Below are positions 1 to 64,000 of a stretch of DNA of 64,000 nt, one piece after another. The stretch is from a virus. The DNA lies in UHGV virus genome UHGV-1378817; one strand, given 5' to 3'. The position numbers and the translations under genes were made by a program. Under the pieces are notes generated by a model that did not search any database, had not been told where the DNA came from, and saw nothing but the letters and a program-made list of their open reading frames with translations. The first letter of the stretch is position 1. Every line of letters begins with the position of its first letter.

Positions 1-321
1 TGCAATAGTCATTACGACATCGGTATCAGCTGCGGCAGCAATACCTTTAAAATCTACAGTGGTCTTTTCTTTGGCCTGTCTGCCGATCATAACGTATTGT
101 GGAGGGAATACACCACCAAAAGCTTTTGCTGCAAACTCATACGCTGCAGAGCCTTGTGCGAAACCATCTTCCACCATCTGATCCAGCTCTGCATATACGC
201 GAGCTCGCTCAGTAAAGTTGTTGTGGATAGCGATGAACAGGGGAGTTTCGAAACCTACAGTGTCTATAGGCTGGGTTCCGAGGTTAACTGTAACATCTAC
301 CACTTTATCTAAATATGGCAT
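1..321 (-). CDS. virion structural protein, N-terminal part only (gene continues past window start); likely tail component by position
   Basis: ATG at 319-321 on minus strand preceded by AAGAGGA SD; frame stays open to the window edge; lies downstream of head/connector genes. Confidence 0.4.
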   Translation of the reverse strand, partial: MPYLDKVVDVTVNLGTQPIDTVGFETPLFIAIHNNFTERARVYAELDQMVEDGFAQGSAAYEFAAKAFGGVFPPQYVMIGRQAKEKTTVDFKGIAAAADTDVVMTIA

Positions 322-393
322 TTGTTTCCTCTTAATATCTGTGCACGGATATCAAACACGCAGTGTAATCATTACACTACACAATTATAACGA

Positions 394-945
394 TTACTGA
401 CCACTGTCTGTAACCGCTTTACCAGAATTGGGTGAAGGGAAGTGTGTGGTTATTTCAGCCTTAATTCCCTGAAGATCCTCAAAAGCCCCAATGTCTGTTT
501 CAACAAACCTTACGTTAAATGTCAGCATCACAGTGGCTCTATTTTCATACATCTGCTTATTCAACGGCACTCTTTGAGGTGAGATTGTTGAATTGTTAGA
601 GTAGGCAAAGCACGATCCCAGAGGGAAATACTTGTCATAAAACATTGGAAGGTTTATTGCTTGCAATACTCTGCTAAGTGCAGCATATGCCCTGCCACGA
701 TAAGCTGTTAACAGATAAGTAACAGTATAGCTGTGGGTGACGTAAGCATTACCCTCCGCGTCTTGAAACTCATTATCTTCCCAAGTGGTTGGATTGATCG
801 CCAAGGTTTGTAAAAGTACAAACTCACCTTCCGGCTTAGGTATGGTAGAGCTTTCTGCCAGAACTACAGTTCTTCCTGTGGCAACCTTGACGAGCTTGGC
901 AATGGTTGTTTCAAGATCAGAAAAAACTTTTTCGAAAGCTTCCAT
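394..945 (-). CDS. hypothetical virion protein (head-tail connector region)
   Basis: 183 aa ORF, co-oriented and tightly packed in morphogenesis block; stop/start overlap with next gene. Confidence 0.35.
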   Translation of the reverse strand: MEAFEKVFSDLETTIAKLVKVATGRTVVLAESSTIPKPEGEFVLLQTLAINPTTWEDNEFQDAEGNAYVTHSYTVTYLLTAYRGRAYAALSRVLQAINLPMFYDKYFPLGSCFAYSNNSTISPQRVPLNKQMYENRATVMLTFNVRFVETDIGAFEDLQGIKAEITTHFPSPNSGKAVTDSGQ

Positions 946-1370
946 CAGTTTTCTCCTTCAGGCTCTTCTACCACAAAAAATCTATATCTCCCACCACCAG
1001 AGGTAACATATGCATCGCATTTTAAAACAGTAAACCATTTCAAGTCACCACGGATGTCGGGCAGCTGAATTTGGTCAGCCATTGCATATGTTCCTTCATC
1101 CGGACTGTACAACTTGGTTGAGGAGTAAACTGTAAAAGCCTCGTACTGTCTGTCACCTTCAGGGTTTATTTGAGAGGAGTAATCTTTGGCTGCCCTTCCT
1201 GTCAACGGCTGCACAACACACTCTAAGACATCAAACTCTTCATACTCAAGTTCTAACCCCTCGTTGGCAAAAGGGCCACCAACTGTTTTGTTATACACTC
1301 TGTGGCGACCTTTGAATGTTTTACGAGGTATTAGTCTGTTCTTTCCTATCAGCTTATAACCTGCTGCCAC
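945..1370 (-). CDS. hypothetical virion protein (head-tail connector region)
   Basis: 141 aa ORF, co-oriented, packed between structural ORFs. Confidence 0.35.
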   Translation of the reverse strand: MAAGYKLIGKNRLIPRKTFKGRHRVYNKTVGGPFANEGLELEYEEFDVLECVVQPLTGRAAKDYSSQINPEGDRQYEAFTVYSSTKLYSPDEGTYAMADQIQLPDIRGDLKWFTVLKCDAYVTSGGGRYRFFVVEEPEGEN

Positions 1371-1385
1371 TCAACCCCCTTATTT

Positions 1386-1856
1386 TCACTGTCCGATTTT
1401 AAAGGTTGCAGATTCAAGCAGCACATCGTAATGCCGCATAGCCTCGTTGAAGCCCTTTTCTTGTGCCCACTGCTCACTAACAGTAGGATTACTAAACTGC
1501 CCAGCCTCAATAACAAACTGAATAGCTTTGGCCCCTGTGTCCCCCATCTGCTTAAGAATATCCTCTGCACTTGATCCTCTAGCCATAGCTCTCAACAATT
1601 TTTCTGTCAAGGTCTGTAGTTGAGTACTATGAAATGCAAAGGCTGTCTCCATGAAATTGCGAACAGGCAGCCCGTTCCAACCGAAGTTGTGAATGGCTGC
1701 CAATGTTGCCATATTTAAGCCTGACGGGTGAGGTTCGTCATAAAAGCCGTAGGTTATTGTTTTACTTTCAAGTCTCACAAGGTCTTTGTAGAAGCGATCT
1801 AAACGCTTTAGGTTGAACCTTGTTTGACATTTAACCTTTAGCATTATATCCCTCAC
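1386..1856 (-). CDS. hypothetical virion protein (head completion/neck region)
   Basis: 156 aa ORF in structural block. Confidence 0.35.
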   Translation of the reverse strand: MRDIMLKVKCQTRFNLKRLDRFYKDLVRLESKTITYGFYDEPHPSGLNMATLAAIHNFGWNGLPVRNFMETAFAFHSTQLQTLTEKLLRAMARGSSAEDILKQMGDTGAKAIQFVIEAGQFSNPTVSEQWAQEKGFNEAMRHYDVLLESATFKIGQ

Positions 1857-1897
1857 TAATGTATTTTACCACAAAGATACATCAAAAGCAACAATTT

Positions 1898-2518
1898 TTA
1901 AAAACTGCGTTTGCGTCTTGGGTGGCGAGGAGGTTGGTTATTTAGACCACTGATAGGTGTAATCCCCTGGACATCAAACGGTCCGTTGCTGTTTTCATTA
2001 AATTTAACCCGAATTCCTTCGTCTACACGAACACCACCAATGATAATCATTCTGCTGTAAGCATCCAGTTCAGAATCTACATAGTCAGGGTGTGCCAGCA
2101 GCCAATCAAGGAAATCTTTCCATTGGGCGTAGGAAGATCCACCACGAATCTCTATGGTCTCATCACCTATTTTTTCCAGACGGGAAGTTATACTTGCATT
2201 ACCGCTGGACACTTCCTGCATCATCAGCCACCTCACAAGCTGCACAAGCACATTGTACTTAAGCAGAGGTAGCTTATCAGGATCTGCCGGATAATTTAGT
2301 TTCAGCTTCTCCATGTCAAGGAATGTTTTAATTACCTCGTCAGGGAGGGTTTCCTCATCAACATTGCCAAGCAACAACCTCATAATATTAATAAGAGGTT
2401 GATCTGGATCAGGTTCCGGAGGTACAGGATCTTCTTTTGGTGGTTCTTCTGGGGTATCAACTACACCATCATGGTTAGGCGGGGACGGGATAATCTCTTC
2501 ATCTTCATACCATGCCAT
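1898..2518 (-). CDS. hypothetical virion protein
   Basis: ORF track 1898-2575 trimmed to internal ATG (MAWYEDEE...) that has a GAGGT SD and no longer overlaps the upstream gene. Confidence 0.35.
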   Translation of the reverse strand: MAWYEDEEIIPSPPNHDGVVDTPEEPPKEDPVPPEPDPDQPLINIMRLLLGNVDEETLPDEVIKTFLDMEKLKLNYPADPDKLPLLKYNVLVQLVRWLMMQEVSSGNASITSRLEKIGDETIEIRGGSSYAQWKDFLDWLLAHPDYVDSELDAYSRMIIIGGVRVDEGIRVKFNENSNGPFDVQGITPISGLNNQPPRHPRRKRSF

Positions 2519-2577
2519 TTGAAAATACCTCGTAAAAATAAAGCCCCATTCCTGATTTGGAAGGGGCCTTAACAAAA

Positions 2578-3426
2578 TTATGCCAGTGCAGCCTCAAAAT
2601 CTTTCATCATATTTTGGAAAGTTTTTGCCTTACTTAAGGTAACACCGTACTCTTTGGCGAAGGCTTGAAGTGCATCTTTTGAACCACTTTTGTCATCTTC
2701 GTTGTTAAGAGCTGCTGCCTGCTGTAGCAGGGCATCAACATCACTGCGAGAAGATCTTGATTCTTGTGCCTGTTCAGGATCCTGCTCAGTGCCTTCCTCC
2801 GGTACAGTCGGGCCTTGGGATTCTTCACCACCACCACCAGGTTCAGTAGGACCTACAGGCGGCTCCGGCTCTGGTTCAGGCGGTGGAGCTATCGTAGAGA
2901 CCAGTCCAAGATTTACAACCTGAGAACGTTTCTTAGGCCACTCAATGGTGAAAGTTTGGGTATCTTCTTCATAAACAATGCTGCATTGCTCATCGTTTAT
3001 GGTCACTTTTTTAGGCATCCCTACAGGGTCCCATAGATGGCCCTCTGCCACGGAAACTTGGAAAGCCGCATCTACCTCTTTAAACACTGACGGGGTGAGT
3101 GTGATATTGACATCCCCGCTTTGCAGTGTTAAAGTGCTTTCATCAAGGTTCTCTGTGAAGAACAGAAGAATAACACCCATACGGATAGTTGAAATACCAG
3201 TATCAATTGGCAGTCCTGTATGTTTTGCAATCTTCTCGAAGAAGTCTACAATCGTTCTGCACGGATAGTGAACACTGCCGATAACGAATTCTGTTGGTGG
3301 CAGCAGGGCTGATAAACCAACATTGATTTCTGGATTATATTGTGCTAAAAATTGATAAAAACTTAACTGATTGTTGAAAACTCTTAATAGAGGATCATAC
3401 TCAACTGGGTAGACGGTTCGCTTCAC
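2578..3426 (-). CDS. virion-associated protein with Pro/Glu-rich linker
   Basis: 282 aa; two domains separated by PPPEPEPEPPVGPTEPGGGGEE low-complexity linker; immediately downstream of capsid gene terminator. Confidence 0.35.
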   Translation of the reverse strand: MKRTVYPVEYDPLLRVFNNQLSFYQFLAQYNPEINVGLSALLPPTEFVIGSVHYPCRTIVDFFEKIAKHTGLPIDTGISTIRMGVILLFFTENLDESTLTLQSGDVNITLTPSVFKEVDAAFQVSVAEGHLWDPVGMPKKVTINDEQCSIVYEEDTQTFTIEWPKKRSQVVNLGLVSTIAPPPEPEPEPPVGPTEPGGGGEESQGPTVPEEGTEQDPEQAQESRSSRSDVDALLQQAAALNNEDDKSGSKDALQAFAKEYGVTLSKAKTFQNMMKDFEAALA

Positions 3427-3446
3427 GGGACACTCCTGTTAAACCC

Positions 3447-3484
3447 TAATAAATAAAAAGGGGAGGGGGAGAACCCCCTCCCCA
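3447..3484 (-). terminator. intrinsic terminator after major capsid gene
   Basis: GGGGAGGGGG-AGAA-CCCCCTCCCC hairpin followed on minus strand by TTTTTATTTATT. Confidence 0.7.
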
Positions 3485-3507
3485 TATGGGATGAATCACA
3501 TCAGTGA

Positions 3508-4518
3508 TTATTCACCACCTTTCAGAGTTGCTTTAACAACCAGCTCTGGACGGGTGTTAACTGCCAGCATGGAAGTTTCAGATTCAATCTTCTCTTCACG
3601 CAGGTATGCAGAGTGTTTATACCACATGTACAGTTCCTGTGCTGGAGTGTTTGCTTCGTTAACATCGTCTGCCGGAGCAAAGTGCAGCTGGAACATCTGA
3701 TCAATACCCATCGGCAGAATGCGAGCTTCTTTCTTAGGAATATTGCCAGAGATATCTTCAATAAAGGTGATACCTTTATGCTCAAACACACGGTATACGC
3801 TGTCTTGACCGCCAGCACCCAGACGGCGACGCAGAGGTTCCTGAGCAGAGCCGTAATAGGTGTATGCCAGTTCTACCAGCGGGTGATGAGTAACAGCACT
3901 GAAGAACTCCGGTGAGCACAGAGCTACAATGCGATAGCCAGCTGCGTTATCACCAGCTTGCAGTGCGATGTGCAGACGAGCTTCTTCCAGAACCTCCATA
4001 GGATCCTGATCTGCTTTTGCAGGGTCGATCTCAACAGACTTCTGAGACACACCCCACAGAGTGTAGTAATCATACTGGCAGGTAGCGTCACCAGGTGCAT
4101 AGGATTTACCAAGAATAGCCTGGAACAGCGCTTTCTCACGCAGTGCTTCATGGGAAACACGGATACGGCGAACAACGCGGGTTACTACGTCCTGAACAGT
4201 TTTCGGAGCATCAGGAGTGAAGTAACGACGGAAGTTCTGGACATCTGCAGCAGTGATACCTTTATCCAGAGGGAAGAACGGGATGTTCAGGTTTTTAACC
4301 TGAGCACGTTCATTACCAACGTAGTTACGCTCACCACCACGACGGCGTGCCGGAATGTCGGTTACAACTTCATCAACACGCTCAATCTGAGCAATTGTTG
4401 AGGTGCCAAGACGAGTTTCGAACAGATCCATGCCGGTAATCAGGCGAAATTGACGCGGAACAAGGTCCAGAGTAGCACCTAAATCGACAATGCCAAATTC
4501 ATCTTTACGAGTAATCAT
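3508..4518 (-). CDS. major capsid protein (putative)
   Basis: 336 aa ORF downstream of scaffold-like and decoration-like ORFs, followed by the strongest terminator in the block; position and size based. Confidence 0.5.
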   Translation of the reverse strand: MITRKDEFGIVDLGATLDLVPRQFRLITGMDLFETRLGTSTIAQIERVDEVVTDIPARRRGGERNYVGNERAQVKNLNIPFFPLDKGITAADVQNFRRYFTPDAPKTVQDVVTRVVRRIRVSHEALREKALFQAILGKSYAPGDATCQYDYYTLWGVSQKSVEIDPAKADQDPMEVLEEARLHIALQAGDNAAGYRIVALCSPEFFSAVTHHPLVELAYTYYGSAQEPLRRRLGAGGQDSVYRVFEHKGITFIEDISGNIPKKEARILPMGIDQMFQLHFAPADDVNEANTPAQELYMWYKHSAYLREEKIESETSMLAVNTRPELVVKATLKGGE

Positions 4519-4569
4519 TTATTTCTCCAAAGTAAAACTTAAATATTTTCCCGAACAATTTAGGGCTTA

Positions 4570-4956
4570 TTATTCACCAAGAGTCTGGACGTGAACTTTG
4601 TTACCTAAAGCTTCCAACTTATCCAGAATTCTTTGGTCTGCTTTAGCTCCATCTGCACCTAACAGCATGTCTTTTGCAAAGGTAACACCATGGACGGCAA
4701 CAACCAGGTTATAGGATTGGCCTACTTCTAACGGTTTTGCAAGATGGACCGTACCAGCATCTTTGACAAGAGCACGGTCAACAAGAACGCCGTACACATC
4801 AGAACCGTCTGCGTTAGCGATGGTACCAGTTTTTGTTACAACAGTGCCAGCGTGGTGATGCTCTGTCAGTGTTACCTTAATCTCTTTAAAATTGTAGCCA
4901 GCATCGCTAGAATCAACTTTGCCGAGCACGATATCAGAATATTGAGCGGTAATCAT
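4570..4956 (-). CDS. putative head decoration/auxiliary capsid protein
   Basis: 128 aa Gly/Val/Thr-rich ORF between scaffold-like and capsid genes. Confidence 0.3.
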   Translation of the reverse strand: MITAQYSDIVLGKVDSSDAGYNFKEIKVTLTEHHHAGTVVTKTGTIANADGSDVYGVLVDRALVKDAGTVHLAKPLEVGQSYNLVVAVHGVTFAKDMLLGADGAKADQRILDKLEALGNKVHVQTLGE

Positions 4957-4976
4957 TTATTTCCCCCGTTAATGTC

Positions 4977-5954
4977 TTATTTGGTAGATTCTGCACGTGC
5001 ACGAGCAAGTGCTTTTGCAACGTTTTCAGCAAGAATTTCTTCTGCGGATTTCGCAATATCATCCACAACAGGTTCGCCATCATTACCATGTTCAGTGGTG
5101 GCAAACTCTTCTTTGGTTTTATGCACCTCTGCTTCCAGCTCTTCAATTTTTGCTTGAGCTTTCTCCAGCATAGCTACGATAGGTTCGTTAGCTTTTTCCA
5201 GCATGAAGTCAACCAGGGTTGCATGATCTTCTTCACCAACAAAGCTTAAAGCTTGAGCCTTAGTCAGCATTTTAGCTTTTTCAACTTCAACCTGGGCCTT
5301 GATGATTTCTTCAGCTTTACTCTGGGTTGCTTTCAGCTCTTCTACTTGCTTCAGCAGATCCAGATACTCTTTAGTTTTGGTTACGTCCACCGGATTCTCC
5401 TCGGTATTTGCGGATTTTGCAACATCATCCACCTCGGCAGTTTTATCCACCTCAGCAGGTTCCTGTACCGCCTTGATCAGGTTCCCTTCTTTATCGAAGA
5501 GATCAGCGGTTACTTGTTCAAAAATCTGTTGTGTTTTTAACAGGCTGTACTGATCTACCACGCTAAGCTGCTTACCTTCTTTTGCAGCTTTATGAATGGT
5601 CACGTTATCACAACGCTCTTCCAGCCATGCAATACAAGACTCTGCGTCAGCTTGCGCCCATTCCCAATCAGGATGCTCTTTAGCCCAAGCCTCCTCTTCA
5701 ATCTCAAAACCAAGCATGTGTGCAAGTGCTTTAGCATCATCATACCACATATCAAAGAAACGACGCAGGTATTCTTCAAAACTAAGCTCCACAGTAACTT
5801 GGCGAAGTGCCTTAACAATATCGTCTGTTAACTGCTCAGGCTTAAGATCACTCTTCATCAAAAGAGATACAGGTCTGTTGTTAGCGCTATAGCCTTGCGC
5901 CTTATGGCACAGGGCAATCCCCTTCTCTTTAATAGTAATCGTTTTTTCAGACAT
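4977..5954 (-). CDS. putative head scaffolding protein
   Basis: 325 aa, highly charged with long predicted coiled-coil stretches (EELKATQSKAEEIIKAQVEVEKAK...); sits between portal-side genes and capsid. Confidence 0.45.
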   Translation of the reverse strand: MSEKTITIKEKGIALCHKAQGYSANNRPVSLLMKSDLKPEQLTDDIVKALRQVTVELSFEEYLRRFFDMWYDDAKALAHMLGFEIEEEAWAKEHPDWEWAQADAESCIAWLEERCDNVTIHKAAKEGKQLSVVDQYSLLKTQQIFEQVTADLFDKEGNLIKAVQEPAEVDKTAEVDDVAKSANTEENPVDVTKTKEYLDLLKQVEELKATQSKAEEIIKAQVEVEKAKMLTKAQALSFVGEEDHATLVDFMLEKANEPIVAMLEKAQAKIEELEAEVHKTKEEFATTEHGNDGEPVVDDIAKSAEEILAENVAKALARARAESTK

Positions 5955-6373
5955 TATTCATTGCCCTCTTCTACAACACTGATCCCGAAGTTTACGTTGG
6001 TAATTTCACCAGTTTCTTCATCAACATTACCTGTTGCCTGAATGCTTAGGCCACCAACAATGCCAGCCTTCTTAGCTTCCCATAATTCAGGATTATTGTA
6101 TTTAACTTTAGCAACCCAAGAGCCAGCCTTGATGACCTGCTCAGTGCCAATTACTACAACATCAAACTCTTCTTGAATCCACGTCTTTTCAATAGTGAAA
6201 GAATCTGTAGAGGTCAAGTGAAAAAGGTTTTCAGAAACTAGGCCTGCGGCGTATGCTGCGTCCCAGTTATCTTTAGCCTTTTTGATGGTGTCTTTACTCA
6301 TCCACTCACCGTGAGCATCTTTAGTGTCAGGTTCGTAGATGATTTCGTAGGAAATCATTTCTTCCTGTGGCAT
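5954..6373 (-). CDS. hypothetical head morphogenesis protein
   Basis: ORF track 5954-6529 overlaps portal; trimmed to ATG at 6373 (MPQEEM...); acidic 139 aa. Confidence 0.3.
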   Translation of the reverse strand: MPQEEMISYEIIYEPDTKDAHGEWMSKDTIKKAKDNWDAAYAAGLVSENLFHLTSTDSFTIEKTWIQEEFDVVVIGTEQVIKAGSWVAKVKYNNPELWEAKKAGIVGGLSIQATGNVDEETGEITNVNFGISVVEEGNE

Positions 6374-6440
6374 CTTATTCCCCATGTGGATTATTTTATC
6401 ACGCCAAAGGAGGTTTTGCAACCCCCTGTGTTGATAATTT

Positions 6441-7997
6441 TTAATTTTCCATGTTGGATATGGAATTATCTCTGGTTGATGACATCTTAGAAGTGCCGTT
6501 GCCAGTGGATCCTGCAGCCATTCCATCACCAGCCCTACTAATGTCCTGGCCCAAGAGCTTCATCAGCTCTTCCTGATCCATGTCCTCGTCAAATCTTTCA
6601 TCAAACCCGCCTACTTCAAGAATCTTATTAATTACTGCAGGAGTTTTTGGCAAGTAACCTACAGCACCGATCCTCTGGACAAACTTGGAGAAGCTCTCCA
6701 TATCCACTTCTTCAATCAGACCAGGTTTCAGTTTAGGCATATCATCATCTTCAAGGATGATACCATTCAATGCCAGAAGCTGTGGAATAAGATCTTTATT
6801 GAAGGCCTCAGTGATAATATCTATATCACGCTGAACAAAATGACCATGGATAGACTGTTTTGACTCAGACAGAGAGAAGGACCCAACGTTATCGTTACCG
6901 AGGTTAATAAAGCCAGCACCGAAACGGTCAAGAATCGCCTTCTTACGGGCATCAATCAAATCTTTAGTGGAATACTGCTTACCCATACCGTCAACCCCCT
7001 TCAGGGTCATGGAGTAAAGCTCTTTACCAGACTTATCTCTATCAGACGGAAGTATAAAGAAACTTTGCTCACCACTATGGGCGTTTGCTGCGTCAAGCAT
7101 AAGGTCTGCAACCATTCTCCCTTCCATTGAATTCGGGTCAATGCTGGCCTTGTTCAAAATATTGGAAGGAATTTTCAGCTCAAGCACACCACCAAGGTCT
7201 TTGGAACAGCCAACAACCTCAAGGTTTTCAATCAGAACTTTCTCACGGAAAGATCTGTAGCAACCTATCATCGGTGACACACCTGCAGGGTTAGATTCTG
7301 TTCCTGACAGGGTCATGAGCATAAGCTTTTTAGCAGGGATGAAAATTTCAGGCTCATTAAAGCCTTTTGAAGGCATTGCAGCAAGAGGTCCAGCCCAGCG
7401 TGCATTCTGAGTGTTTAGAAATGCATTAGGTGATTGATAAATACCTGTCAGTGTTCTACTATTCTTGTCAAAGACAAACGGCTCTGATCTGGACAAACTG
7501 GCCTGAGGTCGGAATGCAATTTTATCAATAAGAAGCATCCCGGTATATTTACCTTCTTTCTCTCTGCGGTATACTTTCTCAAACAGTGAAAAACCATACT
7601 CGTTAAAGGTAGCTGCGCTTCTTGCAATATCTCGAAGAGTTTGTTGGTTTGCCAAATTACGCAAAGAATACTCTATAAGCTCTGCAGCTTTCTTAGAGTC
7701 TTCACTTTTAACATTATAAAGGATCTTAAAATCATTGAATGCTTTCGTGATGAAAACATATTTTGTATCTAAGGCAGTAGCAACTGTGGAATCACATTTC
7801 ATAGTCTCCACTGTGGCAATCAGCTGAGGCCAACGCAATTCCTCAACCATCATAGATTGCGATTCTGCCATAATTTGGGAAAGTGCGCCAGAACCGATCT
7901 CACTCATACGAACATTATGAGTTGGTGCGCCTGCGTTCCCAGATTTATTCACAGTTTTGGCTGTGGCGTTGTGTTTCCTGCGGTTCTTTTTGGACAC
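6441..7997 (-). CDS. portal protein (putative)
   Basis: 518 aa ORF directly downstream of large terminase; size and position typical of portal. Confidence 0.55.
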   Translation of the reverse strand: MSKKNRRKHNATAKTVNKSGNAGAPTHNVRMSEIGSGALSQIMAESQSMMVEELRWPQLIATVETMKCDSTVATALDTKYVFITKAFNDFKILYNVKSEDSKKAAELIEYSLRNLANQQTLRDIARSAATFNEYGFSLFEKVYRREKEGKYTGMLLIDKIAFRPQASLSRSEPFVFDKNSRTLTGIYQSPNAFLNTQNARWAGPLAAMPSKGFNEPEIFIPAKKLMLMTLSGTESNPAGVSPMIGCYRSFREKVLIENLEVVGCSKDLGGVLELKIPSNILNKASIDPNSMEGRMVADLMLDAANAHSGEQSFFILPSDRDKSGKELYSMTLKGVDGMGKQYSTKDLIDARKKAILDRFGAGFINLGNDNVGSFSLSESKQSIHGHFVQRDIDIITEAFNKDLIPQLLALNGIILEDDDMPKLKPGLIEEVDMESFSKFVQRIGAVGYLPKTPAVINKILEVGGFDERFDEDMDQEELMKLLGQDISRAGDGMAAGSTGNGTSKMSSTRDNSISNMEN

Positions 7998-8099
7998 AAG
8001 CTTTACCCCTCAAAACAGTATAACAAAATAGCCCTCGTGTTAGAGGGCTAGTATCTCCGATTACTCTATTCTACCACATCTAATTAAGATTGGCAACAC

Positions 8100-9647
8100 T
8101 TAGATAAAACGCTTGAACATAGAAGGTGATGAGATTGATGGAATCACACAAGGAAGTGCTACCTCCTCTTTCTCCAGGAAATTAATCGCAGAAGCTACAC
8201 AGTCGGCCCAGTCGTCTTTTCTATTAAATGTTGATCTTTCCCCGTTGAATTTTTCAAGTTCAGTCAGAAATGCTTCCAGAGTATCAGGATGGAAACTGGA
8301 TTTTACAATCCTCACCATTCCTTGTTGGGCAAGATTGGCAAAAGGTGAGAACCTTGTCAGTTTAGATTTGTTGGAAGGCATTGGGTCTTCTTCAACCCTA
8401 AACCCTTCGGCGAGCAAGGATCTAGAGGAGGTTAAGAACTCACTCTTACCTGCCTGACCTGGGTCCACAGAGAAGACGATTATGCAATCATCACCATCAA
8501 ACTGCGCCTGTTTCCTGATGATCACATCTCGTTCACCAGCCTTTTTACAGAACTTGCCTTCCAGACCTGTGGAATACCTCCCGTCATCCACGTTCTCAGG
8601 ACAATAATCACCGGACAGGTAATAAAAGCCGTCGCTATCTTTACTTACCTTAACACTGGCGGTAAAGTCAGGAAACTTATTACCAGAAGTTCTCTCGGTT
8701 CCTGCCTTATCCCATGCCCTACAAGATACTGATCCAAGGGGCACTCTGTCGGCATCACGAAGGAAAGATCTTTGAAAATAGTTTGCACCCTCAGGCTTTG
8801 CAAACCAGTTACCATGGAGAAGCTGAGCTTTTTCAAGCTCGGGCAGACCTTCAAGGAAAGCAAGGTATTCTGGGTTGTCTCTTAAGCAGACAGGATTATC
8901 GAATATTGTTGCGCCTATAAACGAGAATGACAACGGTCTTGGCTTGATCTCCACACCCAGTCCGTTAACCGTGGTGTATTTCTCTATCAACTCTTCTTTA
9001 GAGTCTCCCCAGATAAATTCACCGTCGCGTCGGATAAAATATCTTTTCTTACCACATTTCTCCGGATCTGGATACCCTTCATCGTCCAACCACCATCTAA
9101 CCAGTTTGGCAAGCATGTGTTCTGAATCGGGGTTACAGCTGATAACCATTCTTGATGGATACTTTGACTGAGATCGCAGACGAGACATCAGATAGTCTAT
9201 CTGCTCCCATTCGAACTGCGTGCCCTCATCGAAGCAAACCATGGTATACTCAAGCCCTTGATGGTTAAGCTTATCTTGTACATACTCCATGTGGCAGTAT
9301 TTTACAACAGCTCCCTTTTTGCTTCTATCCCACTTGCCAGTGTTCGGATCAAACCGTGGAAAAATGAACTTATGATCCTTCTCTCTGAACTTTGGCTTAA
9401 TGTTTTCAGGCAGATCACTATAAATAGCTACTGCTTTAGGCCATAGTCCACCCTCACCTTCCAACTGTGGGGTTGTTCTTCGGAACATAACCACAGAGCT
9501 GTGGGGGTCATCAATAATTTTAAGTGGCATCAATTGCAAGAGGAACGACTTGCCAGACCCTGCGGCACCGCCGATTACCAAAATATCTGCATCGTTTTCG
9601 AGGATCATCTTCTGCTTTTCAGAACACGGTCCGTAAATCTTAGACAT
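8100..9647 (-). CDS. terL: terminase large subunit
   Basis: 515 aa; N-terminal Walker A VIGGAAGSGKS, central acidic motifs, C-terminal nuclease-like half; first gene of morphogenesis block. Confidence 0.8.
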   Translation of the reverse strand: MSKIYGPCSEKQKMILENDADILVIGGAAGSGKSFLLQLMPLKIIDDPHSSVVMFRRTTPQLEGEGGLWPKAVAIYSDLPENIKPKFREKDHKFIFPRFDPNTGKWDRSKKGAVVKYCHMEYVQDKLNHQGLEYTMVCFDEGTQFEWEQIDYLMSRLRSQSKYPSRMVISCNPDSEHMLAKLVRWWLDDEGYPDPEKCGKKRYFIRRDGEFIWGDSKEELIEKYTTVNGLGVEIKPRPLSFSFIGATIFDNPVCLRDNPEYLAFLEGLPELEKAQLLHGNWFAKPEGANYFQRSFLRDADRVPLGSVSCRAWDKAGTERTSGNKFPDFTASVKVSKDSDGFYYLSGDYCPENVDDGRYSTGLEGKFCKKAGERDVIIRKQAQFDGDDCIIVFSVDPGQAGKSEFLTSSRSLLAEGFRVEEDPMPSNKSKLTRFSPFANLAQQGMVRIVKSSFHPDTLEAFLTELEKFNGERSTFNRKDDWADCVASAINFLEKEEVALPCVIPSISSPSMFKRFI

Positions 9648-9934
9648 TAACCTCTCTCCTTTGGAAACAGTGTTCTAATATAGTCTTGCAAAATGATCAA
9701 TTTAGCTCTATCATTGCTACAAGACAGATTATTATCCCTCATAATGCCAGAATTCACTGCATCTGGAGCACCTTTCTTCAAAGGCATAGCTTTAGCAGGT
9801 GGTTTCATGGCACCTTCCGGGGGTTTAACAATCAACCTTCCTACATCCGGAGGGTCAATCTTGTATTCTCTCTCAACGCTGGTTGCACACCCACATAATA
9901 ACAAGCACACAATAAACAGTGTAGCAACTCTCAT
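9647..9934 (-). CDS. putative o-spanin (Rz1-like outer-membrane lipoprotein)
   Basis: 95 aa; signal peptide with Cys-containing lipobox-like LLLCGCATS, Pro-rich mature part; overlaps preceding gene by 4 nt. Confidence 0.5.
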   Translation of the reverse strand: MRVATLFIVCLLLCGCATSVEREYKIDPPDVGRLIVKPPEGAMKPPAKAMPLKKGAPDAVNSGIMRDNNLSCSNDRAKLIILQDYIRTLFPKERG

Positions 9935-10329
9935 CGATCCTCCTGATTGATACTCTCATTATAAATATCTATAAGCTGATCAGGGAGTGTTGACTTCTTG
10001 CCTTCAGGTGATTGGAGGTAGATAATCTGCTTTTCTTTACCTGCCCTCTCAGCCATATTTAATTTATCCTGCAGATCAGAAAGAGATTTTTCAAGGTTTT
10101 TAACCTCCTCTGCGTGGCCCATTTTAATTTTGTCGGCCTGCTTTTGTTGCTGATCAAGGATCCGTTCCCACTTTAACTCTGTTGCTGACACACCCTCTTG
10201 GTAGGCATCATTAAGCTTGGAGTTAAACCAATACACGGCCCCAAGATAAGCTGTACCTATCGCAGCTGCAAAAACTAAACCTTTTATGATCCCTCTATAC
10301 CTACTCAGCCATGTTAAAACTGAAATCAT
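9931..10329 (-). CDS. putative i-spanin (Rz-like)
   Basis: 132 aa; N-terminal TM helix (GLVFAAAIGTAYLGAVYWF) then charged coiled-coil; immediately upstream of o-spanin candidate. Confidence 0.5.
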   Translation of the reverse strand: MISVLTWLSRYRGIIKGLVFAAAIGTAYLGAVYWFNSKLNDAYQEGVSATELKWERILDQQQKQADKIKMGHAEEVKNLEKSLSDLQDKLNMAERAGKEKQIIYLQSPEGKKSTLPDQLIDIYNESINQEDR

Positions 10330-10434
10330 TTTAAGGCTCCAGAAACGAAAAAACCCCGCAGCTATACAGCTAACGGGGCGGGTTAAAATTGAGTAACCTA
10401 AATAGATCGAAACTAACTAAAAGGAGACTAATAC

Positions 10435-10704
10435 TTATCGAGGCACTCGGTGGATGATTCTAACAGTAACTGCATTTTCATTCATCAAGTATGCATCTAC
10501 ATCTCTGTAAATATAAAACTTCTGCTCACTATCAACAACACAAGCTACCGCCCCTTCAGAGTTGTCTTCAAAAAAGACCACCACTGCATCGCAGCTGAGT
10601 TCATGATATGACTCTCGAAGATTTACAGCCAGAGGATTGAAATCGTCACGAAAATCTACGGTATGGGTTGGATTTACACGCTCTACAATTTTAAGTGTAT
10701 ACAT
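10435..10704 (-). CDS. hypothetical protein
   Basis: ORF track 10435-10794 runs into tRNA-Pro; trimmed to ATG at 10704 (MYTLKIV...) with AAGGA SD. Confidence 0.4.
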   Translation of the reverse strand: MYTLKIVERVNPTHTVDFRDDFNPLAVNLRESYHELSCDAVVVFFEDNSEGAVACVVDSEQKFYIYRDVDAYLMNENAVTVRIIHRVPR

Positions 10705-10750
10705 TTTAAAGGTTCCTTTTGTTTGTATATGTTTAAAGTATAACTGAAAG

Positions 10751-10827
10751 TGGTCTCCACGGAGTGATTCGAACACTCGACCTCCTGATCCCAAATCAGG
10801 CGCTCTACCAAGCTGAGCTACGCGGAG
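10751..10827 (-). tRNA. tRNA-Pro (anticodon UGG)
   Basis: Cloverleaf read by hand: 7-bp acceptor, D arm GCTC/GAGC, anticodon arm CCTGA-TTTGGGA-TCAGG, T loop TTCGAAT, encoded CCA. Confidence 0.8.
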
Positions 10828-10838
10828 TATTTATTATT

Positions 10839-10913
10839 TGGTGGCCCTGGGTGGAATTGAACCACCGTCTGGCGATTATGAGTCGCTTGCTTGAACCTTC
10901 CAGCTACAGGGCC
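10839..10913 (-). tRNA. tRNA-Met or Ile2 (anticodon CAU)
   Basis: Acceptor GGCCCTG/CAGGGCC, anticodon arm GCGA-CTCATAA-TCGC, T loop TTCAATT, encoded CCA. Confidence 0.7.
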
Positions 10914-10914
10914 A

Positions 10915-10990
10915 TGGTGCTGATAGCAGGACTCGAACCTGCAACCTATTGATTACAAATCAATTGCACTACCAATTGTGCTACATCAGC
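10915..10990 (-). tRNA. tRNA-Thr (anticodon UGU)
   Basis: Acceptor GCTGATG, D arm GCAC/GTGC, anticodon arm ATTGA-TTTGTAA-TCAAT, T loop TTCGAGT, CCA. Confidence 0.75.
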
Positions 10991-10995
10991 AAAAA

Positions 10996-11094
10996 GGTGC
11001 TAGGTGATGGAATCGAACCACCTATGTATTCAACGACTACCTCGTCTATTTTCAGGATTAAAAATCCTCGCCCTTGCCAAAGGGCTTACCTAGC
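10996..11094 (-). tRNA. atypical long tRNA-like element (~99 nt; anticodon loop reads UUU with 4-bp stem; long extra arm)
   Basis: Acceptor GCTAGGT/ACCTAGC and canonical T arm GGTGG-TTCGATT-CCATC are clear; anticodon arm and a 30-nt variable region are non-canonical; 3' end ACC not CCA. Confidence 0.35.
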
Positions 11095-11192
11095 TCAGTA
11101 TGTTGACCATGTTGCTAGTCGGCGATGACGACTGTAACATTTGATAATCCGGTTCTGCTTCCGGCTTTCGCTTAATTACAAGGTCAACAATA

Positions 11193-11283
11193 TGGCTGAG
11201 GGTAATGGAATCGAACCATCATCGAGTCATCCTCAACGGGACGGTTTTCAAGACCGCTTGAGCACCATTGCTCCCTACCCTCA
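11193..11283 (-). tRNA. tRNA-Ser (anticodon UGA), type II
   Basis: Acceptor TGAGGGT/ACCCTCA, 3-bp D stem, anticodon arm GCGGT-CTTGAAA-ACCGT, long variable arm, T loop TTCGATT, CCA. Confidence 0.75.
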
Positions 11284-11397
11284 TTTATAAACAATACTGA
11301 TAATGACACTGATTTTCGAGCAGTTAGTGACTAGTATAAACGACGATAAATATCAATGCCATTATCTGTATGATTTATGCATTTAAAACTATAAATT

Positions 11398-11484
11398 TGG
11401 TGGGGAGTGGTGGAGTCGAACCACCCGAGTCGCAATGACAATAGATTTACAGTCTACACCGCTACCTCTACGGGATAACTCCCC
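11398..11484 (-). tRNA. tRNA-Tyr (anticodon GUA), type II
   Basis: Acceptor GGGGAGT/ACTCCCC, anticodon arm GTAGA-CTGTAAA-TCTAT, variable arm, T loop TTCGACT, CCA. Confidence 0.75.
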
Positions 11485-11488
11485 AATT

Positions 11489-11563
11489 TGGCACCCCGTA
11501 CTGGACTCGAACCAGTGTCAACGGCTTAGAAGGCCGCTGCTTTATCCACTAAGCTAACAGGGC
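11489..11563 (-). tRNA. tRNA-Arg (anticodon UCU)
   Basis: Acceptor GCCCTGT/ACGGGGT (two G-U pairs), D arm GCTT/AAGC, anticodon arm GCGGC-CTTCTAA-GCCGT, T arm ACTGG-TTCGAGT-CCAGT, CCA. Confidence 0.7.
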
Positions 11564-11659
11564 ACTGGGTGGCTTTCTTTTACACCTTAGCCGCCAGAAA
11601 AGGTGGGAGACCATGTTTACAATATTACACTGTTAAGCAAAGTTTGTCAAGAAAATATT

Positions 11660-11998
11660 TTAGCTATTGCCAACAGGTTGTATTTCTGTGGTAAATGGCA
11701 TAAAAGGTGCTGGTTTTTCAGCCTCTTCTACTACCACCTCTTCCTCTTCACCAAACATCTCATCATATTCTTCCTGCATTCGGTCTGCCTTATCAAGAAC
11801 ATACTCTGCAATGCTTTGACGAATATTTTGTTTGGTTTTCGGGTCCAACATCAGCTCTCTTAAAACTTTGTGAGCTTCTGGAACCATCGCTATAAAAGAT
11901 TCCTTCATATCAAGGATGTTCTTCTCTAGCTGAATGGCGTTGGACTCCTCTTTCAGAGGTCTGCCTCTACGGCGACGCTTTTTAGTTGTATCCGCCAT
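11660..11998 (-). CDS. small basic/acidic DNA-binding-like protein (AT-hook-like KKRRRRGRP motif)
   Basis: ORF track 11660-12151 trimmed to ATG at 11998 (MADTTKKRRRRGRPLKEES...) with GGAGG SD; acidic C-terminal tail. Confidence 0.45.
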   Translation of the reverse strand: MADTTKKRRRRGRPLKEESNAIQLEKNILDMKESFIAMVPEAHKVLRELMLDPKTKQNIRQSIAEYVLDKADRMQEEYDEMFGEEEEVVVEEAEKPAPFMPFTTEIQPVGNS

Positions 11999-12009
11999 GT
12001 TTCCTCCAT

Positions 12010-12021
12010 TATCACGTGATA
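12010..12021. promoter_or_regulatory. 12-bp perfect palindrome TATCACGTGATA just upstream of AT-hook-like gene
   Basis: Perfect dyad 12 nt upstream of the SD of the 11660-11998 gene. Confidence 0.35.
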
Positions 12022-12039
12022 GGTGGATTTTATCATAGC

Positions 12040-12260
12040 AAATACTGATTGTCAAGTTCGCCGCAGGGTGGTATTCCCTGCGACTTGCCCAGCGTCCTGG
12101 ACCAGCAAGACCCAACAAGTGGGTTTTCCAGCTATACCCATTACCGCACACAGGCTCGACCTTATTACAGGTTGGCTGGGGTCACATCGTCATGTGCTGG
12201 CTGCCCCTACCATTTTAAGTGTGGTGCACTATCAAGCCCTCTAAGGGGAACTCAGCCTTC
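12040..12260. other. GC-rich ORF-poor structured segment (candidate ncRNA)
   Basis: Local GC visibly well above flanks; several perfect hairpins (CGCAGGG-tggtatt-CCCTGCG; ACCCA-acaag-TGGGT; CACA-tcgtca-TGTG); only short multi-frame ORFs without SD. Confidence 0.3.
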
Positions 12261-12346
12261 TCCGAACCCTGTTTCAAAGCATCCGGAGATAAAGCCATCA
12301 AATTCATCTTTAAATTGGATATTCATCATAATACACGAAAACAACC

Positions 12347-12589
12347 TCATTGTAAAGCACAAATAAATAAAACATACTTAATTTGTTTGTTATCAGGCTC
12401 AGGGTAGAAGTAGAAGATCTTGCTATCACCGATCTGAACACCACCATCCCAACAGCATAGCCCATAACCCGTATTCATACAAGCTAAGTCGTTGGCAAAA
12501 TCTATTGCATCATCCAGTGCACGAAATTCACCTTCATCTTCTAAATAATCCTCATTCATGGAACGAAAAACGAGCTTAACCTTAAACAT
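12347..12589 (-). CDS. hypothetical protein
   Basis: 80 aa ORF, co-oriented with neighbours. Confidence 0.4.
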   Translation of the reverse strand: MFKVKLVFRSMNEDYLEDEGEFRALDDAIDFANDLACMNTGYGLCCWDGGVQIGDSKIFYFYPEPDNKQIKYVLFICALQ

Positions 12590-12665
12590 AGCATTACCTG
12601 TAGACCTCGTAAGTTAAAATTGTATCACATCATATTGCAGATCTTATCAGGTAACATTATTTTTG

Positions 12666-12875
12666 TCAACAGATTCCGGCCTTATCTCGCCTGTCTGCGT
12701 ATTCTTTAATCGCAACCTCCTCGGCATGGGTGACTAAATCTTCAAAGTAACTCTCAAGCTCCTCGTCAATGTCAGGAAACCAACTCTTTTTCCTGTCAGT
12801 GTGAATCGCAGACTTGTTGAATTTATTACAGTTCTTTGCTACCGGATTGTTCATTAATCGCCCCTCAGCGTTCAT
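12666..12875 (-). CDS. hypothetical protein
   Basis: 69 aa ORF; overlaps upstream gene by 11 nt. Confidence 0.35.
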   Translation of the reverse strand: MNAEGRLMNNPVAKNCNKFNKSAIHTDRKKSWFPDIDEELESYFEDLVTHAEEVAIKEYADRRDKAGIC

Positions 12876-13443
12876 AGTAAATCTTATTTAACATTACCTC
12901 ATCCTTTGCAGAGAGAATACCGAGATATGCATCACCGAACCTACCTGCAACAACCTCTACATGATACATAACTTCGTTAATATCGTCAAGAGTGATAACT
13001 GGATGACCGTATCTCTCTGAGTATTGTCTCAGAGTGCGATGTAGGGAATCATCATCGTAGGCAGACTTTTTAATATCACAAACACGACGAATAGCCTTGA
13101 TGTCGAAAAACCCTGTGCGATACCAACCAAGAAAAAGGTTTCGTACAGTGTCAACACCTACATCAACACCGTCAAGAACCTTATCTACAAGATAGCTGTC
13201 ATCCTTTGGACCTGCTTCCTTAGTTCGAATGTAGTTGCCATCTTTTCCAGGTGACAGCTCCTTCTCATCACCAACCTGAATGCCATCATTTGGCGGTGTT
13301 AACCACTTATCCGGATGCTTACGATCACGAGCGTTAGAATGATTACGCTGGAAACCTGGCTTCCACTTGAAAGTTTTCTCCATCTGTTCTTCATTCTGAT
13401 AACGTTTTGCAATCTTTTCACGGTCATCTTTGCGTGGACTCAT
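12865..13443 (-). CDS. hypothetical protein
   Basis: 192 aa ORF with complex composition; first gene downstream of GC-rich segment. Confidence 0.45.
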   Translation of the reverse strand: MSPRKDDREKIAKRYQNEEQMEKTFKWKPGFQRNHSNARDRKHPDKWLTPPNDGIQVGDEKELSPGKDGNYIRTKEAGPKDDSYLVDKVLDGVDVGVDTVRNLFLGWYRTGFFDIKAIRRVCDIKKSAYDDDSLHRTLRQYSERYGHPVITLDDINEVMYHVEVVAGRFGDAYLGILSAKDEVMLNKIYYER

Positions 13444-13559
13444 AACTACCTCCTCTTCAAGTTATAGAAAAACTCACTGTATCGCTTTGTAACGAGCTTT
13501 TCTATCAAACTGGTGCGATTGCCTTACCTGGTATAGTTTATATAGCTGTGGAGCGATTT

Positions 13560-13810
13560 AGGTGCCTTCTTGTCCGTTTCCACACATAAACTTCATCCAA
13601 GCTCGCGCGGGAGACTCTCAACCGACTCCTTACGGCGCTGGCAAGCTTTCGTCGGTGGTCCACATCAGTGCTCGGCCTTTGGCCTGCGCTATCGCTTCGC
13701 TCCCACACATGTTAACAGACCTGCATGTATGCACTTCTGTTATTGTGTGCACCAGGGAGGCCCGGCATCTCGCCCCTCGTAGGCGAGTGCCAATGAAGGG
13801 CCGACACTAC
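13560..13810. other. GC-rich ORF-poor structured segment (candidate ncRNA)
   Basis: About 250 bp of high GC in an AT-rich genome; hairpins such as GGCC-ttt-GGCC and CGCC-cctcgtag-GCG; the two ORFs called here overlap in different frames and lack SD. Confidence 0.3.
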
Positions 13811-13947
13811 CCATAGTAAGTAATAAATTTAAAACATGGTACTTAGGATCTAGTATATTCTACATAAGTTAAGTATATGTACTTAGTACCATAAGTACTA
13901 GATCTTTTATTTTTTATTATTTAGTTATTTTAGTTATATTCTTTATG

Positions 13948-14028
13948 TGTCCGTATCACGGACAGTTAGTGTCCGTATTACGGGCAGATGTGTCCGCGTG
14001 ACGGACAGTAGTGTCCGTATCACGGACA
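13948..14028. promoter_or_regulatory. array of four 17-bp palindromic operator-like sites (TGTCCGT-N3-ACGGACA)
   Basis: Sites at 13948-13964, 13970-13986, 13991-14007, 14012-14028; 21-22 bp centre-to-centre; sites 1 and 4 identical. Confidence 0.5.
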
Positions 14029-14103
14029 GTTACTAACCTCTGTTCCATAGCGAACATAAAACATACGAATCCTTATAGTACAGATATTTAAGTTTTTACT
14101 GGT

Positions 14104-14454
14104 CTAACCAGTTGTTGACATTCGAATAACCTCTTCTGGTGGCAAAACTTTGGAAAATGTGCATCTTTTACCTCTCCCTTGTGTGGATATTTCAACCACT
14201 CCTGCACATTCTAAAGTTTTAACGCACGCTGCTGCTTTTGTTTTCTTTATCCCAACATCTGCTGCAATTTTCCTTGTGCTGGGTGTGAAGCGTGAACTTC
14301 CTCCAAGCTTATACCAGTTGTGCAGGTAGCAGTATACGATCTTGTCATACAAGTCAAGAACAACAACCTCCCCAGTTGTGTCATTCAAAACTTTTGACAT
14401 AGACAGTATTTCAAGGGGGACTTTAAGATATAGCAGCTTATCCCCATCTTTCAT
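14104..14454 (-). CDS. hypothetical protein (possible DNA-binding protein)
   Basis: 116 aa basic ORF immediately upstream (on minus strand) of the palindrome array. Confidence 0.4.
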   Translation of the reverse strand: MKDGDKLLYLKVPLEILSMSKVLNDTTGEVVVLDLYDKIVYCYLHNWYKLGGSSRFTPSTRKIAADVGIKKTKAAACVKTLECAGVVEISTQGRGKRCTFSKVLPPEEVIRMSTTG

Positions 14455-14501
14455 ATCTCCTGATTCTCCTTGTGTGGCAATTTTCTTTAAAATAGCAGGG
14501 A

Positions 14502-15056
14502 TTACTCCCCGCTGTCAATAGCAAGACTCATTGCAATACTGTATGCCTCTTCTAATGGTAAGAGTCTACCCCACACATCCCAACCGACATCAAACTGCCT
14601 GCCAAACAACTGTTGTGTGGTTCCGTGAGCATGACCGAACAGTTGTACTGATCCGTGAGGCTTTCTGTTCCACTTTGCAAACTGGTAATGGCTCATACAG
14701 ATCAAATTCTTGTTGTGGCGAAGCTCGTAATAATCTACAACCTCATGATAGAACTCTTTCATAATTCTGACAGTCGTCCTTGTGTCATGGTTGCCACGAA
14801 CAAGAATAATATGTCCGTTCAACATATTTAGAATATCTGGAAGTAAGTTGTTGATATTTTTATCAGTAGTGCACGCAATATCTCCCAAGTGGAACACAGT
14901 GTCTGCAGGTGACACAACAGAGTTCCACTCGGCGATGATTCCCGCATTCATACTGTCAAGATTGTGATCATACTGAGATCTGTGTTTTTGACATGAATCA
15001 AACTCCATGACCCGCTGGTGGAGAAAGTGTGTGTCGCTTGTTACAAAGTATTTCAT
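14502..15056 (-). CDS. calcineurin-like metallophosphoesterase (candidate 2',3'-phosphatase/phosphoesterase)
   Basis: ORF track trimmed to ATG 15056 (MKYFVTSDTHF...) with GAGGA SD; motifs SDTHF (D-x-H), LGDIA (GD), GNHD, GHAHG. Confidence 0.7.
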   Translation of the reverse strand: MKYFVTSDTHFLHQRVMEFDSCQKHRSQYDHNLDSMNAGIIAEWNSVVSPADTVFHLGDIACTTDKNINNLLPDILNMLNGHIILVRGNHDTRTTVRIMKEFYHEVVDYYELRHNKNLICMSHYQFAKWNRKPHGSVQLFGHAHGTTQQLFGRQFDVGWDVWGRLLPLEEAYSIAMSLAIDSGE

Positions 15057-15063
15057 ACATTCC

Positions 15064-15474
15064 TCATTTAAGTTTAATGCAGTTTTTAAGCTGGCGTTCC
15101 ATACGATCCACAACCCTGTCTGGAACATCATGAATGCTTTTATTACCGTGTCGGTTTTCAACCACGATTACGGTATAATTATACCCATGGCTGATTGCCA
15201 TGTCAACATATTCTTGCACATGTTTTTCTTTTGTAAACGTATTACTTACCACGATACGGTCGTATCCCATACGCATCATATCTTCTACGTTATCTTTGCA
15301 CCATTTTGCTGCAAGTGTTACTTTACTTGCATCCCAGTTGTAATTGCCGTCATCGTCGTACCAGAACATGTCGTTCTCAAAATGTGGATACAGACCTTCT
15401 AAAGATAGCGCATTTGCCAGTGTTGATTTGCCAGACCCTGGTAGACCACGCACGATATATAGCATTTTAGACAT
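15064..15474 (-). CDS. polynucleotide kinase-like P-loop kinase
   Basis: Trimmed to ATG 15474 (MSKMLYIV...) with GGAGG SD; Walker A GLPGSGKST; layout resembles T4 Pnk kinase domain (IVVSNTF..., VPDRVVDRM). Confidence 0.6.
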   Translation of the reverse strand: MSKMLYIVRGLPGSGKSTLANALSLEGLYPHFENDMFWYDDDGNYNWDASKVTLAAKWCKDNVEDMMRMGYDRIVVSNTFTKEKHVQEYVDMAISHGYNYTVIVVENRHGNKSIHDVPDRVVDRMERQLKNCIKLK

Positions 15475-15592
15475 AGTAATCCTCCGTTTTAATTTCAAAG
15501 ATAGTATACCTAACTGTTTTGTTAATTTCAAGTGTTGACACTAGGTTATTTGTGTGGCAGGATAGACTGACAAAATGACAAATGAGGAACGT

Positions 15593-16510
15593 ATGATGAA
15601 GTATTTTAATGCAGACGACCTAGTTGACAAAGGTCTTGTAACCAGTAGATATTACCCAGATCTTGGGTTAAAGATCTATAAATACGCCAGAAAAGTATTT
15701 TACAACAATTTATGGCATTTGTCCCCTCGTTTACTGGAGTGCCGAGGCATTGTTGTCGGTAATGAAGGAAATGTTGTGGCATGGCCCTTCACAAAAGTGT
15801 TTAACTTGGGAGAAAACTCCACCAACCTGCCTGACAATAAGCTTGTGACGGCGGTAGAGAAAAAGAACGGATTCCTTGGTGTGGTATCATCTCATAAAGG
15901 TGAACTATTGTTCTCAACAACCGGATCTCTTGATTCTCCATATTGTAACCTTGCAAAGGAAACCATCCAGGAGCAATGCGGTAATTTAGATCTTATCAAG
16001 AAGGTTATGGGCAATGAAAACATGACATTCATGTTTGAAATTTGTCACCCTTCAGATCCGCATATTGTTCAGGAAGATCATGGCGCATATTTGATAGGTT
16101 GCAGGTATAATGATTCTGGAATAATGCTACCAGAGGCAGCTTTAGATGGGATTGCCAAATACCTTGGTGCAAAACGTCCTCACACTGTGCGTGAAATTCC
16201 GTTCAGCTATGCAAAAGAATTGGCTGCAGAAACAAGAGGTGAAGGGTATATGATTCGTAAGCCTTACTATCCTTATGATCTGCAGCTGAAGATCAAGTCT
16301 CCATACTATCTGGCACGGAAGGCCGTAATGAGGGGTAAAGCTTGGAAGATTTGGGATGATGATATCTTTAAACGTGTTGACGAAGAGTTTTACGGCATGG
16401 TAAACTTCATTCGCAACAACTACACAGAGGATGTATGGAACTGCCTCCTGGAGCAGGAACGCCGTGAGATACTTGACTACTATTTCCACAACGAGGACTA
16501 TATGCAATGA
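15593..16510 (+). CDS. RNA ligase-like nucleotidyltransferase
   Basis: Motif I K-x-N-G (EKKNGFLG), motif IV EGYMIRK, motif V LKIKSP; start moved to ATG 15593 with GAGGA SD; divergent from kinase/phosphatase pair. Confidence 0.55.
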   Translation: MMKYFNADDLVDKGLVTSRYYPDLGLKIYKYARKVFYNNLWHLSPRLLECRGIVVGNEGNVVAWPFTKVFNLGENSTNLPDNKLVTAVEKKNGFLGVVSSHKGELLFSTTGSLDSPYCNLAKETIQEQCGNLDLIKKVMGNENMTFMFEICHPSDPHIVQEDHGAYLIGCRYNDSGIMLPEAALDGIAKYLGAKRPHTVREIPFSYAKELAAETRGEGYMIRKPYYPYDLQLKIKSPYYLARKAVMRGKAWKIWDDDIFKRVDEEFYGMVNFIRNNYTEDVWNCLLEQERREILDYYFHNEDYMQ

Positions 16511-16857
16511 AGAAGTTGATTGTGTGGCTGGATGACTTGAGAGACCCGTCAAATTATGGGCTCCCAGACGCTATTTGGCTAAAGAATTCCTCCGAGTTTA
16601 TGGATTTTATTAACGATAATAGAAAGCTCTACAGACGCGTTTCTGAGTGGCATATGGACAACGACCTTGGAGAGGTATTAGAAGGGTACGATTGTCTATC
16701 TATGTTGGAGGAAAAATTTGTATTTGGTAAGCCTCCTGTAGTTGACAACGTGAAGATTTTCGTGCATACTTCTAACCCATCAGCTGCTCGTAAATTCATG
16801 CTTGCAGCTGACTCGTTTAAAAAGTTTGGAATAGAGATTAAACAAAACATCTACTGA
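16507..16857 (+). CDS. hypothetical protein
   Basis: 116 aa; ATGA start/stop overlap with RNA ligase gene; N-terminus MKKLIVWLDDLRDP. Confidence 0.45.
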   Translation: MKKLIVWLDDLRDPSNYGLPDAIWLKNSSEFMDFINDNRKLYRRVSEWHMDNDLGEVLEGYDCLSMLEEKFVFGKPPVVDNVKIFVHTSNPSAARKFMLAADSFKKFGIEIKQNIY

Positions 16858-16865
16858 GGACACTT

Positions 16866-17627
16866 ATGCGACGACTTATTATTATCTCCGGTGCTGGTTT
16901 GAGCGCTGAATCTGGTATTCCCACTTTCCGATCTGGTAGCACTGCAATGTGGGAGAATTTCAGCATCGATGAGGTGTGCAACATCCACACCTTTGCCAAG
17001 AACTACTATAAGGTGCATGACTTTTACAATGCACGTCGTGTAGCTCTAGGCAGTGTTGAGCCTAACCTTGCACATCTTCGGATCGCTGAGTGGTATTCCC
17101 GCTGGTCTGGTCGTGTGATCAACCTTACCACCAATGTAGATGATTTGCTGGAGCGTGCTGGTGTAAAACATGAAGATATTTTACATGTCCACGGGTATTT
17201 GCCAGAAATAGTCTATGAGGACGATGAAGGAAGTGACGTCATTAAGGACATTGGATACTCTGAGGTAGACGCAGGAAAGTATACCTGGGTTAAGCCTAAT
17301 GTGGTGTTCTTCGGAGAAGTAGCTCCGAAGTATACAGACATGTATGACCTGTTGACTTCTCTTACGAGCAATGATATGGTTATCCTTGTAGGGTGCTCCA
17401 ACACAGTTATCAATTTTAACTGGGAGCTATTCCCTGCCTGCAATAAGGGAACAAAACTGCTGATCGTTAACAAATACGACTCACAGCAGCTAGGGGAGAA
17501 TGGCATTTCACGTAGTGATATTTACCAATATGAGGATCGCGGCATCCCAGTTTGGTTTAACGGGGCGGTTGATGCTTTCTCTGATAAAACATTCATTGAG
17601 ACCGTAGAAAACTTTATGGAACTTTAA
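16866..17627 (+). CDS. Sir2-family NAD-dependent deacylase/ADP-ribosyltransferase
   Basis: Sirtuin motifs GAGLSAESGIPTFR, TTNVDDLLERAG, catalytic HG (LHVHGY), VILVGCSNTV; no CxxC zinc module seen. Confidence 0.75.
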   Translation: MRRLIIISGAGLSAESGIPTFRSGSTAMWENFSIDEVCNIHTFAKNYYKVHDFYNARRVALGSVEPNLAHLRIAEWYSRWSGRVINLTTNVDDLLERAGVKHEDILHVHGYLPEIVYEDDEGSDVIKDIGYSEVDAGKYTWVKPNVVFFGEVAPKYTDMYDLLTSLTSNDMVILVGCSNTVINFNWELFPACNKGTKLLIVNKYDSQQLGENGISRSDIYQYEDRGIPVWFNGAVDAFSDKTFIETVENFMEL

Positions 17628-17640
17628 AAGGAGACCTTTA

Positions 17641-18354
17641 ATGCTGAATACCAAATTAATTGACAACCTGGAAAAACTGTCCCAACCTGAAAACTACCTT
17701 TGGTCTGCCAACTGGGTGGAAAACTGGAACCGTGTGGCAGCTAAAGTGAAAAAATCATACACACCATTCGAATTACAGCTTAGCTTCATTGAGGAAGAGT
17801 TCAATGAAGTTTTGGAAGAGCTGGAGAAAGGTGATGGCGGAGATCACCTGCTAAAAGAGGCCTGCGATCTTCACGTTGTCACAAGTTATGCCGCTTATCT
17901 TGTTAATGATAATCACGAAAAGTGGTCAAACCTGTTTGATAATCCACAGGGTCTTAAGTTCAAGATCGGTGAGTTCTATGATACACTGATCGCTGCGAAA
18001 AACACCTCTAAGCAAAAAGCGTCCGCTTACCGCTTAGCAGAGTTGTCAACAGCTTTGCTGTTCCAGCTTCGCGGCGATGTGTGCGGGATGATGCGTAAGG
18101 TTCTCAAATCGAATGACAGCAAGTTTGCACGGGTCAACCATCTACGGTATTCACACGGTGCCAGTGCAGATATGCCTGCTGAACAACTCATCGAGTTGGA
18201 GATTAAAGATCTTGAGCGACGCTTTGATGGTCGATATGAAGGTTTTGTTGCTAAGGAAGAATTCTACAACGGTAATAAAGTTATCATATTCCTTGACAGC
18301 AAAGGTAAGATCATGAAGCCTTCGAGCTTCAAGGATGTAACAGAGTATATTTAA
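17641..18354 (+). CDS. MazG-like nucleotide pyrophosphohydrolase domain protein
   Basis: N-terminal EEEFNEVLEELEKGD...EACDL acidic motifs resembling MazG/HisE fold; 237 aa with an extra C-terminal domain. Confidence 0.4.
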   Translation: MLNTKLIDNLEKLSQPENYLWSANWVENWNRVAAKVKKSYTPFELQLSFIEEEFNEVLEELEKGDGGDHLLKEACDLHVVTSYAAYLVNDNHEKWSNLFDNPQGLKFKIGEFYDTLIAAKNTSKQKASAYRLAELSTALLFQLRGDVCGMMRKVLKSNDSKFARVNHLRYSHGASADMPAEQLIELEIKDLERRFDGRYEGFVAKEEFYNGNKVIIFLDSKGKIMKPSSFKDVTEYI

Positions 18355-18360
18355 CAACAT

Positions 18361-18387
18361 AGCCGGGATTACCCGGCTTTACTTGTT
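18361..18387 (+). terminator. intrinsic terminator-like hairpin
   Basis: AGCCGGG-att-ACCCGGCT followed by TTTACTTGTT, 7 nt after stop of 17641-18354. Confidence 0.45.
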
Positions 18388-18726
18388 GTGGAAAGTATGC
18401 AAGTGAGGAAGATAGTTATGTACAAGCACTCTAGAGATCTTGAAAACGATGCTGTGTTTGGGGATCAGATGAAAGAGTTGGTTAAACTCATAGGCAGGAT
18501 AGAGGATAAGTTTGACACTAAGATCTACATCGACAGCAAAGTATTCAACCACAAAATATGGACAAATCTGTGTGTTGGACTACATGGAGATAAAGATGTG
18601 GTAAATTTAGTTGTAATTAAGTTCATAGTGTGGCAGAATAAAACTATAAATTATTACGATCCACACCTGCTTGTTTACCCGATAAAAGACCTATTAGATA
18701 AGGAGGACTGCAGTGCCGTTATTTAA
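18388..18726 (+). CDS. hypothetical protein
   Basis: 112 aa ORF. Confidence 0.35.
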   Translation: MESMQVRKIVMYKHSRDLENDAVFGDQMKELVKLIGRIEDKFDTKIYIDSKVFNHKIWTNLCVGLHGDKDVVNLVVIKFIVWQNKTINYYDPHLLVYPIKDLLDKEDCSAVI

Positions 18727-18982
18727 TCTTGCTAAACCTGTAGAAGCACACCAGTTTGACGGAAGCTCTTCATCAGTATCTGATCTGCAACGGTGGATTG
18801 ATACAGGTGTGTTTACATCGTCACCTGTTCGTACCAGAGATCTTCGTCGCATGTGTGAGCTTGTCGAGCCGTTTGGTAACCTGGTCTTGTACCAGGGAGA
18901 TTGGTTAGTTGACTTTATGGGAGACTGGTTGGTAATGAGTAAAGAAGAGATGTTTAACATTTTTAAGGAAGAGGCCGAGTAA
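18713..18982 (+). CDS. hypothetical protein
   Basis: GTG start with AAGGAGG SD 6 nt upstream; 89 aa. Confidence 0.4.
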   Translation: MPLFNLAKPVEAHQFDGSSSSVSDLQRWIDTGVFTSSPVRTRDLRRMCELVEPFGNLVLYQGDWLVDFMGDWLVMSKEEMFNIFKEEAE

Positions 18983-20265
18983 TGCATCAGATCAAAACAA
19001 CACTGTACGCACTGAACAAAGATGGCAGCTACCAACAGTGGAAAGTATTCACGGATGGTGATAAGGTTATCGTAGAGTTTGGCAAGCTTGATGGTAAACT
19101 GCAATACAAAGAGACGGTATGCACGCCTAAGAACGTAGGTCGTGCCAACGAGACTACCGCTGAGCAACAGGCCGAGCTTGAGGCTATTAGCAAGTGGGAA
19201 AAACAAGTCCGTCTTGGGTATGTTGAGAATATGGAAGATTGCGAGCAGGGTGTTGACCTTTTACCCATGCTGGTGCATGACTACCTGAAGCGTGGCAAGG
19301 CTCTTAAATTACCTTGCTGGATCTTGCGTAAGTTAGATGGCCTTCGTCTACTTGTTGTTTTCCAGAATGGTGAGCCCAAATTTATTTCCCGTGGTAATAA
19401 GTCCTACCCTATTCAAGGAAAGCTTCTGGAGCAACTTCGCTCTTTCCACCTCACCACTGGGATTAAACAGCTCGACGGAGAGCTCTATATTCATGGTCTG
19501 CCTCTGCAGAAAATAGTTTCTCTTGCTAAACGATGGCGCACACAGGAAGAAATTCAGGCCGAGATCGATAAAGACTACAAGGCAGATAAAAAACGCCGTC
19601 AGGCTGCTATTAAGGCAGGTTTAGCAACATACAAAAACTTCAATAAGATGGACATTCCTGTTGATGTTGAGCCTGTTCGTGATGATTTGCGTTACGGAGG
19701 GTATTGCAGCTACGACTTAGAGTATCATATTTTCGATATCCCTAGCGATAAGGTGTGGTGGGATCCTGAAACAGAGTCTGGGCGCTGTAAGGATCTTATG
19801 GAGGCAAATGGTGCCATTTCTTCTTTGATGCTTGATCATATTAAGGTTGTTGATGCAGAGCTTGCATATACAGTTGATCGGTGCGAAGAGTCTGTTGGTA
19901 TATTTATGTCTGAGGGATATGAAGGTACCATTATGCGTAACTTCTGTGGTAAGTATGAGTATGGTCAGCGAACATCTGAAGCATTGAAATGGAAAAAGTT
20001 CAACGACGCAGAGGTGAAAGTTATTGACGTTGAGAAAGATAAGAATGATGAAGGTGTTCTTATCTGTGTTGACAAGGAGGGTGTTGTTGTTAAAATGAAG
20101 ATGAAAGGCACGCACGAGGAGCGTAGCTATGACAGGATGCAGGAAATGATCGGCAAGTTTGTCACCTTCAAATATCAAGCAAGGACAGAAGACAACAATT
20201 ACCAATTCCCTGTCGGTATCTGCGTCCGAAATGTTAACCCGGACACTTGGGAGGTGCTGGAATGA
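18982..20265 (+). CDS. ATP-dependent DNA ligase
   Basis: Motif I KLDGLR (K-x-D-G), EGTIMR motif IV-like, LKWKK motif V-like; 427 aa. Confidence 0.65.
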   Translation: MHQIKTTLYALNKDGSYQQWKVFTDGDKVIVEFGKLDGKLQYKETVCTPKNVGRANETTAEQQAELEAISKWEKQVRLGYVENMEDCEQGVDLLPMLVHDYLKRGKALKLPCWILRKLDGLRLLVVFQNGEPKFISRGNKSYPIQGKLLEQLRSFHLTTGIKQLDGELYIHGLPLQKIVSLAKRWRTQEEIQAEIDKDYKADKKRRQAAIKAGLATYKNFNKMDIPVDVEPVRDDLRYGGYCSYDLEYHIFDIPSDKVWWDPETESGRCKDLMEANGAISSLMLDHIKVVDAELAYTVDRCEESVGIFMSEGYEGTIMRNFCGKYEYGQRTSEALKWKKFNDAEVKVIDVEKDKNDEGVLICVDKEGVVVKMKMKGTHEERSYDRMQEMIGKFVTFKYQARTEDNNYQFPVGICVRNVNPDTWEVLE

Positions 20266-20389
20266 TGTAGTGAGGTTCAGTAGGTAACGGTAGCCAATTG
20301 AATGATGGTTTTTCAATTGGCACCTACATAACCACACTATGTAGTGTTGTTGATCGGGTTAGTTATGAGTAAACTGGAGAGTATGAAAG

Positions 20390-20860
20390 ATGAAACTTGA
20401 TAAAAATGTTCAACGAAAAGCTTTCTTGGATATGATCGCATATTCGGAAGGCACAGATAATGGTAGACAACCTACCAAGGATCGGGGGTACGATGTCATA
20501 GTCGGAGGCAAGCTGTTCAGCGATTACAGCAAGCATCCCGGTGTTTACGTTAAGCTAAATGCTAAGCTTACCTCCTCCGCTGCTGGGCGTTACCAGGTTT
20601 TGGAGAAGTTTGCTAAACACTACATGAAACAGTTAGGATTACCAGATTTTGGCCCTGCCAGTCAGGACAAGATTGCGTTGCAACTGATCCGTGAGTGCAA
20701 GGCTCTCGCCGACATTGACGAAGGGCGTATCCACGAAGCTATCCGCAAATGCCGTTCCCGCTGGGCTTCGTTACCCGGTGCCGGATATGGTCAGCATGAA
20801 CAGAAGATCGAGAAGTTGATCGAGGTGTTTAAAAAGGCAGGCGGCATTGTTCTGGATTGA
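20390..20860 (+). CDS. endolysin, lambda R-like lysozyme/lytic transglycosylase
   Basis: Near-colinear with lambda R as recalled (QRKAFLDM.A.SEGTDNGRQ...GYDVIVGG...AGRYQ...WASLPGAGYGQ). Confidence 0.8.
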   Translation: MKLDKNVQRKAFLDMIAYSEGTDNGRQPTKDRGYDVIVGGKLFSDYSKHPGVYVKLNAKLTSSAAGRYQVLEKFAKHYMKQLGLPDFGPASQDKIALQLIRECKALADIDEGRIHEAIRKCRSRWASLPGAGYGQHEQKIEKLIEVFKKAGGIVLD

Positions 20861-20923
20861 TCATTGACATAACCACACGGACGTGGTATTGTTACCTCAT
20901 AAGATGTTCAGGAGGGTTTAACC

Positions 20924-21130
20924 ATGAAAGATTTTCTGTTGGCAATTTTGTTCATGGCAGCATGTCTGTCCTGTGGTGTCGTGTTTGCAGGTGAAACAGC
21001 GTATCTTGTCGATGTGTATCGGGACAATGGTAAACGTATTTGCCTTTATGAGACAAGCCAAGGTGAGCTCTACGAGCTTGTGAAACAAGGCGAGGCAGGT
21101 TCCTGCCCTCGCACCCATTTCTTTGAATAA
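20924..21130 (+). CDS. small secreted protein
   Basis: 68 aa with N-terminal signal-peptide-like hydrophobic segment (LLAILFMAACLSCGVVFA). Confidence 0.4.
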   Translation: MKDFLLAILFMAACLSCGVVFAGETAYLVDVYRDNGKRICLYETSQGELYELVKQGEAGSCPRTHFFE

Positions 21131-21139
21131 GGGGGATAC

Positions 21140-21604
21140 GTGGAAGACGGACGTTTAATGAAGTCTGAACGCAGGCTTATTGTGCAACTGATCCCAGAAA
21201 CAGCTTGGTATAATAACCTCCGAAACGCTGTGAAGAAGAGTGAGTGGGATAAGATCCGTAAGAAGTGCTACAGAGAAGCCAACTACACTTGTGAGGTGTG
21301 CGGCGGTAAAGGCAGCAAACATCCAGTGGAATGTCATGAACTTTACACTTTCGAAGAGGGAGTGATCCGGCTTGTCGGACTGATAGCGTTGTGCCCAGAT
21401 TGTCACACATCTGTGCATCCTGGGTTAGCAAATATCCGTGGAAAGTATGCTCAGGCAGTTAGTCAGTTGGCTAAGGTGAATAAGATCACTAAGGGTATGG
21501 CAGAGGCGTATTACCGAGACTGCTTTGCAGAGTGGCGTGAGCTTAGTAAAGTTCCGGAATGGAAGACTGACTTTTCTTGGATACATCAGTATTTGGAGAG
21601 TTAA
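21140..21604 (+). CDS. HNH endonuclease
   Basis: CEVCG...HELY...CPDCH zinc-finger HNH pattern. Confidence 0.55.
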   Translation: MEDGRLMKSERRLIVQLIPETAWYNNLRNAVKKSEWDKIRKKCYREANYTCEVCGGKGSKHPVECHELYTFEEGVIRLVGLIALCPDCHTSVHPGLANIRGKYAQAVSQLAKVNKITKGMAEAYYRDCFAEWRELSKVPEWKTDFSWIHQYLES

Positions 21605-22461
21605 GTGTGGTATACTACAATGACAATGATAAAGATGCAGTTGCTTGGTTGAAGAATCTAATATCTTTAGGACTACTTCCTCAAGGCGAGGTGGATGATC
21701 GTTCTATTACAGAGGTTACTGTAGAAGATCTTAGAGGTTTCACTCAGTGGCACTTCTTCGCTGGCATAGGTGGATGGCCTTTGGCCTTGAAACTTGCTGG
21801 CATTCCAGAAACTTGGTCGGTATGCACAGGATCTCCGTGCTGCCAACCTTTCTCTCAGGCAGGTAAGCAACGTGGAAAATTTGACCCAAGACATCTTGCA
21901 CCAACATACCTCCGGCTCGTTAAACAGCTTAAACCTGAGTTCATGTTTGGAGAGCAGGTTGCAAAAGCGGTTGAATCTGGATGGCTCGACGATATGCAGA
22001 ATGAAATGGAAAACTCTGGTTACAGCTTCGGGGCTTCCATACTTAATGCTGCAATCCTCAACGCCCCGCACCGCCGCGAACGACTTTACTTCGGGGCAGT
22101 TAGCAACGTGGTTAACCCCTACGGTAACTCAGGTAGGGTGCAGATCTCAGGAAGCGATGGAAAGGCGCAAGCAACAACGCTTAGCAACTGGCAGGAAGTC
22201 ATTAAGTCCTGGGAATCTGTGGGAGCAGGTGAGGATGTATTACGGGTGTGGGAGCATACAAGACAGTATCTATGCCGAGACGGAAAATGGCGTAAACTTC
22301 CTGAACCCGGCATTCCCTTGTTGGTTGATGGGCTATCCACCCCAATGGGATTGTCTCGCCACAAAGGCTTCGGTAACGCTATAGTTCCGCAAATAGGGGC
22401 ACTTTGGGTGCAAGAGTTTATGAAGTCAGTGGATGATTGTGTAAGAGGTGAGTATGGCTAA
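21577..22461 (+). CDS. DNA (cytosine-5)-methyltransferase
   Basis: Motif I FFAGIGG, motif IV PCCQPFSQAG, ENV-like FGEQV, motif X GNAIVP; start uncertain (overlaps HNH gene by 28 nt). Confidence 0.75.
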   Translation: MDTSVFGELSVVYYNDNDKDAVAWLKNLISLGLLPQGEVDDRSITEVTVEDLRGFTQWHFFAGIGGWPLALKLAGIPETWSVCTGSPCCQPFSQAGKQRGKFDPRHLAPTYLRLVKQLKPEFMFGEQVAKAVESGWLDDMQNEMENSGYSFGASILNAAILNAPHRRERLYFGAVSNVVNPYGNSGRVQISGSDGKAQATTLSNWQEVIKSWESVGAGEDVLRVWEHTRQYLCRDGKWRKLPEPGIPLLVDGLSTPMGLSRHKGFGNAIVPQIGALWVQEFMKSVDDCVRGEYG

Positions 22462-22744
22462 GAAACCTGTAAAAGAGAAATTTGATAAGACAGCTTTTGT
22501 ATTCGATACACCTCTGGACGACATCATCAGAGGTATGCAATCCTTGTATCGGAAGGCTGAATCTGAGCAGTTGTCTGAATCAGAACTTTACTGGCTTGGT
22601 TGGTGGGAGTTAAACCTGCCTAAAGCTGAAAGTTCTTGTCTGAGAACTGTTAAAACGTGCGCCCAAGAAAACGCTGCACTTGGAATCTACCACAAAAGGA
22701 AAAGATCAACAAAAAGCTCTCCAAGAAAGACCAAAAAGTCTTGA
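22448..22744 (+). CDS. hypothetical protein
   Basis: 98 aa ORF with basic C-terminus. Confidence 0.4.
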   Translation: MSMAKKPVKEKFDKTAFVFDTPLDDIIRGMQSLYRKAESEQLSESELYWLGWWELNLPKAESSCLRTVKTCAQENAALGIYHKRKRSTKSSPRKTKKS

Positions 22745-22770
22745 CAAAAGTGTTATTAATCTGATATTAT
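22741..22770 (+). promoter_or_regulatory. sigma70-like promoter
   Basis: TTGACA, 17-18 nt spacer, ATATTA/TATTAT; upstream of 22804 gene. Confidence 0.55.
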
Positions 22771-22803
22771 CGGTCAGATATCTATAAACTAGGAGAACTA
22801 GAT

Positions 22804-23112
22804 ATGCTTAAAATTTTTATTGTTGAAGATAAAGATATTGTCCAGTTGTATGCAAACGAGAATCATAAAGGTATGATTCTGAAGAAGGCAAGCAACCTTC
22901 ATGAAAACACAATTCAACCTGGCGATGTAATTAAGATCTGTGGTTATATGATATCAGACTCCTTGATGAAAATAACCCACCACTGGGGGTCTAATCCGTT
23001 CCTTTTTGAAAAGTATTGGGATGTTGAGTCACTTATTGCAGAGAGTGATGATGCATTCCATTACAGCATCCAACCATCTTGCAGAATAACTAACAGGAGG
23101 GTCTTTGAGTAG
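22804..23112 (+). CDS. hypothetical protein
   Basis: 102 aa ORF after promoter and AGGAG SD. Confidence 0.4.
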   Translation: MLKIFIVEDKDIVQLYANENHKGMILKKASNLHENTIQPGDVIKICGYMISDSLMKITHHWGSNPFLFEKYWDVESLIAESDDAFHYSIQPSCRITNRRVFE

Positions 23113-24244
23113 AGAATATCCACTTATTGAGTCCATAGATTGTCTGGCTGATCTTCTTGAACCTGACGCTATAGTTTATTATGACTTCGATCAAGTTGCA
23201 TATCAAGCTGCAGCAAGTTGTGAAAAAAGGACAATTGAGGTAACACACAAAGCCTCCGGACGTAAGAAGATGTTTAAAACACGAACAGAGTTCTGGGGGC
23301 GGCAGAAGAACACCGTTGGTGGTTGGTTAAAAGCTGAGAATACCAACCGTGAAGCTGCATGTAAAAAGGCTGGCAAGGAGTTTATTCCGTGGACACGAGA
23401 AGATTTCGATGTCTTGGATATCCAAACCCCTGATCCTGTAGAGAACTGCTTGCACACAATTAAGTGTAAAGCTAATGCAGTCCTTAATTATCTCGGTATT
23501 CCGGAAGATCGGTGCGTGGGGGTACTTGGAGGCACAGGTAATTTCAGACTAGATCTTCCCATGCCGGAAAGATATAAAGCCAACCGTAACAATACTCTTC
23601 GACCACTGCTGCTTGGAGATGCAAGACAGTATCTCCAAAAGCAGTATAATGCTCAAGTGATCAACGGTATCGAGGCTGACGACTGGTTAGCTATCCAGCA
23701 ATTTGAAGGTTGGAACCACTACCAAAAAACAGGTAAGTTCAACAAGTTTATTATCTCTATTGATAAGGACCAAAGAACACTACCGGGGCTTGTGTTCGAT
23801 CCCATGCGAAACGATAAGGGAGATTTTGTAAGAGAAACCCCTATGCTGATCGATAACGGTATGGGAAACATCTTCATGAAGCCTAATGGAGAGGTTGGTG
23901 GTTACGGAATGCTGTTCTTCGGATACCAAATGCTGTGTGGTGATTCTGCTGACAACATCAAGCCGTATCAGGGACTTATCGGTAAGGGTAAGTTCGGAGA
24001 TGCCTCAGCATTCTACCTACTGTCTCAGTGCAGCACTCCAAAGGAGATGTGGATGGCTATTATTGATCAGTACAAGAAGTGGTTCCCGAAAGGTGTTGTT
24101 AAGTATACTGACTTCAATGGTATTGATCGTAGAATTTCCGTAGGTCAATGGATGAGTATAATTTTTGACTGTTTGTATATGAAGCGAACATTCAATGATC
24201 AAACAAAACTTGTTAACGTTCTTAGAAATGTTGGAGCAATTTGA
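23105..24244 (+). CDS. 5'-3' exonuclease / flap endonuclease (RNase H-like)
   Basis: Acidic metal-binding clusters (GIEADDW, IDKDQ) and H3TH-like GDSADNIKP. Confidence 0.6.
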   Translation: MSREYPLIESIDCLADLLEPDAIVYYDFDQVAYQAAASCEKRTIEVTHKASGRKKMFKTRTEFWGRQKNTVGGWLKAENTNREAACKKAGKEFIPWTREDFDVLDIQTPDPVENCLHTIKCKANAVLNYLGIPEDRCVGVLGGTGNFRLDLPMPERYKANRNNTLRPLLLGDARQYLQKQYNAQVINGIEADDWLAIQQFEGWNHYQKTGKFNKFIISIDKDQRTLPGLVFDPMRNDKGDFVRETPMLIDNGMGNIFMKPNGEVGGYGMLFFGYQMLCGDSADNIKPYQGLIGKGKFGDASAFYLLSQCSTPKEMWMAIIDQYKKWFPKGVVKYTDFNGIDRRISVGQWMSIIFDCLYMKRTFNDQTKLVNVLRNVGAI

Positions 24245-24576
24245 TGACTAAAAATTCTGTAGATAACGCAATTATGGAAGCTGTTTTTGAGGATGATCAC
24301 ACAACAGGGACACTTAAAACAAAAAATACATTCGTTGTTGCCACAGGTATGTGGCGGTTGTATGAAGATGACACCATTTCATACATCCTGTACACGGATG
24401 ATTACGCAGATGACCGTGTATGGTCTGCTGTTTTAAAAGAGGATTGTGAGCTGATTGAGGGCGAGCGGTTATGCATGTTCACCAGTGTGGAAACAGATGT
24501 TAAGCTTTGCTCTCTCGTATTGTTCAAAGATAAGGCTTATGCTCCTGATGAAGGAGAGGAGGATGAGGAAGCATGA
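24241..24576 (+). CDS. hypothetical protein
   Basis: 111 aa acidic ORF. Confidence 0.4.
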   Translation: MMTKNSVDNAIMEAVFEDDHTTGTLKTKNTFVVATGMWRLYEDDTISYILYTDDYADDRVWSAVLKEDCELIEGERLCMFTSVETDVKLCSLVLFKDKAYAPDEGEEDEEA

Positions 24577-25202
24577 GAGAGCGTCTATTATCCATAGACC
24601 AGTCGTTGACACACACAGCTTGCGTTGTATGGGACGATGGAAAGCCTGTTCATAAGGTTGTGTTACGAACTCAAAGCTCATCTGCAAAAGAGAAGAAACC
24701 AGGGACGGTTTCTTTTGCAACAGCTGCTGAGCGTATTGACTGGATCTGCAAACAGGTCAGATATTATATCCACACGCACGGCGTTGACACCGTAGTTATG
24801 GAAGGGCTTTCCTTTGGATCACGCGGGGATGCCACACGTGAACTGGCTGGGTTGTTTTACGGTCTTGAAGTTATGCTTTGGGATGCCTTAGCTGATTGTG
24901 AAAATGACGGCCTGTTTAAGGTCCACACAGTGACACCAACAACTGCCAAAAAGTTTGCTCGTAGTCATCTTCCTGAGGAACTGGCTTTCGAGGAGAAGAA
25001 AAAGCTTGACAAAAAGACAGGTAAAGAGCATACTGTGAAGAAACCTGTTACAATGGATAAAAAGTTGATGGTTAAGGCCTGCGAAGTATCTGAACCTGGG
25101 TTCCTAGATGGGATCAATTTGGTACAAGGTAAGGCCGATCTCGCAGATGCTTATTGGATAGGCAGGGCGCATCTGGAGGGATTATCGCAAAGCGTAAAAT
25201 AA
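24573..25202 (+). CDS. RuvC-like Holliday junction resolvase
   Basis: LSIDQSLTHTA (catalytic Asp), VVMEG (Glu), DLADAYWIG acidic motif. Confidence 0.55.
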   Translation: MRERLLSIDQSLTHTACVVWDDGKPVHKVVLRTQSSSAKEKKPGTVSFATAAERIDWICKQVRYYIHTHGVDTVVMEGLSFGSRGDATRELAGLFYGLEVMLWDALADCENDGLFKVHTVTPTTAKKFARSHLPEELAFEEKKKLDKKTGKEHTVKKPVTMDKKLMVKACEVSEPGFLDGINLVQGKADLADAYWIGRAHLEGLSQSVK

Positions 25203-25759
25203 GAAAGAAAGCTGTCAAAGCCCCCGTTCATAACGGGTGGTTAAAAGATTCTAAGGACATAGCCAACTTTCGAAAAGAATTGTCAGAGGAGCAGGATGGT
25301 CTTGATCCGATCTTGTGCGAGCCACTTCGTAAGCCTTGTTTGGATCATGACCATCTGACTGGTCGTTGCAGGGGTGTTTTGTCACAATGCACTAATACCT
25401 TTGAGGGGTATGTGCTTAAATACTGGATGAAATACTGTAACGAGTATACAGATTGCAGTTTATCAGAGGCGTTGCGCCGGATGGCTGACTATTTGGAGAA
25501 AGACTACAGCGACTTCCCGCTCCACAAAAACTACAGAGATGATATGACAAAGTTCTTGAGGAGATGCTCTAAAGCTACGATCATTGCACGAGCAGAATCA
25601 GATCTCAATCTTGTCATTAATCCAGAGTGCACCAAGCATGAGGCTATTGAGTTCTACATGCAGGAGTTTATAAAGAAAACTGAGGAGAGAGATTTCTATG
25701 GGGATGAAAAAGGTATTCAATCCTTGCGACTCAGTCCTGATCAGGATGAAATACCGTAA
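25154..25759 (+). CDS. endonuclease VII-like (HNH-type) nuclease
   Basis: C...CLDHDHLTGRCRGVL.QCTNTFEG matches T4 endo VII zinc/active-site pattern; start unresolved (track start is TTG overlapping upstream gene). Confidence 0.55.
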   Translation: MDRQGASGGIIAKRKIRKKAVKAPVHNGWLKDSKDIANFRKELSEEQDGLDPILCEPLRKPCLDHDHLTGRCRGVLSQCTNTFEGYVLKYWMKYCNEYTDCSLSEALRRMADYLEKDYSDFPLHKNYRDDMTKFLRRCSKATIIARAESDLNLVINPECTKHEAIEFYMQEFIKKTEERDFYGDEKGIQSLRLSPDQDEIP

Positions 25760-25919
25760 CTGGAAAGGTGTTGTTGCAGATCGCTGCGTTACTGAGCCTA
25801 ATTTATGGTTTGGCTCTACAGAGTATCATAAAGAAGAGCAGTGGTTGATGCGTGCCTTCGATGTAGACAAGGGCGAATATCGTGACTTCGCTTTAAAAGA
25901 CATTCTTCAGTTTTACTAA
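25698..25919 (+). CDS. hypothetical protein
   Basis: 73 aa ORF overlapping end of previous gene in another frame. Confidence 0.3.
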   Translation: MGMKKVFNPCDSVLIRMKYRNWKGVVADRCVTEPNLWFGSTEYHKEEQWLMRAFDVDKGEYRDFALKDILQFY

Positions 25920-25931
25920 GGAATCTTAACG

Positions 25932-26915
25932 ATGATGACAAAGTTAACTCTTGAGCAAATTTTAACACTAAAGCAACAGGGATACACTAATAGACAAATT
26001 GCTCGTGAATTTTTAGGCCGTGAGTCACGTGAGAGCTGGATCCGACTACAGCTTAAACGTGCACAAGAGAATATGTCAGAGATTGTAGGAGAAGCAACGG
26101 AGCGCTTCCTTGAAGAGCACAAAGGTGCTAAAGTTTGGGTGTATGATACAGAGACATCTCCAACAAACGGCTGGTTCTTTGGGCACTATAAGACCAACAT
26201 TCAAACCTGCGGTATTGAAATTATGCCCTACATGCTAACTTTCGCAGGTAAGTGGTTAGACAGTCCTAGTGTGGTTGACTGCGCTCTTCCTGATTACAAA
26301 ATGTGGGATGAGGATATTCACAATGATCTCGAATTGATTCAGGATTTGTGGTATTATCTGGATACATGTGATGTCGCAGTAGCCCACAATTCAGGTTTTG
26401 ACTGTGGGTGGGCCAACCAACGATTTGCATTTCACGGATTGCCTCCAACAAGCCCCTACAAAGAGGTTGACACCCTTAAAATGATCAAGAAGGCATTCCG
26501 TTTGAATGCAAACACTTTGGAGTATGCATGCAAATACTTCCAACTTGCCCGACAGAAACTGATTGACCACACATTTGAAATGTGGATCAAGTGTGTTCAC
26601 GGTGATCTTGAGGCGTTTAAACAGATGCGGGAGTACAATGTTGGCGATATCCTATCTCTGGAAGGCCTGTATTTGCTGGCTCGCCCGTTTGCTAAGCAGC
26701 ACCCCAACATGTCATTGTACTACCAGGATGAGGAGCCAAAAGTTCGTTGCCCACGCTGTGGTGGAGAACACCTTCACGAGGAAGAAGCTTTGGCGTATAC
26801 TCAACTGAGTGCATTTAAAACATACCGCTGCGAAGGTTGTGGATCTGTTGTTCGTGACCGTAACAACATCCGCACCAGAGAAGAAATGAAAAATACCCTG
26901 ATTCAGATAATCTAA
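25932..26915 (+). CDS. DnaQ-like 3'-5' exonuclease with C-terminal zinc ribbon
   Basis: Exo I VWVYDTETS, Exo II VAHNSGFDCGW, Exo III YNVGDILSLEGLY; C-terminal CPRCGG...CEGCG. Confidence 0.7.
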   Translation: MMTKLTLEQILTLKQQGYTNRQIAREFLGRESRESWIRLQLKRAQENMSEIVGEATERFLEEHKGAKVWVYDTETSPTNGWFFGHYKTNIQTCGIEIMPYMLTFAGKWLDSPSVVDCALPDYKMWDEDIHNDLELIQDLWYYLDTCDVAVAHNSGFDCGWANQRFAFHGLPPTSPYKEVDTLKMIKKAFRLNANTLEYACKYFQLARQKLIDHTFEMWIKCVHGDLEAFKQMREYNVGDILSLEGLYLLARPFAKQHPNMSLYYQDEEPKVRCPRCGGEHLHEEEALAYTQLSAFKTYRCEGCGSVVRDRNNIRTREEMKNTLIQII

Positions 26916-26923
26916 CAATTATA

Positions 26924-26951
26924 GGGAGGCTTGCGCCTCCCTTTTCCTTTT
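26924..26951 (+). terminator. intrinsic terminator
   Basis: GGGAGGC-ttgc-GCCTCCC followed by TTTTCCTTTT, 9 nt after exonuclease stop. Confidence 0.65.
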
Positions 26952-26960
26952 GGAGGCACT

Positions 26961-27779
26961 TTGAGCAAGAAAGAGTCCAACGACAAATACTACACAAACC
27001 CTGAGTATGCAGAATATCTTGTTGGTAAAGTAAAAGATAAGTATGGGAATTGTGCATACGTTGAGCCTTCTGCTGGAAGGGGTTCTTTTTCAAAACTATT
27101 TTCAGAGATACTGTCGTACGATTTAGTACCAGATCCTGAATTTGAAGGACCAACACCGTGCATTCAGGCAAACTTCTTGGAGGTGCATCCCAAGGCAGAT
27201 GTCTTCATAGGTAACCCACCATTTGGCAAGAATTCATCCTTAGCTTGCAAATTCTTTAACCATTGTGCATCATTGCTAGAGCTTGGAGGGGCTATAGCCT
27301 TCATCTTGCCACGGACATTTGAAAAAATATTTTTTGCAAACAAACTGGACATGTCGATGCACCTTGTCTACAGCGAAAGGTGCCCTAAGAATTCGTTTTT
27401 ACTTAATGGCAAACCTTATGACGTGCCATGTGTTTTCCAAATTTGGGAGAAAAAGGCGTGCAATAGGGATCCTGTAGAGATTGGAGAGAATAAGTTATTT
27501 TCTTTTAGCACACCAGATGACTACGACTTCTGTGTAAGACGTGTTGGGTATAATGCTGGAAAAGTATTGGGGGATGATGACCCAAAATCTGAAGAATCAA
27601 CATATTTCATAAAATCTTTAGTTAACGGTGTTGACAGAGTGTTTGCTGAATGCTATTCTTCTTTTCAAGAAGAAGCAGGTAAGACTGCTGGAATGAAGAG
27701 TATAGGTAAGAAAGAACTACAATACATTTTGGAGACCAGGTATGATCAAAAGCATAGACTTGACCAAAGAACTTACTGA
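26961..27779 (+). CDS. DNA N6-adenine (or N4-cytosine) methyltransferase
   Basis: SAM motif VEPSAGRGSF and catalytic NPPF; track start (TTG 26931) lies inside the terminator, moved to TTG 26961 with GGAGG SD. Confidence 0.65.
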   Translation: MSKKESNDKYYTNPEYAEYLVGKVKDKYGNCAYVEPSAGRGSFSKLFSEILSYDLVPDPEFEGPTPCIQANFLEVHPKADVFIGNPPFGKNSSLACKFFNHCASLLELGGAIAFILPRTFEKIFFANKLDMSMHLVYSERCPKNSFLLNGKPYDVPCVFQIWEKKACNRDPVEIGENKLFSFSTPDDYDFCVRRVGYNAGKVLGDDDPKSEESTYFIKSLVNGVDRVFAECYSSFQEEAGKTAGMKSIGKKELQYILETRYDQKHRLDQRTY

Positions 27780-28200
27780 TGCAAAAGCTTTTGGTGAGAC
27801 AGCGGTACAAAGAGGACAGGCGATGGGACTGGCACTACCTTTCGTCTTAAAAGAGCACTTTACAGATTTTCAACTTATCAAAGGTGATAAGGGAATGCTT
27901 ATCCTGGAGCATAAGTTGAGTAAGAAACGCTATAAAGTCGTTTTTAATTCTAAAGCTCCAACAAAACTGGGATTCAGAACTTACAATCTTAACCCTTCCT
28001 ACACTAAGGGTGTTGGAAGGGTAGAACAACAGCATTTCAGTGCCAGAGCTTCTTTAGCCCCTTTGATGCTAAATTTCTCAGGGGTGGCTTTAGGATACCT
28101 TGATAAGAAAAGGGTTCTTCATGTTCGTTTCACAGACTTTGTAACGCTTTTAGCTAACAACGAGGTTGATGAGAAGGGACGTGTAAAAACAAACTTCTAA
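27742..28200 (+). CDS. hypothetical protein
   Basis: 152 aa ORF. Confidence 0.4.
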   Translation: MIKSIDLTKELTDAKAFGETAVQRGQAMGLALPFVLKEHFTDFQLIKGDKGMLILEHKLSKKRYKVVFNSKAPTKLGFRTYNLNPSYTKGVGRVEQQHFSARASLAPLMLNFSGVALGYLDKKRVLHVRFTDFVTLLANNEVDEKGRVKTNF

Positions 28201-28215
28201 TAACGCATAGTATGA

Positions 28216-28419
28216 TTGGAGACCGAAATGACACTAGAGTTAACAATTCCAGACAGCTTTTCAGAAAACTTTATCCCAGAAATGATGAGTAAGATGCGAT
28301 CATTGCTTGATCAGATTGAGGAGGCTGTTTGGGAAGACGATGCTGTAGTGGCTAACGAGCTGGTAGATAAGTGTAAAAGTATTATTGATGCAGTTGAAGA
28401 ATACCACGGAGGTTTTTAA
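28216..28419 (+). CDS. hypothetical acidic protein
   Basis: 67 aa ORF. Confidence 0.4.
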   Translation: METEMTLELTIPDSFSENFIPEMMSKMRSLLDQIEEAVWEDDAVVANELVDKCKSIIDAVEEYHGGF

Positions 28420-29033
28420 TGGATATTATTGTTCTTAACGCCCCACCCAGCAGTGGTAAGGATCACATTGCAGATCTCTTGTTGGAAGCTATTCCTAACT
28501 CACACCACCGTGAGGTTAAGGAAATGCTCTTCAGTGTGGCAATTAAGGCAGCTGGTGTAACTCCTCAACTCTGGAATGCACTTTATGACCGCCACTACAA
28601 AGAAGAGCCTTGCCCTTTCTTAATGATAGACGGCAAGCATGTTTCTCCGCGAGAATGGATGATCCATTGTAGTGAAAATCTGATTAAACCTATCTTTGGT
28701 GAAGATGCTTTCGGTAAAGCCGCAGTCGCATCTTTGAAGAAAGATTTCCCTGAAGGTAAAGGGGTTATTGTTTACTCCGATGGGGGATTCAAAGAGGAGC
28801 TGGCATGCCTTAGCGAGTACGCATACAGCACAGGTGGAGATCTGTTGTTGTTCCGTATTCACCGTGTAGGATATGACTGGGGAAATGATTCCAGAACCTA
28901 TCTAAGTCTGGAAAAGAACGGAATAAAAGGGGTTGAGTTTGATGTTGTAAACCCTGAAGGTGCACCTTGGGAGTGTGCATCGGAGATTGTGTGCAAGTAT
29001 ATTGATGCTAAAGAGGCCCAAGAAGAATGTTAA
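28419..29033 (+). CDS. P-loop kinase, dNMP kinase-like
   Basis: Walker A-like NAPPSSGKDHIAD at N-terminus, as in phage deoxynucleotide monophosphate kinases. Confidence 0.45.
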   Translation: MDIIVLNAPPSSGKDHIADLLLEAIPNSHHREVKEMLFSVAIKAAGVTPQLWNALYDRHYKEEPCPFLMIDGKHVSPREWMIHCSENLIKPIFGEDAFGKAAVASLKKDFPEGKGVIVYSDGGFKEELACLSEYAYSTGGDLLLFRIHRVGYDWGNDSRTYLSLEKNGIKGVEFDVVNPEGAPWECASEIVCKYIDAKEAQEEC

Positions 29034-29620
29034 TCGGAATTGATGTAGATCTGACACTGGTAGATTCAGGAACAGCATGGTGGGAGTGGTTGGAGCGTTT
29101 GTATGGTCCAGCCAGTAAGACAGTAGCTAAACCTTCTAATGGGCTAATGTATTACGATTTGTCAAAGTATTGGCCTGATCGTCCCAAAGAAAACATCATA
29201 GGACCTTTTGATTTCTGGAGTGATCCGTTCCTCTACGACTTCCTTAAGCCTGAAGAGGGGGCTATTGAGGTTATGAAAGATTTGGTGGCTCGTGGTCACA
29301 AGCTTGCATTTATCTCGGTATGCAAGAAAGGTCACCTTGCATCTAAATCAAGGTTCTTAAAGCGTTGGACCAGTGATTTTATGGACCTGGACGATCACAC
29401 CCAGGGCCACGGCTTCTACGCCACACATTTCAAAGGGAATGTGGCTGTAGATGTTATAATTGACGACAGGCATGAATACCTGAACCAATTCGCTTCACGA
29501 CCTGAAGTTATTAAAATCCTAAAAGATACGCCTTATGAGCAATTCGAGGAGTTAAAGGTCAGTGTTGACTATACCGCTAATAGCTGGTATAAAATAGGAA
29601 AATTTTTAGAAGGTATTTGA
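29027..29620 (+). CDS. HAD-superfamily 5'(3')-deoxyribonucleotidase-like hydrolase
   Basis: Motif I GIDVDLTLVD (DxD), later IIDD. Confidence 0.55.
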   Translation: MLIGIDVDLTLVDSGTAWWEWLERLYGPASKTVAKPSNGLMYYDLSKYWPDRPKENIIGPFDFWSDPFLYDFLKPEEGAIEVMKDLVARGHKLAFISVCKKGHLASKSRFLKRWTSDFMDLDDHTQGHGFYATHFKGNVAVDVIIDDRHEYLNQFASRPEVIKILKDTPYEQFEELKVSVDYTANSWYKIGKFLEGI

Positions 29621-29621
29621 A

Positions 29622-29822
29622 ATGGGCAGATGTTCTAAAGGTGGCGATCCTGTAGTCAGATACGGTGACTGGCTAGAGGTGTATGATCTAGGAGGTAAGC
29701 TAGTGTATGCCTCTAGGATCACCCAAGATATGTGCTCTGACATGTTCAACAGATACCTTGCATTTAAGGCCAACATAAACCCAGACGAAATTTCCAAAAT
29801 TAAAACAAGGAGAGCTAAATAA
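29622..29822 (+). CDS. hypothetical protein
   Basis: 66 aa ORF. Confidence 0.4.
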   Translation: MGRCSKGGDPVVRYGDWLEVYDLGGKLVYASRITQDMCSDMFNRYLAFKANINPDEISKIKTRRAK

Positions 29823-30805
29823 TGCTAAAACTGTGCACTGCAAAGATTATTGCTGACAGCATTTCCGAGAAAGGTAAGCGTATCACCACTTTTGAACTAG
29901 AGTATCCTCGAATTATTCACTCAGAGCTTATGACGCACCGAGTGTTCAGCCGAAACGCCATGTCTTCCCGTGCAGTACCTGTCGGCAAGATGCTGCAACA
30001 GATTGTGGAGAATCCGGCAATGCCAGTTCGCTTCGGTGTAAATAAGCGAGGAATGGAAGATGGTGGGGAACACGATCAAAAGATCCGTGTAGAGTACACT
30101 GACATGGAGCTAACTCCTGAAGAGTTTTGGAAAGAAGCTGCAAAAAACGCCGCTTGGCATGCAGAGAAGTTCGCCCTTGCTGGTTACCATAAGCAAGTAT
30201 GTAACCGCTTAGTGGAGCCGTTCCAGCGCATGAAAACAGTTGTAACAAGCACCGAGTGGAATAATTTTTTCCACCTCCGTTGCTGGCACGATGCGGATCC
30301 TACGATTCAGATGTTAGCTAATTGTATGTGGGAGGCTCTTGAGAATAGCACTCCTGAAATCCTTAAACCGGGTCAATGGCACACCCCATATGTAGAGCAC
30401 GTTTATTTGGACGGAGAGTTTAACTACGCTGTACGTGACACAGAAGGAAAGCTCTGCATTCTCGATACTAAAGAAGCTCTGTCTATCAGTGCTAGTTGCT
30501 GTGCACAAGTATCTTATCGAAATATTGACAGCACGTTTGAAAAGGCAGATAGTGTGGCTAAAAAATTGATTGGTGGGGATCGTATTCATGCAAGCCCTTA
30601 CGAGCACCAGGCAACACCTATGGATCACGATAACGCAATGGAACGTTTAAACTACTACCTGTCTTCATGTGAAATCACACAAGACATCAGTACTTGGCAG
30701 GAAGGTGTAACCCATCAAGACCGTGATGGTAAATTCTGGTCTGCCAACTTTTGTGGGTGGGTTCAGCACAGACAACTGCTTAATAACCACTTCGTGAAAG
30801 GTTAA
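29822..30805 (+). CDS. thyX: flavin-dependent thymidylate synthase
   Basis: ThyX signature RHR-x7-S present as THRVFSRNAMSSR. Confidence 0.8.
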   Translation: MLKLCTAKIIADSISEKGKRITTFELEYPRIIHSELMTHRVFSRNAMSSRAVPVGKMLQQIVENPAMPVRFGVNKRGMEDGGEHDQKIRVEYTDMELTPEEFWKEAAKNAAWHAEKFALAGYHKQVCNRLVEPFQRMKTVVTSTEWNNFFHLRCWHDADPTIQMLANCMWEALENSTPEILKPGQWHTPYVEHVYLDGEFNYAVRDTEGKLCILDTKEALSISASCCAQVSYRNIDSTFEKADSVAKKLIGGDRIHASPYEHQATPMDHDNAMERLNYYLSSCEITQDISTWQEGVTHQDRDGKFWSANFCGWVQHRQLLNNHFVKG

Positions 30806-30834
30806 TCCTATCACAGTGATAGGTAACTTTTGTG

Positions 30835-30863
30835 TTGACTAATAGTATTAGATAATCTATAAT
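30835..30863 (+). promoter_or_regulatory. sigma70-like promoter (consensus)
   Basis: TTGACT, 17-nt spacer, TATAAT. Confidence 0.65.
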
Positions 30864-30891
30864 AATGGCTCACTTTGTTGGTGAGCCAGAA

Positions 30892-31365
30892 ATGGAGACA
30901 GATATGAGTAATGTTATGATTCCTAAAAAGACATTTATTTCAGTTACTTTAGATTTTCTATCTACCGTCCCCGGGTTTAACGTTCGCACACGAAACGGTC
31001 TCCGAGCTGCACTCTTTGCCGTAGGGTTTGATTTAAAAAGTATTGATGTTCTTCGTGGAAAAAACGTTCGATGCAAAAATAAGCCAACACATTATCGAAA
31101 GGCAGATGTATTTGCTGGTGTCATGCGTGCAGACTTTAGATACCCACAAATGTATAACGGTGTAGATATTTTAGATGTAGATAAAGCACCTGGTGAGGCA
31201 ATGCTTGTTCAAGATCTCCCGTATGATATCCCCGTAGAGGATCGTGTTAATGTAAGAAAGTATACAAAACAATCTGAAAAGGCTGAAGATATTCATATTG
31301 TTGATGAACCTTTCAATTTTGAAGATCTGCATCGCCTGGAAAAATTATTCGGTATTGAAAGCTAA
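30892..31365 (+). CDS. hypothetical protein
   Basis: Track start 30865 lies at or upstream of predicted TSS; start moved to ATG 30892 (alternative 30904). Confidence 0.4.
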   Translation: METDMSNVMIPKKTFISVTLDFLSTVPGFNVRTRNGLRAALFAVGFDLKSIDVLRGKNVRCKNKPTHYRKADVFAGVMRADFRYPQMYNGVDILDVDKAPGEAMLVQDLPYDIPVEDRVNVRKYTKQSEKAEDIHIVDEPFNFEDLHRLEKLFGIES

Positions 31366-31375
31366 GGTGGTGAAG

Positions 31376-31606
31376 ATGAATCATAACTCCAAGTGGAAGG
31401 ATCTTGGTTTTGCAAGTCGGGCAGAATATGTTGGTTGGCTTTGGTTCAACGGCCTGACAAACGATATTAAAATGTATGATGATGTTTATTATGACGAGTA
31501 TACAGGTAAAATTATAAATATCTCTGTAGAAGAGGATACCTTTATCCAGCAAGATACTGATACCTGCCTTGATAAATACGTTAATGAAGTGGAGGAAGCA
31601 AATTGA
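31376..31606 (+). CDS. hypothetical protein
   Basis: ATG 31376 with AAGGTGG SD; track 5' extension overlaps previous gene. Confidence 0.4.
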   Translation: MNHNSKWKDLGFASRAEYVGWLWFNGLTNDIKMYDDVYYDEYTGKIINISVEEDTFIQQDTDTCLDKYVNEVEEAN

Positions 31607-33918
31607 TCACCAAGGTAATTAAAAGCAACGGATGTGAAGTGGCATTCGATCCAGAACGTTTAAATAAGGCAGCTATTTTCGGTGACGACGGTAACGGCAA
31701 TTGGTCACACATTGCACTGGATGCATACAAACGACTGTATGATGGATGTACAACCAAAGAAGTTAACCAAGCTATCATAGACTCCTGTGTTAGCCGTAAA
31801 GACGAAGCACATTCCCGTATGGCTGGTCGTGTTCTTATTGGTCAGATTTATAAAGAGGCTTTTGGAGGGTTTACAAAGATCCCTTCCTTACCATCATTTT
31901 ACAATGACATGGTTGAGAAAGGTTATTGGGAGGATATGGGTTATAGCTTTACCGAGCTAAACACTTTAGACGCTGTTATTGACCACAGTAAAGATCTCGG
32001 TTATGGCTATGCAGTCCTTAAACAGTTTCGCGACAAATACGGGATCAAGGATACTCTTAAAGACACCTTGTTTGAATCTCCCCAGATGATGTTTATGGGG
32101 ATAGCAATGGCTGTCATGAAGAATATGCCGAAAGAACGTCGTATCAACGATGTTGTAAAATTATACACTTATCTGTCCGACTTAAAGATCAATGCCCCGA
32201 CACCGTACTTAAACGGGCTACGCACAGGTAAGACAGGGTATGCATCTTGTTGTGTAATAAAAGCTGACGATACAGCAAAATCTATCGGTGTGGCACGTGA
32301 AGTTGCGTACACAATGACGGTTAACCAAGCAGGTATCGGCTACTATTTATCATCAAGATCTGCAGGCGATGGTGTTCGTGGTAACACTATTAAACATATG
32401 GGTAAGATTCCATATTATCGAGGTATTGATGCTGGGGTTAAGGAGAACAGACAACAATCACGTGGCGGTTCTGCAACAGTATCATTCCTTGCACTGGACC
32501 CGCAGATTGATGAGCTAATCCGTTTGAGAAACCCTATGACTGTTGCTTCAAAAAGAATCAACACCATGGACTACTCCATCGGTATTAATAGGTCGTTTAT
32601 CAACCGTGTGGCTAAGAATTTAGATTGGATGCTTGTTTCTTATAAGCACGCGCCTCAACTGCATGAGGGTATCTTCACCATGTCTATGGAGGAGTTTGAT
32701 GCAGAGGTTGATCGTATTGCTAAAGATGACAGTATTCCTAAAACATGGATCCGAGCTAGAGATCTTGCTGTTGAACTGATCACGCAGCGCACTGAGGTGG
32801 GAAGGCTGTACGTATACTGGACAGATGAGATGAATAGACATACACCTTTTAAAGATGTGATCTATTCAAGCAACCTGTGTGCAGAAATAGCCCTCCCGAC
32901 AAAAGGCTATTCAGATATGCGTAATATCTTCAAGTACGATGCTGATGATGGAGAGGTTGCATTGTGCTTCCTGTCATCTCTTGTAGCTGGGAGGGTTACT
33001 CCAGAGGAGTATGAGGATGTTGCATACTATACGGTGCTTATGATTGACAATGTTATGGAAATCATGACATATCCGTATGAAAATATGGAAAGCACAGTTA
33101 AAAAACGCAGATCCATCGGGGTTGGCCTTACCAATGTTGCACATTTTATTGCCAGCCACAAGGTTACTTACGGGTCTCCTGAAAGTAAACAGCTCGTTCA
33201 CGATCTTGCAGAACTTCACAGCTATAGCTTGCATAAGGCAAGTTTACGGTTGGCAAAAGAGCGTGGTGTCTGCGAGTGGATGCATAAAACAAAATATCCA
33301 GAAGGTTGGTTACCAATCGACACCTATAACAAAGAGGTCGATAGCGTGGTGAAAGATCCTTCTCTTAAACAGAATTGGGAAGGGTTACGTAAAGAAATCA
33401 TTGAGAATGGTGGGCTACGTAATAGCGTTCTTGAAGCATATATGCCTAATGAAAGCTCTTCGCTGGCAACAAACACCACTAACGGGGTTTATCCTGTCCG
33501 TGAGCACATTATCTTTAAAAAGTCGCCACAAGGGCAGGTGCTGTTTATCGTTCCTGACTATGATGAGTTGAAAGAGTATTACACCTCGGCTTGGGACGTT
33601 GATACTAACGACATGATCGATATGTATGCCGTGATTCAAAAATTCACAGGTCAGGCAATCAGCGCGGATTTATACATAGACTACACCAAGTTGAAAGATG
33701 GTAAAATTTCAATGAAGGAGCAGTTAGGGTACCTTATCCGTGCCACTAAATTCGGGATGAAGACATGGTATTATTTAAACTCTAGGGTTGGTGCTGGTGA
33801 CTCCTTGGCAGAGGAACTTCATGCCAAGAAACAGGCTGAAGATGAAACCAGAAAGAACTATCCTTTGATTGCAGATAGTTCAGTTGAAGATCCGTATTGC
33901 GAAAGCTGTGCACTATAA
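31603..33918 (+). CDS. nrdA: ribonucleotide reductase class Ia alpha subunit
   Basis: 771 aa; active-site NLCAEIALPT, C-terminal Cys pair CESCAL. Confidence 0.9.
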   Translation: MITKVIKSNGCEVAFDPERLNKAAIFGDDGNGNWSHIALDAYKRLYDGCTTKEVNQAIIDSCVSRKDEAHSRMAGRVLIGQIYKEAFGGFTKIPSLPSFYNDMVEKGYWEDMGYSFTELNTLDAVIDHSKDLGYGYAVLKQFRDKYGIKDTLKDTLFESPQMMFMGIAMAVMKNMPKERRINDVVKLYTYLSDLKINAPTPYLNGLRTGKTGYASCCVIKADDTAKSIGVAREVAYTMTVNQAGIGYYLSSRSAGDGVRGNTIKHMGKIPYYRGIDAGVKENRQQSRGGSATVSFLALDPQIDELIRLRNPMTVASKRINTMDYSIGINRSFINRVAKNLDWMLVSYKHAPQLHEGIFTMSMEEFDAEVDRIAKDDSIPKTWIRARDLAVELITQRTEVGRLYVYWTDEMNRHTPFKDVIYSSNLCAEIALPTKGYSDMRNIFKYDADDGEVALCFLSSLVAGRVTPEEYEDVAYYTVLMIDNVMEIMTYPYENMESTVKKRRSIGVGLTNVAHFIASHKVTYGSPESKQLVHDLAELHSYSLHKASLRLAKERGVCEWMHKTKYPEGWLPIDTYNKEVDSVVKDPSLKQNWEGLRKEIIENGGLRNSVLEAYMPNESSSLATNTTNGVYPVREHIIFKKSPQGQVLFIVPDYDELKEYYTSAWDVDTNDMIDMYAVIQKFTGQAISADLYIDYTKLKDGKISMKEQLGYLIRATKFGMKTWYYLNSRVGAGDSLAEELHAKKQAEDETRKNYPLIADSSVEDPYCESCAL

Positions 33919-33925
33919 TTTTAAA

Positions 33926-33946
33926 GGGGCTTCGGCCCCATTTTAG
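33926..33946 (+). terminator. hairpin between nrdA and nrdB (possible attenuator/partial terminator)
   Basis: GGGGC-ttcg-GCCCC followed by ATTTTAG. Confidence 0.35.
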
Positions 33947-33956
33947 AGGTAGAATA

Positions 33957-35045
33957 ATGGCTGTATTTAATGCTGAGAACACCGCTCATAAAACTGGTGA
34001 CTATCCGCTGTTTCTGGGACAGCAAATGGGTATGTACGATTCTATCAACAAAAAATATCCACAACTGTTTGAACTATACAAAAAACAAAAAGAGCAAGAT
34101 TGGGCAGAGGATGAAGTGGATTTGTCGCAATCTATTTCAGATTTTGTAACATGCTCAAAGTCAACTTATGACGTGATGGTGCAGACCTTGATGTGGCAAT
34201 GGGAGGCTGATAGCGTTGCGGCAAGATCGATCATCTGCCTCTTTTCACCATTCATCACTAATAGTGAGCTTTTCACTCTATTGATGAAACAGTCGGAGAT
34301 TGAAGTTCTTCACGCACTAACTTACTCAGAGATTGTTAGACAATGCCTCCCCAATGCCCGTGAGATTATAGAAGAGATTCAGGAAAACCAAAACGTTCTG
34401 AGCAGATCCGGCGTTATTGTCAAATACATGCAAGAGCTTGAGGTTATTGGTGCAAAATACCGACTGGATCCTTCTAGTGTTGAAGAAGATGTTGTGCGGA
34501 AATGCATTCTTAGAGCGCTTTTTGCACTTTTAGCTCTGGAAAGTATTGAGTTTATTGCAAGTTTTGCATGCACTTTTGCAGTAGCTGAACAGGGTATCTT
34601 TGTTCAGGTGGCGCAGCTTGTTCAAAAAATCATGCTTGACGAAATGCTACATTCGAAAGGGGATTTTGCCATCATTGATATCCTGCTTAATGATCCCGCA
34701 TGGGAGAAAAGCTTCCTTGAGATAAAGGGGGAGTTAAAAGAGATTCTTGATGAAGTACGAACCAAAGAGTACGGTTGGAGTGACTATATTTTCAGCGAAG
34801 GAAGAGCGATTATAGGTCTTAACTCCCCGTTGCTTAAAGAGTGGGTTGACTATAACTGCTCACCGATTTATGATTACTACGACATCGACAAAGACTTTGT
34901 GCCGCCAACAAAGGACCCGCTACCGTTTATGCAGGTGTGGATGAAACCTTCATTGCAACAGACGGCGAACCAAGAAATGTCGAACACTGACTACCGCGTC
35001 AACACAACTGTTAACGACGCTGAAGAAGAAATTTGGGAGTTTTAA
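33957..35045 (+). CDS. nrdB: ribonucleotide reductase class Ia beta subunit
   Basis: Di-iron ligand motifs (EVLHALTYSEIV, EFIASFACTFAV...E, MLDEMLH); start set to ATG 33957 with GAGGT SD. Confidence 0.85.
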   Translation: MAVFNAENTAHKTGDYPLFLGQQMGMYDSINKKYPQLFELYKKQKEQDWAEDEVDLSQSISDFVTCSKSTYDVMVQTLMWQWEADSVAARSIICLFSPFITNSELFTLLMKQSEIEVLHALTYSEIVRQCLPNAREIIEEIQENQNVLSRSGVIVKYMQELEVIGAKYRLDPSSVEEDVVRKCILRALFALLALESIEFIASFACTFAVAEQGIFVQVAQLVQKIMLDEMLHSKGDFAIIDILLNDPAWEKSFLEIKGELKEILDEVRTKEYGWSDYIFSEGRAIIGLNSPLLKEWVDYNCSPIYDYYDIDKDFVPPTKDPLPFMQVWMKPSLQQTANQEMSNTDYRVNTTVNDAEEEIWEF

Positions 35046-35048
35046 TAT

Positions 35049-35327
35049 ATGAGCTGCGAAAAATCTTTTTTCATCATCATTTACGGTAAGGATAACTGCC
35101 CACATTGTGTCAGAGCAAAAGAATTTGCAATCAGCAAAGGTCTGCCTTTTGTATATAAGACACTTGGCGAGGGCTACACAAAAGAAGAGCTTATTGAGAA
35201 GTGCAGTCCAATTGTCCCTAGAACGTTGCCGCAGATCTTCTTAGAAAGCGATCTTGACAGTGTCCATATAGGCGGTGCCGACGATTTCATCTCTTTTGTT
35301 AAGAATGGTTTTGGAGAGAAAAAGTGA
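35049..35327 (+). CDS. glutaredoxin-like protein (NrdH/NrdC-type redoxin)
   Basis: CPHC active site in KDNCPHCVRAKEF; 92 aa; between nrdB and nrdD. Confidence 0.7.
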   Translation: MSCEKSFFIIIYGKDNCPHCVRAKEFAISKGLPFVYKTLGEGYTKEELIEKCSPIVPRTLPQIFLESDLDSVHIGGADDFISFVKNGFGEKK

Positions 35328-37447
35328 AAGTTGTAAAACGGGACGGTAGAGAAGAGTTCTATAACGGAATTAAGGTGATCAAGGCGGCAGAGTCCGCCTT
35401 ACTTGAGTCTGGGCATACTGAAGAAGAAGCTTACCGGATCGCCTGCGCGGTTAATGAAGTTGTTGCTAACAATCTACCAACCGACCAGTGCACGATCTCT
35501 GTAAAAAATATCCATATCCTTGTTGAAGATGCTCTTATGGATATGGGTTTAAAATGTGCAGCCAGAGAATACATCCAGTATAGACAGACAAGAGATAATA
35601 ACAGAGAGGCAGGTGGAAAACTGCTTGCAGATATTAGTGGCTTCTTGGATCGAACTTGTGATGAATTTACAAAAGAAAACGCAAATAAGCCTACTAATCA
35701 TGTACACACTCATCGCGACCTGCTTGCGGGTATTCTTAGCAAACACCTTGCATCAACACAGATCCTGCCAGACCGTGTCTCCGAAGAGCACAATAAGGGC
35801 TTCATCCATGTGCATGATCTTGACTACTTGATCAGTCCGTTAACAAACTGTTGTTTGGTAAACTATCCAGATATGTTGGAAAACGGATTCAACATTGGTA
35901 ACGCCCATGTCAGTAAGCCGAAGTCAATAGGGGTTGCAACAACAATCCTTAGCCAAATCTCTAGTGCGGTAGCTAGTGCTCAATATGGTGGTCAGACTAT
36001 GAGCCATATTGATCATTATCTGGCACAGTATGCTGAAGCAACCTATGAGAAGAACCTTAAATTTTGCCAGGAACATTGGTTGCCAGATGCTGAGAGTGTT
36101 GCAATGCAAATGACAGATAAAGACGTATTTGACAGCATGCAGACTTTGCTCTATCAAATCAATACGTTAACTTCTGTCAACGGGCAAACTCCATTCATCA
36201 CATTGAGTTTAGGACTGGATACCTCGGTCTTTGGTAGAATGATTACCAAAAACTACCTGAAAGTCCACAAAATGGGTCTTGGTGAAGAACGTATTACACC
36301 TGTGTTTCCTAAAGTGCTGTTCTTCCTAGAAGAGGGTGTCAACATGAACCCTGGGGATCCTAACTATGATTTGAAACGATTAGCTCTGGAATGCTGTGCA
36401 GAACGTATCTACCCTGACTTCGTGTCTGTACCACTAAATAGAAAAGTGACAGGCTCGACAGATGGCAAAGTAACGAGCATGGGTTGCCGGAGTTTTCTTA
36501 GCAAATACAATGACTTGGAAACAGGCGAGGAGAAATATCTTGGCAGATTTAACTTAGGCGTTGTTAGCCTTAACCTGCCAATGATTGCGGCAAAAGCTAA
36601 GACGGAAGGTGTTGATTTCTTTGCAGTTCTTGACGAATACTTGGATCTTGCATACGAGGCTCACCTTGTAAGGGTTAATCGTCTAAAAGGAACAAAGGCA
36701 GGGCAGAACCCCATCATGTGGTGTGAAGGCGCTCTTGCTCGCCTGGATCCTGAAGAGAGTATTGATAAACTCTTCTATGACGGGTACGCTTCCATCAGTA
36801 TTGGGTATATCGGTGTGTATGAAACCTGTCAGATTTTGGGTAGAGAGGGTGACAAGGCTTTAGCTCTTGGAATCCTTCAGCACATGAGAGATGCTTGTGA
36901 GCGATACAAGAAGGAAAGTAGACTAGCATTTAGCTTGTACGGCACTCCTTCTGAGAGTCTATGCTATAAAGCTGCAACCTGTCTGGATCGTGAATATCCG
37001 GAAGTGTTAAAGCACGATCATGAATATCTCACCAACAGTTTCCATCAGCCAGTATGGATAAATAGCTCTCCTTTTGATAAGTGGGAGTATGAGGAAGGTT
37101 TTGCTATGATCTCCTCTGGTGGCAACATCGGATACGTAGAGACACCTAACCTGAAAAACAACCTGGATGCTTTAGAGGCTCTTGTTGACTTCGGGTATAA
37201 ACACATTATGTATTTTGGTATTAACCAACCTGTGGATAAATGTCTCAAGTGCGGTTTCTCTGGTGAGTTCAGTGCAACAGCTAAAGGCTTTGTATGCCCA
37301 GAGTGTGGAAACCATGAAGAGGGAACGATCAGTGTAATTCGACGTGTGTCTGGATACCTTTCCAGTCCTAACTCCCGTCCTTACAATAAAGGTAAGCAAG
37401 CGGAAGTTATCGAGCGAGTTAAGCACTACGGAAGTTGTGGTTGCTGA
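35324..37447 (+). CDS. nrdD: anaerobic ribonucleoside-triphosphate reductase
   Basis: 707 aa; C-terminal zinc ribbon CLKCG...CPECG and glycyl-radical motif RVSGYL. Confidence 0.9.
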   Translation: MKVVKRDGREEFYNGIKVIKAAESALLESGHTEEEAYRIACAVNEVVANNLPTDQCTISVKNIHILVEDALMDMGLKCAAREYIQYRQTRDNNREAGGKLLADISGFLDRTCDEFTKENANKPTNHVHTHRDLLAGILSKHLASTQILPDRVSEEHNKGFIHVHDLDYLISPLTNCCLVNYPDMLENGFNIGNAHVSKPKSIGVATTILSQISSAVASAQYGGQTMSHIDHYLAQYAEATYEKNLKFCQEHWLPDAESVAMQMTDKDVFDSMQTLLYQINTLTSVNGQTPFITLSLGLDTSVFGRMITKNYLKVHKMGLGEERITPVFPKVLFFLEEGVNMNPGDPNYDLKRLALECCAERIYPDFVSVPLNRKVTGSTDGKVTSMGCRSFLSKYNDLETGEEKYLGRFNLGVVSLNLPMIAAKAKTEGVDFFAVLDEYLDLAYEAHLVRVNRLKGTKAGQNPIMWCEGALARLDPEESIDKLFYDGYASISIGYIGVYETCQILGREGDKALALGILQHMRDACERYKKESRLAFSLYGTPSESLCYKAATCLDREYPEVLKHDHEYLTNSFHQPVWINSSPFDKWEYEEGFAMISSGGNIGYVETPNLKNNLDALEALVDFGYKHIMYFGINQPVDKCLKCGFSGEFSATAKGFVCPECGNHEEGTISVIRRVSGYLSSPNSRPYNKGKQAEVIERVKHYGSCGC

Positions 37448-37510
37448 TTCTTGACAAAAGCCACAAGGATGTGGCATATTATTGACACACAGTGAGCTAG
37501 GAGGTGCAGT

Positions 37511-37627
37511 ATGTCATCAGGTATTTATAAAATTTGCAAGTGCGGCTGTAGTTGCAATCTTCGTTGGTGCAAGGCACTAGACGATTTTATTTGGCATTGC
37601 CCTAAATGTGATGCGGAGTATCTATGA
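37511..37627 (+). CDS. small Cys-rich zinc-ribbon-like protein (38 aa)
   Basis: MSSGIYKICKCGCSCNLRWCKALDDFIWHCPKCDAEYL; GGAGGTG SD 6 nt upstream; ATGA overlap with nrdG; below ORF-track size cutoff. Confidence 0.4.
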   Translation: MSSGIYKICKCGCSCNLRWCKALDDFIWHCPKCDAEYL

Positions 37628-38097
37628 ACATTGTCGGATACACAGAAATATCTTACACCGAAGGGCCAGGTATTAGAACTGCCTTGTGGGTATCTGGGTG
37701 CCCACACGCTTGCCCTGGTTGCTTTAATCAGGCATTTTGGTCAAAAGATAAGGGGAGGGAGTTCACTGAAGAAGACTTGCAAAAAATCTTGTCAGATTTA
37801 GATAACCCGTCTGTGTGCGGTATCTCTCTACTGGGTGGAGAACCCTTAGCATACTATAATGAGCCAGATATTATTAGCCTGATGGAGAAAATTAAGGAAA
37901 AATTTGGTGACAAGAAAACTATTCTTGTATATACTGGGTTCACATTTGACCATATCTCTAGTGATGTTCTTAAACTGGCTGATATCATCATTGACGGTAA
38001 GTATGTAAAAGATTTACCAACCAAGAAACCGTTCAGAGGCAGTGATAACCAAAGAATGTTTAAAAAAGTATCAGGCGGTTGGGTTCAGGTAGACTAG
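37624..38097 (+). CDS. nrdG: anaerobic ribonucleotide reductase activating protein (radical SAM)
   Basis: Cys cluster GCPHACPGCFN near N-terminus. Confidence 0.85.
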   Translation: MNIVGYTEISYTEGPGIRTALWVSGCPHACPGCFNQAFWSKDKGREFTEEDLQKILSDLDNPSVCGISLLGGEPLAYYNEPDIISLMEKIKEKFGDKKTILVYTGFTFDHISSDVLKLADIIIDGKYVKDLPTKKPFRGSDNQRMFKKVSGGWVQVD

Positions 38098-38100
38098 TTG

Positions 38101-38130
38101 TTGACAAAGCTTTGTTGAGTTGGTTATAAT
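38101..38130 (+). promoter_or_regulatory. sigma70-like promoter
   Basis: TTGACA, 18-nt spacer, TATAAT. Confidence 0.6.
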
Positions 38131-38159
38131 TGCCGTAATGAAAGCAGAGGAGGTGCAAA

Positions 38160-38273
38160 ATGGCTAAAAAAGCCTTGAAGAAGGCGTACAAGAAAGAGAT
38201 TGCGCTTGAGCTTAAGAAAAAACACAAGCGTGAAAAGAAACATCATGAAGATGAAGAGGGGGTGCAACAGTGA
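38160..38273 (+). CDS. small highly basic protein (37 aa)
   Basis: MAKKALKKAYKKEIALELKKKHKREKKHHEDEEGVQQ; AGAGGAGGTG SD; below ORF-track cutoff. Confidence 0.35.
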   Translation: MAKKALKKAYKKEIALELKKKHKREKKHHEDEEGVQQ

Positions 38274-38620
38274 CACAAGAACGTATCGATTTGGCTAATA
38301 AGTTTGTAGACCTCATTTTGCCACGGTTAGTTACTCAACATGCAGATGCTATTTCTACTAATCTTGATGGCTTACGCCTAATGCTGAATCGCACAGATGA
38401 CCCTCGTATTCGGGCTGATTTAGAAGCCTCTGCCAACAAACTGGAAAAGTTCTTGCAAGTAGACACGCAAGAAGCCTTGCACAAGATTATGGTGGAAGGT
38501 TTCTCTAAAGAATTTACCATTAAAGAGCTTAAGGAGCTGATCCACCAAGAAGAGATGAATATCCGAGTTCAGGCTGTTGCAAGCAGCATGGAAGCGGCTA
38601 TTGAAAAACTGTTGCAGTAA
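38270..38620 (+). CDS. hypothetical protein
   Basis: GTG start overlapping stop of previous small ORF; 116 aa helical. Confidence 0.4.
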   Translation: MTQERIDLANKFVDLILPRLVTQHADAISTNLDGLRLMLNRTDDPRIRADLEASANKLEKFLQVDTQEALHKIMVEGFSKEFTIKELKELIHQEEMNIRVQAVASSMEAAIEKLLQ

Positions 38621-38658
38621 AAGTACTTGGCACATCTCAATCTGAAAGGAGTCCCAAC

Positions 38659-39447
38659 ATGGGTCGAGCTAAAGAAACAAAACGCATGCGTGATGAAGCT
38701 AGAGAGGCTCGCAAATCTGATCGCCTGCGTAAGGCTGCTGAGAAATTTGCTGACGAACGAGAGCACACTGCTCCAGCTCTCCGACCAATGAATAAGAAGC
38801 AGCAAAAGTATCTTGATTATCTAGGGTCACGTAAGATTATTATTGTAAACGGTGTGTTTGGATCCGGTAAGACATTCATGGCATCTGCATATGCAGGTGA
38901 TCTTCTGCGTAAGAACGAGATTGATAAGATCATTGTTGCACGTCCTTACGTTCAGACAGGAAAGACTTCAGGATTTAAACCTGGAAATGCAATGCAGAAA
39001 TTGTGGCCCTATCTTCGAAGCATGATGGACACGATTTGTCGTCGTGTTGGCAAAGGTGCTTTTGCCGCAATGCTGGGAGACGGTCAGAACAGCCGTATCG
39101 AGATTTGTGAAGTTGAAAGCATTCGTGGTCGTAGTTTCGATGAGCGATGCTTTGTCCTGATTGACGAGGCACAGCAAACTAACCCTGAAGAAATGTTGTC
39201 AATTATCACAAGGATCTCTGATCAAGCCACCCTTGTAATTATGGGTGATAATAGCCAACGTGACATCCCTGGTAAATCTGGCCTTGCATGGGTGACGGAT
39301 TTCTTTACTCGTCATCCAGATCCTGAGGTTGGAATGATCAGCTTTGATAGTCCAGACGATGTCGTTCGTTCCGGGTTGGGTCGTCAGATCGCACTCAATC
39401 TTATTGAGGATCGTGCAAATCATATTTGGACCCCTGTTTCCGAGTAA
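38659..39447 (+). CDS. phoH: PhoH-like ATPase
   Basis: Walker A GVFGSGKTF, Walker B VLIDEAQ, PhoH-type C-terminal region. Confidence 0.8.
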   Translation: MGRAKETKRMRDEAREARKSDRLRKAAEKFADEREHTAPALRPMNKKQQKYLDYLGSRKIIIVNGVFGSGKTFMASAYAGDLLRKNEIDKIIVARPYVQTGKTSGFKPGNAMQKLWPYLRSMMDTICRRVGKGAFAAMLGDGQNSRIEICEVESIRGRSFDERCFVLIDEAQQTNPEEMLSIITRISDQATLVIMGDNSQRDIPGKSGLAWVTDFFTRHPDPEVGMISFDSPDDVVRSGLGRQIALNLIEDRANHIWTPVSE

Positions 39448-39492
39448 TACAGAAGGGTGGTTATTCCACCCTTAAAATGTCTAAAACGGTTG

Positions 39493-39521
39493 TTGACAAA
39501 TAGGTAAGCTTTAGATATTAT
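39493..39521 (+). promoter_or_regulatory. sigma70-like promoter
   Basis: TTGACA, 17-nt spacer, TATTAT. Confidence 0.6.
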
Positions 39522-39549
39522 TATCGGACAAAACAGAGAGAAGGACAGT

Positions 39550-39861
39550 ATGGCTACAATACAAGAGAAACTGAATAAAATATACTGCCTGTTTGTCTAT
39601 AACGGCGAGACAATTTTGGCAAATAAAGGATCCAAGAATGTGTGGATCAAGGACAGCGGTGGTAACATAATTAACTTAGCGTTGCTACGTGAGCGCCGAC
39701 ACAGATTCTTTATCGAGTCTCGAATTATTGAAAGCAGCACTTGCTACAGAACAGGCGATAAAGTAATTGTTGACAATGATACGTGGTATGTGGTAGACTG
39801 GCAATCATTGAGTTGTGATGCTTCTGACAATCGTAAGTATTCCATAGTGATTGCTAAATAA
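39550..39861 (+). CDS. hypothetical protein
   Basis: 103 aa ORF after promoter. Confidence 0.4.
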   Translation: MATIQEKLNKIYCLFVYNGETILANKGSKNVWIKDSGGNIINLALLRERRHRFFIESRIIESSTCYRTGDKVIVDNDTWYVVDWQSLSCDASDNRKYSIVIAK

Positions 39862-39921
39862 AGGTAAATGTGAATCAGGTTTAAATAAATAGCTTTCAAC
39901 TTCCAATATTAAGGATTTCTC

Positions 39922-40971
39922 ATGAATTTAACACCTCGCAGCACCATGGTACACGGCATGAAAGAAAAACAGAACGGTTTCGAACCTATGAGTAATAAAA
40001 TGTTTGGTATGCCGGGCGGTATTATGGAAACATACAGCTACCCAACACCTGTTGTTGACCACGTTCTTTATATCGACGATTTGGAGGACCTGCAGGATCA
40101 TATGTCTCGTCTGCAGACGATTCGTATGGCTCAGCCGGAAGAAAGCATTCGCGTGATCATCAATAGCCCCGGGGGTTGCGTGCACATTGCAATGGCTTAT
40201 CTGCAGGCATTCCGCGAGTCTCAGGCAAGCGTTGTTGCACATGCTGAAGGGATGTGCTGCTCTGCTGGAACAATCTTATGGCTTGGTTGCAAAGAACGTA
40301 CTGTGGCTCCGGACACAGAATTTATGTTCCACTACTATCAAGGTGGCACTTATGGTAACGGTGTTAACATGAATATTCAGGTCAGCTACTGGAAAAAACG
40401 TTTTGAACACCTGATCGAAAAATACTACGGTGGGGTGCTGACAGAAGATGAGATCGCATCCATCACAGCTGGTGGCGAAGTGTGGTTGGACGGAGAAGAG
40501 TTGGCAGCACGTACTGGAGCTATTATTCTGGATGAAGGTAACATACAACGCATCCAGAATGGACAAAAACCGAAAAAGCTTCTGGCAAAAGGGGATGAAG
40601 AAGGCGTGTTAGGTGAAGCAGGTCTTCCGGAGATTCACCAGTGCACCTCTTTAGATGAGTTAGTTCATGCTGTTGAATCTGCAAAAGCGGGTGGTTCGAA
40701 AGGTGATGTTCACACTGTGTTCCTGAACCTGCAGATGGAAAGTGGTGAGACCGTTAAGATTGCCTTAGGTGAGATCACCTCAGAAGATTTGCAGCGATTC
40801 TCTGTTGTTGAACTTCAAGACATTCTGTCCCAATTGAAGACAACCCTGAACGGCGGTGAAGAGGTTAAGGTAAAAGATAAGACTCGTAAGCGTCTGGTGG
40901 ACAATATTATTAAAACAGCAAAAGAGCTTAATGAAAAAATCCTGGGTGCAGGAATTGTCGAAGAAGCTTAA
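39922..40971 (+). CDS. ClpP-like serine peptidase with C-terminal extension
   Basis: INSPGG and catalytic-Ser context GMCCSAGT resemble ClpP/S14; about 150 aa extra C-terminal region. Confidence 0.6.
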   Translation: MNLTPRSTMVHGMKEKQNGFEPMSNKMFGMPGGIMETYSYPTPVVDHVLYIDDLEDLQDHMSRLQTIRMAQPEESIRVIINSPGGCVHIAMAYLQAFRESQASVVAHAEGMCCSAGTILWLGCKERTVAPDTEFMFHYYQGGTYGNGVNMNIQVSYWKKRFEHLIEKYYGGVLTEDEIASITAGGEVWLDGEELAARTGAIILDEGNIQRIQNGQKPKKLLAKGDEEGVLGEAGLPEIHQCTSLDELVHAVESAKAGGSKGDVHTVFLNLQMESGETVKIALGEITSEDLQRFSVVELQDILSQLKTTLNGGEEVKVKDKTRKRLVDNIIKTAKELNEKILGAGIVEEA

Positions 40972-40983
40972 ACATTAATTCTA

Positions 40984-41006
40984 AAGCCCTCTTCGGAGGG
41001 CTTTTA
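40984..41006 (+). terminator. intrinsic terminator
   Basis: AGCCCTC-ttcg-GAGGGCT followed by TTTATGAT, 13 nt after ClpP-like stop. Confidence 0.55.
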
Positions 41007-41022
41007 TGATCTGGAGATTTGC

Positions 41023-41556
41023 ATGACTTGTGCTAGAAAACCTGATGAACAACGTAACGCCTACGACGAGTATGTGACACCGGAGTGGTGTGCAGAAGGG
41101 CTGTATGACCTTATTCCGTTCCCAGAAGACTGGACCTACTTAGAGCCTTGCAGGAATAGTGCCTCAGGTGTGTTTTACTCCCGTATGCCGTTAGGATCTG
41201 CATGGGGAGAAATCCAAGAAGGTGTTGACTATCTGAATACAGAATACAACCATGTTGACTGTATTATCACCAACCCACCATACAGCCTAGCTCGTGAGTT
41301 TGTAGACAAGGCGTTGAAAGATGCTGACGTAGTTATTATGCTTTTGCGTCTTAATTTTCTGGAAAGCAAAGCCAGATTTGAATGGTGGCTTGATAATGCA
41401 CCCACTACTGTGATCACAATATCTAAGCGTCCATCATTTCAATCAAATGGTAGAACTGACGGGCAAGCATATGCGTATTTTGTGTGGGATAAGAAAAACC
41501 GTTTAGGCTTGCCGCCATTTATGTGGTTGGCACCACCAGAGGTGGACCTGAAATGA
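41023..41556 (+). CDS. small N6-adenine methyltransferase-like protein
   Basis: Catalytic-type motif IITNPPY; 177 aa. Confidence 0.5.
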   Translation: MTCARKPDEQRNAYDEYVTPEWCAEGLYDLIPFPEDWTYLEPCRNSASGVFYSRMPLGSAWGEIQEGVDYLNTEYNHVDCIITNPPYSLAREFVDKALKDADVVIMLLRLNFLESKARFEWWLDNAPTTVITISKRPSFQSNGRTDGQAYAYFVWDKKNRLGLPPFMWLAPPEVDLK

Positions 41557-41837
41557 AAATGAGTGCTAAGGACAAATTACACCAGTTAGCGCTAAAACGT
41601 CCTGTAACGCTCCCTGACGAGCTTAACTCCATTTATGATGCGATTGTAGGGGAGATACAAAATAAAGCGTTAGCAGGCTTTCTGGGATGCGGATTTTCGA
41701 TAAATCTACCCTCGCATCTCTCAGACTACTTCCCGCACATTGTTGGAGATTTAAGGGCAGGAGGTCTGCAGGTAGATGTTGTTGGCATCTCCCCAGAGAA
41801 AAATAATACGGTTGCCTACTTGACAGTAACCTGGTAG
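41553..41837 (+). CDS. hypothetical protein
   Basis: Start set to ATG 41553 (ATGA overlap; GAGGTGG SD). Confidence 0.4.
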   Translation: MKMSAKDKLHQLALKRPVTLPDELNSIYDAIVGEIQNKALAGFLGCGFSINLPSHLSDYFPHIVGDLRAGGLQVDVVGISPEKNNTVAYLTVTW

Positions 41838-41873
41838 TTGTGTATTGTTGTTTTCAACAAGAGGGGGTCATTT

Positions 41874-42113
41874 ATGTACAAGTCATTTTCAATCTACTCA
41901 AGACAGGCGAAACACTACACAGAGATCCTGATCACTCAGAAAAAATCTGTGGAAGGTGAGTGGGAATATCACCATAAAATGTTGCGTCCAGACTGGGTTT
42001 TTGATAGACTTATTGCTATGATCCCTCTCGGAGAAGTATACCCTCTGACAGCCCATCGCGATGCTTGGGATTTAATTGATTACATAGATTCATTTAAGGA
42101 GCCTAGATTATGA
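41874..42113 (+). CDS. hypothetical protein
   Basis: Start set to ATG 41874 with AGAGGGGG SD. Confidence 0.4.
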   Translation: MYKSFSIYSRQAKHYTEILITQKKSVEGEWEYHHKMLRPDWVFDRLIAMIPLGEVYPLTAHRDAWDLIDYIDSFKEPRL

Positions 42114-42508
42114 AGATTGAGATTACTAAAGAAGGTAATAAAGTGTCCGGCAACTATGCAACAGTAATTCGGGATTTAATGTTTGAAGCCACCAAGATCG
42201 GTACATCTAAAGTTGGTCAAACTGTTAGTGTGAAAAGTAATATCGCCACAGGAGAGAAGGTATTCATTGTGGTCAAAGGGCAGGATCCCGTGGAAGGAAC
42301 AGTGGGCCGAGGTGGCTACCTGTGCATTTCTGAAGAGCCGCGTATGTTAGTGGCTGACGCTACTATGGGTGGGAAACGTGTGTGCGAGGCGGATGAGGTA
42401 ATGATTATCCAACCTGTTGATCCAGATGACCCAGCAACTTGGGTGGTAGGAAATGAAATCTTCTCTTTAGAAGAGTTATCCTTCCCAGCACCGCGCTCTG
42501 TTCAGTAA
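42110..42508 (+). CDS. hypothetical protein
   Basis: 132 aa; ATGA overlap with previous gene. Confidence 0.4.
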   Translation: MKIEITKEGNKVSGNYATVIRDLMFEATKIGTSKVGQTVSVKSNIATGEKVFIVVKGQDPVEGTVGRGGYLCISEEPRMLVADATMGGKRVCEADEVMIIQPVDPDDPATWVVGNEIFSLEELSFPAPRSVQ

Positions 42509-42545
42509 TAATTTATCTTACCAGGGACGGTAGGTAGGAGGTAGC

Positions 42546-42779
42546 ATGAAAGTTAAATTTCTTACAGATTTAGGGTACCCTTCCTTGGTTGACTGTGTTG
42601 GTAAAATTGTGGAAGCAAAACGGCTATCTGCAAACGAGAATGTTGTCCTGGTTAAAGGGAAGGATTTACTAGCTGCAGGTGCAGAGTCTGGCAGGATCTC
42701 TCCTGATTATATGTATTACCTATCTTTAAGTAATCTGCCAGAGCGAGGCGGTAAAGGCCTTGAAGTTGTGGAGGAGTGA
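42546..42779 (+). CDS. small protein, paralog family A (MKVK...G.DL[IL]AAGA...VEE)
   Basis: Shares N-terminal MKVKFL, central KGKDLLAAGAESG and C-terminal EVVEE with 46201 and 46418 ORFs. Confidence 0.45.
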   Translation: MKVKFLTDLGYPSLVDCVGKIVEAKRLSANENVVLVKGKDLLAAGAESGRISPDYMYYLSLSNLPERGGKGLEVVEE

Positions 42780-42784
42780 CAGGT

Positions 42785-43309
42785 ATGCTTCTGATTAACT
42801 GGGAAGACCTCTATGGGGACAAAGACCCTGTTGCGTTTGTTGATCGTAGGTGGAGATACACTGAAGAACAACTGGCGGCAAAAAATTTAACTGCAAAACG
42901 CAGAAAGATCATCCAGTGCAAGTACAAATACGCACAGTTTGCTGCAAAAGTGTCTCCACAAATCGAGAGCTTTGTGCTTAAATTGTATGACGAGTACCTC
43001 AAATTCCAATTGGATTTTGTGCAGGTGTACCGTGCACAGGTACGACCAGATACCAACATATGTAGATGGAAGGTTGTTTGTGAAGGTAAAGATTTGCCGC
43101 TCAGCTTGACAATTGAGTGGCGTTATGGGTATCATGAGTGTGGTCTGTATGATATTTGGGATGTCATTGTAGATCCTGCTAAGCATCTGAACACAGAGGA
43201 GCTGGAATATATCAATAAGGTTATTCTCGATATGTTTTTCAGCTACACACATGAAAACTCTGAGAAAGAACGGGATAATTTTCTTGACACCCTCAGCGAC
43301 CATTTGTAG
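42785..43309 (+). CDS. hypothetical protein
   Basis: Start at ATG 42785 with GGAGGAG SD; 174 aa. Confidence 0.45.
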   Translation: MLLINWEDLYGDKDPVAFVDRRWRYTEEQLAAKNLTAKRRKIIQCKYKYAQFAAKVSPQIESFVLKLYDEYLKFQLDFVQVYRAQVRPDTNICRWKVVCEGKDLPLSLTIEWRYGYHECGLYDIWDVIVDPAKHLNTEELEYINKVILDMFFSYTHENSEKERDNFLDTLSDHL

Positions 43310-43339
43310 TATACAATTTAACCTACAAAGGGAGGACCA

Positions 43340-43567
43340 ATGAGTATAAATGTTGTGCTAATAGGTTACCTGGTAATGTCCGTTATAACAGCGGTATTCT
43401 TGACAGGTGTATGCATCGTGTCCAGACGAAGGGTGAAGTTTGATGATTTTATCACCATCATCACTGCTGCACCTTTTTGGCCTGTTGTTATCTTCATCGT
43501 AATAATGTGCCTAGTTGATTACTACAAGAATATCAGGAAGGAGAGTAGGGATGGAGGCCGCACCTAA
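43340..43567 (+). CDS. small membrane protein (two predicted TM helices)
   Basis: 75 aa; hydrophobic segments VVLIGYLVMSVITAVFLTGVCIV and ITAAPFWPVVIFIVIMCLV. Confidence 0.45.
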   Translation: MSINVVLIGYLVMSVITAVFLTGVCIVSRRRVKFDDFITIITAAPFWPVVIFIVIMCLVDYYKNIRKESRDGGRT

Positions 43568-43786
43568 AACTATCTATACTGTTCTTAAAGAGATTGCGTT
43601 CTACGCAGATCTTAGCCAGGCACCTTTATGGGAAAAGAGCATGTATTTAAAATGGTGCGTTAATTTAGGGAGACCTTCCAGTGTTTCAAGCCATGTTTAT
43701 TGAGATGCTATCTGGGATATTGTTACTGGTAGCCATCTTAGGTGGTGCAGTTCTGATGTATAACTATCTTGAAAAAGGAGACAGCA

Positions 43787-43972
43787 ATGGTAAAAAATAA
43801 ATCTTTAGAGCAGGCTGAAAACCTTCTCCACGAGCTGGTAAAGGAGTGGAAAGTTGAATACTCAGATTTTAATGCACGAGAGGGTGAAGATTATTGGCCT
43901 ACGGAGCGCTCAGAGGGCGAATGGTATCAAGATTTTATAGAGTGGTTATATCAGACGTGCGATGAGGGGTGA
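43787..43972 (+). CDS. hypothetical protein
   Basis: ATG 43787 with AAGGAG SD (track start is upstream TTG). Confidence 0.35.
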   Translation: MVKNKSLEQAENLLHELVKEWKVEYSDFNAREGEDYWPTERSEGEWYQDFIEWLYQTCDEG

Positions 43973-43974
43973 CG

Positions 43975-44439
43975 ATGTTTGTTAAATATGTAAAAACGTG
44001 CCTCAACAGTCTTGGCAGAGAGCATTGGTACACCTTGCTTGAAAAAGGGGAAATTTTAACAAAATCTGGAAAGATAACTTTGATACCTCTTGATAGTAAA
44101 GGTAAAGACCCGTCACGACTTGTTATAGATGATTACGTTACAGGTGTGACGTTCGAGGTCTCTGTGGAGAGGTTAATACGCAGAGCTGGCGGCCCTTATG
44201 ACCGAAGAGAGTATGTTTTCGATTCCGTTACAGAGATGGGGGAGCATCCGTCTTTAATGTTCAGGATGGTAATCAGAGATATGAGGTCATCTATAGATAG
44301 GATCGTAAAGGACATTAAGGAACCTTTTAGAGTAAAAGTTAAGAAGTTTTTCGATTCTAAGATTAACATACTCGCCGTTGCACTAGGTGTAGTTCAACTT
44401 CTGTTAATTTTGCACTATTTTGAACTACTATTTAAGTAG
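43975..44439 (+). CDS. hypothetical protein
   Basis: ATG 43975 with GAGGGG SD; C-terminal hydrophobic segment. Confidence 0.4.
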   Translation: MFVKYVKTCLNSLGREHWYTLLEKGEILTKSGKITLIPLDSKGKDPSRLVIDDYVTGVTFEVSVERLIRRAGGPYDRREYVFDSVTEMGEHPSLMFRMVIRDMRSSIDRIVKDIKEPFRVKVKKFFDSKINILAVALGVVQLLLILHYFELLFK

Positions 44440-44501
44440 TAGTTGAGATATGGCACAAAGGATGTGCCATAGTGAAATAAACTAAGAAAGAGGTAGAGAG
44501 A

Positions 44502-44849
44502 ATGCCAAAGATTAAAACGTTATTACTGTGGGTAGCTGTTTTAGCTTTTATAGGGTACTGGACTTGGGAAACTGAATTAAAAGATATCGGATATACCAGT
44601 CTTGAGAGCAAGGCGTGCATTGGCATAACCGATGCGTTCAGGCAAAATGCTATGGATCACGAATGTGTTGATGCAGATATAGATGAGAAACTGTCTAAGG
44701 ACAAAGATTTTTACCATGGGCATGCTTTACTTGATAGTGGTGACACTGTAGAGTTCTGGTCGTGGTTTCGTGAAGATGGAACAATAAAAACAGCAGTAAA
44801 GATCTCTAACAAAGAGTTAATGCTGTTGCAGCAAAAGGAGGCTCAATGA
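44502..44849 (+). CDS. membrane-anchored hypothetical protein
   Basis: N-terminal TM (LLLWVAVLAFIGYW); 115 aa. Confidence 0.4.
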   Translation: MPKIKTLLLWVAVLAFIGYWTWETELKDIGYTSLESKACIGITDAFRQNAMDHECVDADIDEKLSKDKDFYHGHALLDSGDTVEFWSWFREDGTIKTAVKISNKELMLLQQKEAQ

Positions 44850-45133
44850 TCTGGATATCCTATGCTGATGGCACCATGCTGTATACTGCAGGTACCAGAT
44901 ATGAAGTTCAGGAGAACGATAAAAAATTTATCGTAAAAACATTTGACAAGGACGACAACCTTTTGCTAGAATTGACTTACAAGGTTGGAGAGGTATCCAA
45001 TATCCAATTGGATTGTGGTCATAAAGATAATCCACTCAAAAAACCTGGAATAGGCAAGGCTTCAGAAGAACGTTTGTCTCGTATTGCAGAAAGCGTTTCT
45101 ACACAAAAATCTAAGAAGGGGACTAGAAAATGA
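44846..45133 (+). CDS. hypothetical protein
   Basis: 95 aa; ATGA overlap. Confidence 0.4.
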   Translation: MIWISYADGTMLYTAGTRYEVQENDKKFIVKTFDKDDNLLLELTYKVGEVSNIQLDCGHKDNPLKKPGIGKASEERLSRIAESVSTQKSKKGTRK

Positions 45134-45324
45134 AAAACTTACGTTTTAACACTTATTACTACAACACATTAAATGATTTGTACTATATTGTTCGAAGTAA
45201 AAGTCCTGAAACAGTCCTATTCTGCCGTGAACCCTTCAAAGGGGAGGAAGTAGAGTCTGAGATGAATGTTAGCCAAATCACCTCTTTGTTGCTCTCAGGC
45301 GCAATGGAAGAAGTAATATTCTAA
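45130..45324 (+). CDS. hypothetical protein
   Basis: 64 aa; ATGA overlap. Confidence 0.35.
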   Translation: MKNLRFNTYYYNTLNDLYYIVRSKSPETVLFCREPFKGEEVESEMNVSQITSLLLSGAMEEVIF

Positions 45325-45342
45325 ACCAGGCGGGAGGGTTTT

Positions 45343-45528
45343 ATGAAGCACTATTGCCTGTCTGGTAGAATGGGTGCAGATTGTGATTGGGTTTTCTTAA
45401 AACTTGTCAGCATTCGAGAGTTCATCCCAGAGGAAGAGCAAGAAAGTGAGCTGATGTCATGGATCAACCATTACGGTAACACTTTTCGACATGTTAAGGT
45501 AGAAGAGTTGCCAAGCGAGGCTGATTGA
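45343..45528 (+). CDS. hypothetical protein
   Basis: 61 aa ORF. Confidence 0.35.
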   Translation: MKHYCLSGRMGADCDWVFLKLVSIREFIPEEEQESELMSWINHYGNTFRHVKVEELPSEAD

Positions 45529-45530
45529 CT

Positions 45531-45620
45531 ATGATTGCATCAATATTAACGTTTATGGGTGGCGTGGCATTCGGATTCATTGTTTGCCTGTTTATAGTGA
45601 TTATGTCTATGCGAGGCTGA
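45531..45620 (+). CDS. small hydrophobic peptide (29 aa, single TM)
   Basis: MIASILTFMGGVAFGFIVCLFIVIMSMRG; starts 3 nt after previous stop; below ORF-track cutoff. Confidence 0.3.
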   Translation: MIASILTFMGGVAFGFIVCLFIVIMSMRG

Positions 45621-45623
45621 ATT

Positions 45624-45920
45624 ATGAAACTTTTTGAGTGGTTTAAAAAGTTTAAATATAAAGCTGTAGCCATCGTGCCGTGGTCAATTCAGTGGGTTGA
45701 TGAAGGTGGTCTACCAATACCTGGTGACAAAGATACTGGGTACTGGATTATGATGGAGAACGGGTTTGGAAAGCGAAAGTATACGTGCACAAACTCTACT
45801 CGATCTGCACTTAATAGAGTGCCTGGTTACAAACTTATGGTTGTGTGGAAAATGTCAGGCGTCCCTCCAGCCAATGCTCAATTTCTTACTGACAATCCTA
45901 CCACGGTAGAGGGAGATTGA
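45624..45920 (+). CDS. hypothetical protein
   Basis: 98 aa ORF. Confidence 0.4.
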   Translation: MKLFEWFKKFKYKAVAIVPWSIQWVDEGGLPIPGDKDTGYWIMMENGFGKRKYTCTNSTRSALNRVPGYKLMVVWKMSGVPPANAQFLTDNPTTVEGD

Positions 45921-46204
45921 TAATGAAAAAGATTAACAGTAGTGAAGTCGAGTTTAAACTTGTCGGAAAAGGCACTTACTGGGAAGTTCGTCAAAAGGTA
46001 TATTTGTTCGGTCTTATTCCTTACTGGTCTAAATTCTACTGGGGAGCTAACGAGTGGGGAAGATACGCCACCAAATCAATGGCACTTATTGGTATAGCAG
46101 AGTACATTGCAGCCAGAGATAGGGTTGGAGACACTTATTACTATACTGCGGACGATATTCGTAACAGTGTTTACGTCCCACAACCACCTGATGGAGACCG
46201 TTGA
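45917..46204 (+). CDS. hypothetical protein
   Basis: 95 aa; ATGA overlap. Confidence 0.4.
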   Translation: MIMKKINSSEVEFKLVGKGTYWEVRQKVYLFGLIPYWSKFYWGANEWGRYATKSMALIGIAEYIAARDRVGDTYYYTADDIRNSVYVPQPPDGDR

Positions 46205-46428
46205 TGAAAGTTAAAGTTTTAGATTCAAGCTTCTATATTGGTCAGGAGCCCTTAGTGGGGAAAGTGTTTACTGCTGTCCCTAACGAAGATTACCCCGACC
46301 TTTTAAAAATAAAAGGGGCAGATCTTATTGCCGCTGGTGCATCTCAGGAATGCTTTGACAGTCAGTGGACCTACAACTTTGCCCTAGGTGAGGATGTAGA
46401 GATAGTGGAGGACAATCATGAAGGTTAA
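46201..46428 (+). CDS. small protein, paralog family A
   Basis: MMKVKVL...KGADLIAAGASQE...VEIVED; paralog of 42546 and 46418. Confidence 0.45.
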   Translation: MMKVKVLDSSFYIGQEPLVGKVFTAVPNEDYPDLLKIKGADLIAAGASQECFDSQWTYNFALGEDVEIVEDNHEG

Positions 46429-46672
46429 AATTCTTGATTCTAACGTCTACTTGGGACAATCCTTCCTGAAGGGAAAAGTCGTTCCTGCGGTATACTTTGA
46501 AGGGTTGCCGTGGGATGATCCTGTTCGGCAACATCACAGTTATGTAGGCCACAACGTAGTGTTTATCTTAGGAGCAGACCTGATCACCGCTGGTGCACCT
46601 GAATATTATTTCGGGGAAGAGTCCTATTATGCCTTTGGGGTAGGGTCAGATGCAGATATTGTAGAGCTGTGA
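46418..46672 (+). CDS. small protein, paralog family A
   Basis: MKVKIL...LGADLITAGAPEY...DIVEL. Confidence 0.45.
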   Translation: MKVKILDSNVYLGQSFLKGKVVPAVYFEGLPWDDPVRQHHSYVGHNVVFILGADLITAGAPEYYFGEESYYAFGVGSDADIVEL

Positions 46673-46684
46673 TGGGTAACCGTT

Positions 46685-47083
46685 GTGAAAAATAAACTGT
46701 TCAAAGTTACAATGAAAATTCGCGGAGCTTGGAGCGTAAAGCAAGGGCGTATTCCAGAATTTGAGAAAGACTTCTACGTAGTCTCCACCTCGGAGGAGGC
46801 TGCATGCTGGCAAGCTGGCTATGCCTATGCAAGAACCTGGTACGAAGGATACCAGACTGGGGGCTATGACGGAGAAATTATCAGCAAGAGTGTAGAAGAA
46901 ATTAATGTGTTGACAAGTGAAAAAGTTTTTGTTATAGTGCATCCAGATTCCAGAGTGAAGCATTACTGGAATGCCAGAACAAAAACTTGGACACCGTTTG
47001 CAGATTCTGCTACGCCACTTTTAAACCAGAAAGCTCTTGACTCTGCCCCAAGTTATGGGGTTGTTGAAGAAAAGCTAAACTGA
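46685..47083 (+). CDS. hypothetical protein, paralog family B
   Basis: Paralogous to 48894-49289 (FVIVHPDSRVKHYWNARTKTWTP vs FVMRHPHSNIAYYWDVLNNEWTP); GTG start. Confidence 0.45.
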   Translation: MKNKLFKVTMKIRGAWSVKQGRIPEFEKDFYVVSTSEEAACWQAGYAYARTWYEGYQTGGYDGEIISKSVEEINVLTSEKVFVIVHPDSRVKHYWNARTKTWTPFADSATPLLNQKALDSAPSYGVVEEKLN

Positions 47084-47100
47084 AACAGTGAGGTGCCACT

Positions 47101-47391
47101 ATGATGGATTTAGTTCTGAATATTGATAACGCAGGAGAGCTTAAAGACGATGGTGTAACAAGTATGGACAAACCCTGCTCTGCCGAGGTTGACTCAAAAT
47201 GGACCTACAAGTTTGACGGAGAGATCTTCGCAAATGATGAGAAGGTTGTAGATGCTGCAGCCATTTTGAACGCTTTAGGGTACGACCCTGTGAATTCTTT
47301 GATCAAGGATCCTGTTGAGTTTGCAGAGTATGTTCGAAAAATGGCAGATCTTGCTGTAGATATTTTAAGAACTATCGACAACAAGCTATAA
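47101..47391 (+). CDS. hypothetical protein
   Basis: 96 aa acidic ORF. Confidence 0.4.
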   Translation: MMDLVLNIDNAGELKDDGVTSMDKPCSAEVDSKWTYKFDGEIFANDEKVVDAAAILNALGYDPVNSLIKDPVEFAEYVRKMADLAVDILRTIDNKL

Positions 47392-47396
47392 AACTG

Positions 47397-47425
47397 TTGA
47401 CACAACGCTTCGGCTATAGTATTAT
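47397..47425 (+). promoter_or_regulatory. sigma70-like promoter upstream of hpf-like gene
   Basis: TTGACA, 17-nt spacer, TATTAT. Confidence 0.6.
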
Positions 47426-47474
47426 TGTTTTCAAAGAGAGATAGTTATTCCCTCTTCCTTAAAAGGAACACGTT

Positions 47475-47795
47475 ATGCAAATTGAAATCACTGGCAACAA
47501 TGTAGAAATCACAGAAGGTATGGTATCTTTTATTTCCCGCAAAATGTCCAAGCTGGAGCGTTTACATCCCTCTGTTAACTATGCACGTGTGAGTGTAAAA
47601 GTTGAAAATGATCACCAGGAAGTTATGGCGTTCATTTTTGACAATTCTGGAAAAGAAGTTATTGCCAAGGCTAAAGGCAGTGATGCTTACGAGGCAACTG
47701 ACCGTATGGTAGATGTTGCAGCACGTCAGCTGGCTAAATGCGGTGGAAAGAAAGGTAAGGGGAAAGGCAAAGTAAAGATTGACTTTGGAGAATGA
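47475..47795 (+). CDS. hpf: ribosome hibernation promoting factor / RaiA-like protein
   Basis: N-terminus MQIEITGNNVEITEGM...KLERL...VKVE close to E. coli HPF/RaiA as recalled; Lys/Gly-rich C-terminal tail. Confidence 0.7.
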   Translation: MQIEITGNNVEITEGMVSFISRKMSKLERLHPSVNYARVSVKVENDHQEVMAFIFDNSGKEVIAKAKGSDAYEATDRMVDVAARQLAKCGGKKGKGKGKVKIDFGE

Positions 47796-47804
47796 GGTGC
47801 TACA

Positions 47805-47906
47805 ATGGGTGTGATTAAGAAATTAGTCCCAAATGTAGAGATTGCATGCTTTGAAATTATGTTTGCAATCGCAGTTGTAGTTAATGTGTTAGGTTACGGC
47901 TATTAA
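47805..47906 (+). CDS. small hydrophobic peptide (33 aa)
   Basis: MGVIKKLVPNVEIACFEIMFAIAVVVNVLGYGY; GAGGTG SD; below ORF-track cutoff. Confidence 0.3.
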   Translation: MGVIKKLVPNVEIACFEIMFAIAVVVNVLGYGY

Positions 47907-47932
47907 TATCAAATAATTGAGGAGACCTCTAA

Positions 47933-48202
47933 ATGAAAATTAAATTATTCAAAACTGAGCTGGCAGACAAAAACTGTGGACTGGTTGAAGGCATGATTGT
48001 TGAAGCACAACCAGTGGACTATATGAAGGTGGTTCGTGATGCCCTGGGTGAAGGTTTTGATCTGATGGAGCCAGCTCTGCGAGAAGATGTTATCGAGATG
48101 GCTAAAAAGCACACACCTGAAGGTTTGGTGGTGTTTGTTGCACCGGGTAACGGAGAAGAGTTGATTGTAACTCCTGATGTGTATGAGATTGTAGAGGAAT
48201 AA
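47933..48202 (+). CDS. small protein, paralog family A-like (C-terminal EIVEE)
   Basis: MKIKLFK... N-terminus and ...YEIVEE C-terminus. Confidence 0.4.
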   Translation: MKIKLFKTELADKNCGLVEGMIVEAQPVDYMKVVRDALGEGFDLMEPALREDVIEMAKKHTPEGLVVFVAPGNGEELIVTPDVYEIVEE

Positions 48203-48293
48203 TCCTACTTGGATTAGCATACTTCCTCGATAAGGAAGATCTGTAATTATTTGTGGGAAAGGAATCCCAATCTCTTACCAGAGGTGATACTAT

Positions 48294-48557
48294 ATGATTG
48301 TTTATTTTAAAACTTCAGGTGGATACCCTGATTCTCAAAGTTTGATCGGAAAAACGTGCACAGCATACTCACCTCTTGATGAGGAGGTAAGCGATATTCT
48401 ACGAAATATGTATCGGATTGACCCACAAGAAGCCTTTGATCAAAACCTTGTATTTGTCAAGGGCTCAGACATGAAGTCTTTGGGAGCATTCCCTGAAGCA
48501 GATGATGATGCCGTTTATTCGTTCATGACCCCTTTTGAAGCTATGGTTGTTGGGTGA
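48294..48557 (+). CDS. small protein, family A-like
   Basis: 87 aa; VFVKGSDMKSLGAFPE resembles the family A central motif. Confidence 0.4.
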   Translation: MIVYFKTSGGYPDSQSLIGKTCTAYSPLDEEVSDILRNMYRIDPQEAFDQNLVFVKGSDMKSLGAFPEADDDAVYSFMTPFEAMVVG

Positions 48558-48561
48558 TAAT

Positions 48562-48894
48562 ATGAAAGTACGCTTTATTGGTGAAACAATTCCTGTGCAT
48601 CTCCGGTCTCCTGAGGATTCTGCAGATCTTGCATCTCAAAAGGCGAGAGGTTATGATAAGAAAGTAACCTCAACCGATGTAGTGCTTGAGGCTACCAGTC
48701 TACCTGACCCTGCTGCATTCTTTAATCATTATGGGTACTATTTCAGCAATCTGATGAATATCGGTGAGCTTGTGTTTATCAGTGGTGGAGAGATTGTTAG
48801 CAAGCTTGGCGGCGATCCGGATGTCTTTCATGAAACCTGTCCTTTTGCATTTGTGGTAGGTTCAGATGTGGAAGTTATTGAGGAGGTGCGGTAA
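48562..48894 (+). CDS. hypothetical protein (C-terminal VEVIEE)
   Basis: Start at ATG 48562 (MKVRFIGE...); track 5' extension overlaps upstream gene. Confidence 0.4.
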   Translation: MKVRFIGETIPVHLRSPEDSADLASQKARGYDKKVTSTDVVLEATSLPDPAAFFNHYGYYFSNLMNIGELVFISGGEIVSKLGGDPDVFHETCPFAFVVGSDVEVIEEVR

Positions 48895-49289
48895 TGGTAA
48901 GCCTATACCGTGTTGAGTATAGCTCAGATACTGTATACAACGTAAGAAGCAAAGATCGCAGCGACAGAGTGCAAGAAATGTATGTTCTTGCCGACAGTCC
49001 GTTATCTGCAGCGTTCAAGGCAGGGGCTCTTGCATCTCGTTGGAAATTCGAAGGTGGATCTTTCTATGAAGAAACCCTTGAAGATTCTGTTGTTATTTCT
49101 TCTGTAGAGGTTTCAGATGACTACGAAGGGAAAAAGTTCGTAATGCGGCACCCACACAGCAACATTGCGTACTACTGGGATGTTCTGAACAACGAGTGGA
49201 CCCCAGATCTTCAGAAGGCTACTGTGCTAACACCGTTTTTGGCAGATAAGTTCCCACCAGAAGGTAATTTATCCGCACTGTTTCAGTAA
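48894..49289 (+). CDS. hypothetical protein, paralog family B
   Basis: Paralog of 46685-47083; GAGGAGGTG SD. Confidence 0.45.
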   Translation: MVSLYRVEYSSDTVYNVRSKDRSDRVQEMYVLADSPLSAAFKAGALASRWKFEGGSFYEETLEDSVVISSVEVSDDYEGKKFVMRHPHSNIAYYWDVLNNEWTPDLQKATVLTPFLADKFPPEGNLSALFQ

Positions 49290-49308
49290 TTTTCTTGCAC
49301 ACAGGTGT

Positions 49309-49337
49309 TGACAACGCCAACCCTGTGTGAAATAATA
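49309..49337 (+). promoter_or_regulatory. sigma70-like promoter
   Basis: TTGACA, 17-nt spacer, AATAAT; embedded in inverted repeat CACAGG...CCTGTG. Confidence 0.45.
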
Positions 49338-49365
49338 CCTTCATCTTAACAAGACAGGAGACCGA

Positions 49366-49626
49366 TTGATGAAGATTAAATTGAAAAACCTTGAAACGGC
49401 AGAGATTCAGGACGGTGTTGATTTCCGTTCTAAAGATGGTGACATCTTAGAGGTAAATATTCCAACCTACGAGCTGATTAAAGGTTTTGGCAACGTCCCA
49501 GAGGAAGGTATCGCAGACGTTCTTCTAATGTTAATCGTTAGTGGGACAGTGTTCTTGGGTGAAGGTGAGAACGCTATTGCAATCCCAAGCCATTTTTATG
49601 AAGTAGTTGACGAAGAGGTGCTGTAA
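49366..49626 (+). CDS. small protein, family A-like
   Basis: MMKIKLKNL... N-terminus and ...YEVVDEEVL C-terminus. Confidence 0.4.
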   Translation: MMKIKLKNLETAEIQDGVDFRSKDGDILEVNIPTYELIKGFGNVPEEGIADVLLMLIVSGTVFLGEGENAIAIPSHFYEVVDEEVL

Positions 49627-49977
49627 ATGAAAGTAGAAATTACCGGTTTTGATATTAATATGGTTCCGGAAGATATTTTAGCTAAATTGCCGGAAGGTTT
49701 TGGTAACGGTGTTGTGGTGGATGCTGTTCCTCCTACCAAAGACATTCTGCTGCAGTATGGTGTAGCAGAGGAAGATGTCGATAAAGTTCTTACAATGATG
49801 GCAATCGATCGTGTTGTCGTTGTTAAAGGTCTCGATAATTTTGAGAGTGATCCCCTGATTATTCGTGGAGATGACTACAAAATCATCGATAATGAAGGCC
49901 AAGAGTTCTATGAGCCTTGTGCAGAAGATATTCTTAACTTATTACTGGAAGCAGGTACCGAAGAGGAGGACGAATAA
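49627..49977 (+). CDS. hypothetical acidic protein
   Basis: 116 aa, MKVEITG N-terminus, acidic tail. Confidence 0.4.
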   Translation: MKVEITGFDINMVPEDILAKLPEGFGNGVVVDAVPPTKDILLQYGVAEEDVDKVLTMMAIDRVVVVKGLDNFESDPLIIRGDDYKIIDNEGQEFYEPCAEDILNLLLEAGTEEEDE

Positions 49978-50306
49978 TGAAGATTGACCCGTTACTGAAG
50001 GCTCGTGCAGAAAAAGCGTACACCATTAAGCTGACCAACCTGGTTCCTACTTGTCATCCAGATGTAGGTTGGCCTGAAGGTCTGGTAGAGGGGACTGTAA
50101 CAGCTGCATACCTCCCTAACATCAAATACCTCATGGAGATCTTAGAGATGGATGAGGAAACTGCAGAACAGTTCCAGTTGGACATGAAACAAAGTGGGAC
50201 TCTGGTTATTCACGGGTGGTACAATACTAAAGATGCAGAAGACCCTCTTGTAACTTCTAATCTGGCATATGAAATCTTAGGACCTTTGAACCTGGGGGAA
50301 GACTAA
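49977..50306 (+). CDS. hypothetical protein
   Basis: 109 aa; ATGA overlap. Confidence 0.4.
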   Translation: MKIDPLLKARAEKAYTIKLTNLVPTCHPDVGWPEGLVEGTVTAAYLPNIKYLMEILEMDEETAEQFQLDMKQSGTLVIHGWYNTKDAEDPLVTSNLAYEILGPLNLGED

Positions 50307-50593
50307 TGAAAGATCTGGTTAAGATTAAGATTAAAGATACCAACGGCGAACTCAGCCATTTTGGAATTAATGATGGTGACGAGCTGATCGCACACCTACC
50401 TACCAAGGAAGTTGTAAGCAAAGCAGTTGCCGGAGAAGAAGATGCAATGCAGGCTGCAGGTGTGGATGAAAACTATGTAGCCATGTGTATGTGCCGAGAT
50501 CAGGTTGTTCTGTATAAAGCGTATCGACCAAACGGAGCCACGGAGTGGCTTGTATTCCGACCTGAAGGATATGAAATCCTAGAGGCACTATGA
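50306..50593 (+). CDS. hypothetical protein
   Basis: 95 aa; ATGA overlap. Confidence 0.4.
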   Translation: MKDLVKIKIKDTNGELSHFGINDGDELIAHLPTKEVVSKAVAGEEDAMQAAGVDENYVAMCMCRDQVVLYKAYRPNGATEWLVFRPEGYEILEAL

Positions 50594-50682
50594 TAAATCT
50601 TGCCAAGGTTGCAATGGTCCTGCTAATTATTTGCTGGTCAGTAACCTTAACACTGTGTCTTGTATTTCAGTAAGGTGCTTAT

Positions 50683-50946
50683 ATGAACATCCTGATGTGG
50701 GTTGTAGCAGTGGCGTTTGTTGCATGTTTTTGCTGCTGGGTTGCGGTGAGGATTTCTGTAGCTACCCTTCGGAAGTTGGGGTTCTCAGAGTGGGATATTA
50801 ATATTCTTTCTTTTCGCAATGAAACAATCTCAGCCGCCCTGCTCTGTAAGAAATTCAAGTGGGAACCTTGTGAGGTCATGAGCTATCTAAGAACAGGTGA
50901 TATCCCTGAAAGATTTAAAAAAGTTCTTGACGGCGATGATAAATGA
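50683..50946 (+). CDS. membrane protein (N-terminal TM)
   Basis: 87 aa; MNILMWVVAVAFVACFCCWVAV hydrophobic N-terminus. Confidence 0.4.
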   Translation: MNILMWVVAVAFVACFCCWVAVRISVATLRKLGFSEWDINILSFRNETISAALLCKKFKWEPCEVMSYLRTGDIPERFKKVLDGDDK

Positions 50947-51101
50947 CAGTATAGTGACTAACAAGAGGTGGTGAGTGATTGATTTTACTGAAGCTTTAAT
51001 GATGGCCTTGTCTGTTTTAGCGCTATCGGTGTGTTTTGGGGCGTTATTCACATCTCTGGTTAAAGTTTTACATACAGTATTATTACCCAAGGAGCGCAGT
51101 A

Positions 51102-51353
51102 ATGACGAAGATTGACTTGAATGCTGGCGACCATGTTGTTGTCAAATGCATTGGAGATTATCTTGGATTCACAATCGGCAATACTTACGAAGCGGTAGTG
51201 GCGAAGGTTTATCATGATAAAGTCCTCAGTCTTGTATTTGACTGCGATGATGATGGGGATGACCGATACGTCTGTGAGGTGCTGGCACGAGACGATAGTG
51301 AAGACCAGAAATTCCTGGTTATTGAACTGAACGGTATTTTTGTAGAACGTTAA
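51102..51353 (+). CDS. hypothetical protein
   Basis: ATG 51102 with AAGGAG SD (track start is further upstream). Confidence 0.4.
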   Translation: MTKIDLNAGDHVVVKCIGDYLGFTIGNTYEAVVAKVYHDKVLSLVFDCDDDGDDRYVCEVLARDDSEDQKFLVIELNGIFVER

Positions 51354-51381
51354 TTTAAAACAACATAAGGAGACTCTTACT

Positions 51382-51687
51382 ATGGCTAAATCTAAAGTTG
51401 AACTGTTCACCTCTCTTCCTTCTGACACTGCAGAACGTGATCGCCTTCGCAAAACAATCGAAGAGCTGGTGGAACTCCAGCTTCAGATTAAAGATCTGAA
51501 AGATGCCATCAAGGATATCATTCTCGTTGAGAAGCAGGATCATCTGTATTCTCCTAAATTCATCAAATCTCTGGTGGCTACAGAGTTCGATATTCGCTAT
51601 GAGGCTGAAAAACGTCGCGCTAAAATCGAAGAAGAGGTTGAGCACATGTCTGAGGCAGACATTCTGTTCAAACGCTCTGTAGAATAA
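51382..51687 (+). CDS. hypothetical protein
   Basis: 101 aa helical ORF. Confidence 0.4.
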   Translation: MAKSKVELFTSLPSDTAERDRLRKTIEELVELQLQIKDLKDAIKDIILVEKQDHLYSPKFIKSLVATEFDIRYEAEKRRAKIEEEVEHMSEADILFKRSVE

Positions 51688-51692
51688 TGACA

Positions 51693-51725
51693 AAGAGAGG
51701 GGCCTGGGCCCCTCTTTCACTATTT
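51693..51725 (+). terminator. intrinsic terminator-like hairpin
   Basis: AGAGGGGCC-tgg-GCCCCTCT followed by TTCACTATTT, directly after 51687 stop. Confidence 0.5.
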
Positions 51726-51741
51726 GCAAAAGGAACCAGCT

Positions 51742-52068
51742 ATGAGAATGCCAATCACTGTGAAAGAGCTAAATGAACGTGATGCAGGTGGTCTATGGCC
51801 TGCACGAAAAATCCGCTGCGTCTATATGAAAGAGAATCTTGAACATCTTGATCAACAGATCAAGGTCGGTGATATTTTTGAGGTCTTCTATTCCAATCGT
51901 CGTAACTGGGAAACCATTCAGCCTTCTGGTTTTGTTCTTGCCAAACTTGACACTGGAGAAGTGATTATCCCTGGGTTGGATATTGTCTTCGAAATTATCC
52001 AGGAGTGGGATCCGGATAAGATTAGATACGAAGAATTATTCGGTAAAGGTATTATCAAACCTGTGTGA
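51742..52068 (+). CDS. hypothetical protein
   Basis: ATG 51742 with AAGGA SD. Confidence 0.4.
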   Translation: MRMPITVKELNERDAGGLWPARKIRCVYMKENLEHLDQQIKVGDIFEVFYSNRRNWETIQPSGFVLAKLDTGEVIIPGLDIVFEIIQEWDPDKIRYEELFGKGIIKPV

Positions 52069-52076
52069 GGTGGATT

Positions 52077-52376
52077 ATGTCTACAAAGGCGGCTAAATAC
52101 TCCTACATGCCATCAACCTCTGCAGAGGTAGACTTTAGTTTCGATGTGTTTCCACTGTTTGAGGCGGTTCTGGCATACCCAACAATACTATCTACTCCTG
52201 AATCACTTGTGCCTGTTAAGTTGCAGAACGCTATGCATTCTATGCACTACAACAATAAATGTAGGCACAGATGGTGTCAGGACGAGGAAAAAGATTTGGA
52301 CAGTTTGAGAGATTTTGACAGTCACCTTTTGACACCTTTCAGCTACTCCAACCTTGATAAGCCCTCATGGGTATAG
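52077..52376 (+). CDS. hypothetical protein
   Basis: ATG 52077 with GAGGTGG SD. Confidence 0.4.
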   Translation: MSTKAAKYSYMPSTSAEVDFSFDVFPLFEAVLAYPTILSTPESLVPVKLQNAMHSMHYNNKCRHRWCQDEEKDLDSLRDFDSHLLTPFSYSNLDKPSWV

Positions 52377-52531
52377 CAAAATATCAAATTTAAGACACCT
52401 AGGACGCTCTGTGGCGTCCTTTTCTTTATCTGGTGCACGATTGCATACCTTGGACAGGTAATCTCATTATAGAGCGCTTTAGAAAGAATTTGACTGTTTT
52501 CCTAAACCACCAACATCTTGAGGTATCATTT

Positions 52532-52753
52532 ATGAAAATTGTTCTATACGACGATAACGATATTGCTCTCAGTACTGTATATTTTGAAGATGATGATCTG
52601 CCAGATTTTCTACGTGTCTCCACATTTGCTGCAGAATACGGTGTGAGCCGTCAGGCAATGCATAAGTACCGAGAGTATCAGAATTGCTCATGGGCTGAGA
52701 CCTTTATGCACTTTATCCAACGTAAGCAGGCTCTGGACCGCAAAAAGCTTTAA
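52532..52753 (+). CDS. hypothetical protein
   Basis: ATG 52532 with GAGGT SD (track start is far upstream). Confidence 0.4.
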   Translation: MKIVLYDDNDIALSTVYFEDDDLPDFLRVSTFAAEYGVSRQAMHKYREYQNCSWAETFMHFIQRKQALDRKKL

Positions 52754-52853
52754 GTGTATATACTTTTTATTTCGAGCGTAGCGAGAACGCACGTCCGTTT
52801 TGACCCAAATCACCATACGCTCGGATTTTAACCAAACCCTCGCGGCGTTTCTG

Positions 52854-52882
52854 TTGACACATTACCGCTCTCGTGATAGTAT
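52854..52882 (+). promoter_or_regulatory. sigma70-like promoter
   Basis: TTGACA, 17-nt spacer, TAGTAT. Confidence 0.5.
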
Positions 52883-52902
52883 CCACACATCGTTTGGAGA
52901 AT

Positions 52903-53004
52903 ATGGGATACACAATGAGAACATTGTCCGAAGTTTTAGTGGTGATCCTGATGATCATTACGTCCATAGCGGCTGTTGCCGGAATACTCACGGGTGGAAC
53001 ATGA
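52903..53004 (+). CDS. small membrane peptide (33 aa)
   Basis: MGYTMRTLSEVLVVILMIITSIAAVAGILTGGT; GGAGA SD; ATGA overlap with next ORF; below ORF-track cutoff. Confidence 0.35.
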   Translation: MGYTMRTLSEVLVVILMIITSIAAVAGILTGGT

Positions 53005-53213
53005 TCAACACGCATGCATCTGAAGAGACATCTGAAGGAGTGACCATATGTCCATTGGCTGATCCAGTGAAAGGGGAAAACTTCGATTCTGAAGATTCTC
53101 CATCTTCGCTCCAGATAGATCCTGAGGCTGATGACTTGACGTGGGGAGACATCGTAGATATCTGGTTCTCTATTATGCCTGAGCACGAAGAGTTCAGAGG
53201 TGGTAGACTATGA
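53001..53213 (+). CDS. hypothetical acidic protein
   Basis: ATG 53001 overlapping stop of the small TM ORF; the track ORF 52800-53213 begins upstream of the promoter so was trimmed. Confidence 0.35.
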   Translation: MINTHASEETSEGVTICPLADPVKGENFDSEDSPSSLQIDPEADDLTWGDIVDIWFSIMPEHEEFRGGRL

Positions 53214-53334
53214 AGCACCGAGCCCACACAGGTTCCTCATGCTAAAGCATGGCCTGAAGAGGCAAACGTGCATAATTCCCGTGCATTGGAACGTATAAAA
53301 CCCTGTTCACACTCTCATTTCCAGAGGAGATTTC

Positions 53335-53550
53335 ATGAAGATAGAAATATTTGGTGGGGCTGACAACACTCGTGGCCTGATTTACCTTGAATTTGATGAA
53401 TCATACCTGCCAGAGGTGTTAAATATAGACTCTGTTGCTGAGGCTTTGGGAGTAAACCCTAAAGAACTCCACTCTTGTGCTGAGATCGATGGTTGGGAAG
53501 AGACCATGAACATTGATTTCAGTGAAGTAGAGGACGAACCGCTGGACTGA
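53335..53550 (+). CDS. hypothetical acidic protein
   Basis: 71 aa; MKIEIFGG N-terminus; last plus-strand gene before non-coding region. Confidence 0.4.
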   Translation: MKIEIFGGADNTRGLIYLEFDESYLPEVLNIDSVAEALGVNPKELHSCAEIDGWEETMNIDFSEVEDEPLD

Positions 53551-53679
53551 CACACAATTAGCTGCCCGGCTAAAGTGCTGGAAGCGCACCTATAACACAT
53601 CTTTCAACTAAATTTCCTACCACCACAATCACTTACCTCCAACACATGACTGTTTGCTTGTTTAGTGAGCAGTCATGCC

Positions 53680-53707
53680 TTGACATTCTTGCCTATCCTG
53701 ATAAAAT
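53680..53707 (+). promoter_or_regulatory. sigma70-like promoter firing into ORF-poor region
   Basis: TTGACA, 16-nt spacer, TAAAAT; no convincing ORF downstream. Confidence 0.4.
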
Positions 53708-55021
53708 TAAGTTCTTCTCTTTTCTTTTACCGAGTAATTCGGGTTTTCTGTTCTCTTCGGTTTGAAGGGGTATGGAGATACACCTGAGTGAACAGGGTGA
53801 ACAACCGAACCATTGGCTATGGCATTAGCATGGCGAAGCGGACGGGTGACGAAAGAGGGGCCGGAGGACACCAGTCACTGCCATATGATATATGGGTGAT
53901 AACCTGAAGAGTCTGAATAAGTGTTTAAGTACCAGTCAGAGGAAAAGGTGAATGGTAGCCGAAGGGGGAGGGGGGTTTCTTGTATCTTTAATTTGTATAT
54001 TATGTATACACTTGTAAACCAATATCATCTAGATCTGTTTACCACACAAAGTGGATAGAGACAAATATTACCTATTAAACTTGAATTATTTATAGAAAAT
54101 ACCACAACACCACTTAAGTCTTTGATTTTACACACAAATCTTACAGATATTCAACCTCCATATTTAACATACCTGTAACATATTCCATACTCTACCTGCC
54201 TGATCAATTTCCCCAACTACATCCCTCATATTTCCCCTGTCTGTACTACCCTGCCCCACCGGGAGTCCCGTCATATCTGGCTTTCCAGCAAATATCACAC
54301 CCACAAATATCATGCCTGAAGAGGGTTTCATCCCATAATACCTGCCTTGCCTGAAGAGCGCTTCATACACCACGTAAATTTTTTAATTGACCTCCCCTGC
54401 CCCGCCGGAGAGGTTGGCTTTTCCCACACAGACCTGAAGAGTCAGCCAGAAATATCTGAATAGGCCCAGTTCTACCACGATTTTGACCTGACCTACAGGA
54501 GCGCTGCCAGGCGGACGAAATGGGAATACTTCTCATTCTTATAACAATTCTCAAATATCGAGGCAGTGAGGCAAATTAATAGGCCAGGCCGTTCACACAG
54601 TGGCACAACATTTGCAACCTATCTTGTGGGGGTGAATGAGAATACCTATCATTGTGAGAACCATTATCATTACGGGCAATTTAACATAATACCCATTATG
54701 CGCACCACTGGTGATACATACAGGGATTGATAACACGAGTTACAGTTTACGCATATAACAATCATATTTCTTACTATTTGTGTGGGATATAGTTAGCAGC
54801 CGATAGATTAGATATTGACCTGTGGACTTCCAACCGTCTAGACGTCTAAGCGCCCACACAACAAGGCTTATACATACATTACTGAATGTAAACAGGGCCG
54901 CAAAAATGCTACCATACCAGTTTGTAAATTTTCATGCAGCACTTGACAAAGAGGAGGAAAACTTGTCTGACACAATGTCACACAATATGACACAATAACG
55001 GCTGTTACCATTCCATATCTC

Positions 55022-55077
55022 ACTGTTTACGCATAGACTGTTTACGCCTGGATAGTTTACACCTTGACAGTTTACAC
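55022..55077. repeat. four direct iteron-like repeats with exact 15-bp periodicity (ACTGTTTACGC x2, ATAGTTTACAC, ACAGTTTACAC)
   Basis: Repeat starts at 55022, 55037, 55052, 55067; further copies of the core at 54742-54752 and 55493-55502. Confidence 0.7.
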
Positions 55078-55150
55078 AGATATGATAAGCCATGACATTC
55101 GTTTGCATGAAAACAATTAGCAAGTTAACAATTAACAAGTTAATAATATA

Positions 55151-55303
55151 TGACATAATATAAAAGCAGGGCAACTATTAGAAGATCTATAGTTGCCTTG
55201 CTTGTTATGTCATGATTAACTAAATACAAGGCAACTATGATCTGATTAATAGTTTGCAGACAAACTATCACGGGGGTGATGGTTACTGCTTTTATATTAT
55301 GTC
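55151..55303. repeat. ~150-bp element bounded by perfect 18-bp inverted repeats, containing internal GGCAACTAT palindromes
   Basis: Left arm GACATAATATAAAAGCAG (55152-55169), right arm CTGCTTTTATATTATGTC (55286-55303); inside, GGCAACTAT-N10-ATAGTTGCC. Confidence 0.6.
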
Positions 55304-55946
55304 GCGACTCCGTCGCGCCATGCCATTCGTTTGCATAGTTGCCTTATTGTTACAGATAAAATAATTGTATTGTTAATTATTTCTTATCTTTCTATTAGTC
55401 ATCTAATGATTCCGGTTAGTATAGTAACGTACAGTAAACATTAGACGACTAAATATTTCTATGTTTATGATAACCTATCGTGACAATTCCGGACTGTTTA
55501 CGAAAAATGTTGACACCTGAGCTGATTTATGTTATGCAATTTAAACGAATAATTATTTTATGCAGGTATTGACTATTCCGTTATTCTATGGTTGGAATAA
55601 ATACTTAGCAAGCTATAGAATGGTGAGCGTACGTAAATTCTGAGATTTGTCGGCTATAGTTATACTCGATTTTTCACGTAGAACACGCTTTTTGGTTTGT
55701 GTAAGTGTATGACTTATAAAGATTTTTAGTTGTTGACAAGATATTGAAGATGTGCATCAGGTTAAATTTTGTGCAATAGCTGCATTACGTGCAATTTTGG
55801 AAGGAAAACTGGTAAAAATAGCACCGATACCACACAATGAAAGGTTATGCAATAGCTATTTTATATGTATATTTGTACAGTGTGCAGGATTGATGGCTCG
55901 TCAATTATTCCACTTGCCAGGTAGGGCCGTTTATGGTAGGGGAAGA

Positions 55947-55977
55947 GCAGACAAAAAGAAAGGGGCCTAAGCCCCTT
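55947..55977 (-). terminator. intrinsic terminator closing the minus-strand gene block
   Basis: AGGGGC-ctaa-GCCCCT hairpin followed on minus strand by TCTTTTTGT, about 20 nt after stop of 55996-56415. Confidence 0.6.
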
Positions 55978-55995
55978 GATAATTCAGTTAAAAAA

Positions 55996-56415
55996 TTATA
56001 ATGATTCGTATATTTCAAAAATCCGATTTGCCAGGTCGTTACGGTAGCGGAATTTTTCCTCACGTTTGATCATCAGATCTTTAAAGCCGTATTCTTTAAG
56101 CACTTCATTAACTTTATGGCGGCATACCTTCATATTATCTTGAGCGTCACCAATAAACTTGTTGCTGTGGTGCATTGCTTTAATTTCTTCTTCCAGGACC
56201 AGGGCAACTACCCGTACCGGATCAAGCTGGTAGGCGGTAACATCGATGCGGCATTGTAGACGGCTTTTAACGTCTGCCACCGGATATACTGCAACCTCTT
56301 CCCCGTCAACATTGACAATAATTAGTTTACCATCGATTTCGAATCCTTTCGCCGCCGGACCGTGACAAAAAGCGTTATCAAAGCTATATGCCGGATTATT
56401 AGATTTAATGTTCAT
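55996..56415 (-). CDS. hypothetical protein
   Basis: 139 aa ORF with own promoter and terminator. Confidence 0.45.
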   Translation of the reverse strand: MNIKSNNPAYSFDNAFCHGPAAKGFEIDGKLIIVNVDGEEVAVYPVADVKSRLQCRIDVTAYQLDPVRVVALVLEEEIKAMHHSNKFIGDAQDNMKVCRHKVNEVLKEYGFKDLMIKREEKFRYRNDLANRIFEIYESL

Positions 56416-56464
56416 GGTGTTTTTACCTCTTAGTTAATTTTCTTACAACTTCCCTTCAAAAAAG

Positions 56465-56493
56465 AATATAGCAAAACTGCCGATCCCTGTCAA
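56465..56493 (-). promoter_or_regulatory. sigma70-like promoter (minus strand)
   Basis: On minus strand TTGACA, 17-nt spacer, TATATT; upstream of 55996-56415. Confidence 0.55.
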
Positions 56494-56559
56494 CCAAGGA
56501 TGGCATAATTTTTATGTGATCAAGGGGCTTTATTGCCCCTGACCATGTAACTTGTTGTA

Positions 56560-56823
56560 TTATTTGTTATTCATCCAGTTTTCCCAAGCTGCCTGATAAT
56601 CTGCCTCACTGCGGCGGATCTCTTCTTGCTCTTCAAGCCGGATCTCTTCTTCTAGGTACCCCAAGATATCGGCTTTTTTGGTCTGGCGTAACATCCAATC
56701 ATCTTTTTTACGGGTAAAGATCTTATATGCTTTCTCGCAAACCTCTTTTTTGCTACCTTTTTGGACTTCAAGAACTTTGTAGGCCATGTACTGAACTAGT
56801 TTGAGCTGATCAAGACGTTTCAT
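56560..56823 (-). CDS. hypothetical protein
   Basis: 87 aa charged ORF. Confidence 0.4.
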   Translation of the reverse strand: MKRLDQLKLVQYMAYKVLEVQKGSKKEVCEKAYKIFTRKKDDWMLRQTKKADILGYLEEEIRLEEQEEIRRSEADYQAAWENWMNNK

Positions 56824-56886
56824 GATGTTTACCTCTTTATGGGGTTCTGGTTTGGTGTGGGCCTTTTGGCCCGTGTCATTATCTTA

Positions 56887-57159
56887 TTACTTACGGCGGC
56901 AAAATTCAAGTGTTTTTAATTGATAATCTTCCTCAGCTTGGAGTACAACCGCCTCGATCATTTCGTTGGCATTGGTGAAGCCATACCCTTGAGCGAACTC
57001 ATCCGCGCCACCTTCGTGATCATGTTCTGCGTTCATCGCTTCCACAAAATGGAATTCAAGATTATTGAGGTAAGGGCTTGATGTTCCGTCCTCTTTTTCG
57101 ATGAGATCCCAGATAGCATTAAAACGTGATTCGACTTCTTGATTAATCCAGCTTGACAT
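56887..57159 (-). CDS. hypothetical acidic protein
   Basis: 90 aa ORF. Confidence 0.4.
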   Translation of the reverse strand: MSSWINQEVESRFNAIWDLIEKEDGTSSPYLNNLEFHFVEAMNAEHDHEGGADEFAQGYGFTNANEMIEAVVLQAEEDYQLKTLEFCRRK

Positions 57160-57321
57160 AATGTTTTCCTCTCTTCTGGTTGTTGTGTGGGCACTTTTGC
57201 CCCTTCAAGATAAATGATACCCCCACCACCTGGCAGATGTCAACGGTTTTTATAGTTTTTTATATAACAGGCACCCCCGGTGATTGTCTCCCCCCGTCGC
57301 CAGGTGCCTGCCGTGAAACAA

Positions 57322-57356
57322 GTATAACAAAAAACAGGACCATTGCAAGCCCTGTT
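57322..57356 (-). terminator. intrinsic terminator
   Basis: AACAGGGC-ttgcaatgg-TCCTGTT hairpin followed on minus strand by TTTTTGTTAT, after stop of 57373-57564. Confidence 0.55.
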
Positions 57357-57372
57357 TTGTAGTTTATAAATA

Positions 57373-57564
57373 TTATATTTTTTCGCCTATGTAGTCCGGT
57401 CGGTTTTTCTCTGTCATGCGCTTTAGCAATTCTTGCATGTTGCTTATGGCTTGTAGTGTATCCCCTTCCAGGCTTGAATCGACATAATCAGGATCGTCTA
57501 TGACCTTTCTATGATTATGATAACGCAGTACCGCCAATACCTTTCTAACTTGTTCGATATTCAT
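57373..57564 (-). CDS. hypothetical protein
   Basis: 63 aa ORF. Confidence 0.4.
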   Translation of the reverse strand: MNIEQVRKVLAVLRYHNHRKVIDDPDYVDSSLEGDTLQAISNMQELLKRMTEKNRPDYIGEKI

Positions 57565-57713
57565 TTTTACCGCTCTTTAAAACAAGGTGCCAACCGTTTC
57601 CAATAGATCACTAACTATCAGGACAATACTGATCAGCACATATCTAACCATAAGGGGAAAGAGCGCCAGCGATCCCGCCACAATCCCCAAGGTGATGATT
57701 ATCTTTCTCATGG

Positions 57714-57998
57714 TTAACGGTTTACGTAAGTTTTCCCGTTCACGGTTATGGGCAGATCCTCCAGGTCTGGATCTTCCTTAAGGTCGCGAGCAAGCTCACC
57801 GCACCGGATACCCTCGAATCCGTAGTACTCTGTCGTGCCGTCCTTAAAAGTTTTAGCGGCAAGGCATAAGCGATAAGTAACCCCGATTCGATTGACGGCA
57901 TGAATATCCGTTAGATTAACCTCTTTTGCCAGCTCTTTAGCCATTACAGGCGCATTAAGTCCAACAACCAGGGCAACCACTGCGATCATCTTTTTCAT
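57714..57998 (-). CDS. secreted/periplasmic small protein
   Basis: 94 aa; signal-peptide-like N-terminus MKKMIAVVALVVGLNAPVMA. Confidence 0.45.
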   Translation of the reverse strand: MKKMIAVVALVVGLNAPVMAKELAKEVNLTDIHAVNRIGVTYRLCLAAKTFKDGTTEYYGFEGIRCGELARDLKEDPDLEDLPITVNGKTYVNR

Positions 57999-58089
57999 TG
58001 TGTCTATCCTCTTTCTGCTACGTTTAAGGCGGAGGTAACCGCCTGTTTATGCTTTGTTGGTTAATTTTCGGGTATCGGTATAAATTAAA

Positions 58090-58305
58090 CTATGCTGTAC
58101 GTTCAACTATAACAACGGTTTGGGGGATCTCACCTTCCACCACTAATAAGGCCTTTTTCTGCGTGATGGATATCTTTACCCGTTGCAGCGTGGCGGTGAA
58201 GTCTTTCATTTCGTCACGTGGTGTTTTAGTGCAATACCAGATCTCAGGCTTGCCGATCTGTAAGTTGCGTAAAAATTCCGTTTTGCCTGTTTTGTTAGTG
58301 ATCAT
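58090..58305 (-). CDS. hypothetical protein
   Basis: 71 aa ORF. Confidence 0.4.
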   Translation of the reverse strand: MITNKTGKTEFLRNLQIGKPEIWYCTKTPRDEMKDFTATLQRVKISITQKKALLVVEGEIPQTVVIVERTA

Positions 58306-58314
58306 TTGCCAACC

Positions 58315-58419
58315 TCACCCGATACCGTTGGAAGACAAGATCACATTAGCCATGGTTGCAATCAGGCCAATACCCAGGGCAATAACCAGGATCACCGCAT
58401 CAATTAATTTCTGTTTCAT
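58315..58419 (-). CDS. small membrane peptide (34 aa)
   Basis: MKQKLIDAVILVIALGIGLIATMANVILSSNGIG; below ORF-track cutoff. Confidence 0.3.
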   Translation of the reverse strand: MKQKLIDAVILVIALGIGLIATMANVILSSNGIG

Positions 58420-58496
58420 GGTGTTTATTCTCTTCTGTTAGTAACCTTATTCATGGGGCCGCTACTACAGCCCCAGGGTAAGGCGGCTATGTGCTT

Positions 58497-58742
58497 TTAG
58501 TGTTTCATTCCAACCATCGCGGCACGGATCGCCGTAGTGCTGTACTTGAAGCCGTCCGGGGTCTTATCTTGTCCGGTTAGCTCCAGAAAAAGCATCATAT
58601 CCCGCGCCGCATCATTACGATTAGCATTAGCGTTAATAAAGCCTTGGGCCAACCGGTACAATGACTCATCGTTATTAATCCAAAGGCTTACATTCCAATG
58701 AGTTTTGTTTTTGTAACCGTTATAACCTTTATTGCTTTTCAT
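58497..58742 (-). CDS. hypothetical protein
   Basis: Start set to ATG 58742 (MKSNKGYNGYKNKTHW...) with AGAGGT SD. Confidence 0.4.
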   Translation of the reverse strand: MKSNKGYNGYKNKTHWNVSLWINNDESLYRLAQGFINANANRNDAARDMMLFLELTGQDKTPDGFKYSTTAIRAAMVGMKH

Positions 58743-58833
58743 GGTGTTTACCTCTTCTTTGTTCCAGGTGGCGGACCATTCCACCGCCTTATGTATTATG
58801 CTTTGTTAGATGGTTGTTTGTTGTCAAACTATT

Positions 58834-59013
58834 TTAACGATAATCATCGTACGCTTTATTAACCTGGCGAATATAACATTCAAAAGCCAGATCAATAGAT
58901 TTATATTCACGGATATATTCACCATAGGAAACCACATACATTTCTATAGCTTCCTCATATGCGAGGAGAATAGAATCTAAGCCTACGATCTCAGTCTTTG
59001 CAATAATAGCCAT
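58834..59013 (-). CDS. hypothetical small protein (59 aa)
   Basis: MAIIAKTEIVGLDSILLAYEEAIEMYVVSYGEYIREYKSIDLAFECYIRQVNKAYDDYR; GAGGATAAAAATC-ATG; below ORF-track cutoff. Confidence 0.35.
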   Translation of the reverse strand: MAIIAKTEIVGLDSILLAYEEAIEMYVVSYGEYIREYKSIDLAFECYIRQVNKAYDDYR

Positions 59014-59088
59014 GATTTTTATCCTCTTTGTGGTTGGTGGGGCTTGTTGCCCCCTTTGATTTATATACTACAGTCTTATATGGTCATG

Positions 59089-59322
59089 TCAACTATTTTC
59101 AAAAAATTTTTCTGCTGTAATATTTTTCCCGGTAGGGTTCGCTACTTTCAAAATTTTATCATGCACTGGACGCCCAAAAGAATAAGCGCCGTACACAGTG
59201 CACCAATAATCGCCGTCAGGCTGTACTATTACCGCCGCATAGGGTACGCCTTTTTCGTTTTTGCTGACAAAATAGATCACGTTGCCATTAATAGCCTCGG
59301 CGCGTTTAATTTGTTCCATCAT
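59089..59322 (-). CDS. hypothetical protein
   Basis: 77 aa ORF. Confidence 0.4.
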   Translation of the reverse strand: MMEQIKRAEAINGNVIYFVSKNEKGVPYAAVIVQPDGDYWCTVYGAYSFGRPVHDKILKVANPTGKNITAEKFFENS

Positions 59323-59378
59323 GATGATTTGCCTCTCTTTATTTTCATAATTGGGGGGCCTTTTCGGCCCAGCCAGGT

Positions 59379-59663
59379 TTATTTATTGATAGCGTGCAGC
59401 GGGAAAGGTACGCCAGGTTGATAGATAACTTTTACAACCTCATCAGGACAAAAGAAGTTGCAGAACTCACCGCAATAGGCCTCATCCTCTTTCAACTCTT
59501 CATCAATATACTCAAAAAAGTAGTCGATGCTTGGATAATCTTGCCCTGGGTTATAGTCAACCATTGTCAGGACCAGTTCAAGATCGTTGCGTAGGATATG
59601 CATACCCGCTTTTAAGTATTTTGCTTCCATTTCTACTACATCGCCAGCGGTAACAATAGCCAT
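59379..59663 (-). CDS. hypothetical protein
   Basis: 94 aa ORF; promoter-like TTGCAT/GATAAT plus G-rich hairpin upstream. Confidence 0.4.
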   Translation of the reverse strand: MAIVTAGDVVEMEAKYLKAGMHILRNDLELVLTMVDYNPGQDYPSIDYFFEYIDEELKEDEAYCGEFCNFFCPDEVVKVIYQPGVPFPLHAINK

Positions 59664-59890
59664 GGTTTTAACTCCTATCTATCCGGTTAATGATTGGGGG
59701 CCGCCCCCCTGATGAGTCCTATTATCCATATTGTAGGGCTTGATGCAAGTACTTATTTAAAAAATTTTTTAAGCGCTCCGTATGCCGTTGTAACGCCAAA
59801 ATAATAAAGGCCATGCAACCGCATAGCCTTTATGTGATTATATCGCTGCAGGCCCTGCCAGGGGCCTTATTTTGCATCATTTTACCGGAA

Positions 59891-60199
59891 CTATACAGAG
59901 AAAACATCGTTCACAATAGCGATCACAATGCCGCCCACCTTGTCACGGTCAACAATGCACAAATCACCATAAATCATGTGGTAGTCTGGATGATCTTTCA
60001 CGGAATAGTCAATGAGTGTTTTCTTGTCGTCCAGCTTTGTAACTTCCATTCTCATAACGATATGAGAATCATCAAAGGCATTATTCCGAAAAGTCATAGC
60101 CTGACCACCAGGGCACCCAGTGATCTCAACTTCCACACCGTCTACGATCTGACCATCAAAGAAATAAAGATTATTAGCCGGGATAAACATGTTTATCAC
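59891..60199 (-). CDS. hypothetical protein
   Basis: 102 aa ORF with AAGGAG SD; preceded by conserved 40-bp intergenic element. Confidence 0.4.
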   Translation of the reverse strand: MINMFIPANNLYFFDGQIVDGVEVEITGCPGGQAMTFRNNAFDDSHIVMRMEVTKLDDKKTLIDYSVKDHPDYHMIYGDLCIVDRDKVGGIVIAIVNDVFSV

Positions 60200-60240
60200 T
60201 CCTTGTTAACTGCGTGTTATTTTACCACGATTAAAATTTA

Positions 60241-60280
60241 CTTTACCGATGGCCCTGAAGTCAAGGCCATCTAAAAATAA
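60241..60280. repeat. conserved intergenic element, copy 1 (hairpin GATGGCC...GGCCATC with TTGACT in loop)
   Basis: 37/40 identical to 63961-64000; perfect 7-bp stem GATGGCC/GGCCATC enclosing TTGACTTCAG on minus strand. Confidence 0.6.
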
Positions 60281-60282
60281 AT

Positions 60283-60483
60283 TTACAGGCCTACAATCTC
60301 TTTGATTCGTTTTACTGCTGCCTCAGCGCCTTGGGGGTAGAAATTATGGTAACCGATCACGCGAGTGATACTAATCGCCGTTTGATGATCTTCATAATCG
60401 CCCTTGAAGATTTCTTGACCGTCAATCAGCACGGCAATTTTTTCTTCTTTTTTGAAGTTAATAACGCGGATATTGTTGCTCAT
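60283..60483 (-). CDS. hypothetical protein
   Basis: 66 aa ORF. Confidence 0.4.
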   Translation of the reverse strand: MSNNIRVINFKKEEKIAVLIDGQEIFKGDYEDHQTAISITRVIGYHNFYPQGAEAAVKRIKEIVGL

Positions 60484-60621
60484 TTTGTTTCTCCTTTCTG
60501 GTTTTTGTGTTGGTGGGGATTAGCTCCCCGTTGATTGTCATTATCCACATTCTGGACCGGATTGCAACACCCCGGAAGAAAAATTTTTTAAAAAGATAGG
60601 CCCCATGATCGGGGGCTGTTC

Positions 60622-60741
60622 TTAGTTACTTACTGCGATAAAGTACATCCCTACGCCTAGCAATATTTCAAGGGCGATGATCTCAAGCCATACCATAACC
60701 CGGCGCGCCTTATCGGTGCGGGGCTTATCCTTGGTTGTCAT
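60622..60741 (-). CDS. small membrane peptide (39 aa)
   Basis: MTTKDKPRTDKARRVMVWLEIIALEILLGVGMYFIAVSN; strong SD AGGAGGAAAGGGGGAG; below ORF-track cutoff. Confidence 0.35.
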   Translation of the reverse strand: MTTKDKPRTDKARRVMVWLEIIALEILLGVGMYFIAVSN

Positions 60742-60910
60742 CGTCTCCCCCTTTCCTCCTGGTAGTAGTGACGCGATCTACAATGACCCCCAGGAGTCCT
60801 ATCACGACACACATCACGAGAAAAATTATCTCCGCTGTTGTTCGGTCCATTATTATAAAAGTCCTCAAGATCAGGCCTGAAAATAAAGCTTTCGTTATTG
60901 AATCCATCAC
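60725..60910 (-). CDS. small membrane protein
   Basis: 61 aa with hydrophobic core (IIFLVMCVVIGLLGVIV). Confidence 0.3.
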   Translation of the reverse strand: MMDSITKALFSGLILRTFIIMDRTTAEIIFLVMCVVIGLLGVIVDRVTTTRRKGGDDDNQG

Positions 60911-60960
60911 GCCAGGCGGCTGGCTTCAAATCTTCATTAAAGGGATTAATTAACGTGGTA

Positions 60961-61332
60961 TTATTTAAACGGCTGGCCCACATATTTTCTATTCCTCTCA
61001 AATAGGCGATCCGCCTCAGTTAAACATATCTCATGGGCTTGATCTCTGGTTTTAGCTTCATCAAAAACCTGTTGCGCCAGGCTGCAACGTAGGGAGACTG
61101 GAAGATCACTATAATAGGCGTTGACAAACGTTTGAGCGTCGTACAGGTCTGAAAATACTTTACCCTTTCTATTATCGCCTTTGTCAACAATTGCAAGGAT
61201 AACAAGTACAATAGTTGCAACCACCCCCAGGAAAATAGATATAATAAACCATAAAAAGGCGGATCTACCTATCTTGCCAGCGATCCAGGCGTTGAACAAG
61301 GCAACTACTACAGCCAAAATAATAAATTCCAT
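60961..61332 (-). CDS. membrane protein
   Basis: Start set to ATG 61332 (MEFIILAVVVALF...) with AAAGAGG SD; two hydrophobic segments. Confidence 0.4.
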   Translation of the reverse strand: MEFIILAVVVALFNAWIAGKIGRSAFLWFIISIFLGVVATIVLVILAIVDKGDNRKGKVFSDLYDAQTFVNAYYSDLPVSLRCSLAQQVFDEAKTRDQAHEICLTEADRLFERNRKYVGQPFK

Positions 61333-61396
61333 TCTATGTACCTCTTTTGTAGTTCTGTTTAACAATAAGGCGGCAAATATGCCGCCTGTTACCTGA

Positions 61397-61777
61397 TTAA
61401 AAATTATCGCCGTAAATCTTTCCGCTTTCTACCCATACCACCACGCGAGGCATACTATCCCACACGTCTTGTTTTAGATTGAGCGCGTGCAATTCTTCGG
61501 TGGTGCTCATACCGGGCACGGGCTGATTGTATACTGCAAAACGACCGCCTGCATAATCATAGGCCAGGGTTAAATCACACTGGATCATCTTTTTGATCAT
61601 GGCATTAAGCATGGCGTTAGCCGCATATTGATCACGTTTTAAAGGCAACTCTTTGATTAGTTTGCGATAGTTTTCGATATGGTCGCACACTGTTTCACGA
61701 GGAAGATCTTTCATATCTTCACGGAATGTAACCAGGTTAAACATAACGGTGTCAATAGCCTTGGTAGTGTTTTTCAT
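61397..61777 (-). CDS. hypothetical protein
   Basis: 126 aa ORF; promoter TTGCAA/TATATT and 5' hairpin upstream. Confidence 0.4.
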   Translation of the reverse strand: MKNTTKAIDTVMFNLVTFREDMKDLPRETVCDHIENYRKLIKELPLKRDQYAANAMLNAMIKKMIQCDLTLAYDYAGGRFAVYNQPVPGMSTTEELHALNLKQDVWDSMPRVVVWVESGKIYGDNF

Positions 61778-61867
61778 GATGTTATCCTCTTTGTTTTGTG
61801 TTGGGGCAAACGTCTTGCCCCCTTGAGTTTTAATATAGCAGGTTTTTAGGTTATTGCAACACTTTAT

Positions 61868-62491
61868 TTATGAAAAAGTCATCTCACCATATTCATCGAC
61901 ATCAAACCGCCAATCATTGGCCTCGATAAGGCCGATCAGGTTTTCTGCGGTGAACTGTTCTAGATAGGCCTCCTTCAGGTCTACGTAAACCTTGCGGGAT
62001 AGCTCCCGTACCGTCTCGGTGATCAGTTCTTCCAGGTCTTCCACTTTGTTTTCTTGTTTGGCGGTCAGATCTAGCCAAGTGGTATCAATGTACCCGCTTA
62101 CAGTGTTTTCATGGCTGTAATGGCTGTACTTGTCGCGTTCAACACTGGCTGATAACTCGCCATCGTGCATTGTGCCGAACAAGTGACGAATTGATCGGAA
62201 CTTGGTCAGGGCCTTTACTTTACGCAAAAATTTTTCTAAATCCACGTTTTCAGCACTGATTGACGCGCCGTCACCCTGGCACCAAAAGCCGGACCAATGT
62301 ACTTCGGTATCTTCAAGGCCGTACTCTGGAAAGATATATTCTTTGTAGTGTTCAATTACACTTTCTGCAAAAAAGTTATCCCCGCTGTGTTCTTCTCTTT
62401 CGCGGACCATTTCAATAGCTTTTTCTTTTTGTTCGTCGGTCAGCACGTCGAAAGATAAATTGTAACCTGTGGTAATGTTAACGGTGGTCAT
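61868..62491 (-). CDS. hypothetical protein (207 aa)
   Basis: Largest gene of the block; conserved-looking HWSGFWCQGDGASI motif; own promoter. Confidence 0.45.
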   Translation of the reverse strand: MTTVNITTGYNLSFDVLTDEQKEKAIEMVREREEHSGDNFFAESVIEHYKEYIFPEYGLEDTEVHWSGFWCQGDGASISAENVDLEKFLRKVKALTKFRSIRHLFGTMHDGELSASVERDKYSHYSHENTVSGYIDTTWLDLTAKQENKVEDLEELITETVRELSRKVYVDLKEAYLEQFTAENLIGLIEANDWRFDVDEYGEMTFS

Positions 62492-62548
62492 GATATTTTC
62501 TCCTATTTTCTTTGTTAGTGGCGGGAAAACTTCCCGCCTGTGTGCTTA

Positions 62549-62576
62549 AGTATACTTATTGAGATTTACTTGTCAA
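62549..62576 (-). promoter_or_regulatory. sigma70-like promoter (minus strand) with 5' leader hairpin
   Basis: On minus strand TTGACA, 16-nt spacer, TATACT, then GGCGGGAA-gttt-TCCCGCC hairpin before SD. Confidence 0.55.
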
Positions 62577-62826
62577 CACTATTTTTTAAATTATTGTGGC
62601 GTAAAATATTCAAGATCTCTTCAACGTCATCAACACGGCGGCAATTTTTAAACGCTACCAATTGCCCCAGGATTTTAATCACTGGACGGCCTTGCCAGTG
62701 CCCTTGGAGAAAGCGCGCTTTAACTTTATCGGTGGAACTATCACGCCACCAAATAGCCTTGTTGTTGCAGTAGTAAAAATTATTCAGGATAACATCAACT
62801 TTATCAAAATTTTTTAATTTACGCAT
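62566..62826 (-). CDS. hypothetical protein
   Basis: 86 aa basic ORF. Confidence 0.4.
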   Translation of the reverse strand: MRKLKNFDKVDVILNNFYYCNNKAIWWRDSSTDKVKARFLQGHWQGRPVIKILGQLVAFKNCRRVDDVEEILNILRHNNLKNSVDK

Positions 62827-62858
62827 GGCGTTTACTCCTTTCTCTCTTTGATGTGGTT

Positions 62859-62886
62859 AGTATAGCTAACCTGTTGACGATGTCAA
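62859..62886 (-). promoter_or_regulatory. sigma70-like promoter (minus strand)
   Basis: On minus strand TTGACA, 16-nt spacer, TATACT; upstream of 62566-62826. Confidence 0.55.
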
Positions 62887-63002
62887 TGATATTTTTAACG
62901 CCATGAAACGGCCCTGGGCGATGTTTTCAGGTTAAAGGGGGCGATTGCATAGGTGGGGCCTTTTTGGCGCTTACAGGGCCAACCAGGGGCGCTATTCGTA
63001 GG

Positions 63003-63036
63003 ATAGAAATAAAAAGCCCCGCACAATGGCGGGGCG
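63003..63036 (-). terminator. intrinsic terminator
   Basis: GCCCCGC-acaatg-GCGGGGC hairpin followed on minus strand by TTTTTATTTC, just after stop of 63044-63265. Confidence 0.65.
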
Positions 63037-63043
63037 TTGGTTG

Positions 63044-63265
63044 TTATTTGCCTTTGTGGCGGTATCGTTCCGCCTGTCGTTCACGTTCCAAAAGCAGGCC
63101 CGGTAATTTGCGATCATAATGATTCCGCCAGATCTTCCCAAATCTTTTTGGCTTATTCAGTTTATTGTTGCGCTGGCGGCGTTCCGGCAGCTCTTCGGAA
63201 GCATGAGATCGCTTTACAATCTTCTCAAAATTAATCTTCATATATTCCCCCCTTGCTAACTTCAA
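63044..63265 (-). CDS. hypothetical basic protein
   Basis: 73 aa, Arg/Lys-rich. Confidence 0.35.
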   Translation of the reverse strand: MKLARGEYMKINFEKIVKRSHASEELPERRQRNNKLNKPKRFGKIWRNHYDRKLPGLLLERERQAERYRHKGK

Positions 63266-63584
63266 TATTGGCCTGAATAGCCCGGATACGGCGCTTTATA
63301 ACTTCCTGATCTGTGTGATCGTATCCCCAAAAGTCTACGATTTTTGCGCCTCCAGCCTTTAGGCGGTATAGTGTTTCTTGCATCTTGTAAGCCGGGATCG
63401 GTCGCGGTGTTACCTGGTCGCCCTTCTCATTCTTGTACTTGATAATGTAGTCTTCATTGTCGTTGAATACCCAAAATGGGTATTCTGTGAGCGCGTTGCT
63501 CTCTTTTTCGTTTTTAGATTGGATCTTGTTTACAATTAAAGCCGTAGCAATAGCGCCAATAATAAAACTTGCCCCGCTGATCAT
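63231..63584 (-). CDS. membrane-anchored hypothetical protein
   Basis: Start set to ATG 63584 (MISGASFIIGAIATALIV...) with AAGGAG SD. Confidence 0.4.
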   Translation of the reverse strand: MISGASFIIGAIATALIVNKIQSKNEKESNALTEYPFWVFNDNEDYIIKYKNEKGDQVTPRPIPAYKMQETLYRLKAGGAKIVDFWGYDHTDQEVIKRRIRAIQANIEVSKGGIYED

Positions 63585-63659
63585 GTACTTTCTCCTTTCA
63601 TTGTGTTGATAAACTGTCTTTATAGATGGCCCTGCTACCAGGACCACCGAAAAAACAGC

Positions 63660-63905
63660 TTATTTGACGATACCGACAAAACAGATCCCGCCTTCCCCTA
63701 TATAGGCAATATCGGTAATTTTATAATTTGTCAAGATCCGCGTGTTCAGATCATTAATAAAATCGGTCATCGCGTTGGTGTAGTTGTCTTCCGTGTCTAA
63801 GGCATAATCCCAGGTGTAAACCTTTTTACGTCCGAAGCCTTTTACCATGATACGGGCGCTTTTGGTGTTGGTAGGGGCATAATATTTAGTGATTAGTGCT
63901 GCCAT
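63660..63905 (-). CDS. hypothetical protein
   Basis: 81 aa ORF preceded by copy 2 of the conserved intergenic element. Confidence 0.4.
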   Translation of the reverse strand: MAALITKYYAPTNTKSARIMVKGFGRKKVYTWDYALDTEDNYTNAMTDFINDLNTRILTNYKITDIAYIGEGGICFVGIVK

Positions 63906-63960
63906 GGTTTTAACTCCTATGCATTAGTTCAGTGTTAACAGTATAAAGTTTACTTTATTG

Positions 63961-64000
63961 ATGGCCCTAAAGTCAAGGCCATCTAAAAATAATCTTACTC
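63961..64000. repeat. conserved intergenic element, copy 2
   Basis: 37/40 identical to 60241-60280, including GATGGCC/GGCCATC hairpin and TTGACT. Confidence 0.6.

What the first reader, a model, noticed from the sequence alone, without database searches (positions are those of the whole stretch)
55151..55303. ~150-bp element bounded by perfect 18-bp inverted repeats with internal palindromes
GACATAATATAAAAGCAG (55152-55169) and its exact reverse complement (55286-55303) flank a segment containing GGCAACTAT-N10-ATAGTTGCC and two more GGCAACTAT/ATAGTTGCC copies. Two CATTCGTTTGCAT boxes lie on either side (about 55096 and 55322). This looks like a miniature inverted-repeat element, a cruciform-forming site or a recombination/resolution site.
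Basis: seen in the sequence. Interest (0 to 1): 0.55.

Follow-up and report, generated by a model that had tools for sequence, protein, structure and literature searches.

The report
Conserved folded element beside phage genome end
The 152-bp inverted-repeat element is real, but it is not a jumping element: it is one version of a hairpin-rich folded element, absent from Rfam and not mentioned in the papers I read, that sits in about 350 large enterobacterial phage genomes and, wherever the genome ends are known, lies just inside the left end.

Summary
Window 55152-55169 and 55286-55303 are a perfect 18-bp inverted repeat, and the GGCAACTAT copies and CATTCGTTTGCAT boxes are where stated.

The window is a Vequintavirus (rV5-like) phage. 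Its 458-bp direct terminal repeat (DTR) maps to 54510-54967, so the element lies 184 bp inside the left genome end.

It is not mobile:
- It is single-copy and present in 118 of 120 vequintavirus records.
- It is absent from 5,426 E. coli genomes.
- It has no target-site duplication.
- Only FV3 lacks it, through a deletion between two 20-bp boxes.

Syntenic elements exist in Certre-, Seuna-, Mydo-, Henuna- and Phapecoctavirus genomes. Each has perfectly complementary 15-21-nt arms of a different sequence, closing 72-217 nt of hairpins, with a GC-rich hairpin or tail after the right arm. Compensatory changes occur in 9 of 61 and 11 of 58 predicted pairs. The strand that reads inward from the DTR always folds better.

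So this is a conserved, strand-specific folded nucleic-acid element with no Rfam match. Most likely it is a processed non-coding RNA domain. A single-stranded-DNA fold-back used in end replication is the main rival. Function is inferred, not shown. Classical terminator scores are poor.

The parts
54510..54967 (.). Direct terminal repeat (DTR) of the packaged genome. The window is a concatemer-type joint: right-end unique DNA, then the DTR, then left-end unique DNA.
   Evidence: The Gotham and YN3 records start at window 54510. Gotham annotates repeat_region 1-459 and 136567-137025, which are 100% identical. Terminal repeats of 458-459 bp are published for vequintaviruses (PMC7471380, PMC6563267).
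54943..54967 (+). Conserved TTGACA...AAAACTTGTC module that ends the DTR. Sequence conservation between relatives stops at its 3' end.
   Evidence: Homologous TTGACA-N17/18-TGT.. modules occur 250-430 nt upstream of the element in SSE121, 4MG, KB57, Mydo and pEp_SNUABM_01.
54968..54997 (+). TGACAYAAT-type repeats of about 10 bp. This is the start of the hypervariable zone.
   Evidence: D1. The content differs in every relative.
55022..55081 (+). Four 15-bp-period repeats with consensus ACTGTTTACRY.
   Evidence: D2, D6. There are 0-9 copies in 21 genomes, and the distance from DTR end to element varies from 96 to 306 bp. CTTGACAGTTTACAC is also conserved in Mydo- and Seunavirus.
55089..55108 (+). 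Box 1, GCCATGACATTCGTTTGCAT, a direct repeat of box 2.
   Evidence: (D9).
55109..55151 (+). AT-rich, exchangeable linker. Other vequintaviruses carry 13-95 bp of unrelated sequence here, often GC hairpins. It contains a -35-like TTAACA.
   Evidence: Promoter-like TTAACA-16-CATAAT with upstream TG (10/12) at 55132-55159.
55152..55169 (+). Left arm of the closing stem.
   Evidence: I1. Invariant in 19 of 20 distinct variants.
55170..55197 (+). Hairpin U1: GGCAACTAT, a 10-nt loop, then ATAGTTGCC. It can extend to 15 bp (55164-55203) through a G.T pair on the + strand.
   Evidence: (I6). The stem is invariant while the loop varies in sequence and in length (9-10 nt).
55204..55229 (+). Variable spacer or apical loop. 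It is the site of a 33-bp insertion in the typing phage 5 and LL12 copies read here.
   Evidence: A 10-record group with 80-90% identity carries the extra ~33 bp.
55230..55258 (+). Hairpin U2: GGCAACTAT, a 10-nt loop, then ATAG(T/A)TTGC, with one bulge. It is a diverged copy of U1.
   Evidence: D5. The only variable stem-side position is the bulged base.
55263..55284 (+). Hairpin HP3: AACTATCAC-GGGG-GTGATGGTT, containing one T.G pair. GGGGGTGAT..GTTAC is shared with Certrevirus.
55286..55303 (+). Right arm of the closing stem.
   Evidence: I1. Invariant in 20 of 20 variants.
55303..55317 (+). GC hairpin CGCGAC-TCC-GTCGCG abutting the right arm.
   Evidence: Certrevirus has GCGCC-TCC-GGCGC, an A-T to C-G compensatory change. 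The Phapecoctavirus counterpart shows three compensatory pairs (columns 151-171).
55317..55343 (+). Box 2, GCCATGCCATTCGTTTGCAT, overlapping a fourth exact ATAGTTGCC. This is the most conserved 30 nt of the region.
   Evidence: 0.99 identity.
55960..55977 (-). Canonical intrinsic terminator that ends the leftward gene cluster. It marks the right limit of the non-coding terminal region.
   Evidence: d = +7, the only hairpin that passes.

Best explanation
The element is the Vequintavirus form of a conserved, single-copy, cis-encoded folded nucleic-acid element. It has a long, perfectly Watson-Crick closing stem (the 18-nt arms) around several hairpins, followed by a GC hairpin. It lies between the left end of the genome (the DTR where that is mapped) and the end of the leftward gene cluster, 100-300 bp inside the DTR.

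Selection acts on base pairing of one strand, the + strand that reads inward from the genome end.

The reading I commit to is inferred, not shown. The + strand is transcribed inward from the terminal region. The perfect 15-21-bp closing helix then serves as a double-stranded-RNA (RNase III-type) processing stem, which releases or stabilises the ~110-220-nt hairpin domain as a non-coding RNA. The element is accessory rather than essential.

Shown: conservation, synteny, covariation, strand asymmetry, non-mobility.
Inferred: that the folded molecule is RNA, that it is processed, and what it then does.
For: 1. Purifying selection on the paired blocks. Among 20 distinct vequintavirus variants, 3 of 88 stem positions vary against 21 of 64 spacer or loop positions (Fisher 1e-6). 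Neighbouring non-coding DNA has 26-40% variable columns.

2. Syntenic counterparts in other genera, each with perfect arms of a different sequence:
- SSE121: GACACTATAACACGAGAG
- 4MG: a 20-nt arm
- KB57 and Mydo: a 21-nt arm
- pEp_SNUABM_01: GCCACCTATAAAAGCAAGTAG
- DU_PP_I: GACCAATAGAAAACAGGT
- Mt1B1_P17: GCTAATAATAAGCCA
- L039: GCTAATAATAACGCA
These groups comprise 71, 26 and 133 phage records, plus 118 vequintaviruses.

3. Compensatory changes in 9 of 61 predicted pairs (Phapecocto group, 5 sequences) and 11 of 58 (Seuna/Mydo/Henuna group, 5 sequences), covering arms, internal hairpins and the trailing GC hairpin.

4. Strand asymmetry. The + strand is more stable in 4 of 4 genera (-67.8/-61.1, -57.4/-48.5, -93.5/-84.9, -64.6/-50.8 kcal/mol). 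It is also more stable in both consensus folds (-70.9 vs -57.3 and -69.3 vs -60.4). Conserved G.U pairs and GU<->AU and CG<->UG switches occur on that strand.

5. Insertions fall in loops: 33 bp in typing phage 5 and LL12, about 53 nt in Mydo.

6. Position. The element is 184 nt (window), 199 nt (Gotham) and 196 nt (Mt1B1_P17, DTR 328 bp) inside the left DTR.

7. TTGAC[AT] hexamers upstream point towards the element, 27 on + against 6 on -. SSE121 has TTGACT-18-TATAAC 111 nt upstream.

8. FV3 lacks the element, so it is dispensable, as many phage small RNAs are.
Against: - No transcript data exist for this region.
- Upstream sigma-70 promoter matches are weak and inconsistent. Murica, Gotham and L037 have none at 9/12 or better.
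- In the window the best promoter-like site has its -10 inside the left arm. A transcript from it would lack that arm.
- There is no U-rich terminator after the element.
- There is no Rfam match, so no known RNA class supports the call.
- The arms never contain a G.T pair (0 of 146 bp across 8 lineages), although predicted internal stems carry about 9% wobble pairs. This fits a DNA-level requirement at least as well as a double-stranded-RNA one.
- The strand asymmetry and G.T tolerance would also be seen for a folded DNA single strand.
- Within Vequintavirus itself there are no compensatory changes, because the stems simply never vary.
Confidence: 0.45

Rival explanations
1. Single-stranded-DNA fold-back signal used in replicating or processing the genome end. 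When the top strand is unwound, as lagging-strand template or after a nick next to the right arm, it folds. The fold either primes DNA synthesis back through the DTR (duplicating the terminal repeat, as proposed for the hairpin intermediate of T7 concatemers) or recruits a primase or primosome, like an ssi/PAS signal.
For: - Constant position about 200 nt inside the left DTR in two subfamilies.
- The arms are strictly Watson-Crick in every lineage, as expected for DNA pairing.
- Folding is strand-specific to the top strand.
- Conserved GTTA|C before the right arm, and GTC|GC with a GC-rich hairpin after it, could mark a nick site.
- The T.G to T.T change in HP3 in 5 variants is neutral for DNA but not for RNA.
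- No convincing promoter lies upstream.
- A hairpin DNA containing the terminal repeat is reported in T7 infection and figures in models of repeat duplication (PMC4281155, citing Chung & Hinkle 1990). The details of that model are from my own memory.
Against: - FV3 propagates without the element, so it cannot be the only route to DTR duplication or priming.
- The distance to the DTR varies from 96 to 306 bp.
- Conserved G.T pairs and GU<->AU switches in internal stems are more typical of RNA.
- No nickase or HUH protein was looked for or found.
Confidence: 0.25
2. A cluster of back-to-back intrinsic terminators that insulates the terminal region. Hairpin U1 with the left arm as its U-tract would stop leftward transcripts. 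U1 and HP3 with the right arm as U-tract would stop rightward ones.
For: - The Murica and Alma records annotate a terminator over U1.
- The scan flags HP3 plus ACTGCTTTTA as terminator-like.
- The element lies where transcription converges, at the GC-skew maximum.
- The element is dispensable in FV3.
Against: - On a d'Aubenton-Carafa-type score (formula from memory), every hairpin of the element scores -19 to -97. The genuine terminator at 55977-55960 scores +7, but the other control, the scan's terminator-like site at 53730-53742, scored -52, so the score separated only one of two controls.
- Stems are AT-rich and the U-tracts are interrupted.
- The leftward operon is already terminated 650 bp away.
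- Terminators do not need 18-21 perfectly complementary nucleotides 72-217 nt apart, conserved as a pairing across genera.
- The counterparts in other genera lack U-tracts.
Confidence: 0.1
3. An array of double-stranded-DNA binding sites: dyad GGCAACTAT-N10-ATAGTTGCC operators plus the 18-bp arms. The binding protein would be a terminase small subunit, a replication initiator or a recombinase. In other words, a pac, ori or res-like site.
For: - Half-sites are invariant while spacers vary.
- Four exact 9-mers cluster within 174 bp.
- Neighbouring repeat arrays and AT-rich DNA resemble origin architecture.
- The site is close to the packaging ends.
Against: - The half-site sequences are not conserved in other genera, whereas the pairing is.
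- U1 spacer length changes from 10 to 9 in V18 and LL12.
- A perfect 18-21-bp match of two arms in eight lineages is more than any protein site requires.
- The strand asymmetry has no meaning for duplex DNA.
- FV3 lacks the element.
Confidence: 0.1
4. A miniature inverted-repeat transposable element or other mobile cassette, inserted with duplication of the CATTCGTTTGCAT box; or an invertible (phase-variable) segment bounded by the arms.
For: - Terminal inverted repeats of 18 bp and a size of 152 bp are MITE-like.
- There is a sharp left boundary of conservation at 55150.
- FV3 has an 'empty' site with a single box.
Against: - Single-copy, and found only in Vequintavirus records, one main copy each (122 places in 118 records, the extra places were not examined).
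- No hit in 5,426 E. coli genomes. The arm sequence occurs in only 2 IMG/VR contigs, both vequintaviruses.
- No target-site duplication abuts the arms.
- The element has diverged in place along with its host phage lineages.
- All 20 vequintavirus copies examined share one orientation, as do the counterparts in other genera, so there is no inversion.
Confidence: 0.03

Closest known systems
Hairpin-forming inverted repeat near the concatemer junction of phage T7 (Chung & Hinkle 1990; Molineux 2006, as cited in PMC4281155)
   Same: Both phages have short direct terminal repeats. In both, an inverted repeat lies a few hundred bp from the repeat in non-coding DNA crowded with short repeats, and a role in duplicating or processing the repeat is proposed.
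   Different: There is no sequence relationship. In T7 (from my memory) the palindrome is on the right-end side of the repeat, whereas here it is on the left-end side. Hairpin-ended intermediates have not been looked for in rV5-like phages. Here the structure is a multi-hairpin domain with strand-specific wobble pairs.
Untranslated repeat regions / injection stop signal (iss) of phage T5 (Davison, bioRxiv 10.1101/866236)
   Same: [quoted passage not shown] The repeat unit GTTTACACA matches the DnaA-box consensus TTWTNCACA at 8 of 9 positions (my comparison).
   Different: The T5 inverted repeats are 131 bp and kilobases apart. Two-step injection is unknown in rV5-like phages. No consensus DnaA box is present here, and there is no sequence homology.
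RNase III processing stems (rRNA precursor stalks, T7 early-mRNA R sites, lambda sib). This comparison rests on general knowledge.
   Same: A long double-stranded stem is formed by sequences flanking a structured RNA. The helix of 15-21 bp, which continues into inner pairs, is near the size RNase III recognises.
   Different: T7 R sites carry internal loops and lie between genes of an mRNA. Here no transcript, cleavage or flanking gene on that strand is known.
Single-strand initiation (ssi) / primosome assembly signals of plasmids and ssDNA phages, and the T-shaped parvovirus ITR. These comparisons rest on general knowledge.
   Same: These are strand-specific multi-hairpin DNA folds of 70-200 nt. 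The MFE fold of the window element is a three-way junction of 152 nt, like the 145-nt AAV ITR.
   Different: The element is internal, about 640 bp from the end, not terminal. No flip/flop orientations are seen. No PriA, primase or Rep involvement is known.
MITEs / terminal-inverted-repeat elements
   Same: Perfect terminal inverted repeats, and a size of 100-260 bp.
   Different: Single copy, syntenic across subfamilies, no target-site duplication, absent from hosts.

Membership tests
MITE / TIR transposable element | Terminal inverted repeats | tested here: met
   18/18 perfect arms.
MITE / TIR transposable element | Target-site duplication directly flanking the TIRs | tested here: not met
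   The flanks are ..ATATAT|GAC and GTC|GCGACT. The 20-nt boxes lie 43 and 13 bp from the arms.
MITE / TIR transposable element | Multiple copies at different loci, and presence in other replicons | tested here: not met
   One main copy per genome in 118 records (122 matching places in all; the extra places were not examined). None in the E. coli genomes. Only 2 IMG/VR contigs, both vequintaviruses.
Intrinsic (Rho-independent) terminator | Stable GC-rich hairpin immediately followed by a U-tract | tested here: not met
   Scores are d = -19 to -97 for all element hairpins against +7 for one control terminator, 55977-55960; the second control, 53730-53742, scored -52. The scoring formula was recalled from memory, so this is a rough guide only. 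The consensus scan flags HP3 alone.
Any Rfam 15 RNA family | Covariance-model match | tested here: not met
   No hit at E <= 1 in window 53400-56200, nor in the Mt1B1_P17, SSE121 and DU_PP_I loci.
Structured non-coding RNA (generic) | Compensatory base changes supporting a conserved secondary structure | tested here: met
   9 of 61 and 11 of 58 predicted pairs show changes on both sides in 5-sequence alignments of other genera. The arms covary between 8 lineages. There is none within Vequintavirus itself.
Structured non-coding RNA (generic) | Evidence of transcription of the folding strand (promoter, terminator, reads) | tested here: inconclusive
   Promoter matches are weak and inconsistent and no terminator follows. 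RNA data are not available with these tools.
RNase III processing stem | About 20 bp of uninterrupted double-stranded RNA closing the substrate | tested here: inconclusive
   Perfect helices of 15-21 bp. Cleavage cannot be tested here.
T7-type hairpin intermediate of terminal-repeat duplication | Inverted repeat adjacent to a short DTR in a phage that packages from concatemers | tested here: met
   DTR at 54510-54967 and the element 184 nt inside it. The same holds in Gotham and Mt1B1_P17.
T7-type hairpin intermediate of terminal-repeat duplication | Hairpin-ended DNA intermediates mapping to the repeat | not testable with these tools
   This needs analysis of replicating DNA.
T5 iss-type repeat region | Conserved array of consensus DnaA boxes within the inverted repeats | tested here: not met
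   There is no TTWTNCACA inside the element. The neighbouring repeats match at 8 of 9 positions only (my comparison with 10.1101/866236).
Invertible DNA segment (inverton) | Both orientations of the segment between the inverted repeats occur | tested here: not met
   All 20 distinct vequintavirus copies and all other genera have one orientation relative to the flanks. Read-level data are not available.

The most novel reading that the evidence does not exclude
This is a previously undescribed class of structured nucleic-acid element tied to genome ends. It is shared by Vequintavirinae and Stephanstirmvirinae (about 350 sequenced phages). Its perfectly paired closing stem and strand-specific hairpin core would act in making or replicating the direct terminal repeat, by hairpin-primed duplication or priming of the end. 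Alternatively it would yield a processed RNA that works with the packaging or replication machinery.
Probability: 0.25. Interest if true: 0.8.

Novelty: new variant of a known kind. Interest (0 to 1): 0.6.

Why it matters
How phages with short direct terminal repeats duplicate the repeat and define their ends is unresolved even for T7. It is unstudied for the rV5/phAPEC8 group, which is widely used in phage therapy cocktails.

This conserved, covarying element sits about 200 nt inside the left repeat in two subfamilies. It is a concrete and easily deleted candidate cis-element, and FV3 is a natural deletion. If it proves to be an RNA, it is a new and widespread phage non-coding RNA family absent from Rfam.

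For annotation, three practices should stop: calling small ORFs across the element, labelling it a terminator, and treating it as a mobile element.

Tried and rejected
- Mobility. No hit in E. coli genomes. The arm and dyad patterns were scanned in IMG/VR. Eight other contigs carry GGCAACTAT-N8-12-ATAGTTGCC, roughly the few I would expect by chance by my own rough estimate. I did not examine them.
- Genome-wide operator. GGCAACTAT, TGACATAATAT and the box are not enriched elsewhere in the window.
- Rfam. No match.
- Coding. The 43-aa ORF on the - strand, 55140-55271, has no ribosome-binding site. I treated it as spurious but did not test it further.
- Terminator. Classical scores are poor.
- Covariation within Vequintavirus. 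None is possible because the stems are invariant. The MFE three-way junction, in which U1 pairs with U2, fits the distribution of variable sites worse than the model of local hairpins.
- Sigma-70 promoter upstream. Inconsistent across lineages.
- Host-factor sites (IHF, CRP, LexA). Checked by eye only, with nothing convincing.
- Inverton or flip-flop. Only one orientation is seen.
- DNA homology with Phapecoctavirus. BLAST between the window region and the Phapecoctavirus loci matched only the neighbouring gene. The relationship rests on synteny, architecture and short motifs (GTTAC|arm|GC-rich; pEp arms resemble the window arms).
- IMG/VR protein-anchored search. It gave only 4 loci.
- The position of the KPP-1 DTR could not be transferred to KB57 coordinates.

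Full report
**1. The observation**

The sequence is as described.
- GACATAATATAAAAGCAG (55152-55169) and its exact reverse complement (55286-55303) form an 18/18 inverted repeat 116 nt apart.
- Exact GGCAACTAT copies lie at 55170(+), 55189(-), 55230(+) and 55335(-). The only other exact copy in the 64 kb is at 42149.
- The CATTCGTTTGCAT boxes are at 55096 and 55324. They are the cores of a 20-nt direct repeat (D9).
- A perfect inverted repeat of at least 15 nt arose in 2 of 3000 shuffles of the surrounding 2.4-kb non-coding region.
- Either strand folds far better than shuffled controls, with z of -11 and -12.

Further anatomy:
- The left arm also pairs imperfectly with 55197-55213.
- There are two diverged copies of a GGCAACTAT-N10-ATAGTTGCC hairpin, U1 and U2.
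- A third hairpin, HP3, lies at 55263-55284.
- A GC hairpin, CGCGAC-TCC-GTCGCG, abuts the right arm at 55303-55317.

**2. Where it lies**

The window is a Vequintavirus (rV5-like) genome. The element sits in about 2.4 kb without convincing ORFs, between rightward genes ending at 53550 and leftward genes ending at 55996. This is the cumulative GC-skew maximum.

Vequintaviruses have 458-459-bp direct terminal repeats (PMC7471380, PMC6563267). The Gotham record carries the repeat at both ends. Gotham and YN3 both start at window 54510. The DTR is therefore 54510-54967, and the element lies 184 nt inside the left end.

Conservation between relatives is high across the DTR. It collapses exactly at the DTR's inner boundary and resumes at 55150, two bases before the left arm. 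The zone between is hypervariable. It holds TGACAYAAT repeats, 0-9 copies of a 15-bp-period ACTGTTTACRY repeat, box 1, and an exchangeable linker. The distance from DTR to element ranges from 96 to 306 bp in 21 genomes.

**3. Not mobile**

- The element occurs in 118 of 120 vequintavirus records and is at least 95% identical to the window copy in 108 of them. There are 122 matching places in those 118 records; I did not examine the four extra places.
- It is absent from 5,426 complete E. coli genomes.
- It is absent from the rest of the window.
- No direct repeat abuts the arms.
- Only FV3 lacks it. FV3 has a single box where the window has box 1, 208 bp and box 2. This is what recombination or slippage between the boxes would produce.

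Because FV3 is a propagated isolate, the element is dispensable.

**4. Selection within Vequintavirus**

Twenty distinct variants were aligned.
- Arms, GGCAACTAT half-sites and the HP3 stem: 3 of 88 positions vary.
- Spacers and loops: 21 of 64 positions vary (Fisher 1e-6).
- Neighbouring non-coding DNA in the same genomes: 26-40% variable columns.
- The U1 loop changes length from 10 to 9 nt in V18 and LL12.
- A 33-bp insertion sits in the apical spacer of the typing phage 5 and LL12 copies; a group of 10 records shows the same extra length.

The stems never vary, so there is no covariation inside the genus. These data alone cannot separate folding from dyad-symmetric protein sites.

**5. The decisive comparison**

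I anchored on conserved neighbouring proteins and read the syntenic non-coding gap of more distant relatives. Each has its own perfect inverted repeat:

| Phage (genus) | Arm | Gap |
|---|---|---|
| SSE121 (Seunavirus) | 18 nt | 183 nt |
| 4MG (Seunavirus) | 20 nt | 173 nt |
| KB57 (Mydovirus) | 21 nt | 164 nt |
| Mydo (Mydovirus) | 21 nt | 217 nt |
| pEp_SNUABM_01 (Henunavirus) | 21 nt | 173 nt |
| DU_PP_I and L038 (Certrevirus) | 18 nt | 72 nt |
| Mt1B1_P17, phAPEC8, ECO340P2, L037 (Phapecoctavirus) | 15 nt | 97-98 nt |
| L039 | 15 nt, two positions changed in both arms | 117 nt |

The arm sequences differ between lineages but are always perfectly complementary, with 0 G.T in 146 bp.

Short motifs tie them together:
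- GTTA|C precedes the right arm in all Vequintavirinae.
- A GC-rich hairpin or tail follows it. The window has GCGAC-TCC-GTCGC and Certrevirus has GCGCC-TCC-GGCGC, a compensatory A-T to C-G change.
- The Henunavirus arm, ..CTATAAAAGCAAG.., resembles the window arm, ..ATATAAAAGCAG.

RNAalifold finds changes on both sides in 9 of 61 predicted pairs (Phapecocto group) and 11 of 58 (Seuna/Mydo/Henuna group), with only five sequences in each. In Certrevirus one internal stem is completely exchanged, CTTTGC/GCAAAG against GGCGC/GCGCC, around a conserved loop. Mydo carries a ~53-nt insertion in a hairpin loop.

These groups comprise 133, 71 and 26 phage records. In Mt1B1_P17 the first and last 328 nt of the record are identical, so this is its DTR, and the element starts 196 nt inside it. 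In Gotham the distance is 199 nt.

What is conserved, then, is pairing, architecture and position, not sequence.

**6. Which strand, and which molecule**

The strand reading inward from the DTR (window +) folds better than its complement:
- In 4 of 4 genera tested.
- In both consensus folds, by 9-14 kcal/mol.
- It carries conserved G.U pairs and GU<->AU and CG<->UG switches.

This argues for a single-stranded molecule and against duplex-DNA protein sites or symmetric cruciforms. It fits RNA best, although a folded top DNA strand would behave similarly.

Against RNA:
- Upstream sigma-70 matches are weak and inconsistent, even though TTGAC[AT] hexamers point towards the element, 27 to 6.
- No terminator follows the element.
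- Rfam has nothing.
- The arms, unlike the internal stems, never contain wobble pairs.

Strictly Watson-Crick arms fit either a double-stranded-RNA processing stem or DNA-level pairing.

Classical terminator scoring, with a formula recalled from memory, rejects every hairpin of the element (d -19 to -97). It accepts the real terminator at 55977-55960 (d +7) but gives -52 to the other control, the scan's terminator-like site at 53730-53742. The control therefore worked for only one of two sites.

**7. Verdict**

The element is a real, conserved, strand-specific folded element near the left genome end, not a MITE or a recombination site.

I commit, at moderate confidence, to a processed non-coding RNA domain. 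The main rival is a single-stranded-DNA fold-back or priming signal for end replication or DTR duplication. Its closest precedents are the T7 hairpin intermediate (PMC4281155) and, architecturally, the T5 iss repeat regions (10.1101/866236).

Function is not shown by anything here.

Noticed in passing
window 54968-55151; L001-L010 and L024-L031 equivalents: A hypervariable zone starts exactly at the inner DTR boundary and ends two bases before the left arm. It holds TGACAYAAT repeats and 0-9 copies of a 15-16-bp-period ACTGTTTACRY repeat, and its length is 96-306 bp in 21 genomes. The unit GTTTACACA matches the DnaA-box consensus at 8 of 9 positions. CTTGACAGTTTACAC is conserved at a similar position in Mydo- and Seunavirus.
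   Followed up: partly
window 54539, 54637, 54655, 55108; L033, L032, L021 and L040 around their elements: Fur-box-like 7-1-7 palindromes (TGAGAAT-N-ATTCTCA or TGATAAT-N-ATTATCA, up to 3 mismatches) are enriched in the terminal non-coding regions. The window has 4 against 0.35 expected. There are 8 in DU_PP_I, 7 in SSE121, 6 in KB57 and 4 in Mt1B1_P17. One forms a hairpin inside the SSE121 and KB57 element.
   Followed up: partly
L005 (FV3) 2559-2578; L004 (V18) 2433-2500: FV3 lacks window 55109-55316 and keeps one box. V18 lacks all the ACTGTTTACRY repeats and box 1, and has an A12 run there. So each component of the terminal non-coding region is missing in at least one sequenced isolate. Assembly error was not excluded for V18.
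   Followed up: partly
L006 (Murica) 2585-2634; the same module in V18, LL12, typing phage 5, HMD-6, S127 and WM: In many vequintaviruses the AT-rich linker before the left arm is replaced by a GC-rich module. It has mutually exclusive hairpins: GGTGACC/GGTCACC against CACCC-CTTC-GGGTG followed by TTTCTAT. This resembles an attenuator or weak terminator.
   Followed up: no
window 53680-53757 (+): The best promoter match of the region (TTGACA-16-TAAAAT with TG, 11/12) is followed within 25 nt by a hairpin and a T-run. It may be a very short transcript or an attenuator at the right-end unique region.
   Followed up: no
window 55996-56415 (-): The 139-aa protein next to the non-coding region is about 91% identical between Vequintavirus and Phapecoctavirus, which are different subfamilies, although the adjacent non-coding DNA gave no BLAST match between the window and the Phapecoctavirus loci. 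Some records call it or its neighbour 'DNA translocase'. Murica notes a 'Rel homology domain'.
   Followed up: no
13 and 27 hit lists: Eighteen records named 'Campylobacter phage' (MG0656xx, marked UNVERIFIED) carry this Vequintavirus region at 83-99% identity. They are probably E. coli phage genomes that have been misattributed.
   Followed up: no
L032 (SSE121) 8944-8958: SSE121 has a third copy of the arm sequence, GCGACACTATAACAC, 80 nt upstream of the element. It is preceded by TTGACT at an 18-nt spacing, so that the arm's TATAAC would serve as a -10, and it is followed by a small hairpin and T-run.
   Followed up: partly

What the first reader, a model, noticed from the sequence alone, without database searches (positions are those of the whole stretch)
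55996..63905. Block of about 20 small minus-strand genes, each with its own promoter, G-rich leader hairpin and terminator
Nearly every gene here is preceded by a sigma70-like promoter (TTGACA or TTGCAA with TATACT/TATATT/GATAAT), then a GC-rich hairpin in the 5' leader (for example GGGGCAAGACGTTTGCCCC, GGCGGGAAGTTTTCCCGCC, GGGGAGCTAATCCCC), then a conserved-looking leader (AACACAAAAC...AGAGGA) before the ATG. A second promoter-proximal motif AACAAAGCATAA recurs upstream of 57998 and 58742. None of the proteins has a recognisable function; several are secreted or membrane proteins. The pattern suggests individually tuned early/host-takeover or anti-defence genes.
Basis: seen in the sequence. 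Interest (0 to 1): 0.55.

Follow-up and report, generated by a model that had tools for sequence, protein, structure and literature searches.

The report
Promoter-hairpin gene cassettes in a coliphage
This is the variable early-gene region of an rV5-like E. coli phage, where many small genes of unknown function each carry a host-type promoter followed by a short GC hairpin; the same kind of cassette is known from T4-like phages, so it is a good example of a known design and not a new one.

Summary
The window is a Vequintavirus (rV5-like myovirus). The block holds 23 small minus-strand genes, not about 20. Seventeen have their own upstream region and six are translationally coupled. The motif is real but overstated. 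Six genes clearly have a sigma70 promoter, a GC hairpin starting 9-11 nt after the -10, an A/C-rich leader and a Shine-Dalgarno site. Four more have a weaker version. Four elements carry the -35 inside a hairpin. Only five or six true terminators exist.

Stems are conserved across relatives (10% variable columns) while loops vary (60%), with compensatory changes and whole-hairpin flips. The same cassette, in a more regular form, fills the equivalent regions of phi92 and ESCO13, which belong to another subfamily. Gene modules are swapped between these phages, with crossovers exactly at the shared -35.

The anatomy matches the PeSLs (promoter-early stem-loops) of T4-like phages. My best reading is that these are autonomous early expression modules. 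The transcribed hairpin would sit 3-4 nt from the mRNA 5' end and stabilise or insulate the mRNA, and the shared sequences would act as recombination joints. The hairpin's role is inferred, because no transcript data exist. The proteins remain of unknown function. This is a new member of a known kind, of moderate interest.

The parts
55996..63905 (-). Block of 23 small genes, g1 to g23. ATG positions: 63905, 63584, 63241, 62826, 62491, 61777, 61332, 60983, 60741, 60483, 60190, 59663, 59322, 59013, 58742, 58419, 58305, 57998, 57711, 57564, 57159, 56823, 56415.
   Evidence: annotated in navn, JES2013 and Murica; PHROG matches
62520..62576 (-). g5 cassette: TTGACA-16-TATACT (62576-62549), then 10 nt, then hairpin GGCGGGAAGTTTTCCCGCC (62538-62520), which ends 28 nt before the ATG.
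   Evidence: equals rV5 P185; the hairpin is flipped in 8 relatives
61803..61859 (-). g6 cassette: TTGCAA-16-TATATT (61859-61832), hairpin GGGGCAAGACGTTTGCCCC (61821-61803), leader AACACAAAACAAAGAGGA.
60515..60567 (-). g10 cassette: TTGCAA-16-GATAAT (60567-60540), hairpin GGGGAGCTAATCCCC (60529-60515), A/C-rich leader.
59696..59749 (-). g12 cassette: CTTGCA-17-GATAAT (59749-59721), hairpin GGGGGGCGGCCCCC (59709-59696).
   Evidence: compensatory series G-C, G.U, A-U in relatives
59039..59092 (-). g14 cassette: TTGACA-16-TAGTAT (59092-59065), hairpin GGGGCAACAAGCCCC (59053-59039).
   Evidence: equals rV5 P174
57189..57243 (-). g21 cassette: TTGACA-18-TATCAT (57243-57214), hairpin GGGCAAAAGTGCCC (57202-57189).
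   Evidence: equals rV5 P168; PDX carries the g6-type hairpin here
58764..58827 (-). g15 cassette: TTGACA (58827-58822) with an over-long spacer to CATAAT, the AACAAAGCATAA motif, and hairpin GGCGGTGGAATGGTCCGCCACC (about 58788-58767). The -35 is the crossover point of module swaps in relatives.
56859..56909 (-). g22 cassette with a weak promoter: TTGAAT-17-TAAGAT (56909-56881), hairpin GGGCCAAAAGGCCC (56872-56859), A/C-rich leader.
58027..58058 (-). g18 degenerate cassette: AACAAAGCATAA motif, hairpin AGGCGGTTACCTCCGCCT (58044-58027), no credible -35.
61368..61387 (-). Hairpin AGGCGGCATATTTGCCGCCT followed by TTATTGTT, upstream of g7. It is a weak terminator (rV5 t184) and lies 35 nt before the g7 ATG.
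59356..59370 (-). Hairpin-only element upstream of g13 (GGGCCGAAAAGGCCC). No promoter. Flipped in phage 203.
58454..58475 (-). Hairpin-only element upstream of g16 (TGGGGCTGTAGTAGCGGCCCCA).
63947..63983 (-). g1 cassette of the second class: hairpin GATGGCC-TTGACTTTAG-GGCCATC (63983-63960) encloses the -35 TTGACT; the -10 is TAAACT (ends 63947).
60235..60271 (-). g11 cassette, a second copy of the same repeat: hairpin 60271-60248 with TTGACT inside, -10 TAAATT.
63625..63648 (-). Degenerate copy of that repeat upstream of g2 (GGTGGTCCTGGTAGCAGGGCCATC). No -35.
56465..56501 (-). g23 promoter TTGACA-17-TATATT (56493-56465), with a hairpin ATCCTTGGTTGACAGGGAT (56501-56483) around the -35. No leader hairpin.
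   Evidence: equals rV5 P164; same form in ESCO13
62859..62886 (-). g4 promoter TTGACA-16-TATACT, without a leader hairpin.
   Evidence: equals rV5 P186
63016..63035 (-). Intrinsic terminator after g3 (GCCCCGC..GCGGGGC followed by TTTTTATTT).
60600..60616 (-). Intrinsic terminator after g9 (rV5 t181).
59804..59833 (-). Intrinsic terminator after g11 (rV5 t177). It is preceded by hairpin 59867-59850, which in relatives follows an extra 116-aa gene.
57321..57358 (-). Terminator after g20 (57358-57331). Its loop holds a -35 (TTGCAA), with the -10 TATACT 16 nt later. This is a composite terminator-promoter.
55960..55977 (-). Terminator closing the block after g23 (rV5 t164).

Best explanation
The block is the distal, hyperplastic part of the long leftward early or middle transcription unit of an rV5-like phage. 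Its intergenic regions are composite regulatory cassettes of the PeSL type. Each cassette has an A-rich upstream stretch holding the previous stop codon, a sigma70 promoter ((T)GTTGACA, 16-18 nt, TAnnnT), a G-run/C-run stem-loop, an A/C-rich U-poor leader, a strong SD (AGAGGA or AAGGAG) and the ATG.

Shown. The anatomy, its restriction to this block, selection on the stems, and the use of the cassettes as crossover points when gene modules are swapped.

Inferred. Host RNA polymerase starts at the conserved C-A/G dinucleotide 7-8 nt after the -10. The hairpin would then be the first structure of the mRNA, with only 3-4 unpaired 5' nucleotides. Like the 5' stem-loops of ompA and T7 gene 10 mRNA, it would hinder 5'-end-dependent attack by RppH and RNase E. 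It would also keep the following unstructured leader and SD free whatever gene is attached. In read-through transcripts the same hairpin can serve as a 3' barrier for the upstream cistron. The result is a set of self-contained, portable expression modules for accessory genes. The conserved promoter and leader sequences provide the homology by which modules are gained, lost and exchanged, including exchange with phi92- and phAPEC8-like phages.
For: Identity and layout: 92-95% identity to Vequintavirus genomes.

Restriction to the block: hairpins followed 24-35 nt later by SD and ATG are confined to this block within the window and are rare in the 37 kb upstream in navn. Among strong promoter-like sites, 3 of 6 in the block but 1 of 38 elsewhere in the window have a hairpin (dG of -6.8 kcal/mol or lower) starting 3-16 nt after the -10 (my Fisher P is about 0.006).

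Fixed geometry: in 33 cassettes from the window, navn, ESCO13 and phi92, the stem starts 10-11 nt after the -10 in 24, and a pyrimidine-purine step (CA, CG or TG) sits at nt 7-8 in 25. The predicted 5' UTRs are 44-50 nt. The hairpin forms in the minimum-energy fold, and the SD is mostly unpaired in 7 of 8.

Selection on structure: across 11 orthologous loci the stem columns are 10% variable, loops 60%, other intergenic columns 22% (loop versus stem P=3e-15). Every variant still folds. In g12 a stem pair goes G-C, then G.U, then A-U on the sense strand. Paralogous cassettes differ by G-C versus C-G at one stem position.

Not terminators: class-A hairpins are followed by 0-1 T in 8 nt, and true T-run terminators lie upstream of or around the -35. 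The leader is 91% A+C and 3% T.

Module exchange: relatives differ by whole modules in the slots that correspond to the long intergenic regions of the window. In PDX, L002, L003 and JEP1 the sequences diverge immediately after the shared TAAAATAGTTTGACAAC. The PDX module is 93-94% identical to Justusliebigvirus and Phapecoctavirus phages. Phage 203 lost g15 by a junction in the shared leader. PDX carries the g6 hairpin in the g21 cassette.

Same kind as PeSLs: the description in PMC2839356 fits, and my re-reading of RB49 with the same script found AAAAGTTGTTGACA, G/C stem-loops, A/C-rich leaders, and one SLS starting 9 nt after the -10.

Precedent for 5' stem-loop stabilisers: PMC2254391 and PMC3997798. 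rV5 encodes a probable Srd homologue, and T4 Srd stimulates RNase E on host mRNA (PMC4980113).
Against: No transcript 5' ends, half-lives or expression times are available for any Vequintavirus or Stephanstirmvirinae phage, so the start sites are predicted only from the -10.

Hairpins also occur without any promoter, at the same distance from the ATG (g13, g16; ESCO13 1709, 2048, 3507). A purely 5'-terminal role therefore cannot explain all of them.

Other strong promoters of the same phage (27 on the plus strand at 16-54 kb) lack such hairpins, so the hairpin is not a general requirement for expression.

Perfect palindromes are maintained by DNA-level processes too. Whole-hairpin flips preserve the stems automatically. 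The sense-strand bias of wobble pairs is weak: 13 G.T against 6 A.C, mostly from one paralogous family.

The PeSL authors showed terminator activity for one stem-loop in RB49.

Indel breakpoints at gene boundaries are also what selection for viable phages alone would leave. Two of the indels examined (the g11/g12 and g20/g21 extra genes) are not at cassette sequences.
Confidence: 0.6

Rival explanations
1. The hairpins are attenuators or terminators for transcription coming from upstream, which is the role first proposed for PeSL stem-loops. They would limit the build-up of read-through along the array of promoters, and their position after the promoter would be incidental.
For: The PeSL211/210 stem-loop of RB49 reduced lacZ expression as much as rrnB T1 (PMC2839356). 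Hairpins also occur between genes with no promoter (g13, g16). Murica's annotators called the 63983- and 60271-type hairpins terminators.
Against: Class-A hairpins are followed by A/C-rich sequence with 0-1 T in 8 nt, so they lack the U-tract of intrinsic terminators. Sitting about 10 nt after the -10, they would also stop transcripts from their own promoter. Real T-run terminators in the block are placed before or around the -35. The fixed distance to the -10 in 24 of 33 cassettes is not needed for an attenuator.
Confidence: 0.15
2. The inverted repeats are DNA operators, or RNA sites, for a phage-encoded regulator that shuts off or tags the early genes as a group. The position from about +4 to +22 is classical for a repressor.
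For: In ESCO13 and phi92 the repeat is sequence-conserved: GCGG and its complement occur in 26 of 26 copies. It lies at a constant position over the start site. The rV5 authors suggest early-to-late switching may involve their probable Srd (anti-sigma) homologue gp11 and found no T4-type late-transcription factors.
Against: In the window the stems differ in sequence, length and loop size (GGCGGG, GGGGCA, GGGGA, GGGCC, GGGGGG). Orthologues keep pairing and not sequence (G-C to A-U, flips, loop turnover). G.T pairs break the DNA palindrome in the commonest ESCO13 form. No candidate regulator was identified.
Confidence: 0.1
3. The hairpins have no role in expression. They are kept as part of selfish or recombinogenic cassettes, in which palindromes promote template switching and mini-circle formation, and simply hitch-hike with the promoters.
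For: There are exact hairpin flips between close relatives, hypervariable loops (60%, above the intergenic background of 22%), hairpin exchange between cassettes, and crossovers at cassette sequences. Mini-circles were shown for PeSLs.
Against: Stems are more conserved than neighbouring intergenic DNA (10% versus 22%, P=5e-5). The distance to the -10 and to the ATG is constrained in two phage subfamilies. The G-C, G.U, A-U series is on the sense strand. A leader composition that is 91% A+C argues for selection at the RNA level.
Confidence: 0.1
4. The pattern is a chance or compositional effect of reading short intergenic regions.
For: The simple scan finds only 27 promoter-like sites against 19.2 +/- 4.4 expected at the loose threshold.
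Against: At 10 of 12 or better there are 6 sites against 1.4 expected, all on the coding strand. Hairpin z-scores reach -4.3. The repeat families have zero matches in shuffles. The elements are conserved in 11 relatives and in another subfamily.
Confidence: 0.01

Closest known systems
PeSLs (promoter-early stem-loops) of T4-like phages RB49/phi1, PST/T4 and nt-1/KVP40 (Arbiol et al. 2010, PMC2839356; Comeau et al. 2014, PMC4122927)
   Same: The upstream stop codon lies in an A-rich stretch. There is a near-consensus sigma70 promoter (AAAAGTTGTTGACA in RB49, AAAATAGTGTTGACA here), a G-run-loop-C-run stem-loop, an A/C-rich leader, an SD and an ATG. Both are concentrated in hyperplastic regions upstream of small ORFans. 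Close relatives differ by whole ORF modules with junctions in the cassettes. Both stem-loop positions seen here (around the -35, and after the -10) are among the five described subclasses.
   Different: The phage lineage is different (Vequintavirinae and Stephanstirmvirinae, not Straboviridae). Here the dominant position of the stem-loop is 9-11 nt after the -10, so it is transcribed. In RB49 it mostly lies between the -35 and -10 or overlaps the -10. No U-tract follows. Terminator activity and mini-circles were shown for PeSLs but are untested here.
5'-terminal stem-loop mRNA stabilisers: ompA and papA leaders, and the T7 phi10 / gene 10 leader (Emory, Bouvet and Belasco 1992; Mertens et al. 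1996; cited in PMC3997798 and PMC2254391)
   Same: A sequence-independent stable hairpin lies within a few nucleotides of the 5' end, followed by an unstructured leader and a strong SD. The T7 example is also a phage design.
   Different: In those cases the 5' end and the effect on half-life were measured. Here both are inferred. The hairpins here are shorter (5-9 bp) and are reiterated in front of many genes.
Predicted promoters and terminators of phage rV5 (Kropinski et al. 2013, PMC3606486, Table S4), and the sigma70-like early promoter AAAA(N3-4)TGTTGAC(N17-19)TATAAT of Certrevirus (Buttimer et al. 2020, PMC7344957)
   Same: The same promoters appear: P164, P168, P174, P185 and P186 correspond to g23, g21, g14, g5 and g4. 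The same terminators appear: t164, t177, t181 and t184. The TGTTGAC form of the -35 is the same, and both are concentrated in the region of short hypothetical ORFs.
   Different: Neither paper mentions the hairpins after the promoter, the A/C-rich leader, or a role in module exchange.
Lambda nut boxB / HK022 put RNA hairpins, and the phage N4 hairpin promoters
   Same: They are short hairpins close to early promoters of phages.
   Different: boxB and put have conserved sequences and act with N or on RNA polymerase to suppress terminators. N4 hairpins are DNA structures upstream of the start site, read by a virion RNA polymerase. Here the sequences are diverse, the promoters are ordinary sigma70 sites and no phage polymerase is known. 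This is a comparison from my own knowledge and was not tested.

Membership tests
PeSL (promoter-early stem-loop) cassettes | Near-consensus sigma70 promoter with an AT-rich region upstream that holds the stop codon of the preceding gene | tested here: met
   g4, g5, g6, g10, g14, g21 and g23 score 9-11 of 12, preceded by AAAATAGT(G)- or AAATAAAGTG-type stretches.
PeSL (promoter-early stem-loop) cassettes | Adjacent stable stem-loop, often polyG followed by polyC, in one of five positions relative to the promoter | tested here: met
   15 hairpins of -6.8 to -18 kcal/mol. Ten lie after the -10 or in the leader, and four enclose the -35. Both positions are listed in PMC2839356.
PeSL (promoter-early stem-loop) cassettes | SD and start codon of a downstream small ORF(an) at the 3' end, with preferential location in a hyperplastic region | tested here: met
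   Census of the window and of navn. 21 of 23 proteins have no Pfam family. Gene content is variable among relatives.
PeSL (promoter-early stem-loop) cassettes | Insertions, deletions or replacements between close relatives have junctions in or next to the cassettes | tested here: met
   The junction lies right after the shared -35 in PDX, L002, L003 and JEP1, and in the shared leader in phage 203. Two other indels are not at cassette sequences, so this is met for most but not all.
PeSL (promoter-early stem-loop) cassettes | The stem-loop acts as a transcription terminator or attenuator | not testable with these tools
   Sequence only: there is no U-tract after class-A hairpins. This argues against canonical intrinsic termination but does not measure it.
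PeSL (promoter-early stem-loop) cassettes | Formation of mini-circles by recombination between neighbouring cassettes | not testable with these tools
   Needs inverse PCR on infected cells.
PeSL (promoter-early stem-loop) cassettes | Host phage is a T4-like myovirus, the only group in which PeSLs were described | tested here: not met
   The taxonomy of the nearest records is Vequintavirinae. The same cassettes occur in Stephanstirmvirinae. I therefore file it as a PeSL-type element in another lineage.
5'-terminal stem-loop mRNA stabilisers | The hairpin begins within a few (about 2-4) unpaired nucleotides of the primary 5' end | tested here: inconclusive
   The predicted start (a YR step 7-8 nt after the -10) gives a 3-4 nt overhang in 24 of 33 cassettes. 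No 5' ends have been mapped.
5'-terminal stem-loop mRNA stabilisers | Function depends on structure, not sequence | tested here: met
   Stem sequences are diverse, compensatory changes and flips occur, and stems are conserved while loops vary.
5'-terminal stem-loop mRNA stabilisers | Removing the stem shortens the mRNA half-life in an RNase E/RppH-dependent way | not testable with these tools
   Needs an experiment.
Rho-independent terminators | GC-rich hairpin followed directly by a U-tract | tested here: not met
   Not met for the ten leader hairpins (0-3 T in 8 nt, except 61387-61368). Met for 63035, 60616, 59833, 57358 and 55977.
Described RNA families (Rfam 15) | Match to a covariance model | tested here: not met
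   Only tRNAs reach the gathering threshold in the window. There is nothing credible in 53500-64000 at E<=1.

The most novel reading that the evidence does not exclude
The 5' hairpin plus U-poor A/C leader is a 'self' mark on phage early mRNAs. The phage would speed up host mRNA decay through its Srd-like RNase E activator, or through another early factor. Its own accessory-gene transcripts would escape because their 5' ends are base-paired and their leaders lack RNase E sites. Alternatively, a phage protein reads the GGCGG...CCGCC hairpin to time the shut-off of the whole module set. The mark would be shared by two phage subfamilies, which would let them exchange ready-to-run gene modules.
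Probability: 0.12. Interest if true: 0.7.

Novelty: new member of a known kind. Interest (0 to 1): 0.38.

Why it matters
rV5-like and phi92/phAPEC8-like phages are common in therapy and biocontrol collections. About a fifth of their genes are small unknowns sitting in arrays like this one.

Recognising the intergenic elements as portable promoter-hairpin-leader modules has three uses. It gives a rule for delimiting transcription units and real start codons in these genomes. It explains how accessory genes move between two subfamilies, since the crossover sits at the shared -35, which matters for predicting variation in host range and counter-defence between near-identical phages. And it offers compact natural parts (strong promoter, stabilising 5' UTR, strong ribosome-binding site) for expression in E. 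coli.

If the hairpins do protect phage mRNAs from RNase E, they would link to the open question of how phages that stimulate host mRNA decay spare their own transcripts.

Tried and rejected
1. Rfam search of the whole window at gathering threshold and of 53500-64000 at E<=1 found only tRNAs and two chance-level hits.

2. Searching IMG/VR with g5 gave only two close loci, so I used GenBank phages instead. A 15-mer cassette scan of IMG/VR gave 48 scattered places that I did not pursue. A blastn of a whole cassette was more informative: 525 places in 142 phage records.

4. Strand-asymmetry test (G.T against A.C positions in stems): 13 against 6. It is dominated by one paralogous family and is not decisive.

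5. The MAFFT alignment of 26 paralogous hairpins (A2) was out of register on the 3' arm, so I did not use the count of structure pairs. I tabulated pairs from individual folds instead.

6. Literature search found no transcriptome or 5'-end map for Vequintavirus, Phapecoctavirus or phi92, and no description of hairpins after the promoter.

7. Antisense-terminator idea. On the plus strand some hairpins are followed by T-containing tails, but these are just the reverse complement of the AT-rich -10 region and contain no real T-runs. I dropped the idea.

8. Two indels (the extra 116-aa and 103-aa genes in relatives) turned out not to be cassette-mediated.

Full report
WHAT THE SEQUENCE IS. The 7.9-kb stretch is 92-95% identical over its full length to more than 100 Vequintavirus (rV5-like) genomes such as JES2013, navn, FFH2 and Murica. 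In those records it carries 22-25 'hypothetical protein' genes on one strand. It lies at the 3' end of a leftward unit of about 37 kb. That unit starts with replication genes (DNA polymerase, primase/helicase, rIIA/B) and ends at a terminator next to a 2-kb ORF-free region.

THE GENES. I count 23 minus-strand ORFs of 34-207 aa, and every one that I scanned matches a PHROG family. None has a known function. Only g3 (T7 gp1.1 family) and g15 (DUF7249) reach a Pfam threshold. Six have a hydrophobic TM- or signal-like segment, and four are markedly acidic. The largest, g5, gave a confident model (pLDDT 86) with no credible structural neighbour. 'Anti-defence or host-takeover' remains a guess.

CHECKING THE OBSERVATION. 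Seventeen genes have 56-227 nt of upstream intergenic sequence. Six (g3, g8, g9, g17, g19, g20) overlap or abut the preceding gene. Strong sigma70-like sites (at least 10 of 12) number six on the coding strand and none on the other, against about 1.4 expected. Five of them are the promoters P164, P168, P174, P185 and P186 predicted in the rV5 paper.

The upstream regions fall into four types.
- Type A: promoter, then a GC hairpin, then an A/C-rich leader, then the SD. This is clear for g5, g6, g10, g12, g14 and g21. It is weaker or promoter-less for g15, g22, g7 and g18.
- Type B: a hairpin that encloses the -35. This includes the 24-nt repeat GATGGCC-TTGACTTYAG-GGCCATC before g1 and g11 (two exact copies, none in shuffles), a decayed copy before g2, the g23 promoter, and the terminator-promoter at 57358-57321.
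- Type C: promoter only (g4).
- Type D: hairpin only (g13, g16).

Twelve hairpins end 24-35 nt before the ATG. Leaders fold better than dinucleotide shuffles in 11 of 17 cases at p<0.05. The stretch between hairpin and SD in the six clear cassettes is 91% A+C with 3 T in 94 nt. AACAAAGCATAA is present exactly at the two places named and marks two paralogous cassettes. Only five hairpins, plus one weak one, have the T-run of a terminator.

IS THE PROMOTER-HAIRPIN LINK SPECIFIC? Within the window, hairpins followed by an SD and ATG at this distance occur only in this block. Of 38 strong promoter-like sites elsewhere in the window, including 27 in the other small-gene region on the plus strand, one has a stable hairpin starting 3-16 nt after the -10. 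In the block the figure is three of six. In the 37 kb upstream in navn there are only three or four more such cassettes.

GEOMETRY. I pooled 33 promoter+hairpin cassettes from the window, navn, ESCO13 and phi92. The stem begins 10-11 nt after the -10 hexamer in 24 of them. Positions 7-8 after the -10 are a pyrimidine-purine step (CA 15, CG 8, TG 2) in 25. If transcription starts at that purine, as is usual for E. coli promoters (established knowledge, not measured here), the mRNA begins with 3-4 unpaired nucleotides followed directly by the hairpin. The predicted 5' UTRs are 44-50 nt. In the minimum-energy fold the hairpin forms, and the SD is mostly unpaired in seven of eight.

EVOLUTIONARY BEHAVIOUR. 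In 11 orthologous loci every hairpin variant still folds. Stem columns are variable in 10% of cases, loops in 60%, other intergenic columns in 22% and SD columns in 14%. In the g12 hairpin one stem pair runs G-C (window), then G.U (navn, JES2013, phage 203, PDX), then A-U (an IMG/VR relative), with the wobble on the sense strand. Paralogous cassettes of ESCO13 and phi92 differ by G-C versus C-G at one stem position.

Two hairpins (g5, g13) are exact reverse complements of their orthologues, loop included. This points to palindrome-driven template switching at the DNA level. PDX carries the window's g6 hairpin in its g21 cassette.

THE SAME DESIGN IN ANOTHER SUBFAMILY. The corresponding small-gene arrays of ESCO13 (Phapecoctavirus) and phi92 (Justusliebigvirus), both Stephanstirmvirinae, show a more regular version: AAAA..TTGACA-N16-TAAGAT-gtatcacatag-GGGCGGCAATGGTGCCGCTC (or GGCGGGAA..TTCCCGCC)-SD-ATG. 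ESCO13 has about 20 copies in 10 kb. The hairpin starts 9-11 nt after the -10 and ends 17-24 nt before the ATG. One 92-nt cassette finds 525 places in 142 phage records.

MODULE EXCHANGE. Relatives differ by presence, absence or replacement of whole genes in four slots (g3/g4, g11/g12, g14-g19, g20/g21). These correspond to the long intergenic regions of the window. At the g14/g15 boundary, the window, PDX, two IMG/VR relatives and JEP1 share ...TAAAATAGTTTGACAAC and diverge immediately after it into different spacer, -10, hairpin, leader and ORF modules. The PDX module is 93-94% identical over its whole 416 nt to Justusliebigvirus and Phapecoctavirus phages. Phage 203 lacks g15, and there the g15 promoter and hairpin are joined to the g16 ORF within the shared leader AGAAGAG..ATGAAA. 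Two other indels, of translationally coupled extra genes, are not at cassette sequences.

COMPARISON WITH WHAT IS KNOWN. PeSLs of T4-like phages are described as an upstream stop codon in an AT-rich stretch, a sigma70 promoter, a G(n)-loop-C(n) stem-loop in one of five positions (including overlapping the -35 and after the -10), an SD and an ATG. They are concentrated before ORFans in hyperplastic regions and mediate modular shuffling (PMC2839356, PMC4122927). Reading RB49 with the same script shows AAAAGTTGTTGACA, G/C stem-loops mostly between the -35 and -10, A/C-rich leaders (one is AACACAAAACAAAAGGAG, almost the g6 leader), and one cassette with the stem-loop 9 nt after the -10. The anatomical and evolutionary criteria are therefore met. 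The lineage criterion is not, and terminator activity and mini-circles cannot be tested here.

The rV5 paper and a Certrevirus paper reported the promoters and the T-run terminators, but not the hairpins after the promoter. I found no transcript map for these phages and no Rfam family.

HOW IT MOST LIKELY WORKS. The following is inferred. Each cassette makes its gene, or a two- to three-gene group, an autonomous early unit read by host RNA polymerase. The transcribed hairpin sits 3-4 nt from the 5' end. It acts like the sequence-independent 5' stem-loops of ompA and T7 gene 10 mRNA, which protect against RNase E (PMC2254391, PMC3997798). The U-poor, G-poor leader keeps the SD free and offers few RNase E sites. 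In read-through transcripts the same hairpin can protect the 3' end of the upstream cistron. This would be useful to a phage that carries a probable Srd homologue, because T4 Srd stimulates RNase E against host mRNA (PMC4980113).

The main rivals are an attenuator role (the original PeSL proposal), a binding site for a phage regulator, and a purely recombinational or selfish role. The lack of a U-tract, the position downstream of the element's own promoter, the diversity of stems with conserved pairing, and the constrained geometry argue against each of these as the main role. Promoter-less hairpins at the same distance from the ATG, and the absence of any transcript data, keep my confidence moderate.

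VERDICT. The finding is real but overstated. It is best filed as PeSL-type promoter/stem-loop cassettes in a second and third phage lineage, with a preferred transcribed position of the stem-loop and clear cross-subfamily module exchange. It is useful and tidy but not a new kind of system.

Noticed in passing
window 57245-57365 (-): The terminator after g20 (57358-57331) has a -35 (TTGCAA) in its loop and a TATACT -10 16 nt later. The roughly 60 nt it would transcribe fold at -22 kcal/mol. They contain a 30-nt core, CACCTGGCGACGGGGGGAGACAATCACCGG (57306-57277), that is conserved in all Vequintavirus loci and in ESCO13, with partial extra copies in an ORF-free gap of navn (L018 2659-2699, 2813-2841). 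There is no Rfam hit. It may be a small RNA or a protein-binding site.
   Followed up: partly
window 54000-55990: About 2 kb has no credible ORF (the 'non-coding' box of the rV5 paper), with GC 0.38. It holds direct repeats ACWGTTTACGCATAK at 54742, 55022, 55037, 55067 and 55493, and nested inverted repeats around GGCAACTAT (55152-55381). These look like iterons, so it could be an origin or regulatory region.
   Followed up: partly
window 62520-62538 and 59356-59370; loci L001, L010-L016: Whole-hairpin flips occur between close relatives. The g5 hairpin of the window is the exact reverse complement of that in 8 relatives, and the g13 hairpin is flipped in phage 203. Loops are more variable (60% of columns) than ordinary intergenic DNA (22%). 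This points to palindrome-driven template switching.
   Followed up: partly
window 58497-58742 (g15, DUF7249): This 81-aa gene is shared at 76-95% DNA identity with very different phages: phi92-like phages, Klebsiella ZCKP1, roughly 350-kb jumbo phages of the PBECO4 group, and a 42-kb phage, PGT2. It is absent or replaced in several Vequintavirus genomes. It behaves as a mobile accessory gene.
   Followed up: partly
window 61868-62491 (g5); also g11, g12, g21: g5 is strongly acidic (44 D+E against 21 K+R in 207 aa) and has an invariant GFxxQGDGA motif. It gives a confident model (pLDDT 86) with no structural neighbour in the PDB. The composition resembles DNA-mimic proteins, but nothing else supports that.
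   Followed up: yes
window 16000-54000 (+): A second region is very rich in consensus sigma70-like sites: 27 at 10 of 12 or better between 16 and 54 kb (30 against about 9 expected over the plus strand of 1-55995). These promoters lack hairpins after the -10 (1 of 27), unlike the block studied here.
   Followed up: partly
window 10751-11563 (-): A cluster of seven tRNA genes (Pro, Met, Thr, one with an odd 4-base anticodon call, Ser, Tyr, Arg). Rfam finds six of them.
   Followed up: no
L018 (navn) 10500-10528: Another cassette form occurs outside the window: TTGACA, then a hairpin TGATAGGGCCTAATATAATGGCCCTATCA whose loop holds the -10 (TATAAT). This is the PeSL subclass in which the stem-loop overlaps the -10.
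   Followed up: no
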